In this document: piece by piece, positions 1-64,000 of the stretch | How the letters are laid out: each line of letters opens with the position of its first letter | Numbering within the stretch: the stretch's first letter is position 1 | Origin: Reclinomonas americana ATCC 50394 | Lineage: Eukaryota | Reading direction: 5' to 3' | DNA length: 64,000 nucleotides | Assembly: GCA_048213135.1 (NCBI GenBank) | Contig: PS015009.1 | Coordinates: 2,046,001-2,110,000 of the forward strand | Program-made: the position numbers and the translations under genes | The notes under the pieces: model-generated | What the model saw: the letters and a program-made list of their open reading frames with translations, nothing else | Database searches by the model: none | What the model was told of the DNA's origin: nothing

Positions 1-373
1 GGGCCGATACCGTATAGTTAAAATCTTCACTCTGGTGATGCACCACATGCGCCGCCCAGAAAACATTGATCTCGTGCGCCAGGCGGTGATACCAGTACCA
101 AACCAGGTCGGTGAGCAGGAAGATACCGATCCATGTCCATATACCAGGTGAAAAATGCCACAGGGCATAGTGTTCGTAAATGTATACAAAGAAGTAGTAG
201 AACGGCGCCATGGTAATGATGTCCAGCAAACGTTCGGCAATACCTACATTGATATTGGCTACCGACTCCGCGAAACGGAACAGGTTCCGGCCTTTTCTCC
301 TGGCATAATAATATTCAAGGCCCATAAAGAAGAGAAACAACGGAATGGCAAAAGCGATATAGGAAGGATGCAT
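1..373 (-). CDS. Sterol desaturase / fatty-acid hydroxylase family membrane protein (5' part; runs off the window start)
   Basis: Not in the ORF track. Hand translation from ATG at 373 gives MHPSYIAFAIPLFLFFMGLEY...YWYHRLAHE...WAAHVVHHQSEDFN, containing the His-box motifs of this family. Confidence 0.85.
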   Translation of the reverse strand, partial: MHPSYIAFAIPLFLFFMGLEYYYARRKGRNLFRFAESVANINVGIAERLLDIITMAPFYYFFVYIYEHYALWHFSPGIWTWIGIFLLTDLVWYWYHRLAHEINVFWAAHVVHHQSEDFNYTVSA

Positions 374-445
374 ATTATTAGTCTACTTTTTTAGTAGACT
401 AAACAAAGGTAGCGAAAAGTAACCAATAGGACAGGAGGGATAAAT

Positions 446-488
446 AAATGAAGGAATGAATGAAGGAGGGAAGGAATGAAAGAAGGAA
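446..488. repeat. Degenerate octamer tandem array (GAATGAAG class), single arm
   Basis: AAATGAAG GAATGAAT GAAGGAGG GAAGGAAT GAAAGAAG, next to the cvpA stop; same class as 31117-31168. Confidence 0.6.
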
Positions 489-494
489 CACCAT

Positions 495-1022
495 TCAGGA
501 AGCCAGTTTTCCGAAGAAGGTCTCCAGCTCGGTAAACATGCCTTTGAACCAGGGAATGACGGTTCCGAAACCATCAATCACTTTTGGACCCCAGGGCTGT
601 ATATAGGCATAGGTTTGGGAGGACTGAATAACATGGGGTTGCAGCAAATGTATTTTCTCTGCATAAAAAAGAAAGATGCTGAAAATGATTGTATACAGTA
701 CCGCGTAAAAAACAATACCTCCCAGGCGGTTCACCCAGCCCATCATAACGGCCTGAACGGTTTTTTCAATCAATCGTGCGCCCAGGCGTACGAGCAGCAC
801 CACCACAAAAAATACGACGATAAAAGCGATGAAAGGCAGCCATTTGGCGGATATGCTGGTACTGTTACCCAGCCAGGCGGCCACCGCGGTGGACAGCTTC
901 AACGCGGCGGCCAGGCCAACAATAAATGCGATAAGTGAAAAGACAGCAATGATAAGCCCGTTCCGTATACCTTTGAAACAGGCGAGTACAATGATCACCG
1001 CGAAGATGATGTCGATAAACAT
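495..1022 (-). CDS. cvpA: CvpA family membrane protein
   Basis: MFIDIIFAVIIV..FKGIRNGLI N-terminus, 4 hydrophobic segments, 'NRLGGIVF' motif. Confidence 0.85.
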   Translation of the reverse strand: MFIDIIFAVIIVLACFKGIRNGLIIAVFSLIAFIVGLAAALKLSTAVAAWLGNSTSISAKWLPFIAFIVVFFVVVLLVRLGARLIEKTVQAVMMGWVNRLGGIVFYAVLYTIIFSIFLFYAEKIHLLQPHVIQSSQTYAYIQPWGPKVIDGFGTVIPWFKGMFTELETFFGKLAS

Positions 1023-1049
1023 GAGTTGTTTTAACCGGCTGACCGTATG

Positions 1050-1502
1050 TTATTGGGCAAGCAGTTCTTTTACAATGGCGCTGATGGTTTTTCCATCTGC
1101 CTGGCCGGCAAGTTGCTTGCTGGCAACGCCCATCACTTTACCCATATCGGCAGGAGAGGAAGCGCCGGTATCGGCAATGATTTTGGCAACTGCTTCTTTG
1201 ATCTCGGCCTCACCCAGTTGTTTGGGCAGAAATTTTTCGATCACGGCCATTTCCTCTTTTTCTTTTTCTGCCAGGTCGGCACGGCCCTGCTGTTCAAATA
1301 TTTCCAGTGAGTCGCGGCGCTGTTTCATCATCTTCTGCAAAAACTTCTGCTCGGTAGCTTCATCGATCTCGCCATGAGCACCGGGCTCTGTCTTGGCTTT
1401 GATGATCTCTGCTTTAATAGCCCTTAATCCGCGTAAAACCGCTTCATTCTTGCTTTTCATGGCCTCTTTCATTTCGGCCATTATGTTTTGTTCTAAACTC
1501 AT
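1050..1502 (-). CDS. GatB/YqeY domain protein
   Basis: MKEAMKSK...KQRRDS...GRADLAEKE...DMGKVMG...GQADGK; start trimmed to MSLEQ at 1502. Confidence 0.93.
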   Translation of the reverse strand: MSLEQNIMAEMKEAMKSKNEAVLRGLRAIKAEIIKAKTEPGAHGEIDEATEQKFLQKMMKQRRDSLEIFEQQGRADLAEKEKEEMAVIEKFLPKQLGEAEIKEAVAKIIADTGASSPADMGKVMGVASKQLAGQADGKTISAIVKELLAQ

Positions 1503-1512
1503 GGTATAATTT

Positions 1513-1857
1513 TTATTGTTGTTCGCGGACTTGTTTGGCCCGGAAATTGTCAAAGAATTGTTTGGCGAATTTCTTCATATCATCACTCATGTCTTCATAC
1601 TTGGTCGCTCTCTTAAACGTGTCGGCCATGCTCATCAGCATCTGGTAATAGAAATCAGCCATTTCGTCAACCATCATATCTTTTGTCCAGAGATCGATGC
1701 GGAGGGCCGATTTATCTTCCGCGTCCCAGAAGGCAATGCACATGGCTTTAGCTTTCTGCGCCATATCGGCACTGCTGTCGGTGGCCTGCCAGGTGATTTG
1801 TTCAGGTATCTTATCCGGGTCCAGTAAAACGTCGATCTTTATCGTTGACTTGTTCAT
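1513..1857 (-). CDS. gldC: Gliding motility protein GldC
   Basis: IPEQITW.A.D, 'LRIDLWTKDMMVDEM' signature. Confidence 0.9.
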   Translation of the reverse strand: MNKSTIKIDVLLDPDKIPEQITWQATDSSADMAQKAKAMCIAFWDAEDKSALRIDLWTKDMMVDEMADFYYQMLMSMADTFKRATKYEDMSDDMKKFAKQFFDNFRAKQVREQQ

Positions 1858-1895
1858 GTTGCAGCTTTAATGATGAGTTGCAAAATTAAATGAAT

Positions 1896-3017
1896 TTAGC
1901 CATTGACGGCCTGTAAAATAAGCCGGTTGAGGATGCCGGCGGCATTGGTCATATGATGCTCCCGAACCTGTTCCCTGCCCGCCTGTATGAGCCTGTCCCT
2001 TTCGCTCTCATCCTTGAAGAGCAGCATCATATGCTGTGCCATATCATTCATGTCGGCCGTATCGGCATACAGGGCGGCATCTCCACCCAGTTCGGGGAAT
2101 GCGGAGTTATTGCCAGCCAGAACGGGCACCTCGCATTGCATGGCTTCCCATACAGTAAGGGCATGATCGCGGTAAGTAAGCGGCAGCACCAGGGCATAGG
2201 CACCGGCGGTTACGGAAGCCATTTCTTCCACCGGCAGATTACCGGTCAATTTTACTTCATTCCGGAATTTATAAGTGCGCAGGTCTTCGGTGAACTGTGT
2301 ATAGCCAACGGTTACCGGGCCGGCAATAAGCAGGAGCATATTGGTCTTCTGTCTTTTTTTAAATAGAGAAAAGGCTTTCAGTAAGAGGTGGAGATTGGAT
2401 GCTGGATCAATAGCACCCGGAAAAAGAAAATACTCTTTTCCATCAGCATATTTTTCCTTGATGATCTCTTTCTGTTCCCAGCTCACAGCATGAAACAGGG
2501 GACCCGGAACTGGATAGCATGCGGTAATTTTTTCCTGGGCCTGTCTGTACGTTTCTATAAGTTGTTTTTTTGAAAATTCTGATGGCGTGATCACCGCTGC
2601 GGCTTTCGTAAGCGCAGCGGCGGTACGGTTGCGGTAAAAAGATGATTGTTTCCGGGGCAGGGGAGATGTCTTCTGCAGGAAACGCGTATCGCTCATAAAT
2701 AATAATTGCGGTACACGGCTTCTTAAAGAGCAGGCCCCGTCCAGCGCCAGCCACAGATCGGCATTCTGTTTTTTTACTATCCGGGGCAACTGGTAATCGT
2801 ACCAGTACCTGGTAGCGATAGCTGATCTGCCTTTTGGCGAAGCGAAAATAAAACTGGTATTACTGCCCGCCGGTATTGCATCCTGCCTGTCTCCGATGAC
2901 CACAAAGTGATACGCGGGATGTTGTTGTGCCAGGTGCTGCAGGCAACGGCAGATAAATCCGTAAAAAGCCGCAGATGTGCTAAAGTGAGAAGGCGCTGTG
3001 GTAATGGCAATGATCAT
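1896..3017 (-). CDS. Glycosyltransferase family 4 (GT-B)
   Basis: 'ITPSEFSKKQL' and 'EAMQCEVPVL...SAFPELGGDAALY' GT4 motifs; canonical EGFG motif is degenerate (RDHA). Confidence 0.8.
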   Translation of the reverse strand: MIIAITTAPSHFSTSAAFYGFICRCLQHLAQQHPAYHFVVIGDRQDAIPAGSNTSFIFASPKGRSAIATRYWYDYQLPRIVKKQNADLWLALDGACSLRSRVPQLLFMSDTRFLQKTSPLPRKQSSFYRNRTAAALTKAAAVITPSEFSKKQLIETYRQAQEKITACYPVPGPLFHAVSWEQKEIIKEKYADGKEYFLFPGAIDPASNLHLLLKAFSLFKKRQKTNMLLLIAGPVTVGYTQFTEDLRTYKFRNEVKLTGNLPVEEMASVTAGAYALVLPLTYRDHALTVWEAMQCEVPVLAGNNSAFPELGGDAALYADTADMNDMAQHMMLLFKDESERDRLIQAGREQVREHHMTNAAGILNRLILQAVNG

Positions 3018-3033
3018 GAGCCGGTAAGCTAAA

Positions 3034-4323
3034 TTATTTCAACACCTTTAGTTTTACCATTTCAATACGGGTGTCGCTCATGCTGAGGATGTCGATCTCG
3101 TAATTGCCGATGATGATCCTGTCTTTCAGTTTGGGGATTTCTTCATTATTCTGAATGATAAAACCAGACAATGTTTCGGCCTCCTCGTCGTCGGGGAAAG
3201 GGATTTTGTATTTTTCGGTGATGTAATCCAGTTCAAGCCTTCCGCTGAAAATAAATTCATTGGTGGCGAGTTGTTTCTCCACGAACTCTTCGGTGTCGTA
3301 TTCGTCCCTGATGTCGCCGAAGATCTCTTCCAGCAAATCTTCCATGGTCACAATACCGGCGGTACCGCCAAACTCATCCACCACCCAGGCAATGCTTTTT
3401 CTTTCCTTGCTGAATTTATTCATAAGGTCAGTGGCGCTCATGCTTTCCGGTACGGTAGGAATAGGGAGTAAGATGTCTTTTACCGAAGCGGGGTTTTTAA
3501 AAAGATCGAGCTGGTGTACATAACCGGTAATGGAGTCGATGTTATCGTCAAACACCACCAGTTTGCTGAGCTGTGTTTCAATAAATTTTTGTTTTACCGC
3601 TTCAATAGGGGTATTGCTGCTGATGCTTTCGATCTCCCGCCTGGGAATGAGGCATTCCCGCAGCCTCACTTCGCTCAGCGACAGGGCGTTTTCAAACAGT
3701 TCCTTGTTGATTTCGCTGTTGTCCTCTTCTTCGTGATTTTTGTTTTGCTGGATGAAATGTTCAAGATCCACTTTGCTGAACATGTCTTTTTTGTCGGCAA
3801 TCTTCACATTGAAAATGTACCGCAGTATCCATTCGGCGATATTTACAAAAAAGGAGGCGAGGGAGGAAAACAGCCAGTAAAAGAATTCAACGATATAGCT
3901 GATACCCGTTGAACTGAGGATATTACTGTTACGGGCCTTAAAAAATGCTTTGGATAAGAACTCCACCAGCAGAATGATAATAGTGGACAGCGCTGTTTCC
4001 ACGAACAGCTTGATGTACTTCACCGAGCCGGAAAAAGAGACCGGTAATCTTTTTTCGATCCAGTACCAGATGGGCGACAGCATATCGCCAATGAGCAGGC
4101 CATAGATCACAAAAACGATGTTGATGCCCACCAGCGTGGTGCCAATGAAACGGGCGGGGTTATCGGAAAAATGGCCCCACACTTTACCGGCACGCGTTCC
4201 CTGTTTACGGTTCAGTTCAATCGATAATTTATTGGCTGATACAAACGCGATCTCTATACCGGCAAAAAAACCGATAAAAAGTAAGGAGGCAATGATCGCT
4301 ATAAGGGCTATCCAGTAATCCAT
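3034..4323 (-). CDS. Hemolysin-family / CNNM protein (DUF21-CBS-CorC)
   Basis: FFAGIEIAFVS N-terminal TM, 'VVDEFGGTAGIVTMEDLLEEIFGDIRDEYD', ETLSG. Confidence 0.92.
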   Translation of the reverse strand: MDYWIALIAIIASLLFIGFFAGIEIAFVSANKLSIELNRKQGTRAGKVWGHFSDNPARFIGTTLVGINIVFVIYGLLIGDMLSPIWYWIEKRLPVSFSGSVKYIKLFVETALSTIIILLVEFLSKAFFKARNSNILSSTGISYIVEFFYWLFSSLASFFVNIAEWILRYIFNVKIADKKDMFSKVDLEHFIQQNKNHEEEDNSEINKELFENALSLSEVRLRECLIPRREIESISSNTPIEAVKQKFIETQLSKLVVFDDNIDSITGYVHQLDLFKNPASVKDILLPIPTVPESMSATDLMNKFSKERKSIAWVVDEFGGTAGIVTMEDLLEEIFGDIRDEYDTEEFVEKQLATNEFIFSGRLELDYITEKYKIPFPDDEEAETLSGFIIQNNEEIPKLKDRIIIGNYEIDILSMSDTRIEMVKLKVLK

Positions 4324-4329
4324 GAGGTC

Positions 4330-4357
4330 AGGTAAAATTCAAAAATAAAAAGTCAAA
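4330..4357. repeat. Heptamer tandem array (AARTMAA class), single arm
   Basis: AGGTAAA ATTCAAA AATAAAA AGTCAAA. Confidence 0.55.
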
Positions 4358-4423
4358 AACCACAACTGTCTCTTTTATAAATATAGTAAAGATTTTGGAA
4401 AGCGGTGGCTGCTGCGGATCCGG

Positions 4424-5002
4424 TCAACTTCTGATGAAATCGCTTACAATACTTTCAGCCAATGCACAGGCCGCAATCAGGTTATCGTTCACGATCACTT
4501 TATCGAAATGTTCCTTGAAAGACAATTCATAAGAGGCCTTGTTCACCCGGGCTGCCAGCGATTCGGCGGTTTCGGTACCCCTGCTTTGCAGCCTTTTTTT
4601 CAGTTCTTCCACAGACGGCGGCTCAATGAACAGGCTCATGGTGGTATCGGGGTATTGCTGCTGTACATGGATGGCGCCTTTTACGTCGATATCAAGTACG
4701 GGTATTTTGTTCAGGCTCCAGATCATCTGCAACTCCGATTTCAGTGTACCGTAATATTTGCCTTCATATACCATTTCCCACTCCACAAATTCATTGTTCT
4801 GTATTTTATGCTGGAAATCTTCCACGCTCATAAAATGATAATCGAGCCCGTTCTTTTCAGTGCCCCGCGGCTGGCGGGTAGCGGCTGAAACCGAAAAGGC
4901 CAGTTGCGGAAATTTTTGCATCAGGTGCCGGGTAATAGAAGTTTTACCGGCGCCCGAAGGTGCGGTTATGATGAGTATTTTATGTGATGCGGGGTGGTTC
5001 AT
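4424..5002 (-). CDS. gmk: Guanylate kinase
   Basis: APSGAGKTS P-loop, SVSAATRQPR, YYGT, LDIDVKGA; start trimmed to 5002. Confidence 0.96.
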   Translation of the reverse strand: MNHPASHKILIITAPSGAGKTSITRHLMQKFPQLAFSVSAATRQPRGTEKNGLDYHFMSVEDFQHKIQNNEFVEWEMVYEGKYYGTLKSELQMIWSLNKIPVLDIDVKGAIHVQQQYPDTTMSLFIEPPSVEELKKRLQSRGTETAESLAARVNKASYELSFKEHFDKVIVNDNLIAACALAESIVSDFIRS

Positions 5003-5030
5003 ATTACAAAGAAAAGAAAAACATACTGAA

Positions 5031-5438
5031 TCAATGCGGTCTGAAATGCATGACGATCTCCGTTCCGTTGACATTATTGCTGAGTTGCAACTCCTGGTCC
5101 GTCAGCGATTTGACAGCGTAGGTATTCACATTGTTGGCCGTGGTACAGATGAGGGTTTTATCGTTGTCAGCCATTTTGTAGGTGCCGCTGCTGGTAACCC
5201 GGTTGCCAATGCTGCAGGTATAGCTGCCGTCTTTGGAGAATGTCCAGTTGAGTTCTTTTAACGCGGCTTCTACCTGTACTGCCCTGACAGAGTCTTCCCT
5301 CGACTGGAACTTGGTATCGATAGGTTGAAGGTTCTCTATCTGTACACAGTCCCATCTTTTGGAAAGTTGCTGCACGGTTTTGTTCCCGCAGGAGGCGAGG
5401 GCAAGTATAAAAAAGAAAGCAATGTAAAAAGCTTTCAT
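5031..5438 (-). CDS. Hypothetical lipoprotein (lipocalin-like beta fold possible)
   Basis: Lipobox ALASC; 'WTFSKDGSY...GTYKM' pattern. Confidence 0.65.
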   Translation of the reverse strand: MKAFYIAFFFILALASCGNKTVQQLSKRWDCVQIENLQPIDTKFQSREDSVRAVQVEAALKELNWTFSKDGSYTCSIGNRVTSSGTYKMADNDKTLICTTANNVNTYAVKSLTDQELQLSNNVNGTEIVMHFRPH

Positions 5439-5463
5439 GATGATGTTTTAGTTGATGAGGAAT

Positions 5464-5547
5464 AAGTCAAAACTCAAAAGTAAAAAGTAAAAAAGGCAGG
5501 TAAGCCGAAGTCCCTCATTTTTAATTTTGACTTTTTATTTTTTACTT
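5464..5547. repeat. Inverted pair of heptamer tandem arrays (AARTMAA class), about 25-bp spacer
   Basis: Left arm AAGTCAA AACTCAA AAGTAAA AAGTAAA. Reverse complement of right arm AAGTAAA AAATAAA AAGTCAA AATTAAA. Right arm touches the murA stop. Confidence 0.75.
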
Positions 5548-6853
5548 AACTAATTCTCTTTATATCAGCACCCAGGTTCTGCAACCTTTCATCTATCTGC
5601 TGGTAACCCCTGTCTATCTGTTCAATATTTTGTATGATGCTTTTTCCCTGTGCGCTCAGTGCGGCAATGAGCAGGGCAACACCAGCACGTATATCGGGGC
5701 TGCTCATGCTGATGCCCCTCAGCTGCTGTTCCCTTTCCAGCCCGATCACTACGGCACGGTGCGGATCGCAGAGGATGATCTGCGCACCCATGTCGATCAG
5801 TTTATCCACGAAGAACAAACGGCTTTCAAACATTTTCTGGTGAATGAGTACACTGCCCCTCGCCTGTATGGCCGTTACCAGTACAATGCTCAGCAGGTCG
5901 GGTGTAAAGCCGGGCCAGGGATGATCGTATACAGTGAGTACGCCACCATCGAGGTATTTCTGTACTTCATATATCTCCTGCGCCGGCACATGGATGTCGT
6001 CGCCCTTAAACTGCATATCAATACCCAGTTGCCTGAATTTTTCTGGAATGATGCCCAGGTGTTCAATGCCCGCATTTTTAATGGTGATGTCGCTTTGGGT
6101 CATGGCGGCCAGGCCTATGAAAGACCCTACCTCAATCATATCGGGCAGCATGCTGTGCGATGTGCCACCGAGTGATTCCACACCTTCAATCACCAGCAGG
6201 TTGCTGCCGGTTCCGGTGATCTTTGCACCCATACGGCTGAGCATCCTGCACAGTTGCTGTATGTAGGGTTCGCAGGCGGCGTTGTAAATGGTAGTGGTGC
6301 CGCTGGCCAGCACAGCGGCCATCAGTATATTGGCGGTGCCGGTTACACTGGGTTCATCGAGCAGCATATGAGTGCCTTTCAGCCCGGTTGTTTTCAGGTG
6401 AAAGAAACCATCCTCACTGTCATAAGAGAAATCGGCACCCAGTTTTTCAAAACCAATGATATGCGTATCAAGGCGCCTTCTGCCAATTTTGTCACCACCG
6501 GGTTTGGGAATATAAGCCCTGTGGAACCTGGCCAGTAGCGGGCCGGCCAGCATAACAGAACCTCTCAGGCGGCCGCTTTTTTTATGGTAAGCTTCGCTGT
6601 GCAGGTAATCCACATCCACGTCGTTGGCCTGGAAGATGCAGGTGTTCCTGTCGGGGCGCTCAATTTTTACCCGCATTTCACCCAGCAGCTCAATCAGCAG
6701 GTTTACGTCAATGATATCGGGAATATTGCTGATGATTACTTTTTCAGATGTCAGTAATACAGCTGAAATGATTTGCAGGGCCTCGTTCTTGGCTCCCTGT
6801 GGTATGATCTCTCCGGAGAGTTTTTTGCCTCCTCTTACTTCAAAATGCGCCAT
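5546..6853 (-). CDS. murA: UDP-N-acetylglucosamine 1-carboxyvinyltransferase (Asp-type active site)
   Basis: GAKNEALQ, 'PGGDKIGRR' (Asp in place of the catalytic Cys), SPDIRAG; start trimmed to MAHFEV at 6853. Confidence 0.96.
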   Translation of the reverse strand: MAHFEVRGGKKLSGEIIPQGAKNEALQIISAVLLTSEKVIISNIPDIIDVNLLIELLGEMRVKIERPDRNTCIFQANDVDVDYLHSEAYHKKSGRLRGSVMLAGPLLARFHRAYIPKPGGDKIGRRRLDTHIIGFEKLGADFSYDSEDGFFHLKTTGLKGTHMLLDEPSVTGTANILMAAVLASGTTTIYNAACEPYIQQLCRMLSRMGAKITGTGSNLLVIEGVESLGGTSHSMLPDMIEVGSFIGLAAMTQSDITIKNAGIEHLGIIPEKFRQLGIDMQFKGDDIHVPAQEIYEVQKYLDGGVLTVYDHPWPGFTPDLLSIVLVTAIQARGSVLIHQKMFESRLFFVDKLIDMGAQIILCDPHRAVVIGLEREQQLRGISMSSPDIRAGVALLIAALSAQGKSIIQNIEQIDRGYQQIDERLQNLGADIKRIS

Positions 6854-6892
6854 GGTTGTTGCGGGTATATCTGGTATTGATGAAAGCTGTAA

Positions 6893-6928
6893 AAATAAAA
6901 AAGGTTGAATAATTTTCAACCTTTCTTT
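6893..6928 (-). terminator. Hairpin / possible intrinsic terminator between DUF4290 and murA
   Basis: AAAGGTTGAA-taatt-TTCAACCTTT stem with an A-run on the left (U-tract on the minus strand). Confidence 0.55.
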
Positions 6929-6935
6929 ATGCTGT

Positions 6936-7664
6936 TTAGTAGCGTTTCTTGAAATTCCGGTTGTTGTTCCGGTTGTCTCTTCCTCCGCCTCCCCCGCTGC
7001 GGTTATTGTTGCCGTTGCGGTTGTTACCATTGTTGTTGCGGTTATCCCTTCCACCGAAATTCTTACGGTAATTCTGGTTGCGGTTATTGCCGTTGCCGTA
7101 ATCATCCCTGTCGTCGCGGTTGTCGGTGCGGTGCTTTACAAAAGGACGGTTGTTGAATTCCAGCTCACCCTTTGTGATGTCCGACAGTTCTCCCTGTATG
7201 GCATCATCGTGCACCAGCTCTTTATGCCAGTTGCTGTAGGTGAGTTTCATGTAGTAGGCGATGGCGTTGGCGAAGCCCTGTTTTTTTTCAGGGTTCTCTT
7301 CCTGCAGCGCTTTACCGATCACCACTTCAATATTCTTACCCAGGTGGTTGAACTTGGGATACCTTTTGGGGTAGCGCAGTCTTTCCGGTTTCGATTTCAG
7401 CGTTTCGCGGGTTGGGATAGGATAGGGACTGTCCACATCAAGCGTAAAATCGCTGATGAGGAAAAGATGATCCCATAATTTATGCCTGAAGTCTTCTACA
7501 TTTTTTAGGTGCGGATTCAGGAATCCCATCAGTTCGATCACGGCATAGGCGTTTTTTTGCCTTTCTTCCCTGTCCTGGATAGAGAGGAGATGTTCCACCA
7601 TCTTCTGAATATGGCGTCCATATTCCTTCATGATCAGGTGGTTTCTTGTTGTGTTGTATTCCAT
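6936..7664 (-). CDS. DUF4290 domain protein
   Basis: 'MEYNTTR..L...EYGRHIQKMV', 'KLWDHL'; typical position upstream of murA; N/R-rich tail. Confidence 0.9.
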   Translation of the reverse strand: MEYNTTRNHLIMKEYGRHIQKMVEHLLSIQDREERQKNAYAVIELMGFLNPHLKNVEDFRHKLWDHLFLISDFTLDVDSPYPIPTRETLKSKPERLRYPKRYPKFNHLGKNIEVVIGKALQEENPEKKQGFANAIAYYMKLTYSNWHKELVHDDAIQGELSDITKGELEFNNRPFVKHRTDNRDDRDDYGNGNNRNQNYRKNFGGRDNRNNNGNNRNGNNNRSGGGGGRDNRNNNRNFKKRY

Positions 7665-7710
7665 TAATAAAATTTCAATAAGTACAAAGGTACGGATTAT
7701 AGGGGATGTA

Positions 7711-8123
7711 TTAAGAATTATGCGCAGGGTTGCGGCCGGCCCGGTTCAGCAGCCACCGGGTGAACAGCAGGGCAATGAGTGCTCCTGCACTGTCGCACAG
7801 CCAGTCGTACAGGTCAAAACTCCGCCCGGAGATGTAAAATTTCTGGATGAATTCGATGACCAGCCCCCAAAGGGATGCTGCCAGGGCTATTTTCAGGAAG
7901 TAATTGCGTTTAACAGGATTTTCCCAGCTGGTTCTAAGTACAGGGTACATGAATAAAAACGCCAATATGGTAAACAGCCCCACATGTACCCATTTGTCGA
8001 AATAGATACGGCTCATCCAGTCGCTGGCCACAGGCAACTCGCTGCCCGGCATAAAGCAGAGCAGGTTAACCAAAAAAACCAGGCAATGCCTGGTATGAAT
8101 TTTTTTATCCGGATCGTTCCCAA
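7711..8123 (-). pseudogene. VanZ family membrane protein, frameshifted in a T7 tract (real or sequencing error)
   Basis: The 3' frame has DKWVH..F, 'GLVIEFIQ', 'GRSFDLYDW'. The 5' frame from TTG 8123 (LGTIRIKKFIPGIAWFF) is one base out of frame at the A7 run 8072-8078. Confidence 0.65.
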
Positions 8124-8140
8124 TGCAGCTGTTTTACAGG

Positions 8141-8518
8141 TTAGCCTACAGAAGCGGTGTAAGCAGCCGCGTCCATCAGCTTTTGTACATCATCAGGATT
8201 GTCTACGGTAACTTTTACCATCCAGCCATCACCATAAGGGTCGGTGTTTACCAGTTCAGGCTGACCTTCCAGCAGGGGGTTGATCTCGATGATGGTACCA
8301 GCAACCGGAATGAACAGGTCACTTACTGTTTTTACTGCTTCCACAGTTCCGAAAACAGCTTCGGCATCCAGTGGTTTGCCTTTGGTGCTGATATCAATAT
8401 AAACGATGTCACCCAGTTCCCGCTGAGCGAAGTCGGTAATACCAATGGTGGCAGTATTGCCGTCAAGGGCTACCCATTCGTGGTCTTTGGTGTACCTGAG
8501 GTTGTCGGGGAAATTCAT
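8141..8518 (-). CDS. gcvH: Glycine cleavage system H protein
   Basis: [23 protein letters not shown] lipoyl-Lys motif, DPYGDGW. Confidence 0.97.
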
Positions 8519-8599
8519 GATGTATGTTTGAAAGATGATGAATGAATTAATGGCTGCAAAATATGTTTTTCGTATCAAACGGCAAACCCGCCTGTACAA

Positions 8600-9343
8600 C
8601 TATTTCAGTACCTCTACTTTCATACGGATGTCGGTCAGCGGCCTGTTGGCGCCATCGCCTGGTAAAGACGCGATTTTATCGATCACATTCAGTCCGCTTT
8701 CCACTTCACCGAATACGGTATAGTTCATATCCAGGAAGGGCGTGCCGCCAATCGTGCTGTAAATCCTGCGTTTGGCCGGTGAAAATTTCCTGCCCATCTG
8801 CATTTCCATCATATTGAGTTCGCCATCGGCATATTTACGTCCCTGTACAATATAGAACTGGCAGCCGCTGCTGGCTTTTTGCGGGTTCACCTGGTCACCC
8901 TGGCGGGCCGCTGCAAGCGCTCCTTTTTTGTGGAAGAAGTTAGTATCGAATTCCGCAGGTATGGTGTAACCCACATCGCCGCTGCCCAGCATAGCACCCT
9001 GTGGTGCGTGCTTACTTTGAGGATCGCCACCCTGGATCATGAAGCCATTGATCACCCGGTGAAAAAGCAGGCTGTCGAAAAAATGTTCATTCGCCAGTTT
9101 GACGAAGTTATCGCGGTGAAGCGGGGTTTTGTCATATAACCGAACTATGATCACGCCCGAATCGGTGGTGATCTTTACGCGGGTGCCTGCCACAGGTTTT
9201 GCAGGTGATGCGGTACCCCGTTTGGTTGTAGCGCGGATTGGCGCTTTTTTTACAGGCGCTTTTTTAGCCTGGGCAAAGGCGCCGGTTCCGAAAACAAATC
9301 CGCCGGCCAGTAAAGCAGTGATCAGTATAAGTTTTTTCTTCAT
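8600..9343 (-). CDS. Cyclophilin-type peptidyl-prolyl isomerase, exported
   Basis: Signal peptide; FHRVINGFMIQGGD, SSGCQFYIV, YTVFGEV. Confidence 0.93.
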   Translation of the reverse strand: MKKKLILITALLAGGFVFGTGAFAQAKKAPVKKAPIRATTKRGTASPAKPVAGTRVKITTDSGVIIVRLYDKTPLHRDNFVKLANEHFFDSLLFHRVINGFMIQGGDPQSKHAPQGAMLGSGDVGYTIPAEFDTNFFHKKGALAAARQGDQVNPQKASSGCQFYIVQGRKYADGELNMMEMQMGRKFSPAKRRIYSTIGGTPFLDMNYTVFGEVESGLNVIDKIASLPGDGANRPLTDIRMKVEVLK

Positions 9344-9422
9344 TGTACAATGCAATTATAAATAGTGTTGATATACCCTTAAGGGCGTGGCAAATGTAAA
9401 GAAAATTGGGAATGGGAAATGG

Positions 9423-9773
9423 TCAGATGAAGCCCAGTTGCTGGAAATACAATAAAACATGGTCTTTCAGGAAGTTCTCCTGCTCTATAGGCGAAAATTC
9501 CGGTACGGTTTTCAACTGGCGGAAGTGCGGCCAGCCTTCTTCATCGAGTCCCTCCAGCAGGTAGTAACCGCTCTGTGCCAGCACGGTACACACGGCTATG
9601 TGCATGAGGTCCTGCTTCTGTTCCTTGCCAAAATCCTGCTTGCCGGCGCCCAGTTCCTGTATCCCGATCAGGAACAGGATGCCATCCATTTCGGGCTTGA
9701 TACCATATTTCTCCTTGATCTTTATCCTTAGTTTCAGCCAGCGTATCTGCAGGTCTTCGGTCGCGTGTTGCAT
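9423..9773 (-). CDS. Conserved hypothetical protein (Bacteroidota)
   Basis: 'ILFLIGIQELG...KEQKQDLMHIAVC...GYY..GWPH'; start at 9773 directly after a TATCTTTG promoter element. Confidence 0.75.
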   Translation of the reverse strand: MQHATEDLQIRWLKLRIKIKEKYGIKPEMDGILFLIGIQELGAGKQDFGKEQKQDLMHIAVCTVLAQSGYYLLEGLDEEGWPHFRQLKTVPEFSPIEQENFLKDHVLLYFQQLGFI

Positions 9774-9980
9774 GGTACAAAGATAATCCAATTGAACATG
9801 GACGCGGACAATTGATAAATTGAGAGTGACTCAATTTGAATATATTTCCCGCAAAAACACGAAGAACACTAAGCATATATTCTACCTGGCAGGCCTTCGC
9901 GGCTTGAAGGGAGGGTTTATCTCTTTTCAAACTAAGACACTACCGATAAATTAGCACATCATCTTATTAACACATTAAAG

Positions 9981-9988
9981 TACCTTTG
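9981..9988 (+). promoter_or_regulatory. Bacteroidota -7 promoter element (TAnnTTTG) for serS
   Basis: TACCTTTG 16 nt upstream of ATG 10005. Confidence 0.7.
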
Positions 9989-10004
9989 CACAAATTTTCA
10001 GAAC

Positions 10005-11273
10005 ATGTTACAGATCAGTTATATCAGGCAACATGGGGCTTTGGTGAAAGAACGCCTGGCTGTAAAACATTTTGCCGATACCGACCTGGTAGACAGGATC
10101 CTTGAAGCGGATGAGCAACTGCGCAAACTCAAAACCGAAACGGAAAGCCTGCAGGCCAGCATCAACAGCGCCAGTAAAGAGATTGGCGCGCTGATGGGAA
10201 AAGGGGAAAAAGACAAAGCGGAAGAAAAACGCCGCGAAGTAACACAGCATAAGGAAACGCAGCAATCGCTGAACCAGCGCCTGGCAGATGCCGAAAAATC
10301 GCTGCATGATGAGATCGTGAAACTGCCCAACCTGCCACATACTTCAGTGCCGGCCGGCTCCACACCGGAGGACAATGTGGTGGTTCGCGAAGGCGGTATC
10401 AAACCACAACTGCCGGAGGGCGCACAACCTCACTGGGAGCTGATCAAAAAATACGATATCGTTGATTTTGAGACCGGCGTTAAACTGACCGGCCGCGGAT
10501 TTCCTTTATATAAAGGCAAAGGCGCCAGGCTGCAGCGTGCCCTCATCCAGTATTTCCTGGATTATAATACAGGCGCGGGTTATACGGAATACATGCCACC
10601 GCATATGGTGAATGAGGCTTCCGCGTACGGTACAGGGCAGCTACCCGATAAAGAAGGTCAGATGTACCATGTAACGGCCGATGGCTTTTACCTGATACCT
10701 ACCGCTGAAGTACCGGTAACCAATATTTACCGCGATGAGATATTGAAAGCGGAAGACCTGCCGGTAAAGATGACGGCTTACACACCCTGTTTCCGCCGCG
10801 AAGCGGGAAGTTTTGGTGCCGATGTACGCGGGCTGAACCGGGTACACCAGTTTGATAAGGTAGAGATCGTACAGATCGTTCACCCCGATAAAAGCTATGA
10901 CACCCTGGAAGAAATGGTGCTGCACATTGAGCGCTTGCTCATTTTCCTGCAACTGCCTTACCGCATCCTGCGTTTATGCGGCGGCGATATGAGTTTTACA
11001 TCAGCGCTTACTTATGATTTCGAAGTATACAGCGCGGCACAGCAAAAATGGCTGGAAGTGAGTTCTGTAAGTAATTTCGAAAGTTTCCAGACCAACCGTA
11101 TGAAGATCCGCTACCGCGATGACCAGGGTAAAACCCAGTTGACGCATTCACTCAACGGCTCTTCACTGGCCCTGCCACGTATACTGGCCTGCCTCCTGGA
11201 AAATAACCAGCAGGAAGACGGTATCCGCCTGCCGGAAGTACTGCACGGGTATTTCGGCGCGGCATCTATCTGA
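10005..11273 (+). CDS. serS: Serine--tRNA ligase
   Basis: LIPTAEVP, FRREAG, GLNRVHQFDKVE, EVSSVSN, LNGSSLA. Confidence 0.98.
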   Translation: MLQISYIRQHGALVKERLAVKHFADTDLVDRILEADEQLRKLKTETESLQASINSASKEIGALMGKGEKDKAEEKRREVTQHKETQQSLNQRLADAEKSLHDEIVKLPNLPHTSVPAGSTPEDNVVVREGGIKPQLPEGAQPHWELIKKYDIVDFETGVKLTGRGFPLYKGKGARLQRALIQYFLDYNTGAGYTEYMPPHMVNEASAYGTGQLPDKEGQMYHVTADGFYLIPTAEVPVTNIYRDEILKAEDLPVKMTAYTPCFRREAGSFGADVRGLNRVHQFDKVEIVQIVHPDKSYDTLEEMVLHIERLLIFLQLPYRILRLCGGDMSFTSALTYDFEVYSAAQQKWLEVSSVSNFESFQTNRMKIRYRDDQGKTQLTHSLNGSSLALPRILACLLENNQQEDGIRLPEVLHGYFGAASI

Positions 11274-11290
11274 TATAACTATGTTTAAAT

Positions 11291-11327
11291 AAAAAAAGAG
11301 GTTGTCATTTCCGGCAACCTCTTTTTT
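11291..11327. terminator. Bidirectional intrinsic terminator (serS / metalloprotease)
   Basis: AAAAAAAGAGGTTGTC-atttcc-GGCAACCTCTTTTTT between convergent genes. Confidence 0.85.
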
Positions 11328-11346
11328 ATTTATCGTGAGCTAATGC

Positions 11347-12327
11347 TTACGGTTGAGCGAAACTGTTTCTAGGTCCGCCAACGGCAAAAACGGCGAGCAT
11401 TCTTGTTTTCTGGTTGGCAGAGAACATATACATGCAGGCATCGTCGGTGTAGTCCATATAGTTCATGGTCATTTCAACCGGGGTTCCGGTGCAGGTACTT
11501 TTATGACCTGCTGCAGGGCAGCCATAGTTAGCCGCGTTGTGCAGGGGTGTGTCGCCGCAGAAGTCATTGCCGCAGGTGGCATCGCCCCAGATATGACGAA
11601 GGTTCAGCCAGTGACCGATCTCGTGTGTGGCAGTGCGTCCTTTGTTGAAGGGTGCCGCCGCGGTACCGGTTGTTCCGGTAGCATTATCATCGCAAACCAC
11701 ACCATCGGTAGCGGAGCTGCCGCCGGGGAACTGCGCATAACCCAGGATGCCACCGCTGAGGTTGCACACCCACAGGTTAAGTTTGGTTGTGGGACTGGTG
11801 GGATTGATACCGCCCTGCGATGATTTTTTCATGGCATCGTTGGTTTTCCAGCTGGTTTTGGTGGTGCTTTTGCGAACGACCTGGTCCAGCACGAAACGGA
11901 TGCCGATATTGCCGGAAGCTACCGGCTGGAAGATGGCGGGAATATTGCCATAGTCACTGTTGGTGGCGCTGTAGTCCTGGTTCAGTACATCTATCTGTGA
12001 CTGTATCTGGGCGTCTGAAATATTTTGCGCTGCTGTTTTATAAAGCACGTTCACAACAACGGGAATCTCAATCGTACCGTCGGGCAGCAGCCTGGCAGCA
12101 TTGGGATTGTCGATAAACTGTTGTGTAAATGCCTCTATCCGGTTCATCCGGTCGGCAAGCCCGGGGTCTGCTTTCAGTTGTTCCTGTAATACCTCATTAC
12201 TGTAACAGATCCGCTGACCGGGTACACCGGTTTCTTCTGAAGCAGGATCCATGGAGGGTTCGGTATTCTTCTGGCAGGAGAGCAACAATAAGCCTATCGC
12301 AAATAGCGGGGTGATGATCTTCTTCAT
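11347..12327 (-). CDS. Zinc metalloprotease, M43 (pappalysin/ulilysin) family lipoprotein
   Basis: Lipobox LLSC; HEIGHWLNLRHIWGD; MNYMDYTDD Met-turn. Confidence 0.93.
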   Translation of the reverse strand: MKKIITPLFAIGLLLLSCQKNTEPSMDPASEETGVPGQRICYSNEVLQEQLKADPGLADRMNRIEAFTQQFIDNPNAARLLPDGTIEIPVVVNVLYKTAAQNISDAQIQSQIDVLNQDYSATNSDYGNIPAIFQPVASGNIGIRFVLDQVVRKSTTKTSWKTNDAMKKSSQGGINPTSPTTKLNLWVCNLSGGILGYAQFPGGSSATDGVVCDDNATGTTGTAAAPFNKGRTATHEIGHWLNLRHIWGDATCGNDFCGDTPLHNAANYGCPAAGHKSTCTGTPVEMTMNYMDYTDDACMYMFSANQKTRMLAVFAVGGPRNSFAQP

Positions 12328-12571
12328 AGCGATTGATTTTATGGTTTATAATAAAGTAAAATAATGTGTTGCATCCAACAGAAAAAAGTAATAATACGCA
12401 AAGCGAACATATTAAAATTATAATAATATTTAAAAGCTTGTCATTACATAAAATTTTTTTTCACTTGAATAAGGGCTTCACGTCTTTATATTGATGGTTG
12501 ATGGGTTTATGGGAAAGTCCCTTATATTTACTTTTTAAAAATTTTACAAAAAGGTTACAAAAAGTATCAAA

Positions 12572-13009
12572 ATGAAAAAAGCTATTGCCGTATTAGCCCT
12601 CACTTCCCTGGTATGGAGTTGTTCAAAAAAAATGAGTCCTGCCAAATCGGACCCTAATACTCCCAATACCGGAAACGTAGTGTCTAATCCTTCTTCAGGT
12701 GATAACATGAAAAATGCGCCTGCTGTAAATGCCACTACAACCCAGGCCGCAACGGCAACTCCGATTGCCAATACCGGTGAAACGGGATCAAAAGTAGCCC
12801 CGGTCACTTCGGGTAACGATGCGGCTCTCAAAGCCGGCCAGGAAACGTACAATGCCAAATGCGGCCGCTGCCACGGACTGAAAGTGACCACCGATTATAC
12901 GTCTGACCGCTGGATCAGCATTATGCAGGTAATGGCGCCCAAGGCCAGGCTCGACGAAACTGAAAAAGCCAATGTTCTGGCTTATGTTCAGGCCAATTCC
13001 AAAAAATAA
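12572..13009 (+). CDS. Mono-haem c-type cytochrome lipoprotein
   Basis: Lipobox VWSC; low-complexity linker; CGRCH haem motif; distal Met (MQVMAPKA). Confidence 0.8.
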   Translation: MKKAIAVLALTSLVWSCSKKMSPAKSDPNTPNTGNVVSNPSSGDNMKNAPAVNATTTQAATATPIANTGETGSKVAPVTSGNDAALKAGQETYNAKCGRCHGLKVTTDYTSDRWISIMQVMAPKARLDETEKANVLAYVQANSKK

Positions 13010-13058
13010 AGGAACGGTACCGTTCCCGGAAATATATTTTCCCGCTGATATCATTGTA

Positions 13059-13092
13059 AGCCGCCGGATTTCCTCCGGCGGTTTTATTTTTT
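13059..13092 (+). terminator. Intrinsic terminator
   Basis: GCCGCCGGA-tttcc-TCCGGCGGT followed by TTTATTTTTT. Confidence 0.75.
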
Positions 13093-13170
13093 CAGATTTT
13101 TGATTAAACTTAGAGGAGAATTTCCGGTCTCATCCTGGTGTCTTTGCTTTACCGATAAACTCCAACACTT

Positions 13171-14616
13171 ATGGCGCTTTCCAATCGTTTAAAAACCCAG
13201 CACTTATTATGGCGGGCCGCTTTTGGCCCTATGGCCGAAAATGCTTCGGAACTCGATACGACCACACCCAAAAAAATGTGGGAGCTGTTGCTTAAGACCT
13301 CTTCAAAAGCACCTGCGAAGATCAATGTGGCGCAAAACCTGGAAGAGTTGCTTTACAACGGTAATGAACCCATGGGTGCGGGACGAAAGCAACTGGATGC
13401 CGACCAGCGCAGAAAGATAAGGGAACAATCCCGCGACGATATCAAGAACCTCAACATCCGATGGCTCGATGAAATGATCAACAGTGAAGCACAACTGCGG
13501 GAAAAAATGAGCTTGTTCTGGCATGGACATTTTGCCAGCCGCGTTGTCAACAGTTATTTTCAACAAGAGCTCCTGCAGGTGGTACGGGAGAATGCGCTGG
13601 GCAGTTTCAAAGATCTTTTACGTCAGGTAAGCAAAAGCGCTTCCATGCTTTCCTTTCTCAATAACCAGCAGAACCGCAAACAACATCCCAATGAAAATTT
13701 CGCCCGTGAAGTGATGGAACTCTTCACCATGGGCCGGGGCAATTATACCGAGAATGATGTGAAGGAAGCAGCCAGGGCCTTTACCGGCTGGGGGTTTAAC
13801 CTGAAGGGAGAATTCGTGTTCAGGAAAAACCAGCACGACGACGGGAAGAAGACCGTACTCGGACGCACCGGGGATTTCGGTGGCGATGAGGTCATCGACA
13901 TCCTGCTGGAACAAAAACAAACAGCCAAATTCATTACAGCCAAGATCTACCGCTTTTTCGTGAACGATGATATAGACCCCGCGAAAGTGGAATGGCTCAG
14001 CGGAAGGTTTTACAGCAGCGGCTACGATATAAAAAAATTACTGGAAGACATATATACCAGCGACTGGTTTTATGATGAAAAGAACATCGGCAACCGGATT
14101 AAATCACCGGTAGAATTGCTGGCCGGCATCCGCAGGCTGTTGCCCATGGAAATGGAGAACGACCAGGCGCAGCTGCTTTTCCAGCGGGCACTGGGGCAGA
14201 TCCTGTTCTACCCGCCCAATGTGGCGGGCTGGCCCGGGGGCAGGAGCTGGATCGACAGCAGTTCACTCATGCTTAGGATGCGCATACCGCAAATGATAAC
14301 AGCCAACGAAGCGCTTGATGTAAGGCCTAAATCCGATGATGATGTAATGATGGGCATGATGCAGGCCGGCGCGAAACAATTGAAAGAAGCCGCCCGTGGC
14401 GCCACCGCGAAAATCGACTGGACACTCGTAAATAAGGTATTTGAAAAAGTGCCAAGAGAGCAACTGCTTCCCGTGATCACTGCTACGGTATTGCAGATCA
14501 GACAGCAACCCGCCATGAGCACCATCAGCAAATACATTAACAATGAGAACCGCGAAAATTATGTCAAGAGCGCAATAGTCAACCTGATGAGTACACCGGA
14601 ATACCAGCTGTGCTGA
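13171..14616 (+). CDS. DUF1800 domain protein
   Basis: LREKMSLFWHGHF, PNENFAREVMELFTMG, ARAFTGW, PPNVAGW, STPEYQLC. Confidence 0.93.
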   Translation: MALSNRLKTQHLLWRAAFGPMAENASELDTTTPKKMWELLLKTSSKAPAKINVAQNLEELLYNGNEPMGAGRKQLDADQRRKIREQSRDDIKNLNIRWLDEMINSEAQLREKMSLFWHGHFASRVVNSYFQQELLQVVRENALGSFKDLLRQVSKSASMLSFLNNQQNRKQHPNENFAREVMELFTMGRGNYTENDVKEAARAFTGWGFNLKGEFVFRKNQHDDGKKTVLGRTGDFGGDEVIDILLEQKQTAKFITAKIYRFFVNDDIDPAKVEWLSGRFYSSGYDIKKLLEDIYTSDWFYDEKNIGNRIKSPVELLAGIRRLLPMEMENDQAQLLFQRALGQILFYPPNVAGWPGGRSWIDSSSLMLRMRIPQMITANEALDVRPKSDDDVMMGMMQAGAKQLKEAARGATAKIDWTLVNKVFEKVPREQLLPVITATVLQIRQQPAMSTISKYINNENRENYVKSAIVNLMSTPEYQLC

Positions 14617-14667
14617 TATAACGGAAACGGGTAAACGAAAATAATCATCCAACGAAACATTACCGAT

Positions 14668-15861
14668 ATGGTCATCAAACGCAGGGAATTTTTACAGGTA
14701 GGCTCCTTAGCCACGGCTTCCTTTATGCTGCCCAAATTTTTGAAGGCATTTGAAAAGCCCATGATGGTACCGCCGGGCAACAAAGTAGTGGTGGTAATAC
14801 AGTTCAGCGGTGGCAACGACGGACTCAATACCGTTATACCCGTCCGCAACGACATTTATTACCGCGAAAGGCCCAAGCTGGGTATCGTAAAAGATAAATC
14901 GGTTTTGCTTACTGATGAAGTAGGGCTAAACCCGGCGCTGGAAGCGTTTAAAGGGTTGTACGATGATGGCAGCCTGGGCATTCTCAACAATGTAGGCTAC
15001 CCGAATCCCGACCGTTCGCATTTCCGCAGCATGGACATCTGGCACAGCGCCAGCGACAGCAACCAGTATCTCAACACCGGCTGGGTGGGCCGTTACCTGG
15101 ATGCACAGTGCAAGGGCTGCGACAAACCCACGCAGGCCATGGAACTGGACGATGTACTGAGCCTGGCGCTGAAAGGAGATGACAATAAAGGACTGGCCTT
15201 TAAAGACCCGAGAAAATTATTCAATACCAGTAACGGGAAATTCTTCAAAGACATCAACAATGCACACCAGCACGGCGAAGAAACCATCGACTATTTATAT
15301 AAAACGATGAGTGCCACGCTGAGCAGCGCAGATTATATTTTCCAGCAGAGCAAGGCGCATCCATCCGCGGAAACTTATCCTGGTACAGAGCTGGGTAAGG
15401 ACCTGAAAACGATCGCTTCGCTTATCTTCTCCGACATCAATACCAAAGTGTATTATGTTTCGCTGGGCAGTTTTGATACCCACGTGAACCAGGAAGGACA
15501 GCAGAAAAGGCTGTTCACTGAATTGAACGACGCGGTAAAAGCATTTACCAGCGACCTGAAAAAGAACGGTCGTTTTGAAGATGTGATGATCATGACCTTC
15601 TCTGAATTCGGGCGTCGTGTGGCGCAGAATGCCAGCGGTGGTACCGACCACGGAACGGCGAATAACATGTTCTTCATCAGCGGCGGACTGAAACAGAAAG
15701 GCATATTGAATGCCATGCCCGACCTGGCCGATCTGAATGAAGGTGACCTGAAGTATAAAGTAGATTTTAAAAATGTCTATGCCACCGTGCTGAACCGCTG
15801 GCTGGGGGCCAATGACAAAGCCATATTGGGCAAGCAGTACGACCTGCTCGATTTTGTATAG
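14668..15861 (+). CDS. DUF1501 domain protein with Tat signal
   Basis: KRREFL twin-Arg; GGNDGLNT, RSHFRS, FDTH, SEFGRR, GTDHG. Confidence 0.93.
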   Translation: MVIKRREFLQVGSLATASFMLPKFLKAFEKPMMVPPGNKVVVVIQFSGGNDGLNTVIPVRNDIYYRERPKLGIVKDKSVLLTDEVGLNPALEAFKGLYDDGSLGILNNVGYPNPDRSHFRSMDIWHSASDSNQYLNTGWVGRYLDAQCKGCDKPTQAMELDDVLSLALKGDDNKGLAFKDPRKLFNTSNGKFFKDINNAHQHGEETIDYLYKTMSATLSSADYIFQQSKAHPSAETYPGTELGKDLKTIASLIFSDINTKVYYVSLGSFDTHVNQEGQQKRLFTELNDAVKAFTSDLKKNGRFEDVMIMTFSEFGRRVAQNASGGTDHGTANNMFFISGGLKQKGILNAMPDLADLNEGDLKYKVDFKNVYATVLNRWLGANDKAILGKQYDLLDFV

Positions 15862-15886
15862 TTTTTAGCATTATAGTTTTACGGGA

Positions 15887-15914
15887 GGGCGTCTTATGAC
15901 GCCTTTTCTTTTTT
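15887..15914 (+). terminator. Intrinsic terminator
   Basis: GGCGTC-ttat-GACGCC followed by TTTTCTTTTTT. Confidence 0.7.
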
Positions 15915-15952
15915 GAGCAGAGGCGGTACGAATGCGGCAATAATCCTCCCTG

Positions 15953-16363
15953 CTATTCCACCATACCCACCCATTTTTTTATAAGCGCCTCTAATATTTT
16001 CGCTTTAGTTTTCACGTCTCTTTCATCTTTAAAAACAACAGTACGCCTTCCGTCCTTATAATCGCCTTCAAGCAGGCCGGACTGGTCATTGAGTTTGGCC
16101 CCGCCGGGTAATACCAGCATGATCCTGCCTTTATAAATATTGAATACGGCGATTTCACTTTTATATTCTTTGGGATCGAAGGGCTGCATAGGTCCGGAAT
16201 AATAAAAACTGGGATTGTTCCACTTGATGCGTTCGCTGATATGCTTATCGGCACCCAATATGATCTTCCGGACAGCATTCACTGTTTTCGCAATGGCGGG
16301 GTCGAGTGCAGCGATATGTTGCGCCACCTGTTCGGCGTCCGTTAGTTTAGCAGATTTTGCCAT
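15953..16363 (-). CDS. DUF1801 domain protein
   Basis: 'ERIKWNNPSF', 'GLLEGDYKDGRR'. Confidence 0.85.
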   Translation of the reverse strand: MAKSAKLTDAEQVAQHIAALDPAIAKTVNAVRKIILGADKHISERIKWNNPSFYYSGPMQPFDPKEYKSEIAVFNIYKGRIMLVLPGGAKLNDQSGLLEGDYKDGRRTVVFKDERDVKTKAKILEALIKKWVGMVE

Positions 16364-16369
16364 GGGAAT

Positions 16370-16484
16370 AATTACGAATGACGAATGTTTTTGAACGACT
16401 GCGTTCTGTCAATGTATTATTTGTTGCCGGTTATCCGCCAGCTTCTTACATCGTCACATCATCGAATTGGCATATTTTCACATT
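16370..16484. repeat. Intergenic tandem arrays: heptamer arm plus opposing octamer arm
   Basis: AATTACG AATGACG AATG (16370-16387; same unit as the four-helix-bundle IR). ATCGTCAC ATCATCGA ATTGGCAT ATTTTCAC ATT (16450-16484) abuts a stop codon. Confidence 0.6.
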
Positions 16485-18120
16485 AATTAATTCCTTTCTC
16501 CTTCATCACTTTGTTCAGCCATTTGAGCAAAATGAAAAGGAACACCGCGGCGGAGAACAATAAAATAAAGTTGAGCCAGAAATAATTCGCCTTGTCATCA
16601 TACTCATCCCACTTACTGGCCAGTATACCGCTGAGTTTGTTGCCGATGGAAGTAGAGAGGAACCAGCCACCCATCATGAGCGAGGTAATGCGCACCGGGC
16701 TTAGTTTCGATACCAGCGAAAGCCCCATCGGGCTCAGGAACAATTCCCCGATCGTGATCACGCCATAACTGCCGATAAGCCACCAAACGCTTACTTTCTC
16801 AGCGCCATTATTACCTGCTTTTACCGCAGCCACCATAATTAAAACGGATAAGGCGGAGATCAGCAAACCAAAAGCGATCTTGGTGGGTGTAGACGGTTCT
16901 TTGCCTTTTCTTCGCAACCAGGTGAAGAAAGCGACGACCAGTGGTGTAAGTACAATCACCCAGAAAGGATTGATCGACTGGCTGAGACTCGCTACCCATA
17001 CCTGTACTTTACCACCGTTTTCCGGGGTTTCTTCTTTTACAATATTCTTAAAATACGATGGGTAACCCAGTTCTTTTACTTCTTTACCATTCTCTTTTAT
17101 TTTCCTGAACTGGTTATCCGTTTTGGTAACCGAATCCATTTTATAGGTAAGTGATTCTGTGAGTTTGAGTGAAGAAAAAAGATTGCCTCCTGCACCGCTT
17201 ACATGTCTTTCCGTATAACGGCTGGCCCAGGTGTTAAGTGCCGATCCGTTTTGTTTGAAGATGGCCCAAAACAGGATCACCACTGCAAACACAGCCAGCA
17301 TAGCGGCTATGGCGGGGCGTTCGTTCTTATTGCTGCGCAGGAGCAGGATCACGTAAAACACCGCCACAGGGATACAGGCAAATATGAACGCATCGGTGGA
17401 ATTGGAGTCGAGTAAATAGCCATCGCCTTTAATGAACCACCCGATAGCGCCAAAGATGATGGAAGGTAAAATAACCAACGAAATAATCTGCCACAGCGGC
17501 ATATCGCCGGGCTCCAATGGTTTGCGTACATCGTATGCCGCGTAGTGTTTGGTACCCGCGACGAAGGTGATCACGCCAATGATCATACCCACACCTGCAG
17601 CGATAAAAGCAGCGCCCCAGCCGATCGTTGTGTACAGGGCGGCGCCAAAAAAATTGCAGATAAAGGCACCGATATTGATGCCCATGTAAAAGATATTATA
17701 GCCCTCATCTTTTTGTGCCTTGTATTGCGGTGTAGAATACACATTGCCCAGTAAAGTGGAAATATTGGGTTTGAAAAAACCGTTGCCAATGATCACCAGC
17801 GTCATGGAAATATAGAGCATGGTAATATCATGTACACTCATCAGGCAGTAACCGGCACCCATCAGTAAACCACCGAGTATGATCGATTTGCGGTAGCCGA
17901 GATACCGGTCGGCGATAAGCCCGCCCAGGAAAGGGGTAAAGAAAACCAGCGCAATGAATGTACCATACAGGCTGGCAGAATCCTTTTCATCCATGTTGAA
18001 CCCGTTAACGGCATCTTTCAGGTAAAAAGTAAAAATGCCGATCATCAGGTAATAGCCGAAGCGTTCCCACATTTCGCTGAAGAATAAGAAGGGTAAGGCT
18101 TTAGGATGTTTTTTCCACAT
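16483..18120 (-). CDS. POT/PTR family proton-dependent peptide transporter
   Basis: ExxERFxYY motif (EMWERFGYY), GFFKPNIS, FYMGINIGA, ELFLSPMG; start MWKKHP at 18120. Confidence 0.93.
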   Translation of the reverse strand: MWKKHPKALPFLFFSEMWERFGYYLMIGIFTFYLKDAVNGFNMDEKDSASLYGTFIALVFFTPFLGGLIADRYLGYRKSIILGGLLMGAGYCLMSVHDITMLYISMTLVIIGNGFFKPNISTLLGNVYSTPQYKAQKDEGYNIFYMGINIGAFICNFFGAALYTTIGWGAAFIAAGVGMIIGVITFVAGTKHYAAYDVRKPLEPGDMPLWQIISLVILPSIIFGAIGWFIKGDGYLLDSNSTDAFIFACIPVAVFYVILLLRSNKNERPAIAAMLAVFAVVILFWAIFKQNGSALNTWASRYTERHVSGAGGNLFSSLKLTESLTYKMDSVTKTDNQFRKIKENGKEVKELGYPSYFKNIVKEETPENGGKVQVWVASLSQSINPFWVIVLTPLVVAFFTWLRRKGKEPSTPTKIAFGLLISALSVLIMVAAVKAGNNGAEKVSVWWLIGSYGVITIGELFLSPMGLSLVSKLSPVRITSLMMGGWFLSTSIGNKLSGILASKWDEYDDKANYFWLNFILLFSAAVFLFILLKWLNKVMKEKGIN

Positions 18121-18180
18121 GGAGATTTTGGTTTTTTTATAAGTATGCAATCGTTTTAGAGAACCTGTTATTGTGATATT

Positions 18181-18262
18181 GACGACGGACGACAAGCAAT
18201 CTGCCGGAGATAAAAATATAAGCTAAGCATTAACATGCTCCTGTGGTCAGTGGTCTGTCGTC
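18181..18262. repeat. Inverted pair of heptamer tandem arrays (GACSACD class), about 47-bp spacer
   Basis: Left GACGACG GACGACA; right TGTGGTC AGTGGTC TGTCGTC; ends 4 bp from the OPT stop. Confidence 0.7.
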
Positions 18263-18266
18263 GAAC

Positions 18267-20312
18267 TTATTTCTTCAACGCCGTCCTGTACAATATCCAT
18301 CCCATCAGCGCAAAGAATAATACGCCAAGCAAATAATAGCCATTCACACTTAATCCCGAGCCCAGGCCTTCTTCAAGACTCACATTATTCAGGAACCGTT
18401 CACCGCTATTACTACCGGAGATGAAAGCGATAACCACACCCGCGACAGCGCCGCCTGCAACGAGCCCCGTGGCAAAAAGACTTCCTTTACCCAATTCTTC
18501 TTCTTCTGGTGTAGTCTCAATATGTTCTTTTTTCTTTTTCATATCCACCAGTCCTTTAATAGCGCCACCAATGAAAATAGGCAACGTGGTAGATAAAGGA
18601 AGGTAAGCGCCCACGGCGAAGCTCAGCGATTTGATACCGCAGAGTTCCATCACGATAGCGAGGAAGATACCCACGAATACATATTGCCAGTCGAGGTTGA
18701 AAGAAAGGATGCCCTTGATAAGCGTGGCCATTAATGTGGCCTGCGGTGCCGGGTATTTTTCTGATCCGATGGCATGCTGAACACCCTGCGCCAGCATATC
18801 GCTGCTCGGATTATCGAGGTATTTGATGGTAATGCCAATCACAATAGAAGACACGATGGCGCCAATAAATAAAGCGATCTGCTGGTTACGTGGCGTAGCA
18901 CCAACGATATAACCGCTCTTCAGATCCTGGGATGTGGCGCCGGCATTGGCTGCTGCAATACAGATCATACCGCCTACAACCAGTACAAGCGGTTCGTATG
19001 CCTTTCCTGTCCAGCCCACGGCCATAAAAATAAGACTGGTGCCCATTACCGTGGCAATGGTCATACCGCTGATCGGATTATTGGATGAGCCGATCAATCC
19101 AACGATACGGGATGACACGGTAACGAACAGTGCGCCAAAAACAATGACAAGTATACCAATCAGCAATTTTTGTACAAGACTGTCGCCGGGAACCTGCGGT
19201 AATATGGAAATAAGTACAATAAGCGCAAGACTTCCCAGTCCCACGATCTTGATATTAAGATCACGTTCTGTTCTCAGTACTTCATTTTTACCGGCTTCGG
19301 CAGCGTTTCCTTTAATGGAGCTGATGCTGCCCTTCACTGATTTTACAATGGTGGGTATGGTCTTCACCAGGGTAATAATACCCCCGGCGGCAACAGCGCC
19401 TGCCCCGATCTGGCGGATGAAGGCATAATAGATCGCCGCTGAATAGTCATTGAAAGTATGTGTAGCTGCATTCCACCCGCCTTTACCGCCGTCTTTGGCG
19501 ATGTCTGACAGGTAGCCCAGTTTTACCAGCTGGTGCGCAATGGTATCGGCCGGAACGATGGAAGACAAAAGTGGTATAAATACCAGCCAGCTTAATACGC
19601 CGCCTGCTACGAGTACGCCGGCAATACGTGGCCCGATGATATAACCCACACCCATATACTCAGGTGTGATCTCACCGCTTATTTTAGCGGAAGGAAAAAA
19701 TTTGTTCGTTTGCTGGGTGATAAACTGGGGGGCTTCAGCAATTACGCGGAATATCTTCTGAAGAATGGCATAGCCAAAAGCAACACCCAGTCCCCAGAAA
19801 GCGGTCTTCGCAAAATCGCCGCCTTTTTCCCCGGCTTTCAGTACATCGCCGCAGGCAGTACCTTCCGGGTAGGGAAGGGTTTCATGTTCATTTACGATGA
19901 GGGCTTTACGCAAAGGCACCATCATTAGTGTACCCAGCATACCACCAACAATGGCCAGTATAAGTATGGTGAGGTAATTAAAATAAGTGGCGCTGTCGGG
20001 TGAAGAGAGAAAAAGGAACCCGGGTAAAGTGAACGCTACACCGGATGCTATACTCTCACCGGCGCTGCCCGTGGTTTGAATGATATTGTTCTCAAGAATA
20101 GTGGTCTTGAAAAAACGGCGCCCCAGTGTAATGGCGATCACCGCAATGGGTATGGACGCGGAAACGGTAAGTCCGGCCTTGAGCGCCAGGTAAACAGTTG
20201 CGGCGCCAAAGATGACACCAAAAAGACAGCCCAGTAAAATGGATTTTACCGTCAGCTCTTTCATGAGCGTTTGCGGGGCTACAAAAGGTTGAAAGGTTTT
20301 TTTCTCAGCCAT
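18267..20312 (-). CDS. OPT family oligopeptide transporter
   Basis: YLALKAGLTVSASIP, LENNIIQT, YPEGTAC, SSNNPISG, APQATLM. Confidence 0.93.
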   Translation of the reverse strand: MAEKKTFQPFVAPQTLMKELTVKSILLGCLFGVIFGAATVYLALKAGLTVSASIPIAVIAITLGRRFFKTTILENNIIQTTGSAGESIASGVAFTLPGFLFLSSPDSATYFNYLTILILAIVGGMLGTLMMVPLRKALIVNEHETLPYPEGTACGDVLKAGEKGGDFAKTAFWGLGVAFGYAILQKIFRVIAEAPQFITQQTNKFFPSAKISGEITPEYMGVGYIIGPRIAGVLVAGGVLSWLVFIPLLSSIVPADTIAHQLVKLGYLSDIAKDGGKGGWNAATHTFNDYSAAIYYAFIRQIGAGAVAAGGIITLVKTIPTIVKSVKGSISSIKGNAAEAGKNEVLRTERDLNIKIVGLGSLALIVLISILPQVPGDSLVQKLLIGILVIVFGALFVTVSSRIVGLIGSSNNPISGMTIATVMGTSLIFMAVGWTGKAYEPLVLVVGGMICIAAANAGATSQDLKSGYIVGATPRNQQIALFIGAIVSSIVIGITIKYLDNPSSDMLAQGVQHAIGSEKYPAPQATLMATLIKGILSFNLDWQYVFVGIFLAIVMELCGIKSLSFAVGAYLPLSTTLPIFIGGAIKGLVDMKKKKEHIETTPEEEELGKGSLFATGLVAGGAVAGVVIAFISGSNSGERFLNNVSLEEGLGSGLSVNGYYLLGVLFFALMGWILYRTALKK

Positions 20313-20342
20313 GCCAGTTGGTTTTGATCAAGGAAGTTAAAT

Positions 20343-20372
20343 AAAAAAGGCGATACGGTCAGGTATCGCCTT
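20343..20372 (-). terminator. Intrinsic terminator
   Basis: AAAAAAGGCGATAC-ggtcag-GTATCGCCTT. Confidence 0.75.
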
Positions 20373-20389
20373 GAAGGGAAGACAATATT

Positions 20390-22039
20390 TTATGCAGAAC
20401 CTGTTTTATCTTTTACGATTTTATCGAGCGATTTCACCCTGCTGAAGATGAGCAGGCCGCCAAGGATAGCTGCAACGGCAATGATACCGAAGAATATCCT
20501 TTTATCTGTTATACTGTCCCATGAACTGGCCATGATACCGGCTACCTTACCGCCCAGCGAAGTGGAAATGAACCAGCCGCCCATCATTAAAGCGGTTAAG
20601 CGCTGGGGAGCAAGTTTGGATACGAATGATAAGCCTATCGGGCTTAAACAAATCTCACTTACCGTAAATACGCCGTAAGTAAGGAAGAGCCAGAAGGAAC
20701 TTGTTTTATGTGTATAAATGCTGGGTACAGACATCACGGCAAATACCATAACCAGGGCGCTTAATCCTGAAATGACCAATGCCCAGGCAAATTTACTGGC
20801 GGTGCTGACCGGCTTCCCCCTTCTCGATCGCCATGCAAAGAATAGTATCAACAGTGGTGTAAAGGCAACGATAAAGAACGGGTTAATCGATTGGAACAAT
20901 TCTGTATTGCCGACTTTGGCCACTCCGCTTGGCGGCCATTTGTCCTTAGGCATATTAACAAAATAAGGATTCGGACCCATGGTTTTTATGGCATGACCGG
21001 AATCATCGGATACCACTCTTAAATATTGATCAAGACTGTCAACTTCCTGTGATTTGGTTTCAAGTGTTTGTAAAGTATATACTGCATCGGCCGGTTTTTC
21101 CATGAATTGTGGTATAGAACGATCTGTATGTGTTTCTGCCCAGATCGTTAACCCGGTTGAGTTTTGGTTATAGATGGTCCAGAAGATCACGGAAACAGCG
21201 AATACAAATAATAATGCACCGATGCCTTTTTTATCATCCCCTTTTTCTCTTCTCCAGAGTGAAACATAAAATGCAATTACCGGAACACAGGCAAATATGA
21301 AAGCATCTGCAGAATCGCTGCCGAAAATATGTCCCGGAATGAACCAGCCGAGCACGGCAAAAACGATCATAGGTACGAACACGGTTCCAAGGATTTTGGA
21401 AGTGGGCATATCGCCTTCCTGCATAGGACGTTTTACATCATATTGCTTAACATGCTTCAACTGGATCGCGAGTGCTATCAGACCCAGTATCAAACCAACA
21501 CCTGCAGCAGAGAACGCAGCCTGCCAGCCGATCCTGTTGCGAAGTATGGCGGCTATAAAGTTGCAGAAAAAGGCGCCTATGTTGATGCCCATATAAAAGA
21601 TGTTATAGGCATTGTCTTTCAATGGCCGCAGGTCTTCCCTGTTGTACATATTGCCCAGCAGCGTAGAAATATTGGGTTTAAAAAAACCGTTGCCGATAAT
21701 GATCAGCCCCATAGCGATATAAGCGGTATAATCTCCCGGCAATGCAATGGTCAGGTAGCCGGCTGCCATGAGTGTGCCGCCGATAAAAATGGATTTGATA
21801 TAGCCGAGGTAACGATCTGCCAGCAAACCCCCGATGAAAGGCGTCAGGTAAACCAACGCGATGAAGGTTCCCACTACATCGGCACCCATTGCTCTTGGAA
21901 GTCCTCTTCCCGAGCCATCTGTCATAAACAGGAATAAGATACCCACCATCAGGTAGTACCCAAAGCGCTCCCACATTTCTGTAAAGAATAAAATATAGAG
22001 GCCTTTTGGATGTTTGCCGGTTTTTAGCTGATCATTCAT
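20390..22039 (-). CDS. POT/PTR family peptide transporter (second paralog)
   Basis: EMWERFGYY, GFFKPNIS, FQSINP, EICLSPIG; start MNDQL at 22039. Confidence 0.93.
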   Translation of the reverse strand: MNDQLKTGKHPKGLYILFFTEMWERFGYYLMVGILFLFMTDGSGRGLPRAMGADVVGTFIALVYLTPFIGGLLADRYLGYIKSIFIGGTLMAAGYLTIALPGDYTAYIAMGLIIIGNGFFKPNISTLLGNMYNREDLRPLKDNAYNIFYMGINIGAFFCNFIAAILRNRIGWQAAFSAAGVGLILGLIALAIQLKHVKQYDVKRPMQEGDMPTSKILGTVFVPMIVFAVLGWFIPGHIFGSDSADAFIFACVPVIAFYVSLWRREKGDDKKGIGALLFVFAVSVIFWTIYNQNSTGLTIWAETHTDRSIPQFMEKPADAVYTLQTLETKSQEVDSLDQYLRVVSDDSGHAIKTMGPNPYFVNMPKDKWPPSGVAKVGNTELFQSINPFFIVAFTPLLILFFAWRSRRGKPVSTASKFAWALVISGLSALVMVFAVMSVPSIYTHKTSSFWLFLTYGVFTVSEICLSPIGLSFVSKLAPQRLTALMMGGWFISTSLGGKVAGIMASSWDSITDKRIFFGIIAVAAILGGLLIFSRVKSLDKIVKDKTGSA

Positions 22040-22246
22040 ATAGCTTTTTTTATGCTTGTTTAGTTTTGGATGAAAACCCAAAATAGGCAAAATATCCATA
22101 CGTCAAACCTTTACCTGCATTCAATTTTAGAAAGAATGGTTAATTGTGACAAACACCCGGTAATGCCGCAGGTAAAAATTATCTGGAAATACCATATTAG
22201 AATTCTAATTTGCGAAACGTAAAATCAACCTCTAACTGTTCAAGTC

Positions 22247-23527
22247 ATGAATATTCTCCTCATCGGCTCGGGTGGCCGTGAACATACATTTGCCTGGAAA
22301 TTAAGGCAAAGCCCCCAATGCGACCGCCTGTTCATTGCTCCCGGTAATGCAGGAACCGCCTCGCTGGGCAGTAACCTTCCCATAGCAGTCAATGATTTTA
22401 TAGCACTTGGCGAAGCCTGTATTGCCAACCAGGTAGAGATGGTGCTCGTAGGACCGGAAGAGCCGCTGGTTAAAGGCATTTATGATCATTTCAAAAAAGA
22501 TCCCCTGCTGGCAGATATTAAAGTGATAGGACCTTCACAGGCTGCCGCACAGCTGGAAGGCAGTAAAGCATTCGCCAAAGATTTTATGACCCGGCATGGC
22601 ATACCAACCGCGGCTTACCGTGAATTCAGTGTCGATAATTATGCCGAAGGCGTGGAGTACCTCAAAGCACACCCGCTCCCGATTGTATTGAAGGCCGACG
22701 GACTGGCGGCAGGCAAGGGCGTACTCATTTGCCAGAACCACCTGGAAGCAGTAGCCGAATTTGAACTGATGCTGCACCGCGCCAAATTTGGCGAGGCAGG
22801 AAAAAAAGTAGTGGTGGAACAATTCCTCAAAGGAATAGAACTGAGTATGTTCGTATTGACCGATGGCGAGCAGTATGTATTACTTCCCGAAGCAAAAGAT
22901 TATAAGCGTATAGGCGTTGGCGATAGTGGTCTCAATACCGGCGGCATGGGAGCAGTGAGCCCGCTGCCATTCGCAGATGAAGCATTCATCAATAAAGTGA
23001 AGGCCCGCATCATTGAACCTACCATCGCCGGTTTGAAAAAAGATCGGCTTGAATACAAGGGCTTCGTATTTATCGGCCTGATGGCTGATGAGGGTGAACC
23101 TTTCGTGATTGAGTACAATTGCCGCATGGGCGATCCTGAAACGGAAGCCGTTATGCCGCGTATAAAAAATGACCTGGTGGAATTGCTTGATGCAACATCA
23201 CGTCAACGGTTACACGAAATTTCAATTGAAACAGATGAGCGTGCAGTGGCAGCTGTTATGGCCGTGAGTGGCGGTTACCCCGGTGACTATGAAAAAGGAA
23301 AAGTGATCAGCGGAATGGATGATGTGCAGATTGAAGGAAGTATTATTTTTCACGCGGGAACAAAAACAGATGGCGATAATATTGTGACCAATGGCGGAAG
23401 GGTGATTGCAGTAACTTCTTTTGGTGAAAATATTACAGAAGCGGTGGAACAATCCATCTATGCATTGGAACAAATACATTTCGAAGGCATCTATTTCCGC
23501 AGCGACATCGGGTACGAATTTAAATAG
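22247..23527 (+). CDS. purD: Phosphoribosylamine--glycine ligase
   Basis: GSGGREH, LEGSKAFAK, KADGLAAGKGV, GLNTGGMG, EYNCRMGDPE. Confidence 0.98.
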   Translation: MNILLIGSGGREHTFAWKLRQSPQCDRLFIAPGNAGTASLGSNLPIAVNDFIALGEACIANQVEMVLVGPEEPLVKGIYDHFKKDPLLADIKVIGPSQAAAQLEGSKAFAKDFMTRHGIPTAAYREFSVDNYAEGVEYLKAHPLPIVLKADGLAAGKGVLICQNHLEAVAEFELMLHRAKFGEAGKKVVVEQFLKGIELSMFVLTDGEQYVLLPEAKDYKRIGVGDSGLNTGGMGAVSPLPFADEAFINKVKARIIEPTIAGLKKDRLEYKGFVFIGLMADEGEPFVIEYNCRMGDPETEAVMPRIKNDLVELLDATSRQRLHEISIETDERAVAAVMAVSGGYPGDYEKGKVISGMDDVQIEGSIIFHAGTKTDGDNIVTNGGRVIAVTSFGENITEAVEQSIYALEQIHFEGIYFRSDIGYEFK

Positions 23528-23790
23528 CGTCTACCCGTCATAGTTATTGGTGTTTTTATTCTTTTTTCGACTAACGGAAAAGAATAAAGGCATTTTGTAC
23601 AGGCTTTCCCCGGCCACGGGGCGAGCTAAATTATTTAGCAATTCCGGCCAATTCTTCCCCAAAACAGCAATTCCGGCTCCCGGGACAAAAACCCTAAAAT
23701 GTTGAAAAATAAAGGGTTTGCCGTTGTTAATTCGGATATTTTCCTCCAACTTTGCCAACATTAATTCAAATACTTTTCACATCTGTTTAT

Positions 23791-24816
23791 ATGGGCCTCT
23801 TTAATTTTTTTACACAGGAAATTGCTATAGACCTGGGTACCGCAAATACCCTGATCATACATAATGAAGAAATTGTGGTGAACGAACCATCAATTGTGGC
23901 GCTTGACCGGAACAATCCCAAGAATATCCTTGCCGTAGGTAAGAAGGCGCTGATGATGCACGAAAAGACCCACGAAAGCATACGTACCGTCCGCCCCCTG
24001 AAAGACGGGGTAATCGCGGATTTTAACGCGGCGGAGCTGATGATCAGGGAGATGATCAAACTGATCTACCCCAAAAAGCCCCTTTTCGCTCCCAGCTGGC
24101 GTATGATGATCTGTATCCCCAGCAGCATTACCGAGGTGGAAAAGCGTGCGGTTCGCGATAGTGCCGAACAGGCCGGTGCCAAGGAAGTATACCTCATTCA
24201 CGAACCTATGGCCGCGGCCCTGGGTATTGGCATCGACGTGGAAGAACCCGTTGGTAATATGATCATTGACATTGGTGGCGGTACTACCGGCATCACGGTG
24301 ATTGCCCTGGCGGGTATCGTTTGCGACCAGAGTATCCGTATCGCCGGGGATGAGTTTACGGCTGATATTATGGAAGCCCTGCGCCGCTACCATAGCCTGC
24401 TGATCGGTGAACGTACCGCGGAACAGATCAAAATACAGGTAGGCGCCGCTATGAAAGACCTGGATAATCCGCCGGATGACATCCCCGTTAACGGTCGTGA
24501 CCTGGTAACAGGTATCCCCAAACAGGTTATGGTAAGCTACCAGGAGGTGGCCGAAGCCCTGGATAAAAGCATTTTCAAAATAGAGGAAGCCATTCTTAAA
24601 GCCCTGGAAACCACTCCTCCCGAACTGGCTTCCGATATTTACCGCCGCGGCCTCTACATTACAGGTGGCGGAGCCCTCCTGCGCGGGCTCGATAAACGAC
24701 TGCAGGCCAAGATCAAATTGCCGGTACATGTGGCCGACGACCCGCTGAAAAGCGTTGTACGCGGTACTGGTATTGCCCTGAAACATTACGACAGGTATCC
24801 TTTTGTAATGCGGTAA
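23791..24816 (+). CDS. mreB: Rod shape-determining protein MreB
   Basis: IDLGTANT, EPMAAALG, DIGGGTT, TGGGALL. Confidence 0.97.
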   Translation: MGLFNFFTQEIAIDLGTANTLIIHNEEIVVNEPSIVALDRNNPKNILAVGKKALMMHEKTHESIRTVRPLKDGVIADFNAAELMIREMIKLIYPKKPLFAPSWRMMICIPSSITEVEKRAVRDSAEQAGAKEVYLIHEPMAAALGIGIDVEEPVGNMIIDIGGGTTGITVIALAGIVCDQSIRIAGDEFTADIMEALRRYHSLLIGERTAEQIKIQVGAAMKDLDNPPDDIPVNGRDLVTGIPKQVMVSYQEVAEALDKSIFKIEEAILKALETTPPELASDIYRRGLYITGGGALLRGLDKRLQAKIKLPVHVADDPLKSVVRGTGIALKHYDRYPFVMR

Positions 24817-24883
24817 TATGGTACAACTTACCGGCTTGCCCGGTCTGGAACACCCTTGGTTTCATTTCTTGTAACTCATTATT

Positions 24884-25741
24884 GTGCGTAATATCTTTCT
24901 GTTTGTTCGCCGGTATATCAATTTCATCTGCTTCCTCCTGTTGCAGGGATTTTGTATCTACCTGGTCGTCCATTACAGCAGGTACCACAACGCCATGTTC
25001 AGCAGTACCGCCAACCAGTTCACCGGGAAGATCAACGAACAGTACAACCGGGTGGAGTATTATTTCCAGCTGAAAAAGACCAACGATTCCCTGGTAAAAG
25101 CCAATGCCAGGCTCTACAATAAATTAAAGGCCGATTTCAACCTGCCCGACAGCGCTGTCCGCACCATTGTAGACAGTATCCGGATAGACTCACTCCTGAG
25201 CCGGAGAAGGTATACCTATATCCCGGCCAAAGTGATCGCCAACTCCGTATCTGCCCAGAACAACTTCCTCGTGATCAGGAAAGACGGAACATATCCCCTT
25301 CGTATTGGCATGGGTGTAATAGACGTCAACAACGGGGTGGTAGGCATCATTACCGATATAAGCAGTGATTATGCCGTAGTAATGAGCCTGTTGCATAAAG
25401 ACAGTAAACAGAGTGGCATGCTGTTCCGCGGCGAACGTACCGGCCAGGTGACCTGGGACGGGAAGGAGCCCAACAGGCTTACTTTCTCGGGGATACCCAA
25501 AGGTACCAAAGTGGCCAAAGGCGACTCCATCATTTCCAGCGGCTACCTGCCCAGCTTCCCCAAAGGCATGCTGATGGGGACGGTACTTGATGTAGTGCAG
25601 GAGACCAGTACCAATAATGTGACTATTCATTTCCAGTCGGCGGCCAATTTCTACAATATAGAATATGTGTACGTGATCGATAACAGCGAACAGGAAGAGA
25701 TCAATAAATTACTTGAAAAAGCTAAAAAACAAACCCAGTAA
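24884..25741 (+). CDS. mreC: Rod shape-determining protein MreC
   Basis: N-terminal TM, coiled coil, GVVG, SG..FPKG; synteny. Confidence 0.92.
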   Translation: MRNIFLFVRRYINFICFLLLQGFCIYLVVHYSRYHNAMFSSTANQFTGKINEQYNRVEYYFQLKKTNDSLVKANARLYNKLKADFNLPDSAVRTIVDSIRIDSLLSRRRYTYIPAKVIANSVSAQNNFLVIRKDGTYPLRIGMGVIDVNNGVVGIITDISSDYAVVMSLLHKDSKQSGMLFRGERTGQVTWDGKEPNRLTFSGIPKGTKVAKGDSIISSGYLPSFPKGMLMGTVLDVVQETSTNNVTIHFQSAANFYNIEYVYVIDNSEQEEINKLLEKAKKQTQ

Positions 25742-25753
25742 GTCAGTTACGGA

Positions 25754-26287
25754 ATGAGCACCCTGGTTAAAAATATTATCCGCTTTGCTTTCTTCATCCT
25801 GGTACAGGTTTTTGTACTGGACAGGATCCACCTGCACCAGATGGTAACACCGTATATCTATTTCCTGTTTATCATCTGGATGCCTTTCCGTATGAGCCGT
25901 ACCTGGCAGATGGTGATCGCCTTCGCCCTTGGATTCACATTGGATAGTTTCCGTCATCACCCGGGTTTCCACGCGGCAGCCTGTGTTATGATCGCCTATA
26001 TACGTCCGTGGCTGGTCAGCATCTTCATTCCCCAGGAGGGATCTGATGTAAGCTACGACGAACCTTCCGTTAAGAGCCTGGGCGGTATGCTGCCCTATTT
26101 CATTTTTTGCGGGGTGCTTACTTTCATACACCATGCGTGGTTATTCCTGCTCGAGGCCTGGCAGTTCAGTAATATCTGGTACTTCCTGGTCAAAACTTTA
26201 TTATCGACTGTTGTAAGTTTGCTGCTGATAATGATCACGGAACTGTTGTTTGTGCGCAAGCAAAAATTCCGGACCAACACGGTGTAG
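25754..26287 (+). CDS. mreD: Rod shape-determining protein MreD
   Basis: Polytopic membrane protein between mreC and mrdA; PG.HAAAC motif. Confidence 0.88.
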   Translation: MSTLVKNIIRFAFFILVQVFVLDRIHLHQMVTPYIYFLFIIWMPFRMSRTWQMVIAFALGFTLDSFRHHPGFHAAACVMIAYIRPWLVSIFIPQEGSDVSYDEPSVKSLGGMLPYFIFCGVLTFIHHAWLFLLEAWQFSNIWYFLVKTLLSTVVSLLLIMITELLFVRKQKFRTNTV

Positions 26288-26295
26288 GCCAACTG

Positions 26296-26323
26296 TAATT
26301 CATAATTTATCATTCTTAATTCC
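26296..26323. repeat. Heptamer tandem array (TAATTCR class), single arm
   Basis: TAATTCA TAATTTA TCATTCT TAATTCC fills most of the mreD-mrdA gap. Confidence 0.6.
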
Positions 26324-26330
26324 CTGTAAG

Positions 26331-28466
26331 GTGTCTGTCTTCAATCAGTCCCGGAAAAATGTGGTGATGCTGGTGTTTGCCGGCATGTTCGTCATCATTG
26401 TGATGCAACTGGCCAACCTCCAGTTATTTTCATCCAAGTATAAACTGATGGCCGATGACCAGGGCAAGTTCAGGAAAGTGATCTACCCCGACAGGGGTAT
26501 TGTCTTCGACCGGAAAGGGAGGATCATGTTGCAGAATACCACCATCTACGACCTCATCGTGGTACCCAACAAGATCAGGGGCATGGACACCTCCATGTTA
26601 TGCAGTATCCTGGGTATGGATGCCGAATCATTCCATAAAAAAATAATAGAACTCACGATCAAAAATACCGGGGCACGGCCTTCCACTTTCGAATCCCTGT
26701 TGTCGGAAGCAAAAATGGCCAGGTATAATGAATCTATGTACCGCATGGCCCCCGCCTTCTACCTGCAGGAACGCTCTGTAAGAAGTTATCCTTATGACGC
26801 CGCGGCCAATGTGCTGGGCTATACCGCCGAAGTGGATACCAACTTTTTGAAAAAGCACCGCGAGGAAGGGTATGTCGCGGGTGATTATGCCGGTATGACG
26901 GGTATTGAAAGAAGCTACGAACGGGTGCTGATGGGCGAAAGAGGTATCGAATACTGGAAACGCGACAAAATGAACAGGCTTACCGAAAGACTGGAGAAAG
27001 GAAGATTTGATACGACACCGGTAGCCGGGCAAAACCTGCATACCGCTATCGACATCGAATTGCAGGAACTGGGCGAAAAACTGATGCAGAACAAACTGGG
27101 TTCCATCGTGGCCATTGATCCCAAAACCGGGGGTATACTCGCTATGGTAAGTGCGCCCACCTACCAGCCTAAATTCCTCACCGGAAGTGAAAGAAGAAAA
27201 CACTTTTCCGAATTGTACCTCAATCCCGCGCTGCCCCTGCTTAACCGTACGGTGAGCGCTACCTATTCGCCGGGCTCTACGTTCAAAACGCTGCAGGCAC
27301 TTGTTGGTTTGCACGAAGGTGTTATCGACCCCACTTTCCGGGTGTCCTGCTCCGGCGCTTTCTATGGTTGCGGTTCAGGCAAACCCATGCGTTGTCTCGA
27401 TTACGGTACATTCGACCTGCGTAACGCCATTACGGTTTCCGACAACACCTACTTCGCTACTGTAATGCAACGGGTGATCAATAATCCAAAATACCCCAAC
27501 ATCGACAGCAGCCTGGCTACCTGGGACCGCTACATGTACGCATTTGGGTTAGGTCATAAACTGGGTGTGGATGTTCCATCGGAAAAAAGAGGCAATATCC
27601 CCACACCGGCCTATTACAACAAATCATTCGGTGCCGGCAGGTGGAACTATTGCAGCTTCCGTTCGGTGAGTATCGGCCAGGGTGAGGTAGACGTAACGCC
27701 CCTGCAGGTGGCCAATGAAATGGCTTACATTGCCAATAAAGGATGGTACATTACCCCGCACGTGGTTGACTCTATTGAAGGCGGTGATAAATATGAACTG
27801 CTCAAGCCTTATCAGCACCGCAACAGCGCTATCGATATCCCCGACAGTATTTTTGAGATCGTACACGACGGTATGCAGGGGGTGGTGGAACGTGGTACCG
27901 GTGGCGGCGCCAAAGTGCCGGGTATTACCATTTGCGGTAAAACAGGTACCGTGGAAAACTACTACCGTGGCGTGAAACAGCAGAACCACTCTTTCTTCTG
28001 CGCCTTTGCACCACGTGAGAATCCCAAGATCGCGATCATGTGTGTGGTGGAGAACAGCGGCCGGTTCGGCGGTACCTACGCGGCACCTATTGTGGGGCTG
28101 ATGATCGAGAAATACCTGAAAGATTCCATCACCGATAAAGGAAGGGTAGCCCGGGTGGAACAATTATCGAAACTTAACCTGATGCCGCCGCGTATCTTTG
28201 CCGAACTGCGGAAACAGGATTCCATACGACATTCCAAAGATTCTGCGTACCTGATCGCGAAGGGATATATCAAGATCATTAAAGACACGCTGGAAATTGA
28301 GGATGAGCCTGAGGCCGACGCGGCTAATGTGAAAATGACACCCGCCCAGCTGAAAGCCGACGCGGAACAAAAAAAGAAGGATTCTTTACTGAGGATAAAA
28401 AAAGCGGAAGCCATACTTCCCGACGAAAAAAAGAAACCTTCATCCAAAGACACAGTAAGCAACTAA
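26331..28466 (+). CDS. mrdA: Penicillin-binding protein 2
   Basis: GSTFK (SxxK), SDN, KTG; GTG start at 26331. Confidence 0.95.
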   Translation: MSVFNQSRKNVVMLVFAGMFVIIVMQLANLQLFSSKYKLMADDQGKFRKVIYPDRGIVFDRKGRIMLQNTTIYDLIVVPNKIRGMDTSMLCSILGMDAESFHKKIIELTIKNTGARPSTFESLLSEAKMARYNESMYRMAPAFYLQERSVRSYPYDAAANVLGYTAEVDTNFLKKHREEGYVAGDYAGMTGIERSYERVLMGERGIEYWKRDKMNRLTERLEKGRFDTTPVAGQNLHTAIDIELQELGEKLMQNKLGSIVAIDPKTGGILAMVSAPTYQPKFLTGSERRKHFSELYLNPALPLLNRTVSATYSPGSTFKTLQALVGLHEGVIDPTFRVSCSGAFYGCGSGKPMRCLDYGTFDLRNAITVSDNTYFATVMQRVINNPKYPNIDSSLATWDRYMYAFGLGHKLGVDVPSEKRGNIPTPAYYNKSFGAGRWNYCSFRSVSIGQGEVDVTPLQVANEMAYIANKGWYITPHVVDSIEGGDKYELLKPYQHRNSAIDIPDSIFEIVHDGMQGVVERGTGGGAKVPGITICGKTGTVENYYRGVKQQNHSFFCAFAPRENPKIAIMCVVENSGRFGGTYAAPIVGLMIEKYLKDSITDKGRVARVEQLSKLNLMPPRIFAELRKQDSIRHSKDSAYLIAKGYIKIIKDTLEIEDEPEADAANVKMTPAQLKADAEQKKKDSLLRIKKAEAILPDEKKKPSSKDTVSN

Positions 28467-28491
28467 AAAACAACGGAGAGAAATAAAGCAG

Positions 28492-29838
28492 ATGTACCAG
28501 AAAAACCCGGCCATAGGAAAAGGTATTGATTGGTTAATGGTGTTCTTTTACGGCATCCTCGTGATCATTGGCCTCATTTGTATTTTCTCCGTGGAATACA
28601 AGAGTACAGACAATGTGATGCAAACCCTGACGGGTTTTAAAAAGAATTACAGCAAACAACTTTTCTATTTCGGCGCATGCTGTCTGCTGGCCATATTTAT
28701 TTTACTTACCGACAGTAAATTGTTTACCGCTACTGCCAACCTTTCTTACCTGGTAGGGATATTACTCATACTCGCTACCTTTGTGCTGGGCAAAGAGATC
28801 AAGGGTTCCAAAAGCTGGATACCGCTCGGTTTCATGAACCTGCAACCGGTAGAGCTATGTAAAATATTTACCGCCCTGGCGTTGTCGAAATACCTTTCCA
28901 TGCAGGAAACGGATTTCCGCAAACCCAAATCACAACTCATTGCCGCCGCGCTGGCTTTCACTCCCGCTGCGTTTTCCATATTGCAGGGCGAGACCGGGCT
29001 GGCGCTGGTGTATTTCTCCTTCCTTATACCCATGTACCGCGAAGGATTGCCGGGAGGTTATCTTGTATTGGGGGTTTGTATGGCGGCGTTACTCGTAGTG
29101 TCGTTACTGTTCACAGCCAAAACGCTCATCATCGCTTTTTCGGCCATCATGCTGTTTTGTCTTTATTATTTCCGCCGGCAGATCCGCCGCAACAGCCGGC
29201 TGCTGGTACTCATCCTGGGCATATGGGGTTTTTGCAGTGCCTTCGTTGGCTTTGGTATACCTTTCTTCTTTAAGCATGTATTGAAACCTTACCAGGCTGA
29301 TCGTATCTTCAGCATGGTGGGTGTTGATAATCCTTTTGCCGATAAAACCGTGGTGCTGGATGAGGCTGCGCTGAAGGAGAAAGAAAAAAAATCAAAGCAG
29401 CAGGATTACAACGTAAAACAATCCAAGATCGCCATAGGCTCAGGCGGCTTTGCAGGAAAGGGATTCCTGAAAGGAACACAAACGCAGGGCGACTTTGTTC
29501 CGGAACAGCACACCGATTTTATTTTTACTTCCGTAGGCGAAAACTTCGGCTTCCTGGGCACAACTGCCGTTATGCTGCTCTACCTCTGTTTCCTGCTGCG
29601 CATCGTCGTCATCGCCGAACGGCAGCGAAGTACTTTCAGCCGTGTATATGCGTATTCGGTAGCCGGCATACTCTTCTTTCACGTTTCGGTGAATATATGT
29701 GTAACCATTGGCCTGGCCCCGGTAATCGGGATTACTTTACCACTTATGAGTTACGGCGGATCTTCCCTGCTCACCTTTACCATATTGTTCTTTATCCTCA
29801 TCAAGCTGGATGCTGATCGGCAGATGGTACTTCGTTAA
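28492..29838 (+). CDS. rodA: Rod shape-determining protein RodA (SEDS)
   Basis: QPVELCK, QSKIAIGSGG, PEQHTDFIF, LPLMSYGGSS. Confidence 0.96.
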   Translation: MYQKNPAIGKGIDWLMVFFYGILVIIGLICIFSVEYKSTDNVMQTLTGFKKNYSKQLFYFGACCLLAIFILLTDSKLFTATANLSYLVGILLILATFVLGKEIKGSKSWIPLGFMNLQPVELCKIFTALALSKYLSMQETDFRKPKSQLIAAALAFTPAAFSILQGETGLALVYFSFLIPMYREGLPGGYLVLGVCMAALLVVSLLFTAKTLIIAFSAIMLFCLYYFRRQIRRNSRLLVLILGIWGFCSAFVGFGIPFFFKHVLKPYQADRIFSMVGVDNPFADKTVVLDEAALKEKEKKSKQQDYNVKQSKIAIGSGGFAGKGFLKGTQTQGDFVPEQHTDFIFTSVGENFGFLGTTAVMLLYLCFLLRIVVIAERQRSTFSRVYAYSVAGILFFHVSVNICVTIGLAPVIGITLPLMSYGGSSLLTFTILFFILIKLDADRQMVLR

Positions 29839-29840
29839 TC

Positions 29841-29865
29841 AATTACGAATTCCAAATTACGAATC
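29841..29865 (+). repeat. Left arm of perfect 25-bp inverted repeat
   Basis: AATTACGAATTCCAAATTACGAATC, exact reverse complement of 30331-30355. Confidence 0.95.
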
Positions 29866-29963
29866 GTGAGGGTTTTAGTCGGGGAGAAAATGACACTATT
29901 TAAAGAGGGAAAAACGTTTGCTGTAAATTTTAACGCACTTAAATTACTGCCATAATCATTGTT

Positions 29964-30332
29964 ATGAAGCAGGAAAATGTGATCGTTGAAAAGAGTTATG
30001 CTTTTGCTATACGGATTATAAAACTGTATCAGTATTTATGTACCCAGAGGAGAGAGTTCGTATTGAGCAAACAAATACTGCGTTCAGGTACTTCGATAGG
30101 AGCAAATGTAGAAGAAGCTATTGGTGGACAGACAACAAAGGATTTTTTCATGAAGCTGACCATTGCGTATAAAGAAGCGAGAAAAACACTTTACTGGATA
30201 AGGTTATTGACCGATACGGGCTATATTACTCCGGCTGAAAGCAAAAGCATTTTGGGTGATGCAGATGAAATCCTTAGAATTTTAGGGTCTATCCAGAAAA
30301 CAACACGAAATTTGCACCTGAAAAATTCGTGA
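29964..30332 (+). CDS. Four-helix-bundle protein (23S rRNA IVP / bAvd-like family)
   Basis: 'KSYAFA.RI..LY', 'LSKQILRSGTSIGANVEEA', 'KDF..KL.IA.KEA..T.YW..LL' family motifs. Confidence 0.92.
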   Translation: MKQENVIVEKSYAFAIRIIKLYQYLCTQRREFVLSKQILRSGTSIGANVEEAIGGQTTKDFFMKLTIAYKEARKTLYWIRLLTDTGYITPAESKSILGDADEILRILGSIQKTTRNLHLKNS

Positions 30333-30355
30333 TTCGTAATTTGGAATTCGTAATT
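30331..30355 (-). repeat. Right arm of perfect 25-bp inverted repeat (heptamer array extends about 30323-30362)
   Basis: GATTCGTAATTTGGAATTCGTAATT; overlaps the TGA of the four-helix-bundle gene. Confidence 0.95.
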
Positions 30356-30372
30356 CGTAATTTGCATTCATA

Positions 30373-31116
30373 ATGAAAATCATCCCCCTCAGCGAAGGCG
30401 CTTTCACCATCGATCAAACCAAAGTGTTTATTCCTTTTGATGTAGAGAAGGACGACCTGCAGCAAAGAACCAAAGGAAGCCTGCTGGTAGAAGTACAGCC
30501 CTTTGCCATTATAACCTCAAAAGATATACTGGTACTGGACGCGGGATTGGGATTCAGTAACCCCGACGGGACTTTGCAGATACACCAGAACCTGCTTAAT
30601 AATGGGATCAATCCTATGGACGTTACCAAAGTATTGATGAGCCATCTTCATAAGGATCATTCCGGCGGCATTGCCCGGGAGGATAAGATTTTGCAAAAGA
30701 GTTTTCTCAGCTTTCCCAATGCGAAGTATTACGTGAATCGCGATGAATTTGATTTCGCTATCGCTAAAGGGAAACCTTCTTACACACCGGATGAATTCAA
30801 AATACTGGGAGATATCGACAACGTGGTGTTTACACATGGCGATGGTGTTATCGATGATTATATCCGGTACGAAGTCAGCGGGGCGCACTGCCCTTACCAC
30901 CAGGTGTTCTGGATAGAAGAGGATGGAGAAAAAATATTTTTCGGAGGTGATGTGGCCCCGCAACTGCAGCAAATGAAAAGCCGTTTTGTAGCCAAGTATG
31001 ATTACGACGGAAAAAAATGTATGGAGCTACGCCAGCAATGGTGGGCACAGGGAGAGCAGGAAAAGTGGACCTTTCTTTTTTATCATGATATCAAAACGCC
31101 GGTGTTTTCCTTTTAG
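30373..31116 (+). CDS. MBL-fold metallo-hydrolase
   Basis: SHLHKDH motif, GAH.PYHQ, GGD, FYHD. Confidence 0.9.
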   Translation: MKIIPLSEGAFTIDQTKVFIPFDVEKDDLQQRTKGSLLVEVQPFAIITSKDILVLDAGLGFSNPDGTLQIHQNLLNNGINPMDVTKVLMSHLHKDHSGGIAREDKILQKSFLSFPNAKYYVNRDEFDFAIAKGKPSYTPDEFKILGDIDNVVFTHGDGVIDDYIRYEVSGAHCPYHQVFWIEEDGEKIFFGGDVAPQLQQMKSRFVAKYDYDGKKCMELRQQWWAQGEQEKWTFLFYHDIKTPVFSF

Positions 31117-31215
31117 GAATGAAGGAATAAAAAAATGAAGGAATGAAGGAATGATGGAATGATGGAATTGAAGCGAAGACAATATTCAATTTTCAATAAT
31201 CCATATTTCAATACT
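31117..31215. repeat. Octamer tandem array (GAATGAWG x6) with a weak opposing arm
   Basis: GAATGAAG GAATAAAA AAATGAAG GAATGAAG GAATGATG GAATGATG starts at the base after the TAG; TCAAT-rich array at 31185-31215. Confidence 0.75.
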
Positions 31216-31278
31216 CACTTACCGGCCCAAAAAAGCCGCTACACATGGCAGCGGCTGATCTGTTAAGTAAGGGTAATA

Positions 31279-31839
31279 TTATCTTATCCTGTGAATGTAG
31301 TCGTTGTTCAGGAATTGTTTTTTCACGTCTTTTAAGTCCCTCAGAATGCTGGCGTCTACCAGCTGGCCATTGGTTTCGAGCAGGAAACCACCGATCAGGT
31401 CTTCATCCACAGCTGTTTCCACATCCAGGCTGCCTTTAACAGCACCTTTCACATTGGCCAGGATGGCTTCTTTCAGGTTGTCGGCCAGCGGCGCGGCAGT
31501 GGTGATCTTTACTTTATTGATATTCTTCAGCGTGTTGTACTGCTCAATATAAGCTGTCACGATTTCAGGCAGATTGTTCTCCCTTCCTTTTTTTACCAGC
31601 AGGGTAATAAAGGCTTCGGTCAGTTTACTTACCCTTCCGGTGGTTACGGAGTCGATGATCTTACCCTTGGTGTCGGGCTTGATGATAGGGCTGCGCAGCA
31701 ATGCCACGAAATCGCGGTTGCTTTTATTGATCTCCTGCAGCCATTTCATATCGGCGTGTACAGCGTCTACCTGGTTTTGCTCAAGGGCAAGATCCAGTAA
31801 GCTTTTGGCGTAACGGCCTGCTAAACGTGGGTTGTTCAT
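31279..31839 (-). CDS. atpH: ATP synthase F1 subunit delta
   Basis: RYAKSL, LRSP, VDEDLIGGF..DAS; synteny. Confidence 0.95.
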   Translation of the reverse strand: MNNPRLAGRYAKSLLDLALEQNQVDAVHADMKWLQEINKSNRDFVALLRSPIIKPDTKGKIIDSVTTGRVSKLTEAFITLLVKKGRENNLPEIVTAYIEQYNTLKNINKVKITTAAPLADNLKEAILANVKGAVKGSLDVETAVDEDLIGGFLLETNGQLVDASILRDLKDVKKQFLNNDYIHRIR

Positions 31840-31843
31840 AACT

Positions 31844-31917
31844 AATTTGAAAATTTGAAAATTAGACAATTTGAAAATTCCGATGACTTCATTTTCACAT
31901 CGTCACATTTTCACATT
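31844..31917. repeat. Inverted pair of octamer tandem arrays (AATKTGAA class) filling the atpF-atpH gap
   Basis: Left AATTTGAA AATTTGAA AATTAGAC AATTTGAA; right ATTTTCAC ATCGTCAC ATTTTCAC ATT. Confidence 0.85.
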
Positions 31918-31919
31918 GG

Positions 31920-32414
31920 TTAATTAAGCTTTACTTCTCCTGCCAGTTGCTTGATGTAATCTTCCTGAACGGCTTTATTGCTCAGTTCGCGGCGCAGTAC
32001 TTTTTCACTTACTTCAATAACGAGGTTACCTACCTGGTTTTTGATATCAGTGAGGGCGGCCATTTTCTGGTGATTGATGGCGGCCTGTGCGTCGGCAAGG
32101 ATCTTGGCGGCTTCTGTTTTGGCCTGATCTTTTGCTTCGTTGATGATCCTGTCCTTGGTTTCCTTAGCTTCTTTCAGCATGCTGGCTCTTTCTTCACGTG
32201 CCTGGGTGAGCAGGGCTTCGTTGTCGCTTTTCATCTGTGCCATTTCCAGTTTGATTTTCTCAGCTGTGGCGATAGAGTTGGCGATGTTTTGTTCCCTGTC
32301 GCTGAGGCCTTTGATGATGGCAGGCCATGCGAATTTTTTAAGGATAAAGAACACGATCAGGAACGCCAGCAGGGTCCAGATGAGCAAACCGAAGGAGGGA
32401 GTTAATAATTCCAT
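31920..32414 (-). CDS. atpF: ATP synthase F0 subunit b
   Basis: N-terminal TM, KFAWP..R, long coiled coil. Confidence 0.96.
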   Translation of the reverse strand: MELLTPSFGLLIWTLLAFLIVFFILKKFAWPAIIKGLSDREQNIANSIATAEKIKLEMAQMKSDNEALLTQAREERASMLKEAKETKDRIINEAKDQAKTEAAKILADAQAAINHQKMAALTDIKNQVGNLVIEVSEKVLRRELSNKAVQEDYIKQLAGEVKLN

Positions 32415-32529
32415 TTTCGAAAATTAAAAAATGTATAATGAATTCTGAAAGTCCAGTATTGATCTGATGTACAAGAGTGCGACGCCACTGAAGCTGCTTC
32501 ACGTTACTGCCGCCCGGAACAAAAGATGT

Positions 32530-32568
32530 AAAATACTGCATCCTCCGTCCTGTACTTCGGATGCAGTA
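32530..32568 (-). terminator. Hairpin downstream of atpE (partial terminator or mRNA stabiliser)
   Basis: TACTGCATCC (32534-43) / GGATGCAGTA (32559-68), followed by 4 U on the minus strand. Confidence 0.6.
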
Positions 32569-32584
32569 ATGTTTTGGAACGGTA

Positions 32585-33963
<1,379 letters not shown>

Positions 33964-34053
33964 ATCGTCCCTTAAATTTGCCGCAAAGATAAGGCGGCAA
34001 CTCCGAAAAGAGAAATTGGCGGCTAAAAAAGGAGGAGTTTTCCATAAAGGAGA

Positions 34054-34171
34054 GATGTGACAATTTGAAAATTTGAAGATGTGACAATTGAGTCTGCTGG
34101 TGGACTTAATAAAAGGGCAAAGTTCGTTATAAATGGAAGCTTACCGGTGAAAGGGCCAATTCGCACATTTA
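34054..34171. repeat. Octamer tandem array (RATKTGAM) with a short opposing arm
   Basis: GATGTGAC AATTTGAA AATTTGAA GATGTGAC AATT; right arm AATTCGCACATTT abuts the ABC-gene stop. Confidence 0.7.
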
Positions 34172-35974
34172 CTAATTTATTTCCTCTTGTTTTTCAAACT
34201 GCATCTTGTGCAACTGGTAGTACATCCCCTGTTTATCAAGCAGTTCTACATGGGTACCCATCTCTTTGATCTCGCCTTTATCGAGTACCATAATGGTATC
34301 GGCCTTTCGAACGGTGCTGAGGCGGTGGGCAATGACAATGGAAGTACGGCCGGCAATGAGTTTGTCGATGGCCTGCTGAATAAGGTGTTCGCTTTCGGTA
34401 TCTACGGAAGATGTGGCTTCATCGAGGATGAGGATGGAAGGGTTGTAGAGGAGTGCTCTTACAAAGGACAACAGCTGCCTTTGTCCAAGTGAAAGCGTGG
34501 CACCCCTTTCCATTACATTATAATCGTAGTTGCCGGGCAACTGCATAATAAAATCGTGTATGCCGATGAGCTGTGCGGCGTGTATTACTTCTTCCCTGGT
34601 AATGGCCGGGTTGCGCAGGGTGAGGTTGTCCATCACCGATCCGCTGAACAGGAACACATCCTGCAGCACAACGGCAATGCGGCTGCGGAGAAAATCGAGG
34701 TCATATTCTTCTATAGGCGTACCATCGATACAGATCTTTCCCTGCTGTATATGGTACAACCGGTTGAGCAGGCTGATGATGGAAGTCTTGCCGCTGCCGG
34801 TATGTCCGACAATAGCCAGGGTATCACCCGCTTTGATATGAAAGGTTACATCTTTCAGTACATTATCCGGCGGGTTGTAGGCAAAAGTGACGTGTTCAAA
34901 ATCCACGGCGCCGGCCACAGACAAGGGTTTGAAGCTGCCTTTGTTTTCAGCCTGGTCGTTATTGTCCAGTACTTTGAACACCCTTTCGCTGGCGATCATA
35001 CCCATTTGCAGTACGTTGAATTTATCGGCGATCACCCGGAGCGGGCGGAACAGCAGGTTGAGGCAAAGGATGAAAGCGGTAACAACACCGGCCACATTGG
35101 TGGCATTGGTACCCAGGGCATCGCCGCCTGCCCACCATACCAGCAGTCCTATGGACACCGCCATTACAAGTTCCACAACCGGAAAGAAAACGGAGTAGGC
35201 GAAAATGGAACGTATGTTGGCGTTGCGGTGTTCTTTATTAATGCTGTTGAATTTGCCGAACTCCCTATTTTCTGCGGCAAAGGTCTGCACCACGCTCATG
35301 CCGGTAATGTGTTCCTGCACAAAAGCATTCAGGCTGGCCACGGCATTGCGTACGCGGATAAACGATTTGTTTACACTTTCCTTGAAGAAATAAGTAGCAA
35401 TGATGAGTATGGGAAAAGGCGCCAGGCATACCAGTGTCAGCCGCCAGTCGATCACGAACATGTACGTGAGGATGGAAATGATGGACAGCAGGTCGGCAAT
35501 GATAGGGATGAGCCCGTCGCTGAAAATATCGTTGATGGATTCAATATCGTTTACCGTACGGGTGGTAAGGGTGCCGATGGGGGTACGGTCGTACTGCGAC
35601 AGGTTGAGGTGCAGTATTTTATTGTAAGTAGTTACCCGCAGGTCTTTTACCACGCTTTGCCCGAGCGAGGCGGTGAAAAAGGTAAACAGGAAACGGGCTG
35701 CGCTTTCAATGAGCAGCAGCACAATCTGTATGATGGTGATCTCGATGATGAAGCCGCCGGGTGTATTGAGCAGGCCCCAGAAGGAATCGCCCTTGATACC
35801 GTCATTGATGGTGAGCTGGATAAGGAAAGGGCGGATAGGCGCCAGTATGGCCAGTAGTACCGACAAAGCAAGCGACCCGTAAAACTTATTCTTATACGGT
35901 GCGGCAAAATGAAACACCCGCTTTAATAAGGAGAAATCGAAAATCTTTTTTTTAGGCTTCGCCGGGGCTGTCAT
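34172..35974 (-). CDS. ABC exporter, fused permease/ATPase
   Basis: GHTGSGKT, LSLGQRQ, LDEATSS, IAHRLST plus N-terminal TMD. Confidence 0.95.
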   Translation of the reverse strand: MTAPAKPKKKIFDFSLLKRVFHFAAPYKNKFYGSLALSVLLAILAPIRPFLIQLTINDGIKGDSFWGLLNTPGGFIIEITIIQIVLLLIESAARFLFTFFTASLGQSVVKDLRVTTYNKILHLNLSQYDRTPIGTLTTRTVNDIESINDIFSDGLIPIIADLLSIISILTYMFVIDWRLTLVCLAPFPILIIATYFFKESVNKSFIRVRNAVASLNAFVQEHITGMSVVQTFAAENREFGKFNSINKEHRNANIRSIFAYSVFFPVVELVMAVSIGLLVWWAGGDALGTNATNVAGVVTAFILCLNLLFRPLRVIADKFNVLQMGMIASERVFKVLDNNDQAENKGSFKPLSVAGAVDFEHVTFAYNPPDNVLKDVTFHIKAGDTLAIVGHTGSGKTSIISLLNRLYHIQQGKICIDGTPIEEYDLDFLRSRIAVVLQDVFLFSGSVMDNLTLRNPAITREEVIHAAQLIGIHDFIMQLPGNYDYNVMERGATLSLGQRQLLSFVRALLYNPSILILDEATSSVDTESEHLIQQAIDKLIAGRTSIVIAHRLSTVRKADTIMVLDKGEIKEMGTHVELLDKQGMYYQLHKMQFEKQEEIN

Positions 35975-36034
35975 CCTGCAAAGTTAAGCGGGTTTGGGCA
36001 TGTAAAATAAAGATGGGATGAGTGGCAGGAGGGA

Positions 36035-36108
36035 AAGGCAAAAGGTAAAATTCAAAAGTAAAAAAGAGGACTTCAATAACCTGGTACCTCTTTTTAATTT
36101 TTACTTCC
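36035..36108. repeat. Inverted pair of heptamer arrays (AARTMAA class); may double as a terminator
   Basis: AAGGCAA AAGGTAA AATTCAA AAGTAAA AAAGAGG ... CCTCTTT TTAATT TTTACTT, abutting the stop at 36109. Confidence 0.7.
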
Positions 36109-38328
36109 TTACTCCCCGTCATAATTCTTATTATACGCCTTAATGAAGATTGCTCCTAAATTCCGGTATGGTGGAATATAATCGTCCCAGCTTTCGCGGG
36201 TGTCTTTATCGGTGCCGGCAAAATACTTGTCGAGGCTGCTCCAGAGGCTTTTCCAGACCAGCGTTTTACCGGACAGGAATACCTGGTTGATATAATTGGT
36301 GATGGGCTGGTTGATATCACCCTTGCCTATCTCTTTGGTAGAAATAATATGTGCATCGGGCGAGCTGCTGATGATGCGGCTCAGGTTCTTATACCCGCCG
36401 CAGGAACCAAGGATAACGATCCGGGCGTCGTCGGGCATACGTTTAAGGGTACGCGGCAGCCAGTAACTGTGTCCGCGGTGCGTGACTACGGAAGGATAAA
36501 TATCGTTTTGTGACAGGTAGCTGTTCAGGTGCACCTGTGCGCTGTCGTCGAGGTTGGCATCACTATCGAGCGGCCTGTTGGCAAAGATCCATACTTTCTG
36601 ACCCTTAACGGATTTGATCTCTACCCACTCTTTTTTCATAGTGGTCTGCCATTGCTTTTTATCGCTGAAGGCGTTCACGAAACTGTTGAAGAATAATTTG
36701 CCATCATCGTCGCCGTAAAAGAAAACCTGTTCTACCACGCGGCCGCTGTCATCTGTAATATCTTTATTGTCGATGGTATAAATGGAAGGTATGCCTATCT
36801 CTTTCACCAGGTCAATCTTATTGCTGCTGTCGGCCGACAGGAAGATGGTCTTCAGCAGGCCATAGATCATCTTCCCTTTTTTATTGTTGTTCTGTATACT
36901 GCGGCTTTCGTTTTCCTTAACGTAATTGAGTATGTTCTGCTGCAGTTTTTTATTGCTGATGCTGCTGTAGGAATCGGCTACGTCAACCGCGTCTTCCAGG
37001 TTGCCGGTATTATCCAGGTTGGCTACAAATGCCTTCATCAGTGTTTCCGAAGAGCGGGGGGGCATCAGTTTCAGGAAAGTATCGAGTTTATTATAGTTAG
37101 CGGCCATTTTGATGAAGCGCTTGAAGTAATCGAAGTTCACGTTCATCAGTAAGGAATCGGTGCGGGGGCTTTTGCCCAGGCGCTGGATCAGCCGGTTAAA
37201 GCTGTGTTTGTAACTGCTGGTATAGATCTCGCTTTCACCGGTAACGATCATATAATACAGGTCGATGGAAGACAGGGGGTCCACGGCTTTCATCCTGATC
37301 GCCTCGGATTTTTCGTGCAGTTCGTTGATGGGGGTAATGAAATGCTGAATAGCTTTACCCTGCAGCATCTCCCGCAGGCCATTGGGGCCAAACATGGCGA
37401 TAGGCGTATCACGCAGTGGCGGCGCCATCCGCCTGAAATAGGCGATCTCTGTAGCCACCAACAGTTTGAAATAACCCACGCTGTCGTAAGCGGTTTCCCC
37501 GTCGCCTACATATTTTTTTATATCGTCGATGGATTTCCTGCCTTTGATGATATCATCCAGGAAAGGAAAGTATAACAAGGCGTTCGGTGTCTGGCTCAGG
37601 TTAACCACAGTTTTCACCAGCGGATCGGTATTGCGGTGAATGAGTTTGCCCACAGTGGAACCGGTGGCTTGTGCGGCGGAATAAATGGCGGTGGGATTAT
37701 ACCTGCAGCTGAGTACGATCAGCGTGTCGGCAAAGTCTTCGCCTGCATAGGGTTCAATGGTCTGCAGTATTTTATCAGGATTGTCCTGGCAAAAACGGAT
37801 GTAGAGTTTCTTTTTACTTTCTGCGTAGCCTTTATTATCAGTAAAAATATCAACGTTGATGCGGGCTACTTCGTAAGGCATTTTCTCGATCAGCGGCGTC
37901 ATGCTCATACTGTCGATATTGGCGTTCATAATCTTTTCAAAATTATCGACCAGCAGCGGGGCATAGGAGGGGTTCAGCAATTTTGAGCGCCAGGCCAGCC
38001 GGTAAGAGCGCAGCATACTTTCCACGTAGCTGAGGTATCTTACTTTCTGGTTGTTACTGGGCAGCTTGGTATTAAGTTCAATGAAATCACGCATCAGGTT
38101 CACCCTTCTCATGATCACATCGGTGATGGCCAGGTTCACGTCGGGGTTGGAAGTAGGCCTTACCTCGCCATCCTGTTTACCGTCGGCTTTGTCGATCAGT
38201 TTCTGCTCGGCCTTGATCTTATCATGGAAAAGCTGGCGCTGGAGGGGTACCACTACACTATCGGTATGAGCATACACTCCGGTGCCGCACAACAGTAAAA
38301 CAAATGCAAATAATTTCTTTATCATCAC
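36109..38328 (-). CDS. Large exported hypothetical protein
   Basis: 739-aa ORF with signal peptide; C-terminal HRGHS / ILGSCGG motifs. Confidence 0.8.
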   Translation of the reverse strand: MMIKKLFAFVLLLCGTGVYAHTDSVVVPLQRQLFHDKIKAEQKLIDKADGKQDGEVRPTSNPDVNLAITDVIMRRVNLMRDFIELNTKLPSNNQKVRYLSYVESMLRSYRLAWRSKLLNPSYAPLLVDNFEKIMNANIDSMSMTPLIEKMPYEVARINVDIFTDNKGYAESKKKLYIRFCQDNPDKILQTIEPYAGEDFADTLIVLSCRYNPTAIYSAAQATGSTVGKLIHRNTDPLVKTVVNLSQTPNALLYFPFLDDIIKGRKSIDDIKKYVGDGETAYDSVGYFKLLVATEIAYFRRMAPPLRDTPIAMFGPNGLREMLQGKAIQHFITPINELHEKSEAIRMKAVDPLSSIDLYYMIVTGESEIYTSSYKHSFNRLIQRLGKSPRTDSLLMNVNFDYFKRFIKMAANYNKLDTFLKLMPPRSSETLMKAFVANLDNTGNLEDAVDVADSYSSISNKKLQQNILNYVKENESRSIQNNNKKGKMIYGLLKTIFLSADSSNKIDLVKEIGIPSIYTIDNKDITDDSGRVVEQVFFYGDDDGKLFFNSFVNAFSDKKQWQTTMKKEWVEIKSVKGQKVWIFANRPLDSDANLDDSAQVHLNSYLSQNDIYPSVVTHRGHSYWLPRTLKRMPDDARIVILGSCGGYKNLSRIISSSPDAHIISTKEIGKGDINQPITNYINQVFLSGKTLVWKSLWSSLDKYFAGTDKDTRESWDDYIPPYRNLGAIFIKAYNKNYDGE

Positions 38329-38401
38329 GTGGGTTCAGGTACAAAGATGCTGAAAATCCTTGTATTTAAGACTATTAAGGCCATCCACACGTTGCACCCG
38401 C

Positions 38402-38468
38402 TTAACAATTTCATAATACAAAAACAGGCGCAGGGGTGGTTGCCGGTTATGGGTAAAGACTAATTTTG
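38402..38468 (+). promoter_or_regulatory. Two 11-bp-spaced boxes and -7 element upstream of the response regulator
   Basis: TTAACAA (38402), ATAATAC (38413); TAATTTTG at 38461-38468. Confidence 0.45.
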
Positions 38469-38474
38469 CACCGT

Positions 38475-39158
38475 ATGAGTGCTCCCAACAATGTTAAAAA
38501 AGTATTAATTGCCGATGACGAGCCGGATATCCTTGAAATCATCCAGTTCAATCTTCAGAACGAAGGTTATGAGGTAGTTACGGCAAAGAACGGAATAGAA
38601 GCCATCGACCAGGCCAAAAAACAACACCCCGATCTTATCATACTGGATATCATGATGCCCGGCAAGAACGGCATCGAAGTATGTGACATCCTGCGTCTTC
38701 AGCCGGCTTTCAACGATACCCTGATTATTTTCCTTACCGCACTCAGCGACGAGGGTACAGAGATCAGGGGATTGGAAACGGGCGCCGATGATTACCTCAC
38801 CAAACCGGTAAGTCCTAAAGTACTGGTGAGCAAGGTGAACGCTCTTTTCCGCCGTGTGTCCAAAGACGATACCAGTACCCTGCAGATCGGTGACCTGCGC
38901 ATCGACCGCGAAAAATACATTGTCAATTACCAGGGCAACGATATCATCCTGGCCCGCAAAGAGTTTGAACTGCTGGCACTCCTGGCCGGCAAGCCGGGTA
39001 AGGTTTTTCTCCGCAATGAGATACTGAGCCAGGTATGGGGTACGGAGGTGATTGTGGGCGACCGCACCATTGACGTGCACATCCGCAAGATCAGGCAAAA
39101 ACTCAATCTCGATTGTATTACTACGGTGAAAGGGGTAGGGTACAAGTTTGAGTTGTAG
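38475..39158 (+). CDS. OmpR/PhoB-family response regulator (PhoP-like)
   Basis: DDE, LDIMMP, GADDYLTKP, RTIDVHIRKIR, TVKGVGY. Confidence 0.93.
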   Translation: MSAPNNVKKVLIADDEPDILEIIQFNLQNEGYEVVTAKNGIEAIDQAKKQHPDLIILDIMMPGKNGIEVCDILRLQPAFNDTLIIFLTALSDEGTEIRGLETGADDYLTKPVSPKVLVSKVNALFRRVSKDDTSTLQIGDLRIDREKYIVNYQGNDIILARKEFELLALLAGKPGKVFLRNEILSQVWGTEVIVGDRTIDVHIRKIRQKLNLDCITTVKGVGYKFEL

Positions 39159-39247
39159 GTTATCGTCCTGTATTACAGGTCTGCTATCTGACCCAACTTG
39201 CCTAATTTTGTGATAACTTCCGGCAGCAGGACTGTCAATTATCATTC

Positions 39248-40303
39248 ATGCTTTCAACAAAAAATTTTTCCCCGCAACAGCTGGCTGCACTTACGGCTTT
39301 GACCTTATCTGTGCCCATTACCATCGGTATTTATATTATAAAACCCGTGTGGTGGATCGCCCTGGTGTCGCTGGTGCTTGTGTTCCTGGGCAGTTTCGCC
39401 CTTATCCTGTATACGTTGCAGAACTTCATTTACCGCAAGATCAAGCTCATCTATAAATTCATTTACCAGACCAAGGCCAGCAAGCGGGAGGAGTTCTATT
39501 ATAAAAATATACTGCCGCAAAAAAGTATTGATGAAGTGCGGGAAGACGTGGAAACATGGGCCCGGCAGCGTAAGGCCGAGATTGAAGTGCTGCAGCAGAA
39601 TGAAGCTTACCGCAAGGAATTTCTCCAGAACCTGAGCCACGAACTGAAAACACCCATCTTCGCTATACAGGGATACGTGGATACCTTACTGAACGGGGCT
39701 TTGGAGAATGTGAGCGTGAACAGGAAATTTTTACAGAATACATCCCGAAATGTCGACCGGCTGGTAAACCTGGTAGATGACCTGGACGCCATTACCAAAC
39801 TGGAGCTGGGTGAGCAGCAACTGGTGAAAGTGAGTTTTGTTATACAGGACCTGGTGAAGGAAGTATACGAATCACTCTCCATTAAAGCAGATGAAAAAGG
39901 TATCCGCTGTCAGATCAAGAAGGGATGTGAATTTCCGCTGGCGGTTTTTGCCGATAAGGAAAAGATCAGGCAGGTGCTGATTAACCTGATTGATAATGCC
40001 ATTAAGTATGGTAAGGACGGCGGTACACTCGAGTCCAGTTTTTACCGGGTAGACGGGCAAACTGTTCTTATCGAGATCAGCGATGATGGAAGCGGTATCG
40101 CTGAGGAGCACCTCAACCGTATTTTTGAAAGATTCTACAGGACTGACCTCGCCAGGAGTCGTAAAGTAGGTGGCAGCGGCCTGGGACTGTCTATATGCAA
40201 ACACATTATTGAAGCCCACGGACAAACGATGCATGTACGCAGTAAAATAGATGTGGGCAGCACCTTCGGTTTCACCCTCCCCAGTAAAAAAGATCAGGAG
40301 TAA
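39248..40303 (+). CDS. Sensor histidine kinase (PhoR-like)
   Basis: SHELKTP H-box, NLIDNAIKY, RIFERFYR.D..RSR..GGSGLGL. Confidence 0.93.
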   Translation: MLSTKNFSPQQLAALTALTLSVPITIGIYIIKPVWWIALVSLVLVFLGSFALILYTLQNFIYRKIKLIYKFIYQTKASKREEFYYKNILPQKSIDEVREDVETWARQRKAEIEVLQQNEAYRKEFLQNLSHELKTPIFAIQGYVDTLLNGALENVSVNRKFLQNTSRNVDRLVNLVDDLDAITKLELGEQQLVKVSFVIQDLVKEVYESLSIKADEKGIRCQIKKGCEFPLAVFADKEKIRQVLINLIDNAIKYGKDGGTLESSFYRVDGQTVLIEISDDGSGIAEEHLNRIFERFYRTDLARSRKVGGSGLGLSICKHIIEAHGQTMHVRSKIDVGSTFGFTLPSKKDQE

Positions 40304-40968
40304 GCGATGGTGTTCCCTACAGCAGGGAAGCCAATAGCCTTGGGTTTTTTGCCCTGGCTTACCATGCCCGGTTTTACAACAGATACCGCCACAATGGAAG
40401 AGAATAAACCGATAGCGGCACCCGACAATACATCAGACAATAAATGACCCGCCAGGTACACCCTTGAAATGGCTACCAGTATAGCAGCTGCCAGTATAGG
40501 CAACTGCCAGTTCTTGTTGCGTATAATAACGATAAACGTAGCGGCCAAAGAGAAAGCCAGCGCGGTATGCCCGGAGGGAAGAGAAGTATGGTCAGACGCC
40601 GCGTCGCCATTGAGAGGGAACAGGTACTGCCCGTCTTCCACAAACAAAGTGAAACCGTTGGCAGCATCAATATTTTTAACCAGCTGGATAAGCAGCATGG
40701 TGAACAGGAAAGACAGCAACAGAGTATACCCTTCTTTTTTTCTCCGCAGGTAAACCAGGAAAATAAAACAAACCCCGGTTGCAAAGAATGCGTCACCAAT
40801 AAAGGTATAATTCACAAAAAATACATTCATCCAGAACGGATGGCTGCTGTGCGAAGTAAGCGCCTGGTTGCAATCCAGTGCCAGTAAGGCGAGGCCGGTC
40901 AGCAGGAAGGTAAGGGCGCCTGCGAAGAAGGCGTTGTTCTGGCGGAATATGGAGCGGAGTAAAGACAT
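40294..40968 (-). CDS. PAP2-family membrane phosphatase
   Basis: PSGH (C2) and SRVYLAGH..SD (C3) present; C1 KxxxxxxRP is degenerate. Confidence 0.8.
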   Translation of the reverse strand: MSLLRSIFRQNNAFFAGALTFLLTGLALLALDCNQALTSHSSHPFWMNVFFVNYTFIGDAFFATGVCFIFLVYLRRKKEGYTLLLSFLFTMLLIQLVKNIDAANGFTLFVEDGQYLFPLNGDAASDHTSLPSGHTALAFSLAATFIVIIRNKNWQLPILAAAILVAISRVYLAGHLLSDVLSGAAIGLFSSIVAVSVVKPGMVSQGKKPKAIGFPAVGNTIAYS

Positions 40969-40994
40969 ATGATAGGATTTATACTGTACCCGGC

Positions 40995-41051
40995 TGCAAA
41001 TTACAGACCAAAGATTATGTTATCATTAAACGCATATTAAGCAAATGTTAC
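40995..41051 (-). promoter_or_regulatory. Four 11-bp-periodic boxes plus -7-like element upstream of PAP2
   Basis: Plus-strand AGATTAT 41012, TCATTAA 41023, ATATTAA 41034, ATGTTAC 41045; minus-strand TAATTTGC at 40996-41003. Confidence 0.7.
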
Positions 41052-41055
41052 CTGC

Positions 41056-41082
41056 AAAAAAGGCGGACATAAAGCCCGCCTT
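41056..41082 (-). terminator. Intrinsic terminator
   Basis: AAAAAAAGGCGG-acataaagc-CCGCCTT. Confidence 0.7.
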
Positions 41083-41137
41083 GCCAGAAAGAACCTAAAA
41101 AACTAACAAACCATCTTTATTATAATCCCTGGACGTT

Positions 41138-41902
41138 TCACCGCAGGTTATATTTTAATGATGCGGAAAGCGAATGCCGGGTTTGGGTTAGCGGATTTTC
41201 ACCATCCCAGTGCTGGTACATCAACTGGTAACCGGCCGAAAGCGCCATCCTGCCGCTCAGCTGCCTGGTGTATTGCAGAGAAACATCCACAACCTGGTTG
41301 TTGTGCAGCGATGCAAATGAAGGATGTGAGTAGACCGAGTTGATGATATGACCGGCGTCTTTACTCCCGGTGTGAGATATTTCCGGTGTGCGATAAACTA
41401 CGCCTGCCAGCGGCACCTGTACATCCACAGTCACCTCGTCCCTGTTGCGGGTATAGCGCAGCGACTGGTACCAGCCGATAACATTGTAACTGTTCCACGA
41501 AGCGGCTGCCGACGTATTGCCTGGCGAATATCCGGCCTGCGTGGCTGCGAAGTAGCCTTCATACAAACTGAAGGGTCCGCCTTTGCGGAGAAGCACATTG
41601 TAGCCATCCATCAGGCGCAGGCTGAAACTATGCTGGCGGATATGATCATCTTTATAATTAACTGTATTGTAATCGCCCTGCAATACGGTTCTTCTTTTAC
41701 TGCCTTCTTTTATCAGCCTTGCAAAAAACTGTATGCCATTACCATTCGCATGAGCGGGAGAAAGAAGACTGTCGCTGGTTCCGGTAAATGTAAATCCTGC
41801 GCCTGCTTCCACCCCAACCGACGGTTGCTGGGCTTTTACTGCAAGTGAAAGAATAAGTAAAGGGAGCGATAAAATAAAACGGGAGCCGGGTTTGTTCTTC
41901 AT
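41138..41902 (-). CDS. Hypothetical exported protein, probable outer-membrane beta-barrel
   Basis: Signal peptide; alternating beta pattern; C-terminal LSASLKYNL. Confidence 0.65.
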   Translation of the reverse strand: MKNKPGSRFILSLPLLILSLAVKAQQPSVGVEAGAGFTFTGTSDSLLSPAHANGNGIQFFARLIKEGSKRRTVLQGDYNTVNYKDDHIRQHSFSLRLMDGYNVLLRKGGPFSLYEGYFAATQAGYSPGNTSAAASWNSYNVIGWYQSLRYTRNRDEVTVDVQVPLAGVVYRTPEISHTGSKDAGHIINSVYSHPSFASLHNNQVVDVSLQYTRQLSGRMALSAGYQLMYQHWDGENPLTQTRHSLSASLKYNLR

Positions 41903-41907
41903 AGTTA

Positions 41908-43161
41908 TTAATTGAATTTTCTTACTTTACTGTAGATGTAATCTCTTAATGACAGGTTGATAGAAAGCTGTGCGAAGTTCTCTTTAATGAGTCCTGATTT
42001 TGTGGTACCTCTTGTTCCGGCTGCCAGCGAAATACCAATGAGCAGGCGGTTCTTCAGCGATCTTTTGATGCCCGCGGTAACAGCATATTCGTCGATGCTC
42101 TGCCCGTTCAGTTCGAGGTAAGAACTGTTATAATAAGCGCCTACCTGGAAGGAACGGGGTTGCACGCTTTTGTCATTGCTTTTAGGCAGCCTGGCGAATT
42201 CCGCTCCCGCGCCAATGCGGAAAGCATCTTTCAATTTCCACTTGGTTCCCTTATAATCCAGTGCCGTCCAGTTGTAATAGCTGTAATCCAGCGCGAAGCT
42301 GTTGCCCTTACTGTTGCTGAAGCCGACACCTGCGCCATAGGTAGCCGGCAACTTGAAGCCGTTGTATTTAATGAAGTCCTCATCAATAAAAGTGGTACTG
42401 TTATCACTGACGGTAAGCGCTCTTTCAAAATTCATTCTGCTTTGCGGCGCATAAGTAAAGCCGGCTGAGAACACATTTTTTTTCCCGGGATCGGTATTGT
42501 ACAACAAACCCGTCTCCAGCCGGTAGTTACCATAATAATCCCTGCGGGTACTTTCAATATAAAGTCCGCTGGCATCGGAGAAACTTTCCGTTTGCGTAAT
42601 GGGCCCTGCAATAAATGAAGTGGTAATGCCTGCCGACAGGTGTTTGCCAATATTGAAAGCATTGTTCAGGAAATATTCATTCAGTCCGCCATTGCCGGTA
42701 TAGTAGGCCAGGTATTTATTGGACGACCCTTCTATAGAGCGCCAGTCGCTGAATTCATAGTTCACTGAACTAAACTGCCGGAAACCGACACTGCTTGCCC
42801 AGAAGCCGGTGATTTTTTCCGAAAGGGAAATATGTTTGATCGTAAAATCTTTTCCCGCGCTGTTGGAAGAGTTGATAGGATCGCCATGATAACCCACTAT
42901 TTTGCCGGTAGTGCCCGCATCGAAAATGAGCAGGCTCCTGGGTAACCCTGCGGCGGAAGCGGGATTGTTACCCGGAGAAAAGTAATTGCTTTTAAGGCCG
43001 ATACCGGCATACCCGCTGCCGGAGTTCATGTTGTACCGTTGCATATCAATTTCACCGATGCCATAGGCAGAGTAGGGGTTGTTCATATCCTGCGCTATGG
43101 CACAGGCAGACAGTAACAGGCCAATGCCGCAAAAACCGAGTCTTTTATATACAGGGGTCAT
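41908..43161 (-). CDS. Outer-membrane beta-barrel protein (FadL/PorV-like superfamily)
   Basis: 'NPYSAYGIG', 'NPAS', 'LPATYGAG', 'RGT...LIKEN'. Confidence 0.75.
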   Translation of the reverse strand: MTPVYKRLGFCGIGLLLSACAIAQDMNNPYSAYGIGEIDMQRYNMNSGSGYAGIGLKSNYFSPGNNPASAAGLPRSLLIFDAGTTGKIVGYHGDPINSSNSAGKDFTIKHISLSEKITGFWASSVGFRQFSSVNYEFSDWRSIEGSSNKYLAYYTGNGGLNEYFLNNAFNIGKHLSAGITTSFIAGPITQTESFSDASGLYIESTRRDYYGNYRLETGLLYNTDPGKKNVFSAGFTYAPQSRMNFERALTVSDNSTTFIDEDFIKYNGFKLPATYGAGVGFSNSKGNSFALDYSYYNWTALDYKGTKWKLKDAFRIGAGAEFARLPKSNDKSVQPRSFQVGAYYNSSYLELNGQSIDEYAVTAGIKRSLKNRLLIGISLAAGTRGTTKSGLIKENFAQLSINLSLRDYIYSKVRKFN

Positions 43162-43163
43162 AA

Positions 43164-44483
43164 TTATCTTTTTACAGTGATCAGGGAAAGAATAAGCTGG
43201 GCGCTTTTACCCGGGCTCGTGGAATAACTCAACAGGGCACGGCTCATCGATGTCATGGAGCCTGCCTGGTTCTCGATAACAAACAAGGCGTGGTCATCTG
43301 TACTTGTATTTTTAATGATATCGTTGACATAGCTGGTCACATCAAAAGCATAATAAGCGGGTGTATCATATATGTTGTCGAGTACCGGTGCTGCGGATAC
43401 CAGTGCACCATCGGATGTATACACCATGCTTCCTGGCACATTGGACGCATCTGTCCGTATAAAGGAAAGGCTGGCGGGAAGCCGCATTTTATACAAATCA
43501 AAGCTGCCTTCTTTTGCCCTTAGCAACAAAGTAGCCGCCAGCAGTTTGGTGGTCGTGTCTGCCTGTATGGCGGCGCGGGTACCCGGGAAAGATATCTTCG
43601 CCATCACGCCGGTGGTCCCCTGCGAATAAGCTATACCGTTAGTTAAGGACACGGGAACTTCGCCGGTCCCGTTGCCGATAACGTTGCCCAGGGTGGTTCC
43701 TGACCTGTTGGTACGTACCTGGTTAAAATAAATGCCGTTGATATAGGTCTTCATGTCAATGTTGTGTGCCTCGGGATATGGGATGGTGTTGTGGTAATGT
43801 AACCGTACCGTTACAGTGTCGTTTATGCCGACTACCAGGGAAGGATTGCTTCCTGTGTAGGCAATGGAGATGCCGCGGAAATAGGCCAGGAACTGGTCCT
43901 GAGATTGTACTTCGTCGGCTTTCAGCCTGATCTTACTGAACAACTCCTGTCCTTTTGTATCAGATAGTTTTATACTGATGGAGTCGTCTGCCTGGGGTTT
44001 AATAAAAAAGGTTTGCGATCCCAGGCTGGTTGACTTCTCAGCGATAGAGGACGTGTTATATAAGTAATAAGAATACGTATAATCAATTTTCTGGCTTAAC
44101 TCTTTTACCTCGAATGTTTGCGCTTGCGTGGTATCGCCATAGAATACTTTATTGGGCCTGAGGATAAGCGTGATGGAATCGTATACCGCGTCGGGTGTGA
44201 TATCTACGGCCGGTGGAACGGTAAGCTCCAGGAAAGGCTTGGTACTGATCAATCCCAATGCGGGATCGCGGTAGCTGCCCACCAGCAGGGAAGAGGGTTT
44301 TGTTGTGGAAAAGGAATCCATCACATAAGTGGACATGACGGCATTAATGGTATCCACGCTGGTGACTTTGATATAGGAATCAGCCTGGTCGGTACCAAAC
44401 TGGATCTCGCTTTTGGTGCAGGAAAGCAAAGCCAGCAGCGGAGTACAGGCGAAGAGGAACAAGTAGAATACAGTTGATCGCAT
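43164..44483 (-). CDS. DUF4270-like lipoprotein
   Basis: Lipobox LLSC; 'LLVGSYRDP..G', 'YDSITL.L', 'F..YFRGI'. Confidence 0.7.
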   Translation of the reverse strand: MRSTVFYLFLFACTPLLALLSCTKSEIQFGTDQADSYIKVTSVDTINAVMSTYVMDSFSTTKPSSLLVGSYRDPALGLISTKPFLELTVPPAVDITPDAVYDSITLILRPNKVFYGDTTQAQTFEVKELSQKIDYTYSYYLYNTSSIAEKSTSLGSQTFFIKPQADDSISIKLSDTKGQELFSKIRLKADEVQSQDQFLAYFRGISIAYTGSNPSLVVGINDTVTVRLHYHNTIPYPEAHNIDMKTYINGIYFNQVRTNRSGTTLGNVIGNGTGEVPVSLTNGIAYSQGTTGVMAKISFPGTRAAIQADTTTKLLAATLLLRAKEGSFDLYKMRLPASLSFIRTDASNVPGSMVYTSDGALVSAAPVLDNIYDTPAYYAFDVTSYVNDIIKNTSTDDHALFVIENQAGSMTSMSRALLSYSTSPGKSAQLILSLITVKR

Positions 44484-44528
44484 CGGTTGGTATTTATAGT
44501 GATTTCCTGCGCAAAGTATTCACGACGC

Positions 44529-44724
44529 CGGTTGAAGAGTTGTTATAGTAGACCAATGACGGCGAAATATCTGCTGATCGGCCTCTCTTCCCTACGAATG
44601 ACAATGAAGTATTTTTTAACCTGCAAATGCAGTCAGGATGATGCCCGGAAGCACCCGCAGATGTGATGTACCGATCTATCTATACAGCGTTCCTGTTCAT
44701 CTATTTTAAGACCTTGTTAGGCGG
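44529..44724. promoter_or_regulatory. Putative LytTR-type direct repeats (about 21-bp period) at divergent promoters
   Basis: Minus strand TTCAACCG, TTGGTCTA, ATCAGCAG, TTCGTAGG at 44529, 44549, 44571, 44591; plus strand TCTATCTA, TTCATCTA, TTAGGCGG at 44675, 44696, 44717. Confidence 0.45.
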
Positions 44725-44758
44725 TCCGGCCTGTACTTTAGCCGAAAATTTTACCTAT

Positions 44759-45799
44759 ATGATCAAGTCTGCAATTCTTTATTCCGCTATGGCCGGCGGT
44801 CTTTTATTCACCATGTCGGGATGTACCAAGGCCGGCGACGACAGCTCCGATATCATCGGTAACTGGGTGAGCGCTTCTTATTTCGGCGGCAATGCCCGCA
44901 GTGAGGCTGTATCCTTCACCATTGGTGATAAAGCATATTTAACTACCGGTTGCACCAACCGCGATCGTTTTGTCGATCTCTGGGAATATGACCTGGATAA
45001 AAAGTACTGGACCAGGAAGGCCAACTTTCCCGGTGTAGCCAGGAACTCTGCCGTTGCTTTTTCAATCGGCGGTAAAGGATATGTAGGAACGGGCTATGAC
45101 GGTACCAATTATTTAAAGGACTTCTGGGAGTATGATCCGGCAACGGACACATGGACACAGAAAGCTGATTTCGGCGGGACAGGCCGTTTTGATGCGGTAG
45201 GTTTTTCACTCAATGGCAGTGGTTATATCTGTGCAGGATACGATGGCAACTATTTGGGTGATCTCTGGCAGTACATACCCGGCGCCACTTCGGCTGATCC
45301 GGGATCGTGGGTACAAAGGGCGAGTATTGGTGGTTACAAACGTACCGCGGCTTCAGTTTTTGTACTGAATAATAAAGCCTACGTGGTTTCAGGAAATAAT
45401 AACGGCATAGCGCTTGACGATATGTGGGCTTATGACCAAACTACTGATTCCTGGACGGAAAAAAGAAGGATCATCAATTTCAGTACGGAATCATACGATG
45501 ATAACTATTCGGGTCTTTCGCGATACAATGCCTCCGCGTTCGTAATGGGCGGACTGGCGTACCTCACACTGGGCGAGAGTTCCGGGCAGACGGCCACTAC
45601 CTGGGAGTATAACGATCAAACCGACCAATGGACACAGAAGACCAGTTTTGAAGGATCCATCCGGACAGGTACAGTTGCTTTTACACTGAAAGATCGTGGC
45701 TTTGTACTTACCGGCAGGAACGGCACCTTATCAAGTACGGTATCATATGATAATATGTTTGAGTTTCATCCGAAAGAAGAGCAGGTCGATAATGATTAA
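44759..45799 (+). CDS. Kelch-repeat lipoprotein
   Basis: Repeated 'R..AV.F.IG.K.YV..G...D.WEYD....W'; lipobox-like MSGC; start trimmed to 44759. Confidence 0.88.
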   Translation: MIKSAILYSAMAGGLLFTMSGCTKAGDDSSDIIGNWVSASYFGGNARSEAVSFTIGDKAYLTTGCTNRDRFVDLWEYDLDKKYWTRKANFPGVARNSAVAFSIGGKGYVGTGYDGTNYLKDFWEYDPATDTWTQKADFGGTGRFDAVGFSLNGSGYICAGYDGNYLGDLWQYIPGATSADPGSWVQRASIGGYKRTAASVFVLNNKAYVVSGNNNGIALDDMWAYDQTTDSWTEKRRIINFSTESYDDNYSGLSRYNASAFVMGGLAYLTLGESSGQTATTWEYNDQTDQWTQKTSFEGSIRTGTVAFTLKDRGFVLTGRNGTLSSTVSYDNMFEFHPKEEQVDND

Positions 45800-45811
45800 A
45801 ATACAGGTTAA

Positions 45812-45872
45812 TTAATATGCAAATGTGCGAATTATCCTATCCGCACATTTGCATATTAACAGATTTGCACAT
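45812..45872. repeat. Perfect 18-bp inverted repeat composed of octamer units
   Basis: TTAATATGCAAATGTGCG / CGCACATTTGCATATTAA, continuing CAGATTTG CACAT; no U-tract. Confidence 0.85.
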
Positions 45873-45972
45873 ACGCTTGGTCACAACTAAAAGTTAAAAG
45901 CAGTTGAACAGTTACCGGTTCAAAGCAAGGGCGCTTACTTTTAACCGTGAACATGATCACTAAACACGCACT

Positions 45973-47199
45973 ATGAATTTTATTTATACCCTGTTTGGTT
46001 TCAGAACTGCGGAAAGTAAACGACAGCGATGGCTGGTAATACTGGTGCATTGCCTGGGCTGGCTTACTTTTTTCTCATTGCCCATTTTGTTTTTTAATAT
46101 CGAAATCACCAATAAGAATTTTCTTCTTAAGGAGTGTATCAATAAATTATTCCTTGTCGCGTTTTTCTATTTCAATTACTATTTCCTGCTGCCGAATTTC
46201 TTCCTGAAGGGAAAACGCAGGATGTATTTCCTGCTGGTCATCATCTGCTTTTTATTCCTGATGGTACAGCAGGTGGTGGCGGAACGCTACCTGCTGAGTA
46301 AGATGCTCTTCTATTCAGGCACCGTACCGCCACCGGCCGGTCCGGGTATGCGCATCATACAAAGAGGTGGTCCCGATTCGCAACCTTTCACCATCGCGTT
46401 TGCCGGCCCGCCTGATACGGCCATGCTCCGCAACCGGGGCGGCCATTTCAGGAGCATACGGGGAGGCGCCGTGGGCGTGGGTTTTATGCCCATGATGTTT
46501 TACATACGTACCCTTACCGGGTTGCTGTCGAATGTGTTTGTGATGCTGCTGCTGGGCGGGTTTATTTACCTGGCGTTTTCCTTTTTTAAAAGCCAGAGTG
46601 AAAAAAAGCTGCTGGAGAATGCCAACCTCACCGCGGAGAACAACCTGCTCAAATCACAGATCAACCCTCACTTCCTGTTCAACACGCTCAACAGTATTTA
46701 TGCACTGGCCCTGCAGAAATCCGACAGGACAGAGTTGTCTATCATGAAACTGTCGGAAATATTGCGTTACATGGTTTATGAAACGGGATCGGAAAAGATA
46801 TTGCTTGAAAAAGATATCTATTACATATCCAGTTACATTGAATTGCAGCGTTTGCGGCTCTCATCACGTGTACCCATCGACTACGAGGTAAAGGGCAACC
46901 TCAATCATGTGTATATATCACCGCTGATCCTGATCACATTCGTGGAGAATGCTTTTAAGCATGGCATCAGCTTTACAAAAGGACAGGGCATTGGTATACT
47001 GATAGAAGTTATTGATAAAACTTTAACACTTCGCGTGCATAATCCTGTTGCAAAAACGGGTCTTCACGGTGCCGGCGGAATTGGCCAAAAAAATGCTAAA
47101 AGAAGGTTAGACCTGCTCTATCCTGGCAAGTATTGGCTTACTATTGCCACCGAAAATGAAACCTATGTTGTAACATTAAAAATGGACCTGCACCAGTGA
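45973..47199 (+). CDS. LytS/YehU-type sensor histidine kinase
   Basis: LKSQINPHFLFNTLN, LRY, FVENAFKHG. Confidence 0.93.
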   Translation: MNFIYTLFGFRTAESKRQRWLVILVHCLGWLTFFSLPILFFNIEITNKNFLLKECINKLFLVAFFYFNYYFLLPNFFLKGKRRMYFLLVIICFLFLMVQQVVAERYLLSKMLFYSGTVPPPAGPGMRIIQRGGPDSQPFTIAFAGPPDTAMLRNRGGHFRSIRGGAVGVGFMPMMFYIRTLTGLLSNVFVMLLLGGFIYLAFSFFKSQSEKKLLENANLTAENNLLKSQINPHFLFNTLNSIYALALQKSDRTELSIMKLSEILRYMVYETGSEKILLEKDIYYISSYIELQRLRLSSRVPIDYEVKGNLNHVYISPLILITFVENAFKHGISFTKGQGIGILIEVIDKTLTLRVHNPVAKTGLHGAGGIGQKNAKRRLDLLYPGKYWLTIATENETYVVTLKMDLHQ

Positions 47200-47894
47200 T
47201 TAACTGCCTGATCATAGATGACGAGCCGCTGGCCGTCGATATACTCACCTCTTACATTCAGAAAGTATCTTTCCTTAAACTGGAAGCATCCTGTAATGAT
47301 CCGTTACAGGCACTGGAATACCTGGGTAACAACCAGATCGACCTGCTCTTTCTTGATGTGCATATGCCGGGGATCAATGGCCTCGACTTTTTCAGAACAC
47401 TTCATAAAAAACCGGAAGTGATATTCACTACGGCCTACAGCAAATACGCTTTTGAAGGCTTTGAACTGAAAGCCGTGGATTACCTGCTGAAGCCTATTTC
47501 ACTTGAACGTTTCATTACATCGGTGAACAGGGCAAAAGACTACCTGGACTATAAGAACAACAGCGCCGCGGTGGAAAAGGACTATTTCTTCATCAACGCT
47601 TCCTATAAGATCCACAAAGTATTTTACAGCGACATTATTTACCTGGAAGGGCTTAAAGACTATACCAAGATATACCTGGAAGGCAACCCTAACCCGCTGC
47701 TCATTTTGCAGAACCTGAAATATTTCGAGGATTTTTTGCCTAAAGAAGATTTTGTACGGATACACCGGTCTTTCATGATATCCGTTCGTAAACTCAATAC
47801 CATTACCCGCAAACTGGTCACTATCGGTAGTTTTTCCATGCCGGTAAGTGATAACTACAGGGAAAGGCTGTTCTCGATCATAAACGCGGGCTAG
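47196..47894 (+). CDS. LytTR-family response regulator
   Basis: DDEPLA, FLDVHMP, DYLLKP, FVRIHRSF. Confidence 0.94.
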   Translation: MINCLIIDDEPLAVDILTSYIQKVSFLKLEASCNDPLQALEYLGNNQIDLLFLDVHMPGINGLDFFRTLHKKPEVIFTTAYSKYAFEGFELKAVDYLLKPISLERFITSVNRAKDYLDYKNNSAAVEKDYFFINASYKIHKVFYSDIIYLEGLKDYTKIYLEGNPNPLLILQNLKYFEDFLPKEDFVRIHRSFMISVRKLNTITRKLVTIGSFSMPVSDNYRERLFSIINAG

Positions 47895-47896
47895 TT

Positions 47897-47952
47897 TTCA
47901 CATTATAATAATAGTTTATTCACAGTTTGGCAACATGCATCGCTGACTTTTG
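47897..47952 (+). promoter_or_regulatory. Four 11-bp-periodic boxes plus -7-like element upstream of the PlcP-like gene
   Basis: TTCACAT 47897, ATAATAG 47908, TTCACAG 47919, GCAACAT 47930; GACTTTTG ending at 47952. Confidence 0.7.
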
Positions 47953-47973
47953 TTTGGATAAAACCAAACCACC

Positions 47974-48825
47974 CTGGAAAAAAGAAAGATAGATGTTGTG
48001 GTCATTTCTGATGTTCATCTTGGCACATACGGCTGCCGGGCAAAAGAACTTTGCCGCTATCTTTCCACTATCGATCCCGCTATACTGGTGCTGAACGGTG
48101 ACATTGTCGACATCTGGCAGTTCAGTAAAAAATACTGGCCTAAAAGTCATATGCAGGTGGTGAAACAGATCACCAGCATGCTTACCCGCGGTGTAAAGGT
48201 CTACTATGTTACCGGCAATCACGATGAAATGCTGCGCCGCTTTGAACATTTCTCCCTTGGTGATTTTCATATTGTAAACAAACTGGTACTGCATCATCAT
48301 GACGGGCAGAAAAGCTGGATATTTCATGGAGACGTTTTCGATGTAACCATGAAACACAGCAAGTGGCTGGCACGACTTGGTGCTGTAGGATACGATACCC
48401 TCATTCTCCTGAATTCTTTTATCAATGCCATCAGTGAAAAACTCGGTAAAGGAAGAATATCACTTTCCAAAAAAATTAAGAACTCCGTTAAATCGGCCAT
48501 ATCATTCATCAACAATTTCGAACAAACAGCGGCGGATATCGCGTTTGAGAAAGGCTACAACAATGTGATCTGCGGTCATATTCATCAGCCTGGGAAAAAG
48601 ACCATGCGCAAAGGCCCGCGGGAAGTGACTTACCTCAATTCCGGCGACTGGGTAGAGAACCTGACAGCGCTGGAATGCCACAACAATGAATGGAACATTT
48701 ACTATTACCAGGAAGATCAGCTGGTAAAGGAACTGAATGAGTCTTTCTACCTCGATGAAGCCGCCTACCTGCACACCACCGAGTTGTTCAAAATGATGAT
48801 GCAGGACTTTGACATCGCATCCTGA
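47974..48825 (+). CDS. Calcineurin-like metallophosphoesterase, PlcP/LpxH2-type
   Basis: SDVHLG, GDIVD.W, GNHD, HGD.FD, CGHIH, N.GDWVE; probable CTG start at 47974. Confidence 0.85.
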   Translation: MEKRKIDVVVISDVHLGTYGCRAKELCRYLSTIDPAILVLNGDIVDIWQFSKKYWPKSHMQVVKQITSMLTRGVKVYYVTGNHDEMLRRFEHFSLGDFHIVNKLVLHHHDGQKSWIFHGDVFDVTMKHSKWLARLGAVGYDTLILLNSFINAISEKLGKGRISLSKKIKNSVKSAISFINNFEQTAADIAFEKGYNNVICGHIHQPGKKTMRKGPREVTYLNSGDWVENLTALECHNNEWNIYYYQEDQLVKELNESFYLDEAAYLHTTELFKMMMQDFDIAS

Positions 48826-48830
48826 TAATT

Positions 48831-49886
48831 ATGAAAGTACTATACGCCATACAGGCCACCGGCAACGGGCACATCAGCCGGGCTAACGAGATCATTCCCT
48901 ATCTTGAAAAAAAATGCGACCTCGACATCCTCGTCAGCGGCAGCCAGTCTGAAGTGGAACTGGGGCATTTTATCCGTTACCGCCGCAAAGGATTGAGTTT
49001 TGTGTTTGGAAAAAATGGCGGCATCGATTTCCTGAAAACACTGCAGCAGTTACAATCCCGTAAATTCCTGGAAGAGATCAGGACCTTTCCTGTAGATGAT
49101 TACGATCTTGTAATTAACGACTTTGAACCCATCAGTGCCTGGGCCTGTAAAACCCGCAATGTGCCCTGCATTGCCATGAGTCACCAATACGCGGTACTGC
49201 ATAAAGATGCGCCCCGGCCGGGCAAGTCAGACCCTATGGCCTGGATGGTACTGCGTTATTATGCACCCTGCAAAACGGGTGTGGGCTTTCATTTTCAGTC
49301 ATACGCCCAGGATGTATATACGCCGGTGATCCGTAGCGGGATCAGGAATGCCTATGTACGCAACCTGGGACATTATACCGTATATCTTCCTGCTTATCAT
49401 GAAGACAAACTGGTGAAAGTATTGTCAAAGTACAAAGATGTGCAATGGCATATTTTTTCCAAACATTGCAAAAAATCATACGGCGAAGGCAATTGCTGGG
49501 TACGACCGGTAAACAGCTTTGATTTTACTTCCAGTTTTGTCAACTGCGAGGGGATCATCACCGGCGGTGGTTTTGAAACGCCTGCTGAAGCCCTGTTCAT
49601 GGGCAAGAAACTGCTGGTAGTGCCAATGAAACAACAATACGAACAGCAATGCAATGCGGAAGGGCTAAAAAGATTAGGCGTACCCGTAATCAAAAGCCTG
49701 AAGAAAAAACACCATCATGTGATTGAGGAATGGCTGAATAGCGGGGAGGTATTGCAAATGGATTTTCCCGACCAGACGGAAAAGATCATCGATCATATAT
49801 TTGACCAGGCGAGGGGTTTGAAGAACGCCGTTAAAAAGATCAGTCTGCCGCAGGGCATGATCACTTCTTTACAGCCTGCCACATAA
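48831..49886 (+). CDS. Glycosyltransferase (GT-B, GT28-like)
   Basis: TGNGHISRA, INDFEP, GGFETPAEAL..GK..VP...QYEQ.CNA. Confidence 0.85.
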   Translation: MKVLYAIQATGNGHISRANEIIPYLEKKCDLDILVSGSQSEVELGHFIRYRRKGLSFVFGKNGGIDFLKTLQQLQSRKFLEEIRTFPVDDYDLVINDFEPISAWACKTRNVPCIAMSHQYAVLHKDAPRPGKSDPMAWMVLRYYAPCKTGVGFHFQSYAQDVYTPVIRSGIRNAYVRNLGHYTVYLPAYHEDKLVKVLSKYKDVQWHIFSKHCKKSYGEGNCWVRPVNSFDFTSSFVNCEGIITGGGFETPAEALFMGKKLLVVPMKQQYEQQCNAEGLKRLGVPVIKSLKKKHHHVIEEWLNSGEVLQMDFPDQTEKIIDHIFDQARGLKNAVKKISLPQGMITSLQPAT

Positions 49887-49894
49887 TCTCCTTT

Positions 49895-50977
49895 TTATTT
49901 AGACAACAATACCGAGTAAGACGGACCTGCCACAGGATGCGATGCGGTAAAGTATTTACCCAGGTGCCTGGCAATGGTTTGCGCAAACTCTTCATTGAAC
50001 ACTTCTGCTTCAGAACGAACTTCACCCAGCGGCGCAATACCAGGCCCAAGCTGCATCAGCCAGGTTTCATCGGAACCGCCGGTGAAAGGCCCATGTACTG
50101 ACCAGTTGCCGGGTTTCCTGCCGCGGCCATGATCTGTAGTAATGAAGAGGGTTGTTTTGTCGCGGTAAAAAGGATCACGTTGCAATAAGGTCCACAGGTC
50201 AGAAAGGAATTTATCAAACTGGTTGGCCTGGTTAAGGTAATTGTCATACTGGCTATGATGGGCGAATTCATCTGTTTCACCAAAACCAATATGCACGATA
50301 CGCGGGTGTTTTTTACGGATGTATTCTGTTGCCATAGTGAAAGTAAGCAAGTCGGTACGTGTGGGCAATGAAGCGTCTTCACTGTTTTGCTGCAGGTAAT
50401 TGACGGCCTGCTCGGTCAACGTAAGCGAATCGCTTGCGGCAGGCTGGTAACCGCAGTTGAGCGGTATTTTTTGCGAAGTACCGTTAAGGATATATTCAAA
50501 CAGTTTCCACGATCCGAAGCTGACTACGGAATTGCGGTACTCTTCCAGTGTATTCAGGTAGGCCAGCAGGTTGCTGTTGCTGTTGTTGCGGGCTTTGTTG
50601 GTCATGATGGACGGATCTGCAAAGCCGGTGAATATTTCGTTGTAGCCGGCATAAGAAAAACGGTAAGGGTTGACAACCGATACTTTATTGCCCCACTCCC
50701 GGTTGCCCCACAGCTGGCCTTTTGCGGCGATATAATTCCAGGTGAAAGGCATCAGTTTTTTCCTGCGCTCTTCCGGTGAATCGCCCCAGTACAGGTAACG
50801 CATGGTTGCGGTGTCTTTTACAAACTTATCGTTGAAGAAAATGGCGGAGTCGGCACCCTGGAATAATTCCTGCCAGCGATACCCGTCGGTAGTAATGATG
50901 ATGATGTTTTCAGCATTGTTCTGTGCGTCGGAGGAAAGGGATAAACTCAGCAACAGGGCCAGCCACAGTTGTTTCAT
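49895..50977 (-). CDS. Alkaline-phosphatase-superfamily exported protein
   Basis: Signal peptide; IITTDG.RWQE, SYAGY.E, ETDEFAH, TTDHGRG. Confidence 0.85.
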   Translation of the reverse strand: MKQLWLALLLSLSLSSDAQNNAENIIIITTDGYRWQELFQGADSAIFFNDKFVKDTATMRYLYWGDSPEERRKKLMPFTWNYIAAKGQLWGNREWGNKVSVVNPYRFSYAGYNEIFTGFADPSIMTNKARNNSNSNLLAYLNTLEEYRNSVVSFGSWKLFEYILNGTSQKIPLNCGYQPAASDSLTLTEQAVNYLQQNSEDASLPTRTDLLTFTMATEYIRKKHPRIVHIGFGETDEFAHHSQYDNYLNQANQFDKFLSDLWTLLQRDPFYRDKTTLFITTDHGRGRKPGNWSVHGPFTGGSDETWLMQLGPGIAPLGEVRSEAEVFNEEFAQTIARHLGKYFTASHPVAGPSYSVLLSK

Positions 50978-51007
50978 GAGATGTTGTTTAGCAAAGAACA
51001 ACTATGC

Positions 51008-51047
51008 GGGTAACTCATTTGTCAAGAGAACGTTATCTTATCATTAA
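51008..51047 (-). promoter_or_regulatory. 11-bp-periodic boxes upstream of the phosphatase-superfamily gene
   Basis: Plus-strand ACGTTAT 51030 and TCATTAA 51041 (good); TTGTCAA 51019 and GGGTAAC 51008 (weak); minus-strand TTTG at 50992-50995. Confidence 0.5.
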
Positions 51048-51072
51048 TAGTAAATCGTAAACAAGCAGTTTA

Positions 51073-51477
51073 CTATTGACCATTGCGGGCAGATACAAGA
51101 AACTGCTTGGCCTCAGGAGAAAGTTTGGTGGAATATATATTATTGCCCAACACGAAAAAGAAGTGCATACACTGAGCGTCATTCATCCTGAAATCAACAT
51201 CCTGCAATACCATTCCTTTTTTAAAAAAATGGATGGACCCGTCGAAGCCGCACTGGACGTCCTTTACACGGCCCGATTCCAGGTAACCGGATAAAGCCTT
51301 TACCCGTGCCGCATCCCTGATGATGACCACTTTCGTAACGGTATCCATCGTTCCATCACCTTTGAAATAATTAATGGCCACGCTGTCAGCGGCGGATACA
51401 TGTTCTTCTATGCCGGTGGGTTGCTGGCATGAGAAAAGGAAAGAAGACAATAACAGAATAAGGAACAGTCGCATCAT
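51073..51477 (-). CDS. Hypothetical lipoprotein
   Basis: Lipobox LFSC; Cys pair (CGFDG, CMHF). Confidence 0.7.
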   Translation of the reverse strand: MMRLFLILLLSSFLFSCQQPTGIEEHVSAADSVAINYFKGDGTMDTVTKVVIIRDAARVKALSGYLESGRVKDVQCGFDGSIHFFKKGMVLQDVDFRMNDAQCMHFFFVLGNNIYSTKLSPEAKQFLVSARNGQ

Positions 51478-51490
51478 GAAAGTAAAAATA

Positions 51491-51590
51491 CAAAAAAAGC
51501 CACCGATAAGAATAAAGGTGGCACAAGCATGAGAAACTTGCTATTTGCTTAAGAAACTACTTGAAATTATGGTTGCCCGTTCAAACTATA
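51491..51590 (-). ncRNA. Candidate small RNA (about 95 nt)
   Basis: Bounded by a boxed promoter (51593-51648) and the terminator GCCACC-N12-GGTGGC-T7 (51492-51522); no convincing ORF. Confidence 0.45.
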
Positions 51591-51592
51591 CT

Positions 51593-51648
51593 GCAATATA
51601 GAACCAGGCTGTTACTTAATGATTATGGGAAGATTACCGAATCATTAT
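51593..51648 (-). promoter_or_regulatory. Four 11-bp-periodic boxes plus -7-like element
   Basis: Plus-strand CTGTTAC 51609, TGATTAT 51620, AGATTAC 51631, TCATTAT 51642; minus-strand TATATTGC at 51593-51600. Confidence 0.7.
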
Positions 51649-51649
51649 T

Positions 51650-51678
51650 AAAAAAGCAGCCCGGAAAGGGCTGCTTTT
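51650..51678 (-). terminator. Intrinsic terminator of the TonB receptor-lipoprotein operon
   Basis: AAAAAAGCAGCCC-ggaaa-GGGCTGCTTTT. Confidence 0.85.
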
Positions 51679-51700
51679 CAACTTATAGTGAACAGAAATT

Positions 51701-53164
51701 TTAGTACGTGAACTTAGTCCATCCTTTCCACCAGGTAGCATCCGGACCGGCAGGAGCGATACCTCCCCTGAAGGTTGCAGTTTTGTCGAAGAAGGTGTCA
51801 CCTGAGAATTTAGGGTCGTCGAAACCTGCACCAGACAGGATCTTCTGGTTGCCGTTGCTTCCTGCGAACGGAGTTGGATCGGGAGCAGCATAGTTATATG
51901 GCTGGATCAGTTTCGCGTCTGAAGCGTTGGTCAGTACATCATTGTTGTAATAAGAATTGGTAGCCCATGCAGTCAGCGTAGCATCTGAAGTGATAGTAGC
52001 GCCTGCAGTTCCGGAGAACTTGAAATTCACGGTATTGCCGGCCAGTGTTACGTTGCGCAGGCGGAGGCTGCTGTCTTCAATGTTCAGCGCTGTAGAAGAA
52101 CCGGTGGTAGCATCGATCAGGATACCCTGTGGCCAGCCCATGATGATGGAGTTGAACAGGCAGAGAGAAGAGTTCCTCCTGATCTGCGCACCTGCACGGA
52201 ATAAAGTATTGCCCACATTATTGAGGGTTGCCCTTGGACCGATGGCAGTGATGTTACTGAAGATACAGCTTGTTTTAGGTGAAGCAGTAGTACCGCTGGC
52301 GTTGTTGTCGCTTTCGAAAGCTTCTGAAGTAGAGATGTCAGCGATCAGTGAGTCACGGATCACCAGGCCAAACTGAACTTTACCACTGAAACCGTTATCA
52401 GTATCAAAGTCGTCATCCTGTGTTTTGTAAGCGATCAGGTATTTACAGTTTACGTTGCCGCCAAACCATTCGTAGGCGTCATCTTTAGCGTATACTACCT
52501 GAACGTGATCAATGGTGGTACCATTACCAACTGCAGCCATGGTAAGACTGTTGATCTCTTTATCAGGCTGGAAAGCATAACCAGCGTATTCGATACGAAC
52601 ATAACTCAGTTTACCGGAGTTGTCGTTGCTTACCGGAGTTGGCGCTACAGCATCACCGGAACCGGCAAGACCGTCGCCCTGGGCGTTGTCGATACCGCCT
52701 TCCACCTGGTACAGGCCGTTAATGCCGTTGAAGCTGGTGTTGATTGGTGCTTTACCGCAAAGTACAATACCACCCCAATCGCCTGATTGCGGGTTGGGAG
52801 CGGCAGAAGTGAAGATGATAGGATCAGTGGCTGTTCCTTCCGCCATGATCTTGGAACCACGGGTGATGATCAGCGCGGCTACATCGGCACCATTGAATGA
52901 ACCTTTGATCACGGTACCTGGTTCGATGGTCATGGTATGGTTACCCACCATGTATACCAATCCTTTCAGGATATAGGTGTTTTGTTTGCGCAGGATAGTG
53001 TCGGCATTGATACGGCCTTGCAGTGTGATGGTCTGGCCGGTAGAACCGCCGCCACCCGGCACAGTTACAACGATCACTTCTTTTTCTCCGTCTGTTTCTA
53101 TTTTACGGCAACTGCTGATCGCAATAGCAGCAACAGCGGATAAGAATAAAATGTACTTTTTCAT
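51701..53164 (-). CDS. Surface lipoprotein, probable beta-helix, partner of the TonB receptor
   Basis: Lipobox ISSC; 'TIEPGT.IKG', 'A.GT...PIIFTS', 'GDWGG', 'DNSG.L.YVRIEYAG', 'DDAYEWFGG', C-terminal WWKGWT. Confidence 0.8.
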   Translation of the reverse strand: MKKYILFLSAVAAIAISSCRKIETDGEKEVIVVTVPGGGGSTGQTITLQGRINADTILRKQNTYILKGLVYMVGNHTMTIEPGTVIKGSFNGADVAALIITRGSKIMAEGTATDPIIFTSAAPNPQSGDWGGIVLCGKAPINTSFNGINGLYQVEGGIDNAQGDGLAGSGDAVAPTPVSNDNSGKLSYVRIEYAGYAFQPDKEINSLTMAAVGNGTTIDHVQVVYAKDDAYEWFGGNVNCKYLIAYKTQDDDFDTDNGFSGKVQFGLVIRDSLIADISTSEAFESDNNASGTTASPKTSCIFSNITAIGPRATLNNVGNTLFRAGAQIRRNSSLCLFNSIIMGWPQGILIDATTGSSTALNIEDSSLRLRNVTLAGNTVNFKFSGTAGATITSDATLTAWATNSYYNNDVLTNASDAKLIQPYNYAAPDPTPFAGSNGNQKILSGAGFDDPKFSGDTFFDKTATFRGGIAPAGPDATWWKGWTKFTY

Positions 53165-53187
53165 TTCTGGTTGTTTATTTTATAAGT

Positions 53188-55962
53188 TTATAAAGAGTAG
53201 TTAAATGTTATGCTAACGGTGCTGCCGGGTTTGCGTGTAAAGCGATACACATCGGTTCCTTTTTGCAGCCCTTTGTTTTCGTTCACGTTCTGATAGAAGT
53301 ATTGTGTGCGGTTCAGGATGTCGGAATAGTTCAGGCGAACCTCACCTTTGCTTTTCAGCACTTTTTTGGCGAGCTGGAAGTCCAGCAGCGGCCTTGAAGC
53401 TTCGTAGATATCGGGAGAGCCCGCGCCGGCAGAGATATCCCCCACCAGGTAAATACGGTTACCGATCTGGTTGTACAACAGGGTAGCGTTCAGTCCCAGT
53501 TTCTCAATGTCATACAACAGGCCTACGTTGGCAACAAAAGGAGACTGTCCCTGCAGCGGCCTGTTCACATTGAACTTGGAATCTTTTACGCGGCTGTACA
53601 TGTAAGCGCCGTTGGCCTGCAGTGTAAAGTTTTTCAGACCGGCGATGAAATCAAGTTTCTTCCGCATTTCCACTTCCAGTCCGTAAACAGTTGCCTTGTC
53701 GGGGTTCTGGTATGTGAAGGTGCTGGCACCGCCACTGCCTTCGTTGAACAGTTGTTCGATCGGCTTGGAAAAATATTTGTAAAACACACCGGCAGAGAAG
53801 ATTTCACCTGCACGCGGATACAGTTCGTAACGAAGATCGATGTTAGTCACTTTCGTGCGTTGCAGTGTAGGCAGACCCTGTACGGAAGCGTTCAGTTCAA
53901 AGTCGTACAGGTTCAGGAAAGACAGTTCACGCAACTCAGGACGGATAACGGTTTGTGAACCGGATAACCTGATGTTGGTTTTTGCATTCAGTTTATAGGT
54001 AGCGTTGATACCGGGCAGGAAGTCGGTCACTTCACTGTGGGTATGACGCGGGTCATATTTTTTAACACTGCCCACCAGCTGGTCATAGTTCTCTACTCTT
54101 ACACCCCAAACCACGCGAAGGTCTTTGGTGAACTGGTTGTCGAACTGGATGAAACCGGCATTCAGTATGGTGTTGGCCAGGTAACGGAAAGTCCTTCCTT
54201 TAATGGCGTCGAACGCGATCATGTTGTCGTGGCCATTGCCGAAGTTCTGAGGAGCAAAGATCTGGTCGGCAGTCAGCAGGCGCAGGTTAGGATTGTCAAC
54301 GGGCAGGTAGTTGGCAAACAGTTTGGCGTCGTACAGGCGGTCTTTGATCTGCAGCATATAACCACCTTTCACGGTTTGTTTCAGACCCAGCATATTAAAG
54401 TTGTAACTCAGGTCGCCACCGGCGGTATAGATGTAGTCGCTCAGGCTTTGATAGATGCGGCTGCCGCTTTGTTGCGACAGGGAGTTGGCGATTACAGCGC
54501 GGTAAGGATCAGACTCTGTTTCACGGGAATACAGTATCCTGCGCTGGTCGGGAATATAACCGTCGAGTATGTTGAAAGAGCCGTACCATTTCAGTTTGAG
54601 CGGCGCGGTGATGGTATGTTCACCATTGGCCTGTACGGTAAAGAATACGTTTTGTTTGTAAGCCAGTTCAGTACCGGAAAGGTATTTATCGTTACGGCTG
54701 ATATCAACACCGGTTCTTTCTGTAACGGTACTGTTGGTATTTACGTTCACGATCGACTTAATACCGATCTTGTTTTTTGGGTTCAGTTGCAGGCTCAGAC
54801 TTCCGAAAGCGCCGGCTGTTACGTTATCACGGTAACGGTCATCATCAAACATGCTTTCTGTGGTAACAGTAGTGGAGATCTTGTTCAGGTTATTCTCCAG
54901 TTTCAGGTACTGGTTGCTGCGGTTGTAAGAGATGCCGAAGTTACCACCCAGTGTTTTCTTGAATATTTTGGTATTGAAACCACCATTGATCTGTAAAGAA
55001 CTGTTGAGTGACGCGTTGCCTTTGGTGCCGGTCCATTTGTTGGGCATCTGCTTGCCAATGGCTGTCTTTTCGCCGTTGCTCAGGTTATCGAATTCCGATT
55101 TGGTGGTATAGCTGGTGGGCAGGTTGCGTGATCCGTTGTCGATGCCCAGCCATTGCAGGCTGCCGGCTTTATCGCGGTAGAAATCCTTACCGATGGTCTG
55201 CGTGTTGAAACCTGTGCCCAGTTGAACATTGAGGAAATTTTTTGAAGGGATATCTTTGGTATTTACCTGGATAAGACCACCCGCCCATTCACCGGGATAT
55301 TCCGGAACAAAAGCTTTGTTTACCACGATGTTGTCGATCATGGAAGACGGGATCATATCGAAAGAGAAAGTTTTGCGATCGGGTTCAGTGCTGGTGAGCA
55401 GGATGCCATTCAGCATCGCCTGGTTATAACGATCGGCCAGGCCCCTTACCACAATGAAGCGTCCTTCCTGGATACTGGCGCCGGGAATACGTTTCAGTAC
55501 TTCGCCGGTGTTTTTATCGGGTGAACGGCGGATGGCTTCGGAAGAGATAACGGAAGCCACGGTATTGGTATTTTTCTGGAAAGCGATCAGTGCGGCAGCG
55601 CTTTCTTTTCTTGCATTGGTAGTTGATTTTACTACAATGGCATCGGATGTTTTGGCTTTCACTTCCATGGCTACATCCTGTACGGTAACCTTGCCGCTGG
55701 TAACTTCAATGTCTTCCACTTCTTTGGTTACACCATTATAAGAGAACACCAGTGTTGTTTTGGAACCCGCGTCGGCATTGATGACATAGCGTCCTTCAAC
55801 GTCGGTGGCCACACCCTGGTTGGTATTTTTTACGATTACGGAAACACCGGTCAGCGGTAAGCCGGTTTTAGTGTCGGTGATCTTGCCTTCTATCTTGCCT
55901 TTTTGAGCGCTGGCGGTAAAGGAGAGGGTAAAAAGAACAACGAGTAATGATAACAATCTCAT
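53188..55962 (-). CDS. TonB-dependent receptor with N-terminal carboxypeptidase-regulatory-like domain
   Basis: Plug motif 'VVRGLADRYN', 'NKAFVPEYPGEWAGGLI', barrel strands, C-terminal FNYSL. Confidence 0.93.
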   Translation of the reverse strand: MRLLSLLVVLFTLSFTASAQKGKIEGKITDTKTGLPLTGVSVIVKNTNQGVATDVEGRYVINADAGSKTTLVFSYNGVTKEVEDIEVTSGKVTVQDVAMEVKAKTSDAIVVKSTTNARKESAAALIAFQKNTNTVASVISSEAIRRSPDKNTGEVLKRIPGASIQEGRFIVVRGLADRYNQAMLNGILLTSTEPDRKTFSFDMIPSSMIDNIVVNKAFVPEYPGEWAGGLIQVNTKDIPSKNFLNVQLGTGFNTQTIGKDFYRDKAGSLQWLGIDNGSRNLPTSYTTKSEFDNLSNGEKTAIGKQMPNKWTGTKGNASLNSSLQINGGFNTKIFKKTLGGNFGISYNRSNQYLKLENNLNKISTTVTTESMFDDDRYRDNVTAGAFGSLSLQLNPKNKIGIKSIVNVNTNSTVTERTGVDISRNDKYLSGTELAYKQNVFFTVQANGEHTITAPLKLKWYGSFNILDGYIPDQRRILYSRETESDPYRAVIANSLSQQSGSRIYQSLSDYIYTAGGDLSYNFNMLGLKQTVKGGYMLQIKDRLYDAKLFANYLPVDNPNLRLLTADQIFAPQNFGNGHDNMIAFDAIKGRTFRYLANTILNAGFIQFDNQFTKDLRVVWGVRVENYDQLVGSVKKYDPRHTHSEVTDFLPGINATYKLNAKTNIRLSGSQTVIRPELRELSFLNLYDFELNASVQGLPTLQRTKVTNIDLRYELYPRAGEIFSAGVFYKYFSKPIEQLFNEGSGGASTFTYQNPDKATVYGLEVEMRKKLDFIAGLKNFTLQANGAYMYSRVKDSKFNVNRPLQGQSPFVANVGLLYDIEKLGLNATLLYNQIGNRIYLVGDISAGAGSPDIYEASRPLLDFQLAKKVLKSKGEVRLNYSDILNRTQYFYQNVNENKGLQKGTDVYRFTRKPGSTVSITFNYSL

Positions 55963-55994
55963 GCAATAAAATTTACTGCAAAAAGACGATCATG

Positions 55995-56078
55995 ATGTTA
56001 TGTCAAGATGAACGGAATGTTACCGTAACATTACCTGTATGTTACCGGAATGTTATGGAAATGTTCCCGAAAAGTTAC
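55995..56078 (-). promoter_or_regulatory. Long 11-bp-periodic direct-repeat array (7-8 boxes)
   Basis: Plus-strand ATGTTAT 55995, (AGATGAA 56006), ATGTTAC 56017, ACATTAC 56028, ATGTTAC 56039, ATGTTAT 56050, ATGTTCC 56061, AAGTTAC 56072. Confidence 0.85.
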
Positions 56079-56086
56079 AGGCAGTA

Positions 56087-56196
56087 AGTAGCGGGTATTA
56101 AGTATCGGGTAGCAAGTATAATCTTTCCTCCAGGTTATGACTATGAATATTAATGCAGACTTTGTTTCCTGCTACCTGGTACTTGCTACTCAATAC
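56087..56196. repeat. Inverted pair of heptamer arrays (RGTAKYR class), about 50-bp spacer
   Basis: Left AGTAGCG GGTATTA AGTATCG GGTAGCA AGTAT; right TGCTACC TGGTACT TGCTACT CAATAC; 6 bp from the porin stop. Confidence 0.8.
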
Positions 56197-56202
56197 AAAA
56201 AG

Positions 56203-57525
56203 CTAGAATCTGAACTGGAGCCTGCAGGTAAACACATCATCCCGCACATCTTTCTCATACCCGGGGAGGCTTGTTTTCTCATTAAATACCTTGTCGTACC
56301 ACAGCACGAGCTTCAGGTTCTCCATTACATAATAGGTATAACCCAATCCCAGGGTGCTGTATTTGATATTGGCCGCATTGAGGTTGGCGCCGGGCTTACC
56401 GATGTCTGTTCCTTTGACATTGGAGTTGGCGTCGTACCAGTCGTATTTTACTGCGAGCTGGTGATGGGGGTTGAAGATATTCTGGAGGAGATAAAAATAA
56501 GCGCCGTTGAAATGACGAATGTAGTACCCTTCAGCACCCGCCAGCAGGGCGGCTGGTGGTTCGCTGCTGTTTTCCGTACCGGTTTGTGTGCCGGCGATGA
56601 ATTCGGCCCTCAGTTCGGTAACACCCATACTGTGTTTGATCTTCAGCTGCGCATCGGCGCCGTAATACACACGGGGAGCAATCTTGCCGCTGTTGCTGAG
56701 TGAAGAGTCTACCTGCATTACCGGGATACCACCGGAAGTATGGGTTCTGTACACGTATTTGGTACCCTGCTGCAGGCCCCCGTTGAAATAGGAAGCCGCG
56801 GCACTGAAAGTGAGTTTTTTTGACAGGGGATAAGGTTTCAGCGCCACACGGGTAATAAAATCCTTATGGCTGTCGAAATCGGCAGTGGCGTTAAGCCCCG
56901 GACCATTGAAAATACCGGCATCTATTTTAAGAAAACGGAGCGGGTGGTCTTTCTTCCTGGGTTCAAAACTGGCCATGGCGCCCAGGTCACGTTCCACCTT
57001 CATCAGTATCTGGCTCATACGTCCGCGTTCGGGGCTTTCGCGGTCGCCCGATCCCAGGTTGAGTTCATAACTGAACGGGCGGGCAAAAAGTCCGGCTGTA
57101 AGGGAGAACAGCTGGTATTTGTTCTCCATCACCCTTCCCCAGAAGTCCCGGGTAAAAAAGCCTTTTTCCGAGCCGTCAAACTGGAAAACAAACTGTACCG
57201 ACGGACCTTTATGCTCTGCAAAGTGTATATAATCGATACGTACCCTGCCACGGCGCAGCATAAAACGGTTGTTGACATTAGGGGCAAAATCGCCGCCATT
57301 GAAGCTTTTGGCGCCTTTTTCCTGCGCCGCCTGGAACTGGGGCTGTACGTAGCCGCTCAGCTTTACACGGTCAAACTTTTTATAGATGCCCAGCATACCC
57401 CGCCCGGTAGCGGTACTGGTATCTACCATGTCCATCAAAAATTGTGACTTTGCTGCATGGGAACAGAGGGCCGCCAGCAGCAGCAGGAAGAGGTTTCTTA
57501 GCACAAAAAGCAAATTTTGGCGCAA
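56203..57525 (-). CDS. Porin, OprO/OprP-like (probably phosphate-selective)
   Basis: 'F.LRRGRVR' Arg ladder, PFSYE, PER..M, DF..RV, C-terminal RLQFRF; TTG start is uncertain. Confidence 0.8.
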   Translation of the reverse strand: MRQNLLFVLRNLFLLLLAALCSHAAKSQFLMDMVDTSTATGRGMLGIYKKFDRVKLSGYVQPQFQAAQEKGAKSFNGGDFAPNVNNRFMLRRGRVRIDYIHFAEHKGPSVQFVFQFDGSEKGFFTRDFWGRVMENKYQLFSLTAGLFARPFSYELNLGSGDRESPERGRMSQILMKVERDLGAMASFEPRKKDHPLRFLKIDAGIFNGPGLNATADFDSHKDFITRVALKPYPLSKKLTFSAAASYFNGGLQQGTKYVYRTHTSGGIPVMQVDSSLSNSGKIAPRVYYGADAQLKIKHSMGVTELRAEFIAGTQTGTENSSEPPAALLAGAEGYYIRHFNGAYFYLLQNIFNPHHQLAVKYDWYDANSNVKGTDIGKPGANLNAANIKYSTLGLGYTYYVMENLKLVLWYDKVFNEKTSLPGYEKDVRDDVFTCRLQFRF

Positions 57526-57540
57526 AGGAATAACAATTTA

Positions 57541-57569
57541 ATATTACCTCTGTGTTAATAAATTATTAC
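57541..57569 (-). promoter_or_regulatory. Three 11-bp-periodic boxes between the porin and DUF47
   Basis: Plus-strand ATATTAC 57541, GTGTTAA 57552, TTATTAC 57563. Confidence 0.65.
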
Positions 57570-57630
57570 CAATTGCAAAGCTGGCTGTTCACGGCCCTAT
57601 AATTCTATTTTTGCCCCAAAATTTTGAATT

Positions 57631-58278
57631 ATGGCAATTAACTCGATCCTGAAGATATTTCTTCCTAAAGACAGGGTCTTTTTCCAGCTGTTTGAAGATG
57701 TGGCCAAGGTACTGGTCCAAATGGGTGAAAAACTGCATGATGTGGTAAATGAACCCGATTTTGAAAAAAGGGCCAAACTGATTAAGGACCTGGAAGACCT
57801 GGAACACGTAAATGACGACCATACCCACAAAATATTTACTGAGCTGGGCAAGAACTTCATCACTCCTTTCGACAGGGAAGACATTCACTACCTGGCCAGC
57901 GCGCTTGACGATATCGCGGATTACATTTATGCCTCCGCTAAAAAGATCAACTTCTATAAAGTGAACCCGGCAGATACCGGCATCCAGAAGATGGCCGACA
58001 TCATCGCTGAAGGTTGTGTGGCGGTGAACAGGGCCGTAGTGGAACTGCGCAATATGAAGAATATGCGCCAGATCACCGACGCGCTGGTGGCGATCAACAG
58101 CATCGAGAACCAGGGCGACGATATTTTTGACATGAGCATCGAACGTCTTTTTGACACCGAACCCGACGCTAAGGAAGTGATCAAGAAAAGGGAAATATAC
58201 CAGGTGATGGAGATCGTTACCGACAAATGTGAAGACGCAGCCAATGTGATCGAATCGATCATCGTGAAATACGCTTAA
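57631..58278 (+). CDS. DUF47 / PhoU-like phosphate transport regulator
   Basis: 'LEH..D', FITPFDREDI..LA..LDD, EN.GD, TDKCEDAA. Confidence 0.93.
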   Translation: MAINSILKIFLPKDRVFFQLFEDVAKVLVQMGEKLHDVVNEPDFEKRAKLIKDLEDLEHVNDDHTHKIFTELGKNFITPFDREDIHYLASALDDIADYIYASAKKINFYKVNPADTGIQKMADIIAEGCVAVNRAVVELRNMKNMRQITDALVAINSIENQGDDIFDMSIERLFDTEPDAKEVIKKREIYQVMEIVTDKCEDAANVIESIIVKYA

Positions 58279-58299
58279 CCCTGATCAGCCCCCTTAACT

Positions 58300-59439
58300 A
58301 TGTCTACAATTCTCATCGTTATTATCATACTTGCCATTGCATTCGATTATATCAATGGCTTTCACGATGCGGCCAATTCTATCGCTACCATCGTTTCTAC
58401 CAAGGTACTCACACCATTCCAGGCAGTAATATGGGCGGCCTTCTTCAATTTCGTCGCCTTCTTCATTTTCAGTGACCACGCGGTTGCCAATACCGTTGCC
58501 AAAACCGTTCGGCCCGATATTGTTTCAGGCACATCCGGTATGGTCATTATCCTTGCAGGTCTTATCGCCGCCATTTTCTGGAATCTGCTCACCTGGTGGT
58601 ATGGAATTCCTTCCTCCTCGTCGCATACCCTTATTGGCGGTTTTGCCGGAGCGGCTATTGCGCATGCGGGTTTCAGCAGTATCGACGGTGCCATGATCCT
58701 TAAAACGGTCATCTTCATTTTGCTGGCGCCGCTTATCGGTATGCTTATTTCCATTTTCATTACCATTATTACCATACAAAAGAATTTCTGGCTCAAGATC
58801 GCCATCATCGCGGTGGTCGTGTCGGCCTGCGTTCTTTTCGTGCCTTTCAAAAAAGAATTTGAAAGATGGGCGCTGCTGGGACTGGGTATCATTTTCGTAG
58901 CTACTTATTTTTATAATTATCTCAGGGGTGAAACGGCCCATCGTACCACCAACATGTATAAAAAACTGCAGCTGGTATCATCCGCGGCATTCAGTGTAGG
59001 ACATGGCGGCGCCGATGCGCAGAAAGTAATGGGTATCATTACCGCGGCGCTGATCGCCGGTGGACAGATCGACAAGTTCAGCGATATGCCCGACTGGGTA
59101 CCGCTGGCCTGCTACACGGCTATTGGCCTGGGTACCATGAGCGGCGGCTGGAAGATCGTGAAGACCATGGGTACGAAGATCACTAAAGTAACACCGCTGG
59201 AAGGTGTTTGCGCTGAAACGGCGGGTGCTATTACCCTGTTCACCGCGGCTAACCTGGGCGCTCCGGTAAGTACAACGCATACCATCACCGGTTCCATCAT
59301 TGGCGTAGGCGCTACCAAGCGTTTGAGCGCCGTAAGGTGGGGCGTAACCGTGAACCTGGTATGGGCGTGGGTGCTTACCATACCCGTGAGCGGACTGCTG
59401 GCAGCATTGGTCTACCTGCTGCTCCACGCTATATTGTAA
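58300..59439 (+). CDS. Inorganic phosphate transporter, PiT family
   Basis: NGFHDAANSIAT, GIPSSSSH, GHGGADAQK, PVSTTH. Confidence 0.95.
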   Translation: MSTILIVIIILAIAFDYINGFHDAANSIATIVSTKVLTPFQAVIWAAFFNFVAFFIFSDHAVANTVAKTVRPDIVSGTSGMVIILAGLIAAIFWNLLTWWYGIPSSSSHTLIGGFAGAAIAHAGFSSIDGAMILKTVIFILLAPLIGMLISIFITIITIQKNFWLKIAIIAVVVSACVLFVPFKKEFERWALLGLGIIFVATYFYNYLRGETAHRTTNMYKKLQLVSSAAFSVGHGGADAQKVMGIITAALIAGGQIDKFSDMPDWVPLACYTAIGLGTMSGGWKIVKTMGTKITKVTPLEGVCAETAGAITLFTAANLGAPVSTTHTITGSIIGVGATKRLSAVRWGVTVNLVWAWVLTIPVSGLLAALVYLLLHAIL

Positions 59440-59507
59440 TGTAATTATCCCATCATTTTATACAAGGAATCACTCATCGCATGGGTGATTTTTCTTTTCT
59501 TTGCATC

Positions 59508-60563
59508 ATGAAAAAAATTCTGGTAACGGGCGGTTGCGGCTATATCGGGGCACACACAGTGGTGGACCTGGTAGAGCATGGATTTGAAGTGATCTCTGCC
59601 GACAATAATTCCCGCAGCCATGAATCCATACTGAGGGGCGTGGAAAAGATCACCGGTAAAAAGATTAAGAACTATAAGGTTGACCTGTGCAGTTATGACG
59701 ATACTTTCGCCGTATTCCAGGAAAATGCTGATATCGAAGGTATCATTCATTTCGCGGCCTATAAAGCGGTGGGCGAATCGGTGGAGAAACCCCTTCTTTA
59801 TTTTGAGAATAACCTCACTTCCCTCATCAACGTACTCAAATGCGCTGAAGAATTCAAGGTGAAATATTTCGTGTTCTCTTCTTCCTGTACTGTGTACGGC
59901 AACCCCGACGCTGTGCCGGTTACTGAGCAAACGCCGCAGAAACCAGCAGAATCGCCCTACGGCGCCACTAAGCAAATGGGCGAACAGATTGTACAGGAAA
60001 CAACCGCTGGGAACGGTTCCCATGCCATCCTCCTCCGTTATTTCAATCCCGTAGGGGCGCATCCTTCTATTGAGATCGGCGAAATGCCGGTAGGCAAACC
60101 TGCCAACCTGGTGCCGGCCATTACCCAGACCGCCATAGGCAAACTGCCCCTGATGCAGGTGTGGGGCGATGACTATCCCACACGTGACGGCAGCTGTGTA
60201 CGCGACTATATTCATGTAAGCGATATCGCCCATGCCCATACCCTGGCCCTGCAACGCATGGCAGGAGGGGGGCAGCAGGCGGCCACGGAAATATTCAACC
60301 TGGGTACAGGAACCGGGTATACCGTGCTGGAAGTGATCAGGGAGTTTGAAAAAGTGTCCGGCGTTAGCCTCAATTACCGTATTGGCGGTCGTCGTGCCGG
60401 GGATGTGATCGCCATTTATGCCGATAATGAAAAAGCCCGTGAAGTGCTGGGCTGGACACCCCAATACAGCCTCACCGATATGATGAACAGCGCCTGGAAA
60501 TGGGAACTGCGGCTGAAAGCCGATGAAAACCTTTTTGCGGCAAAGCACGCCGGGCTCAACTGA
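59508..60563 (+). CDS. galE: UDP-glucose 4-epimerase
   Basis: GGCGYIG, HFAAYKAVGES, YGATK, LRYFNPVGAH, RDYIHV. Confidence 0.96.
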   Translation: MKKILVTGGCGYIGAHTVVDLVEHGFEVISADNNSRSHESILRGVEKITGKKIKNYKVDLCSYDDTFAVFQENADIEGIIHFAAYKAVGESVEKPLLYFENNLTSLINVLKCAEEFKVKYFVFSSSCTVYGNPDAVPVTEQTPQKPAESPYGATKQMGEQIVQETTAGNGSHAILLRYFNPVGAHPSIEIGEMPVGKPANLVPAITQTAIGKLPLMQVWGDDYPTRDGSCVRDYIHVSDIAHAHTLALQRMAGGGQQAATEIFNLGTGTGYTVLEVIREFEKVSGVSLNYRIGGRRAGDVIAIYADNEKAREVLGWTPQYSLTDMMNSAWKWELRLKADENLFAAKHAGLN

Positions 60564-60685
60564 TTTGCCTTACCTTCGCCTTCCATTGATCCCCCTCTGC
60601 AAAATAACCAGGACCATTTCCTTTGATGAACCCTAACAACCGGTTGATGATTGCTCATAATCTGCCGGAGTAAAACCCAAACCTC

Positions 60686-61438
60686 ATGCTTAAAAATGCC
60701 GGGGGCATTATATTGCTGCTATCCGTGCTGTTGCTCACAGCATGTAAAAAATTTGAAAAAGCCGGTTATATGGACGCGCCGGGTATCGTACTCACTTTTG
60801 ATGACGACCGGGTCGATAACTGGTATAAATACCTGCCACTGCTGGATTCCGCCGGTGCTAGGGCCACTTTCTACATCTGCAAGTACAACCGGATGACACC
60901 GGACCAGAAAGACAAACTCCGCATCATCCGCAGTCATGGTCACGAGATCGCCTACCACAGCACCAATCATTACAATATGATGGACTACGTATACCGGTTT
61001 CACCATACACCGCAGGACCTGATGCAGTGTGAAATAGAAGCGGGCCTGAAAATGATGAACCGCGATGGTTTTTACCCCGAGACCTTCGCCTATCCGTATG
61101 GTGCCCACAACGGTCTCTTCGACAAAATGCTGATGCGCTACTTCAAAAGTGTAAGGGCGCTGAACGGGTCGCAGGACTTTTCAAAAAGCATTGTCGCCAC
61201 GCAAAAAAATGATATACTGTATGGCCTCGGTATCGATAAAAGCAGCAAACGCAGTGATGGGGATATACTGACAGTGCTGGAATCGGCCCAAAGCAATAAT
61301 GCCTGTGCCGTACTCGTGGCACACGATATCAATACCAGCAGCCGCCTCAGCGTTACCCTTGAACGCCTTCGTATGATCTTCGATTTCGCGAAGAAGGAAG
61401 GGATGAAATTCTATACCGCCAGGGAAATATCTGATTGA
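60686..61438 (+). CDS. Polysaccharide deacetylase (CE4-like) lipoprotein
   Basis: Lipobox LTAC; LTFDD, GHEIAYHSTNH, FAYPYG. Confidence 0.85.
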   Translation: MLKNAGGIILLLSVLLLTACKKFEKAGYMDAPGIVLTFDDDRVDNWYKYLPLLDSAGARATFYICKYNRMTPDQKDKLRIIRSHGHEIAYHSTNHYNMMDYVYRFHHTPQDLMQCEIEAGLKMMNRDGFYPETFAYPYGAHNGLFDKMLMRYFKSVRALNGSQDFSKSIVATQKNDILYGLGIDKSSKRSDGDILTVLESAQSNNACAVLVAHDINTSSRLSVTLERLRMIFDFAKKEGMKFYTAREISD

Positions 61439-61581
61439 TTTGAAAATGAGTTGCTGTTCTTTGTGTTCCGCCGGGGTCATCCGGAGGAGACCCCGGTGTT
61501 GTCCTGCCTGGAATTTCCACAGCGGCACCATTTCTTTCCCCATTATCCCATCATCAAATCAGCATATTCGCACATTTGCAT
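61437..61581. repeat. Octamer tandem array with a short opposing arm
   Basis: GATTTGAA AATGAG at the deacetylase stop; ATTATCCC ATCATCAA ATCAGCAT ATTCGCAC ATTTGCAT at 61542-61581. Confidence 0.65.
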
Positions 61582-61623
61582 TACCTTGCGGCATCTTTCA
61601 GCATCAACTTAAACAGATATTTT

Positions 61624-62577
61624 ATGCTCAATGAAATTCAGTCGACAGGCAATAAAGATACCCGTAGCGGTTTTGGCGATGGTATCCTCGAAGCGGCAAG
61701 GGAAAACCCCAATATTGTGGCCCTCACTGCCGACCTGGCCGGTTCTTTAAAGCTGAATGGTTTTATCAAGGAATTTCCTGAACGTTATATCCAGTGTGGT
61801 ATTGCCGAAGCCAATATGATCGGTATCGCGGCGGGGCTGACAGTAGGAGGTAAAATTCCTTACACCACTACTTTCGCCAATTTCTCCACAGGCCGGGTAT
61901 ACGACCAGATCCGCCAGAGCGTAGCATACAGCGGTAAAAATGTGAAGATTTGTGCATCGCATGCCGGTCTTACCCTGGGCGAGGATGGCGCCACTCACCA
62001 GATACTGGAAGATATTGGACTGATGAAAATGCTGCCCGGTATGACCGTGATCGTTCCGGCGGATTATAACCAGACCAAAGCCGCCACCAAAGCCATTGCC
62101 GGCTACGAAGGCCCGGTTTACCTGCGCTTCGGCCGCCCGGTTTGGCCCATTTTTACCAAAGAAGAAGATTTTGTAATAGGTAAAGCGCAACGCCTCAATG
62201 AAGGATCAGATATTTCCATCTTCGCCTGCGGACATATGGTTTGGGTAGCTGTTGAAGCTGCAAAGATCTTACAGGAAAAAGGTATTCACGTTGACCTCAT
62301 CAACATACACACCATTAAACCGCTTGACGAAGAAGCTGTACTGGCTTCTATCCAGAAAACACGCTGCGTGGTAACTGCCGAAGAGCATAACGTTATCGGC
62401 GGACTGGGTGACAGCGTCGCCCAGGTGGCGGCCAAACGCTGTCCTGTTCCCATTGAATATGTGGGTACCAACGATACTTTCGGAGAAAGCGGCAAACCAG
62501 TTGAATTGTTAAAAAAATACGGCCTTGATGCGGAACATATAGTAGCCGCGGCGGAAAAAGCGCTGGCCCGCAAATAG
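61624..62577 (+). CDS. Transketolase C-terminal subunit
   Basis: GIAEANM, GEDGATHQ, YLRFGR, TAEEH. Confidence 0.92.
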   Translation: MLNEIQSTGNKDTRSGFGDGILEAARENPNIVALTADLAGSLKLNGFIKEFPERYIQCGIAEANMIGIAAGLTVGGKIPYTTTFANFSTGRVYDQIRQSVAYSGKNVKICASHAGLTLGEDGATHQILEDIGLMKMLPGMTVIVPADYNQTKAATKAIAGYEGPVYLRFGRPVWPIFTKEEDFVIGKAQRLNEGSDISIFACGHMVWVAVEAAKILQEKGIHVDLINIHTIKPLDEEAVLASIQKTRCVVTAEEHNVIGGLGDSVAQVAAKRCPVPIEYVGTNDTFGESGKPVELLKKYGLDAEHIVAAAEKALARK

Positions 62578-62597
62578 GTATTAAACTTTTACACCGG

Positions 62598-62627
62598 AAA
62601 CCAATCATACGATTGGTTTTTTATTTT
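62598..62627 (+). terminator. Intrinsic terminator
   Basis: AAACCAATC-atac-GATTGGTTTTTT. Confidence 0.7.
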
Positions 62628-62647
62628 TACTGCTGTATCAACCTTAT

Positions 62648-63199
62648 ATGGCCGAACATTTAGACGATAACGAGCTGTTACACCAGTTCCGCAACCCGGA
62701 TACCCGGGAGGCAGGATATACCCGTATCATCAAAAAATACCAGGAAAAACTGTACTGGCACATCCGCCGTATGGTGGTGGAGCATGAAGATGCGAATGAT
62801 GTATTACAGAACATGTTCATTAAAGTGTGGCATGGCCTGGAGAATTTCCGGGAGGACAGCCAGCTCTACACCTGGCTCTACCGCATCGCCACCAATGAAT
62901 GCCTCACCTTCCTGGAACAGCAGAAAAAAAGGAGTGCCATCTCACTCAGCGACGTGGAGGGCGGCCTCAGTAATAAACTAAAAGCCGATAAGAACTTCGA
63001 CGCCAATAAACTGGAATGGAAACTACAGATGGCCATACAGCAACTGCCTGAAAAACAGCGTGCTGTATTCAACCTGAGGTATTACGATGAAATGCCTTAC
63101 GAAAAGATGAGCAAGGTGCTGGAAACCAGTGAAGGCGCCCTGAAAGCCAGTTACCATCACGCGGTGAAAAAAATTGAGGATTTTATATTGAATCATTAA
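62648..63199 (+). CDS. ECF RNA polymerase sigma factor
   Basis: DA.DVLQ..FIK.W, YTWLYRIATN, LPEKQR.VF.LRY. Confidence 0.95.
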   Translation: MAEHLDDNELLHQFRNPDTREAGYTRIIKKYQEKLYWHIRRMVVEHEDANDVLQNMFIKVWHGLENFREDSQLYTWLYRIATNECLTFLEQQKKRSAISLSDVEGGLSNKLKADKNFDANKLEWKLQMAIQQLPEKQRAVFNLRYYDEMPYEKMSKVLETSEGALKASYHHAVKKIEDFILNH

Positions 63200-63232
63200 A
63201 CTTTTGGGCTGAAAACAAGTCAGAATAAGCAC

Positions 63233-63985
63233 ATGAAACCCGGCAGCGACATATGGAATGAATTGAATGAACTGAGCCCCGTACTGGCTGGTCTTCCGAG
63301 TGTGAACGTATTTACCGTTCCGCAAGGCTATTTTGACAGCCTGGGTACGGTGATCATGGCCAGCCTGGGCGAGGAAGATCCGGTGCTTTTTAAGCACGGT
63401 AAACTCCCCGTAAGCAGTGATGTGCCTGCTGGTTATTTCGATGGACTGGCGGACAGTATCCTGGCAAAGATCAAAGCCGGGGCAGAAGCTTCCGCTTTGG
63501 AAGAGATGAGGAGCCTGTCGCCCATGCTGTACAGCATAAAGGGAGAAAATGTATACCAGGTGCCCGCTGGTTATTTCGACGGGCTGGCTGCGGAACTGAA
63601 CGCGAAAGTTCAGCCTGCCGCTAAAGTGGTGCCCATACGCAGGAGGGCCGCCACCTTTATGAAGTACGCGGTAGCTGCGGTATTCACCGGTGTAATGGCT
63701 TTGGGTGTATTCAAATTCACGAATAATAAGAGTGATAAATTGGATGACGTGGTACTGCAGGGACTGGAGATCGCCAAAACCAATACCCTGGAACAGGAGA
63801 TGAACCAGCTTTCCGACGCTGATATTGTAAAATACCTGTCCAGCAACGGTGAGAATGTAGACCTGGCCACTGTTACCAAGTATATCGACGAAAAGAACCT
63901 GCCCAGCCAGGAAGATTACCTGACCGATGACAAAGCGCTGGACAATTACCTTGATAAATTATCCGCCGAGGATTTAAATAACTAA
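63233..63985 (+). CDS. Hypothetical single-pass membrane protein, possible anti-sigma factor
   Basis: Three VP.GYFD.L repeats, one TM (YAVAAVF), directly after the ECF sigma. Confidence 0.7.
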   Translation: MKPGSDIWNELNELSPVLAGLPSVNVFTVPQGYFDSLGTVIMASLGEEDPVLFKHGKLPVSSDVPAGYFDGLADSILAKIKAGAEASALEEMRSLSPMLYSIKGENVYQVPAGYFDGLAAELNAKVQPAAKVVPIRRRAATFMKYAVAAVFTGVMALGVFKFTNNKSDKLDDVVLQGLEIAKTNTLEQEMNQLSDADIVKYLSSNGENVDLATVTKYIDEKNLPSQEDYLTDDKALDNYLDKLSAEDLNN

Positions 63986-64000
63986 ACAGGATCATGAAAA

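Follow-up and report, generated by a model that had tools for sequence, protein, structure and literature searches.

A four-helix-bundle gene bracketed by inverted heptamer arrays behind rodA, and the recurrence of this arrangement between co-directional genes

Introduction

The closest described counterparts of the locus reported here are the S23p-type intervening sequences (IVSs) of 23S rRNA. The Coxiella IVS has a 28-bp terminal stem, its S23p ORF is preceded by GACAGAT heptamers in tandem, and RNase III cleaves within the stem in vitro (PMC4990558). Its authors describe a decaying ORF from which S23p is probably not produced and regard the RNA as the more important part, so that the protein would be dispensable for that copy; the Xanthomonas S23p structure is cited there as a homopentameric toroid (PMC4990558). 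Heptanucleotide repeats without an assigned partner have been described separately, with the units GGGAATC in Xanthomonas, GGGGA(C/T)T in Anabaena and TAACTGA in Beggiatoaceae, Cyanobacteria and Bacteroidetes. These arrays are intergenic, often occur as convergent inverted pairs and keep their position between related genomes; their role was stated by the authors to be unknown, and word searches for S23, helix bundle and intervening sequence in the two papers gave no hits (PMC4692102, PMC4679880). In the literature covered, subscription journals lying outside it, we found no report of heptamer arrays flanking PF05635 genes other than those in rRNA.

Here we describe a gene of this family in the 64-kb stretch of DNA analysed (the window). 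An earlier note on this DNA had proposed an intervening-sequence-like cassette in mRNA, and the anatomy does match that of the S23p-type IVSs of Leptospira and Coxiella: a PF05635 ORF looped by a terminal-repeat stem of about 25–28 bp, tandem heptamers adjoining the ORF, an element of about 430–520 nt, a GC content below that of the host and a position inside a longer host transcript (PMC4990558). The host transcript here is not rRNA but a protein-coding operon, the insert lying between rodA and a gene for a metallo-beta-lactamase-fold protein. In contrast to the Coxiella ORF, which is reported as decaying (PMC4990558), the ORF here is intact and under purifying selection; its heptamer is AATTACG rather than GACAGAT, and RNase III processing is at this locus a prediction by analogy.

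Results

Layout of the window locus

The cassette follows the series mreB-mreC-(mreD?)-PBP2-rodA, of which rodA is the last gene and the immediate, co-directional upstream neighbour of the insert (Table 1). The rodA stop codon TAA occupies 29836-29838; two bases later comes AATTACGAATTCCAAATTACGAATC (29841-29865), and its exact reverse complement, GATTCGTAATTTGGAATTCGTAATT, forms the perfect portion of the right array (30331-30355). The perfect 25-nt inverted repeat of heptamer units that the earlier note had placed around a 122-aa gene is therefore exact; the coordinates also confirm that the left arm begins 2 nt after the rodA stop and that the right arm overlaps the ORF stop, and the variant unit seen in both arms is indeed mirrored, as AATTCCA and TGGAATT. 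Beyond the 25 nt of perfect complementarity, pairing continues imperfectly to 29878, and an inverted-repeat search extended the arm pair to 38 nt with 84% complementarity (29841-29878 / 30318-30355). Of the 20 inverted repeats in the window with arms of 17 nt or more and no more than 1500 nt apart, this pair is the longest.

Table 1. Features of the rodA–metallo-beta-lactamase interval, in window positions.
Feature	Position	Strand	Basis or sequence
rodA (FtsW/RodA/SpoVE family)	28492..29838	+	Pfam PF01098, E 1.6e-68; ORF list
Left arm, 3.5 heptamer units, forward polarity	29841..29865	+	AATTACG AATTCCA AATTACG AATC
Spacer (5' leader), 98 nt, left arm to start codon	29866..29963	+	
122-aa four-helix-bundle protein gene (PF05635 23S_rRNA_IVP / TIGR02436)	29964..30332	+	
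Right array, 5.6 units of 7 nt, reverse polarity (AATTCGT type)	30324..30364	+	TRF (30324-30362); sequence reading
Metallo-beta-lactamase-fold gene, co-directional host gene	30373..31116	+	Pfam PF00753, E 3e-9; ORF list

The perfect right arm overlaps the stop codon TGA (30330-30332), and the ORF ends AAT TCG TGA, so that the first unit of the right array supplies its last codons and its stop. Units in the polarity of the right array carry TAA or TGA, and an array of them thus closes all reading frames within 21 nt. The ATG of the metallo-beta-lactamase-fold gene lies 17 nt past the perfect right arm, and the spacer ahead of the cassette's own start codon is unusually long, at 98 nt compared with a family median of 9.5 nt from the end of the left array to the ATG (among the best matches listed). 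The GC content of the cassette is 36.2% and that of its ORF 37.9%, whereas rodA has 47.4% and the whole window 47.5%, in keeping with the earlier observation that the gene is AT-richer than rodA.

A two-unit motif (up to two mismatches) occurs seven times in the window against an expectation of 0.65, six of the seven lying within the two arms, and a count of seven was reached in none of 100 shuffles, which excludes a chance origin of the window repeat. The 64 kb hold one cassette and one further two-unit match, and no solo copy of the cassette's own heptamer unit was found in them. Other intergenic arrays of 7–8-nt units lie at 5464-5547, 31115-31217, 31844-31917 and 34058-34089, the one at 5464-5547 being a solo hairpin built of another unit.

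Neither strand of the spacer or of the rest of the cassette showed a sigma-70-like site, the Bacteroidetes −7 motif TANNTTTG is absent from the leader (29866..29963), and the cassette has no terminator-like site on its own strand, the sole + strand site being inside rodA. Rfam gave no family match in 29500-30700 at E up to 1, and the PADLOC defence-system models gave none. A Pfam scan of neighbouring ORFs revealed no transposase gene beside the cassette, the 11 ORFs scanned between 23752 and 35974 include no integrase family, and no target-site duplication is visible in the flanks (ttcgttaatc / cgtaatttgc); the earlier reading that transposase and duplication are both absent at this site agrees with these results.

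The encoded protein

The window protein matches PF05635 (E 4.3e-26, 91.6 bits, cut-off 33.8) and TIGR02436 (E 8.6e-29, 100 bits, cut-off 24). Its AF2 model (pLDDT 93.5) is an up-and-down four-helix bundle with helices at 2-27, 34-53, 58-84 and 90-121, and it resembles the solved relatives 2RLD (TM 0.89, rmsd 0.5) and 2GSC (TM 0.78), each of which has five chains in its entry. The TM is 0.72-0.75 to Avd (4DWL) and to 8UB7, the latter being Avd within the DGR ribonucleoprotein. The protein shares its fold with Avd, the DGR accessory protein present in the ribonucleoprotein entries 8UB7, 8UB8 and 8UBE, but differs from it in scoring 22.1 bits against the bAvd model PF22296, below the cut-off of 40, and in having no reverse transcriptase beside the window gene or among the 146 neighbouring ORFs of its relatives; a search with the family alignment profile gave no match to 4DWL at E up to 10.

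The family is very large, with at least 7998 relatives among the 8000 candidates scored in one search, and 2 of 50,697 phage records matched it. A telling domain fusion was considered and rejected: the partners in the 17 longer, fused family proteins are varied (HsdR pieces, PIN, a ribonucleotide reductase), and these proteins look like read-through or insertion products.

Recurrence of the flanking arrays

Comparisons were made with the best 80 relatives among the matches listed, all from other genomes, giving 81 loci with the window. The names of the nearest homologues listed suggest a Bacteroidota-like host for the window. In this set, which over-represents the window's subfamily and in which many loci are metagenome bins, AATT-phased arrays of at least three strictly defined units stand on both sides of the gene at 50 of 81 loci, compared with 1 of 1177 and 2 of 700 control ORFs; the expectation that relatives would be flanked by inverted repeats more often than other genes is borne out for the best 80 and the window. 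Of the arrays of period 7 or 14, 149 lie no more than 200 nt from a four-helix-bundle gene, a zone that makes up 5.3% of the bases, and 181 lie elsewhere. Among the best matches listed, the complementarity between a locus's own arms exceeded the 95th percentile of 212 shifted-position controls at 62 of 73 loci and was no better than the controls at 11; it also exceeded that between arms taken from different loci (Wilcoxon p = 7e-7), and variant units were mirrored in order (222 against 193.7 ± 11.1, a value as high being found in 5 of 500 shuffles).

The arrays hold a constant relation to the gene. Polarity is fixed: in the best matches listed (n = 76), forward units upstream with reverse units downstream were found at 34 loci and the opposite layout at none, with direct-orientation arrays in two (L026 and L040). 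In the related cassettes the left array adjoins the start codon and the right array takes in the stop codon, its first AATT starting 9 nt before the end of the ORF at 30 of 66 loci (best matches listed). Forward units are free of stop codons whichever frame is read, and reverse units present TAA in every frame within 21 nt.

At 69 of 73 loci among the best matches listed, the upstream neighbour is co-directional with the cassette. Cassettes were found between trpD and trpC, nuoE and nuoF, mreB and mreC, and flgF and flgG, as well as between the efflux-pump genes for membrane-fusion and AcrB-type proteins and between hsd genes. Among the best matches listed the cassette recurs across many bacterial phyla, with the termini AATTACGAAT...ATTCGTAATT conserved across them, and the protein tree does not follow the host phyla.

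Heptamer units, protein clades and solo hairpins

Of 14 plasmid-borne relatives (31-53% identity), 11 are flanked, as judged by eye from the sequence, by inverted arrays built of different heptamers, with units that include ACTGGTC, ATTAGTG, AATTCAA, GTCGGAG, AATCCCC/AATCGTA, GATGAAG and ATTTTAG; some of the plasmids with family copies are conjugative or mobilizable. On the protein tree, AATTA-type and other units are separated by 8 changes compared with 17.3 in shuffles, none of 500 being as low. That the repeat unit would change with the protein clade, as the earlier note supposed, is supported by both results, and such co-variation is also what plain co-inheritance of linked DNA would give. 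The finer association of unit with clade inside the close subfamily reached only weak significance (21 changes against 24.7, a count as low being found in 4 of 500 shuffles); this test is confounded by linkage and we therefore do not count it as evidence of recognition.

Inverted array pairs also occur at the related loci as gene-less copies, 26 of 92 pairs enclosing nothing, and a decayed cassette is present in L049. Distant arrays and the local cassette have a unit subtype in common in 35 of 71 cases; shuffles gave 16.7 ± 3.6, and none of 2000 reached the observed number. In L036 the family gene is flanked by TAACTGA/TAACTCG units.

Residence and mobility

Copies at syntenic sites have a dN/dS of about 0.03-0.14 and a dS of at least 1, and they retain their arrays. 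The comparison of sequences indicates strong purifying selection on the encoded protein, and vertical inheritance at syntenic sites together with saturated synonymous sites points to a long-term resident that is not actively hopping. All syntenic matches among the fetched loci, a set that holds no orthologue of the window's rodA or metallo-beta-lactamase-fold gene, carry the cassette. The GC content of the ORF tracks that of the host (r = 0.90), low GC being a trait of the whole family and hence not a sign of recent arrival, and the AT-rich unit is retained even in hosts of at least 60% GC.

Target-site duplications were not above chance: at 44 loci there were 24 with none, 13 with 1 nt, six with 2 nt and one with 3 nt, and shuffled flank pairs gave 29.1, 9.5, 3.9 and 0.8 in the same classes, plus 0.7 longer. 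The 146 ORFs neighbouring relatives include no transposase or reverse-transcriptase family, and one is an integrase fragment.

Pairing of the arms in RNA

The minimum-energy fold of the window cassette pairs its arms (−156.6 kcal/mol, z −3.96, none of 20 shuffles as low), and among the best matches listed whole-cassette folds pair the arms at 44 of 71 related loci and do not at 27. At loci with an inverted-repeat score of at least 20, the arms pair in 22 of 26 folds. The suggestion that the arms loop out the ORF in the transcript is thus favoured by the fold of the window and by the 44 folds, but gains nothing from the mismatches, since the 182 arm mismatches show no excess of G:U over A:C (29 against 34, p = 0.61) and so do not single out pairing in RNA over a constraint on the DNA. 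Pairing alone does not explain the fixed polarity of the arrays.

Discussion

Comparison with other repeat-bounded elements

REP/REPIN-RAYT systems comprise a small single gene between inverted short repeats together with many gene-less inverted intergenic pairs, their repeat sequence is specific to the clade, and their inheritance is mostly vertical. The present cassette is like them in its inverted-repeat-flanked small gene, in its clade-specific units and in its mostly vertical inheritance; solo pairs (26) and the sharing of unit subtype (35/71) were seen at related loci, and the window has no solo copy of the cassette's unit. It is unlike them in encoding a four-helix bundle (PF05635) rather than an HUH/Y1 (IS200-like) transposase, in having a tandem heptamer array rather than a single imperfect palindrome of about 35 nt, and in being embedded co-directionally in host operons. 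Correia and ERIC elements are small inserts bounded by inverted repeats that lie between the genes of operons and are transcribed with them; RNase III or RNase E cuts the hairpins that they form in the transcript. They are devoid of genes and show target-site duplications. The cassette shares with these the form of a small inverted-repeat-bounded insert within an operon, but has a conserved ORF in the loop and no duplication that we could see. Terminal inverted repeats are likewise a property of TIR transposons and MITEs, from which the cassette differs in that duplication is not above chance, that its sole ORF is the four-helix-bundle gene and that the 64-kb window has one cassette and one further two-unit match. 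Unlike an integron gene cassette, it has two inverted arrays and not one attC site, with no integrase in the 11 ORFs scanned. Orphan heptamer arrays are alike in being intergenic 7-nt-unit arrays in inverted pairs, and the L036 cassette has TAACTGA units; from the solo pairs, the units of the plasmid-borne relatives and the shared unit subtypes we infer that orphan arrays may be linked to PF05635 genes.

A probable looped-out cassette read from the host transcript

Sequence and comparison show that the cassette is read from the transcript of its host operon. The reading that we favour, and hold to be probable on balance, is that it represents a widespread, promoterless, looped-out PF05635 cassette with arms that pair in the transcript and that its own, pentameric protein probably recognises. 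A PF05635 gene lacking a promoter of its own is here bracketed by AATTACG arrays upstream and CGTAATT arrays downstream and wedged between co-directional host genes; in the mre-rodA transcript the arms would form a stem of at least 25 bp with the ORF looped out. Because the design is the same as that of the S23p-type 23S rRNA intervening sequence, the stem is a likely site of RNase III processing, and such processing might let the insert sit in an operon or in rRNA with little harm. The protein, pentameric in solved relatives and structurally related to the RNA-binding Avd, would most likely recognise the heptamer arrays of its own cassette and those of solo hairpins. Rare spread could, speculatively, proceed via an RNA intermediate or by recombination with arrays of the same unit that are already in place.

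Much of the same evidence can be read at the level of DNA. The arrays would then be terminal inverted repeats of a mobile element of the REP/RAYT or MITE kind, recognised as a DNA hairpin or duplex by the four-helix-bundle protein or by a host enzyme, the cassette being the autonomous form, the solo hairpin the non-autonomous one and the RNA stem a by-product. Termini (AATTACGAAT...ATTCGTAATT) kept across phyla, solo hairpins with the unit subtype of the local cassette, clade-specific heptamer units, very diverse insertion contexts with copies on conjugative and mobilizable plasmids, a protein tree that departs from the host phyla and the absence of a G:U bias in arm mismatches are all in accord with such an element. 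We nevertheless judge it rather unlikely, as target-site duplication is at the chance level over 44 loci, the 146 neighbouring ORFs are without transposase or reverse transcriptase and offer one integrase fragment, and a helical bundle of 120 aa has no known catalytic fold for strand transfer. Cassettes are, moreover, syntenic across species with saturated dS, their GC content has drifted towards that of the host, and the window has one copy of the AATTACG-type cassette; the co-directional placement behind a host gene (69/73) points to dependence on the host transcript, and so against an element acting as DNA.

The close fit between arrays and reading frames would also be expected if the insert were an immobile cis-regulatory adaptor, its arrays serving as translational-coupling or insulating signals, perhaps read by a host factor, that allow a useful small gene to be expressed between cistrons. 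Host stop and start codons abut the arrays, as the cassette's own start abuts the left one and its stop lies inside the right one; forward units are free of stops in all frames and reverse units give TAA in each within 21 nt; cassettes stand between genes for subunits of one complex; and synteny is long-lived, with purifying selection on the protein. This explanation seems to us improbable, because it leaves unaccounted for the spread of the same heptamer together with the gene through several phyla and to hosts of at least 60% GC, the gene-less hairpins of the same unit, and the occurrence of the same design inside 23S rRNA, where the flanks are untranslated (PMC4990558). The four other intergenic arrays of 7–8-nt units in the window might suggest that the inverted repeat is a chance slippage product of AT-rich intergenic DNA with no relation to the gene, an idea to which we give almost no credence: the motif count of the window was met in none of 100 shuffles, two-sided arrays occur at 50 of 81 loci (best 80 and window) and at 1 of 1177 and 2 of 700 control ORFs, the position of the arrays is fixed relative to start and stop codons, and chance origin is refuted by the shuffles, the control ORFs and the shifted-arm controls together.

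Implications

The pattern described here places on one footing three separate puzzles that are decades old, namely the role of PF05635, the origin of ORF-bearing 23S IVSs and the reason why some bacteria have many intergenic heptamer arrays, often as inverted pairs, and it makes them testable by simple experiments. The insert is found between cistrons of operons that are essential or serve defence (mreB/mreC, nuoE/nuoF, trpD/trpC, type I restriction-modification, DISARM and cas1/cas2), the sequences of which give no sign of breakage, and this bears on operon annotation and on the reading of 'accessory' genes in defence islands.

As a more tentative extension, which we consider possible while leaning against it, PF05635 proteins may be the missing trans-acting partners of bacterial heptanucleotide repeats, each clade of pentameric rings reading its own unit. 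Gene-less hairpins would then be dependants of an array-bracketed 'master' copy, in the manner of REPIN-RAYT, and the rRNA IVSs would be the same cassette landed in rRNA. The repeats that such a reading covers are STRR-like in cyanobacteria, GGGAATC in Xanthomonas, TAACTGA in Beggiatoaceae and AATTACG in Bacteroidota and others.

The window cassette and its protein

The window cassette is preceded by mreB, mreC, a 177-aa ORF without assignment, a PBP2-type transpeptidase gene and rodA, all on the plus strand, and followed on the same strand by a metallo-beta-lactamase (MBL)-fold gene. Its ORF, the only PF05635-type gene within the window, matches PF05635 (E 4.3e-26, Pfam) and also TIGR02436, its match to the bAvd model lying below threshold. 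The perfect 25-bp inverted repeat built of heptamers, described in an earlier note, is present exactly; pairing of the arms reaches 38 nt, imperfectly (84%, repeat search), and a deviant unit, AATTCCA/TGGAATT, occurs as mirror images in both arms. No other pair among the 20 inverted repeats of the 64-kb window is as long. The two-unit motif, with up to two mismatches, has seven matches in the window, six of them inside the arms, compared with 0.65 expected (0/100 shuffles gave seven). No promoter-like site was found in the 98-nt leader, nor any terminator-like site on the plus strand past rodA or past the ORF, and the predicted RNA fold of 29800-30400 does pair the arms (-156.6 kcal/mol, z -3.96), as the note had inferred for the transcript. 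The gene had also been called AT-richer; the cassette is indeed at 36.2% GC against 47.5% for the window, but this is a family-wide trait: in 76 of 77 loci the ORF has a lower GC than its flanks.

Coordinates of features in the window and in fetched loci carrying four-helix-bundle relatives (L numbers)
Source	Coordinates	Strand	Feature	Remarks
Window	29836-29838	+	rodA stop TAA	sequence reading
Window	29841-29865		left arm AATTACGAATTCCAAATTACGAATC	3.5 heptamer units; starts 2 bases past rodA TAA
Window	29964-30332	+	four-helix-bundle ORF, 122 aa	ORF list; PF05635, TIGR02436
Window	30324-30362		right tandem array	5.6 heptamers; TRF
Window	30331-30355		right arm	exact reverse complement of left arm; overlaps the ORF's TGA stop
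Window	4334-4359		array	91% complementary over 23 nt to 5525-5547, 1166 nt apart; pair brackets lipocalin-like gene and gmk
Window	5464-5547		gene-less hairpin	inverted AAGTAAA / TTTTTAC-type heptamer arrays, 24-nt loop; between aroA and lipocalin-like gene, minus strand
Window	31115-31217		intergenic arrays AGGAATGA x7.2 and CAATATT x5.3	behind MBL-fold gene
Window	31844-31917		octamer arrays AATTTGAA / CATTTTCA	partly complementary; between atpF and atpH
Window	34058-34089		TGAAAATT x4	upstream of atpB
Window	45812-45859		21-nt palindrome TTAATATGCAAATGTGCGAAT / ATCCGCACATTTGCATATTAA	95% complementary, 6-nt loop
L019	4077-4615		very long array	34 copies
L082	1128-1471		very long array	41 copies
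L083	1328-1433		very long array	15 copies
L096	23470-23669		very long array	28.6 copies
L046	8896-11299		cassette between mreB and mreC	Pyrinomonadaceae bin; window's operon type, other junction
L008	2641-3444		two four-helix-bundle genes	in tandem or within 3 kb
L076	895-1579		two four-helix-bundle genes	in tandem or within 3 kb; both with own flanking arrays
L017	7705-8058, 10667-11029		two four-helix-bundle genes	in tandem or within 3 kb; both with own flanking arrays
L049	9606-9807		inverted AATTAAG arrays around final third of four-helix-bundle ORF	intact copy directly downstream
L095	9870-10088		arrays AATCAAA, ATTTTAG, AATCAAA	Gloeocapsa plasmid; inside annotated DUF1156 gene preceding cassette

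In the PDB, the window protein matches 2RLD by sequence (E 4.9e-33) and reaches 2GSC with a profile, each entry containing five chains. Its AF2 model is a four-helix bundle (pLDDT 93.5) with TM scores of 0.89 to 2RLD, 0.78 to 2GSC and 0.72-0.75 to Avd, alone or within the diversity-generating retroelement ribonucleoprotein. The protein had no match among the PADLOC defence-system models.

Heptamer arrays flank the gene in most of the related loci compared

A protein search with the window protein gave 7998 relatives among 8000 candidates scored, the top one 98% and the second 75% identical. An alignment of 57 relatives (A1), used as query against 185,579 species genomes, returned at least 560 relatives, the best 80 of which (the most similar loci) were retained for flank comparison; the scan patterns were confined to the protein, so the flanks were not subject to selection in sampling. 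These 80 loci come from Bacteroidota and from bins labelled Planctomycetota, Verrucomicrobiota, Acidobacteriota, Chloroflexota, Gemmatimonadota, Proteobacteria and candidate-phyla-radiation groups. In nearly all of them the best inverted repeat over the gene is AATTACG upstream and CGTAATT downstream, with AATTAGG, AATTAAG and AATTACT as variants.

Strict arrays (three or more units, AATT recurring every 7 nt) lie on both sides of the gene in 50 of the 81 loci formed by these best 80 and the window, and in 47/73 with full flanks, compared with 1/1177 control ORFs of 90-200 aa and 2/700 longer ones from the same DNA; the four-helix-bundle genes of these loci are thus inverted-repeat-flanked far above other genes, a comparison that the note had proposed. 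Of the period-7/14 arrays found by TRF, 149 lie no more than 200 nt from such a gene, a zone that makes up 5.3% of the bases, and 181 lie elsewhere. Complementarity of a locus's own arms exceeded the 95th percentile of 212 shifted-position controls in 62/73 loci. Arms taken from different loci match well too (mean score 14.4 versus 8.3 in controls), because the unit is common to the loci, and own pairs surpass them (mean 19.5, Wilcoxon p = 7e-7). Variant units follow one another in mirrored order beyond what shuffles give (222 versus 193.7 ± 11.1; 5/500 as high), and folds of whole-cassette RNA pair the arms in 44/71 loci, including 22 of the 26 whose score is 20 or more. Array length is centred on 4-5 units; one unit for each subunit of a pentamer would fit this, a lead only in view of the wide spread (up to 41 copies). 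An annotated 64-aa 'hypothetical protein' on the Planktothrix plasmid is overlapped by one very long array and is probably a repeat-derived annotation artefact.

The anatomy is stereotyped. The left array ends a median of 9.5 nt before the ATG, often running directly into the start (…AATTACGAATT ATG AAA), and in 30/66 loci the right array has its first AATT starting 9 nt ahead of the ORF end, so that the gene terminates AAT TCG TAA; the window ORF terminates AAT TCG TGA. With its 98-nt leader, against about 10 nt, the window copy is a typical but slightly loose example. In compact copies the first unit includes the TAA of the upstream host gene, and the ATG of the downstream host gene stands directly behind the last unit. 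By our reading of the sequence, forward units contain a stop codon in no frame, and reverse units bring a TAA into all three frames within 21 nt. Among 76 loci, 34 have forward units upstream and reverse units downstream, one has both forward, one both reverse and none the opposite layout, the others being mixed or array-less. Five clusters of ~268-aa proteins (P0125, P0128, P0130, P0132 and P0133) combine a PIN domain (PF01850) with PF05635, and further long forms join PF05635 to HsdR pieces or ribonucleotide reductase; these long forms may be products of read-through over the stop-free forward array.

Genomic context

By simple ORF calling, neighbours are co-directional upstream in 69/73 loci and downstream in 52/73, at median gaps of 54 and 51 nt. 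Cassettes occupy sites such as trpD/trpC, nuoE/nuoF, mreB/mreC, flgF/flgG, efflux membrane-fusion/AcrB-type genes and ABC-transporter parts, and are very frequent within type I restriction-modification operons or beside Fic, HipA and Schlafen-type genes. Cassettes are also common in defence operons (L085, L090-L094, L004, L019, L022, L031, L040, L042 and L057), where they lie at the junctions cas2/cas1, csx2/cas1, drmD/MmeI (DISARM), DUF1156 gene/HEPN gene and between hsd genes of type I systems, that of L091 between a helicase-related and an N-6 DNA methylase gene. The tgt gene (tRNA-guanine transglycosylase) is the downstream neighbour in L045, L051 and L059, labelled as three different phyla, and is co-directional in two. 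None of 146 neighbour genes of relatives belonged to a reverse-transcriptase or transposase family and one carried an integrase fragment; target-site duplication was not above chance in the related loci examined.

Other clades carry other heptamers

A tblastn search of plasmids gave 31 records, most of them from cyanobacteria and none reaching 60% identity. Of the 14 fetched, 11 have inverted arrays of another heptamer on both sides, as read from the printed flanks: ACTGGTC type (Euhalothece), CGGAGAG type (Treponema, 41 copies upstream), ATTAGTG (Bernardetia), AATTCAA (Nostoc flagelliforme), AATTCGC (Nostoc N6), GTCGGAG (N. punctiforme), AATCCCC/AATCGTA (Planktothrix), GATGAAG (Chlorohelix), ATTTTAG (Gloeocapsa), AATTAGG (Monoglobus) and AATTCGT in opposite polarity (Nostoc C052). 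The arrays are less clear in Anabaena cylindrica, Chondrinema and Pseudanabaena. Among the contexts on these plasmids are DISARM, type I restriction-modification, cas1/cas2 and a Tn7-like element. In a protein tree with 88 rows, built without six rows whose ORFs were broken or short, AATTA-type versus other units require 8 changes, compared with 17.3 when shuffled (0/500 as low), and unit subtypes inside the close subfamily 21 versus 24.7 (4/500 as low). The unit thus co-varies with protein clade, which had been suggested as a check; since gene and arrays are linked, the tree shows joint travel, not recognition of the arrays by the protein.

Age and selective constraint

Six syntenic groups were found (for example, Oxidored_FMN-[cassette]-AMP-ligase in four Flavobacterium species), with flanking proteins at 63-99% identity, dS mostly ≥1 and dN/dS of about 0.03-0.14. 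The arrays persist at these syntenic sites. Their retention at this dS indicates constraint, because a 30-bp tract without it would have been lost by then. ORF GC closely tracks flank GC (r = 0.90, slope 0.73), so the genes are old residents; the same correlation rules out bin contamination as their source. The AT-rich unit is retained in hosts of at least 60% GC (L021, L029, L031 and L080).

Mechanism and precedents

The comparative facts on the cassette are secure, and its mechanism is one that we infer. By analogy with rRNA intervening sequences (IVSs), the stem that would form in the operon transcript is the likeliest processing and tolerance device. According to PMC4990558, the Coxiella 23S IVS has terminal inverted repeats forming a 28-bp stem, cut by RNase III in vitro (5' cleavage at the first repeat), three tandem GACAGAT heptamers ahead of the S23p ORF (S23p being the PF05635 product) and 36% GC against 42.5% for the genome; cited there are the homopentameric toroid of Xanthomonas S23p and an old idea of the ORF as a mobility component. 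Arm mismatches, on the other hand, have no G:U bias (29 G:U versus 34 A:C) and array polarity is fixed. Both count against an RNA-only view, and a DNA-level system akin to REPIN-RAYT therefore stays a serious rival to the transcript stem. The persistence of a clade-specific unit in the face of host GC and through saturated divergence calls for a sequence-specific reader, for which the encoded protein, as the sole constant companion of the arrays, is the candidate; it would then be the putative reader of its clade's heptamer.

Xanthomonas GGGAATC arrays, 70-75 as convergent pairs (PMC4692102), and TAACTGA arrays (PMC4679880) have been described, with their role stated as unknown; word searches of these two papers find neither S23 nor helix bundle nor intervening sequence. 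The family is recorded in 16S and 23S insertions in a CPR paper, and PF05635 is equated with Avd-like proteins in PMC10053308. The main texts of the open-access literature searched contained neither the cassette repeat strings nor a description of heptamer-bracketed PF05635 genes outside rRNA.

Solo hairpins and other short-period arrays

Of 92 inverted array pairs up to 1500 nt apart in the fetched DNA, several coming from one locus in some cases, 61 enclose a four-helix-bundle gene, five another ORF, and 26 are empty, having the form (AATTACG)n-short loop-(CGTAATT)n and lying tightly between co-directional genes. The L049 array pair (see table) is a decayed cassette and looks like a step between full cassette and solo hairpin. 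Arrays more than 300 nt from detected family genes have the local cassette's unit subtype in 35/71 cases (shuffles 16.7 ± 3.6; 0/2000 reached this). On the Planktothrix plasmid, the cassette units recur at several places of one DISARM operon, some within annotated genes. The AAGTAAA unit of the window's gene-less hairpin also flanks the four-helix-bundle gene of the Anabaena cylindrica plasmid (L085), and the window genome seems rich in 7-8-nt arrays.
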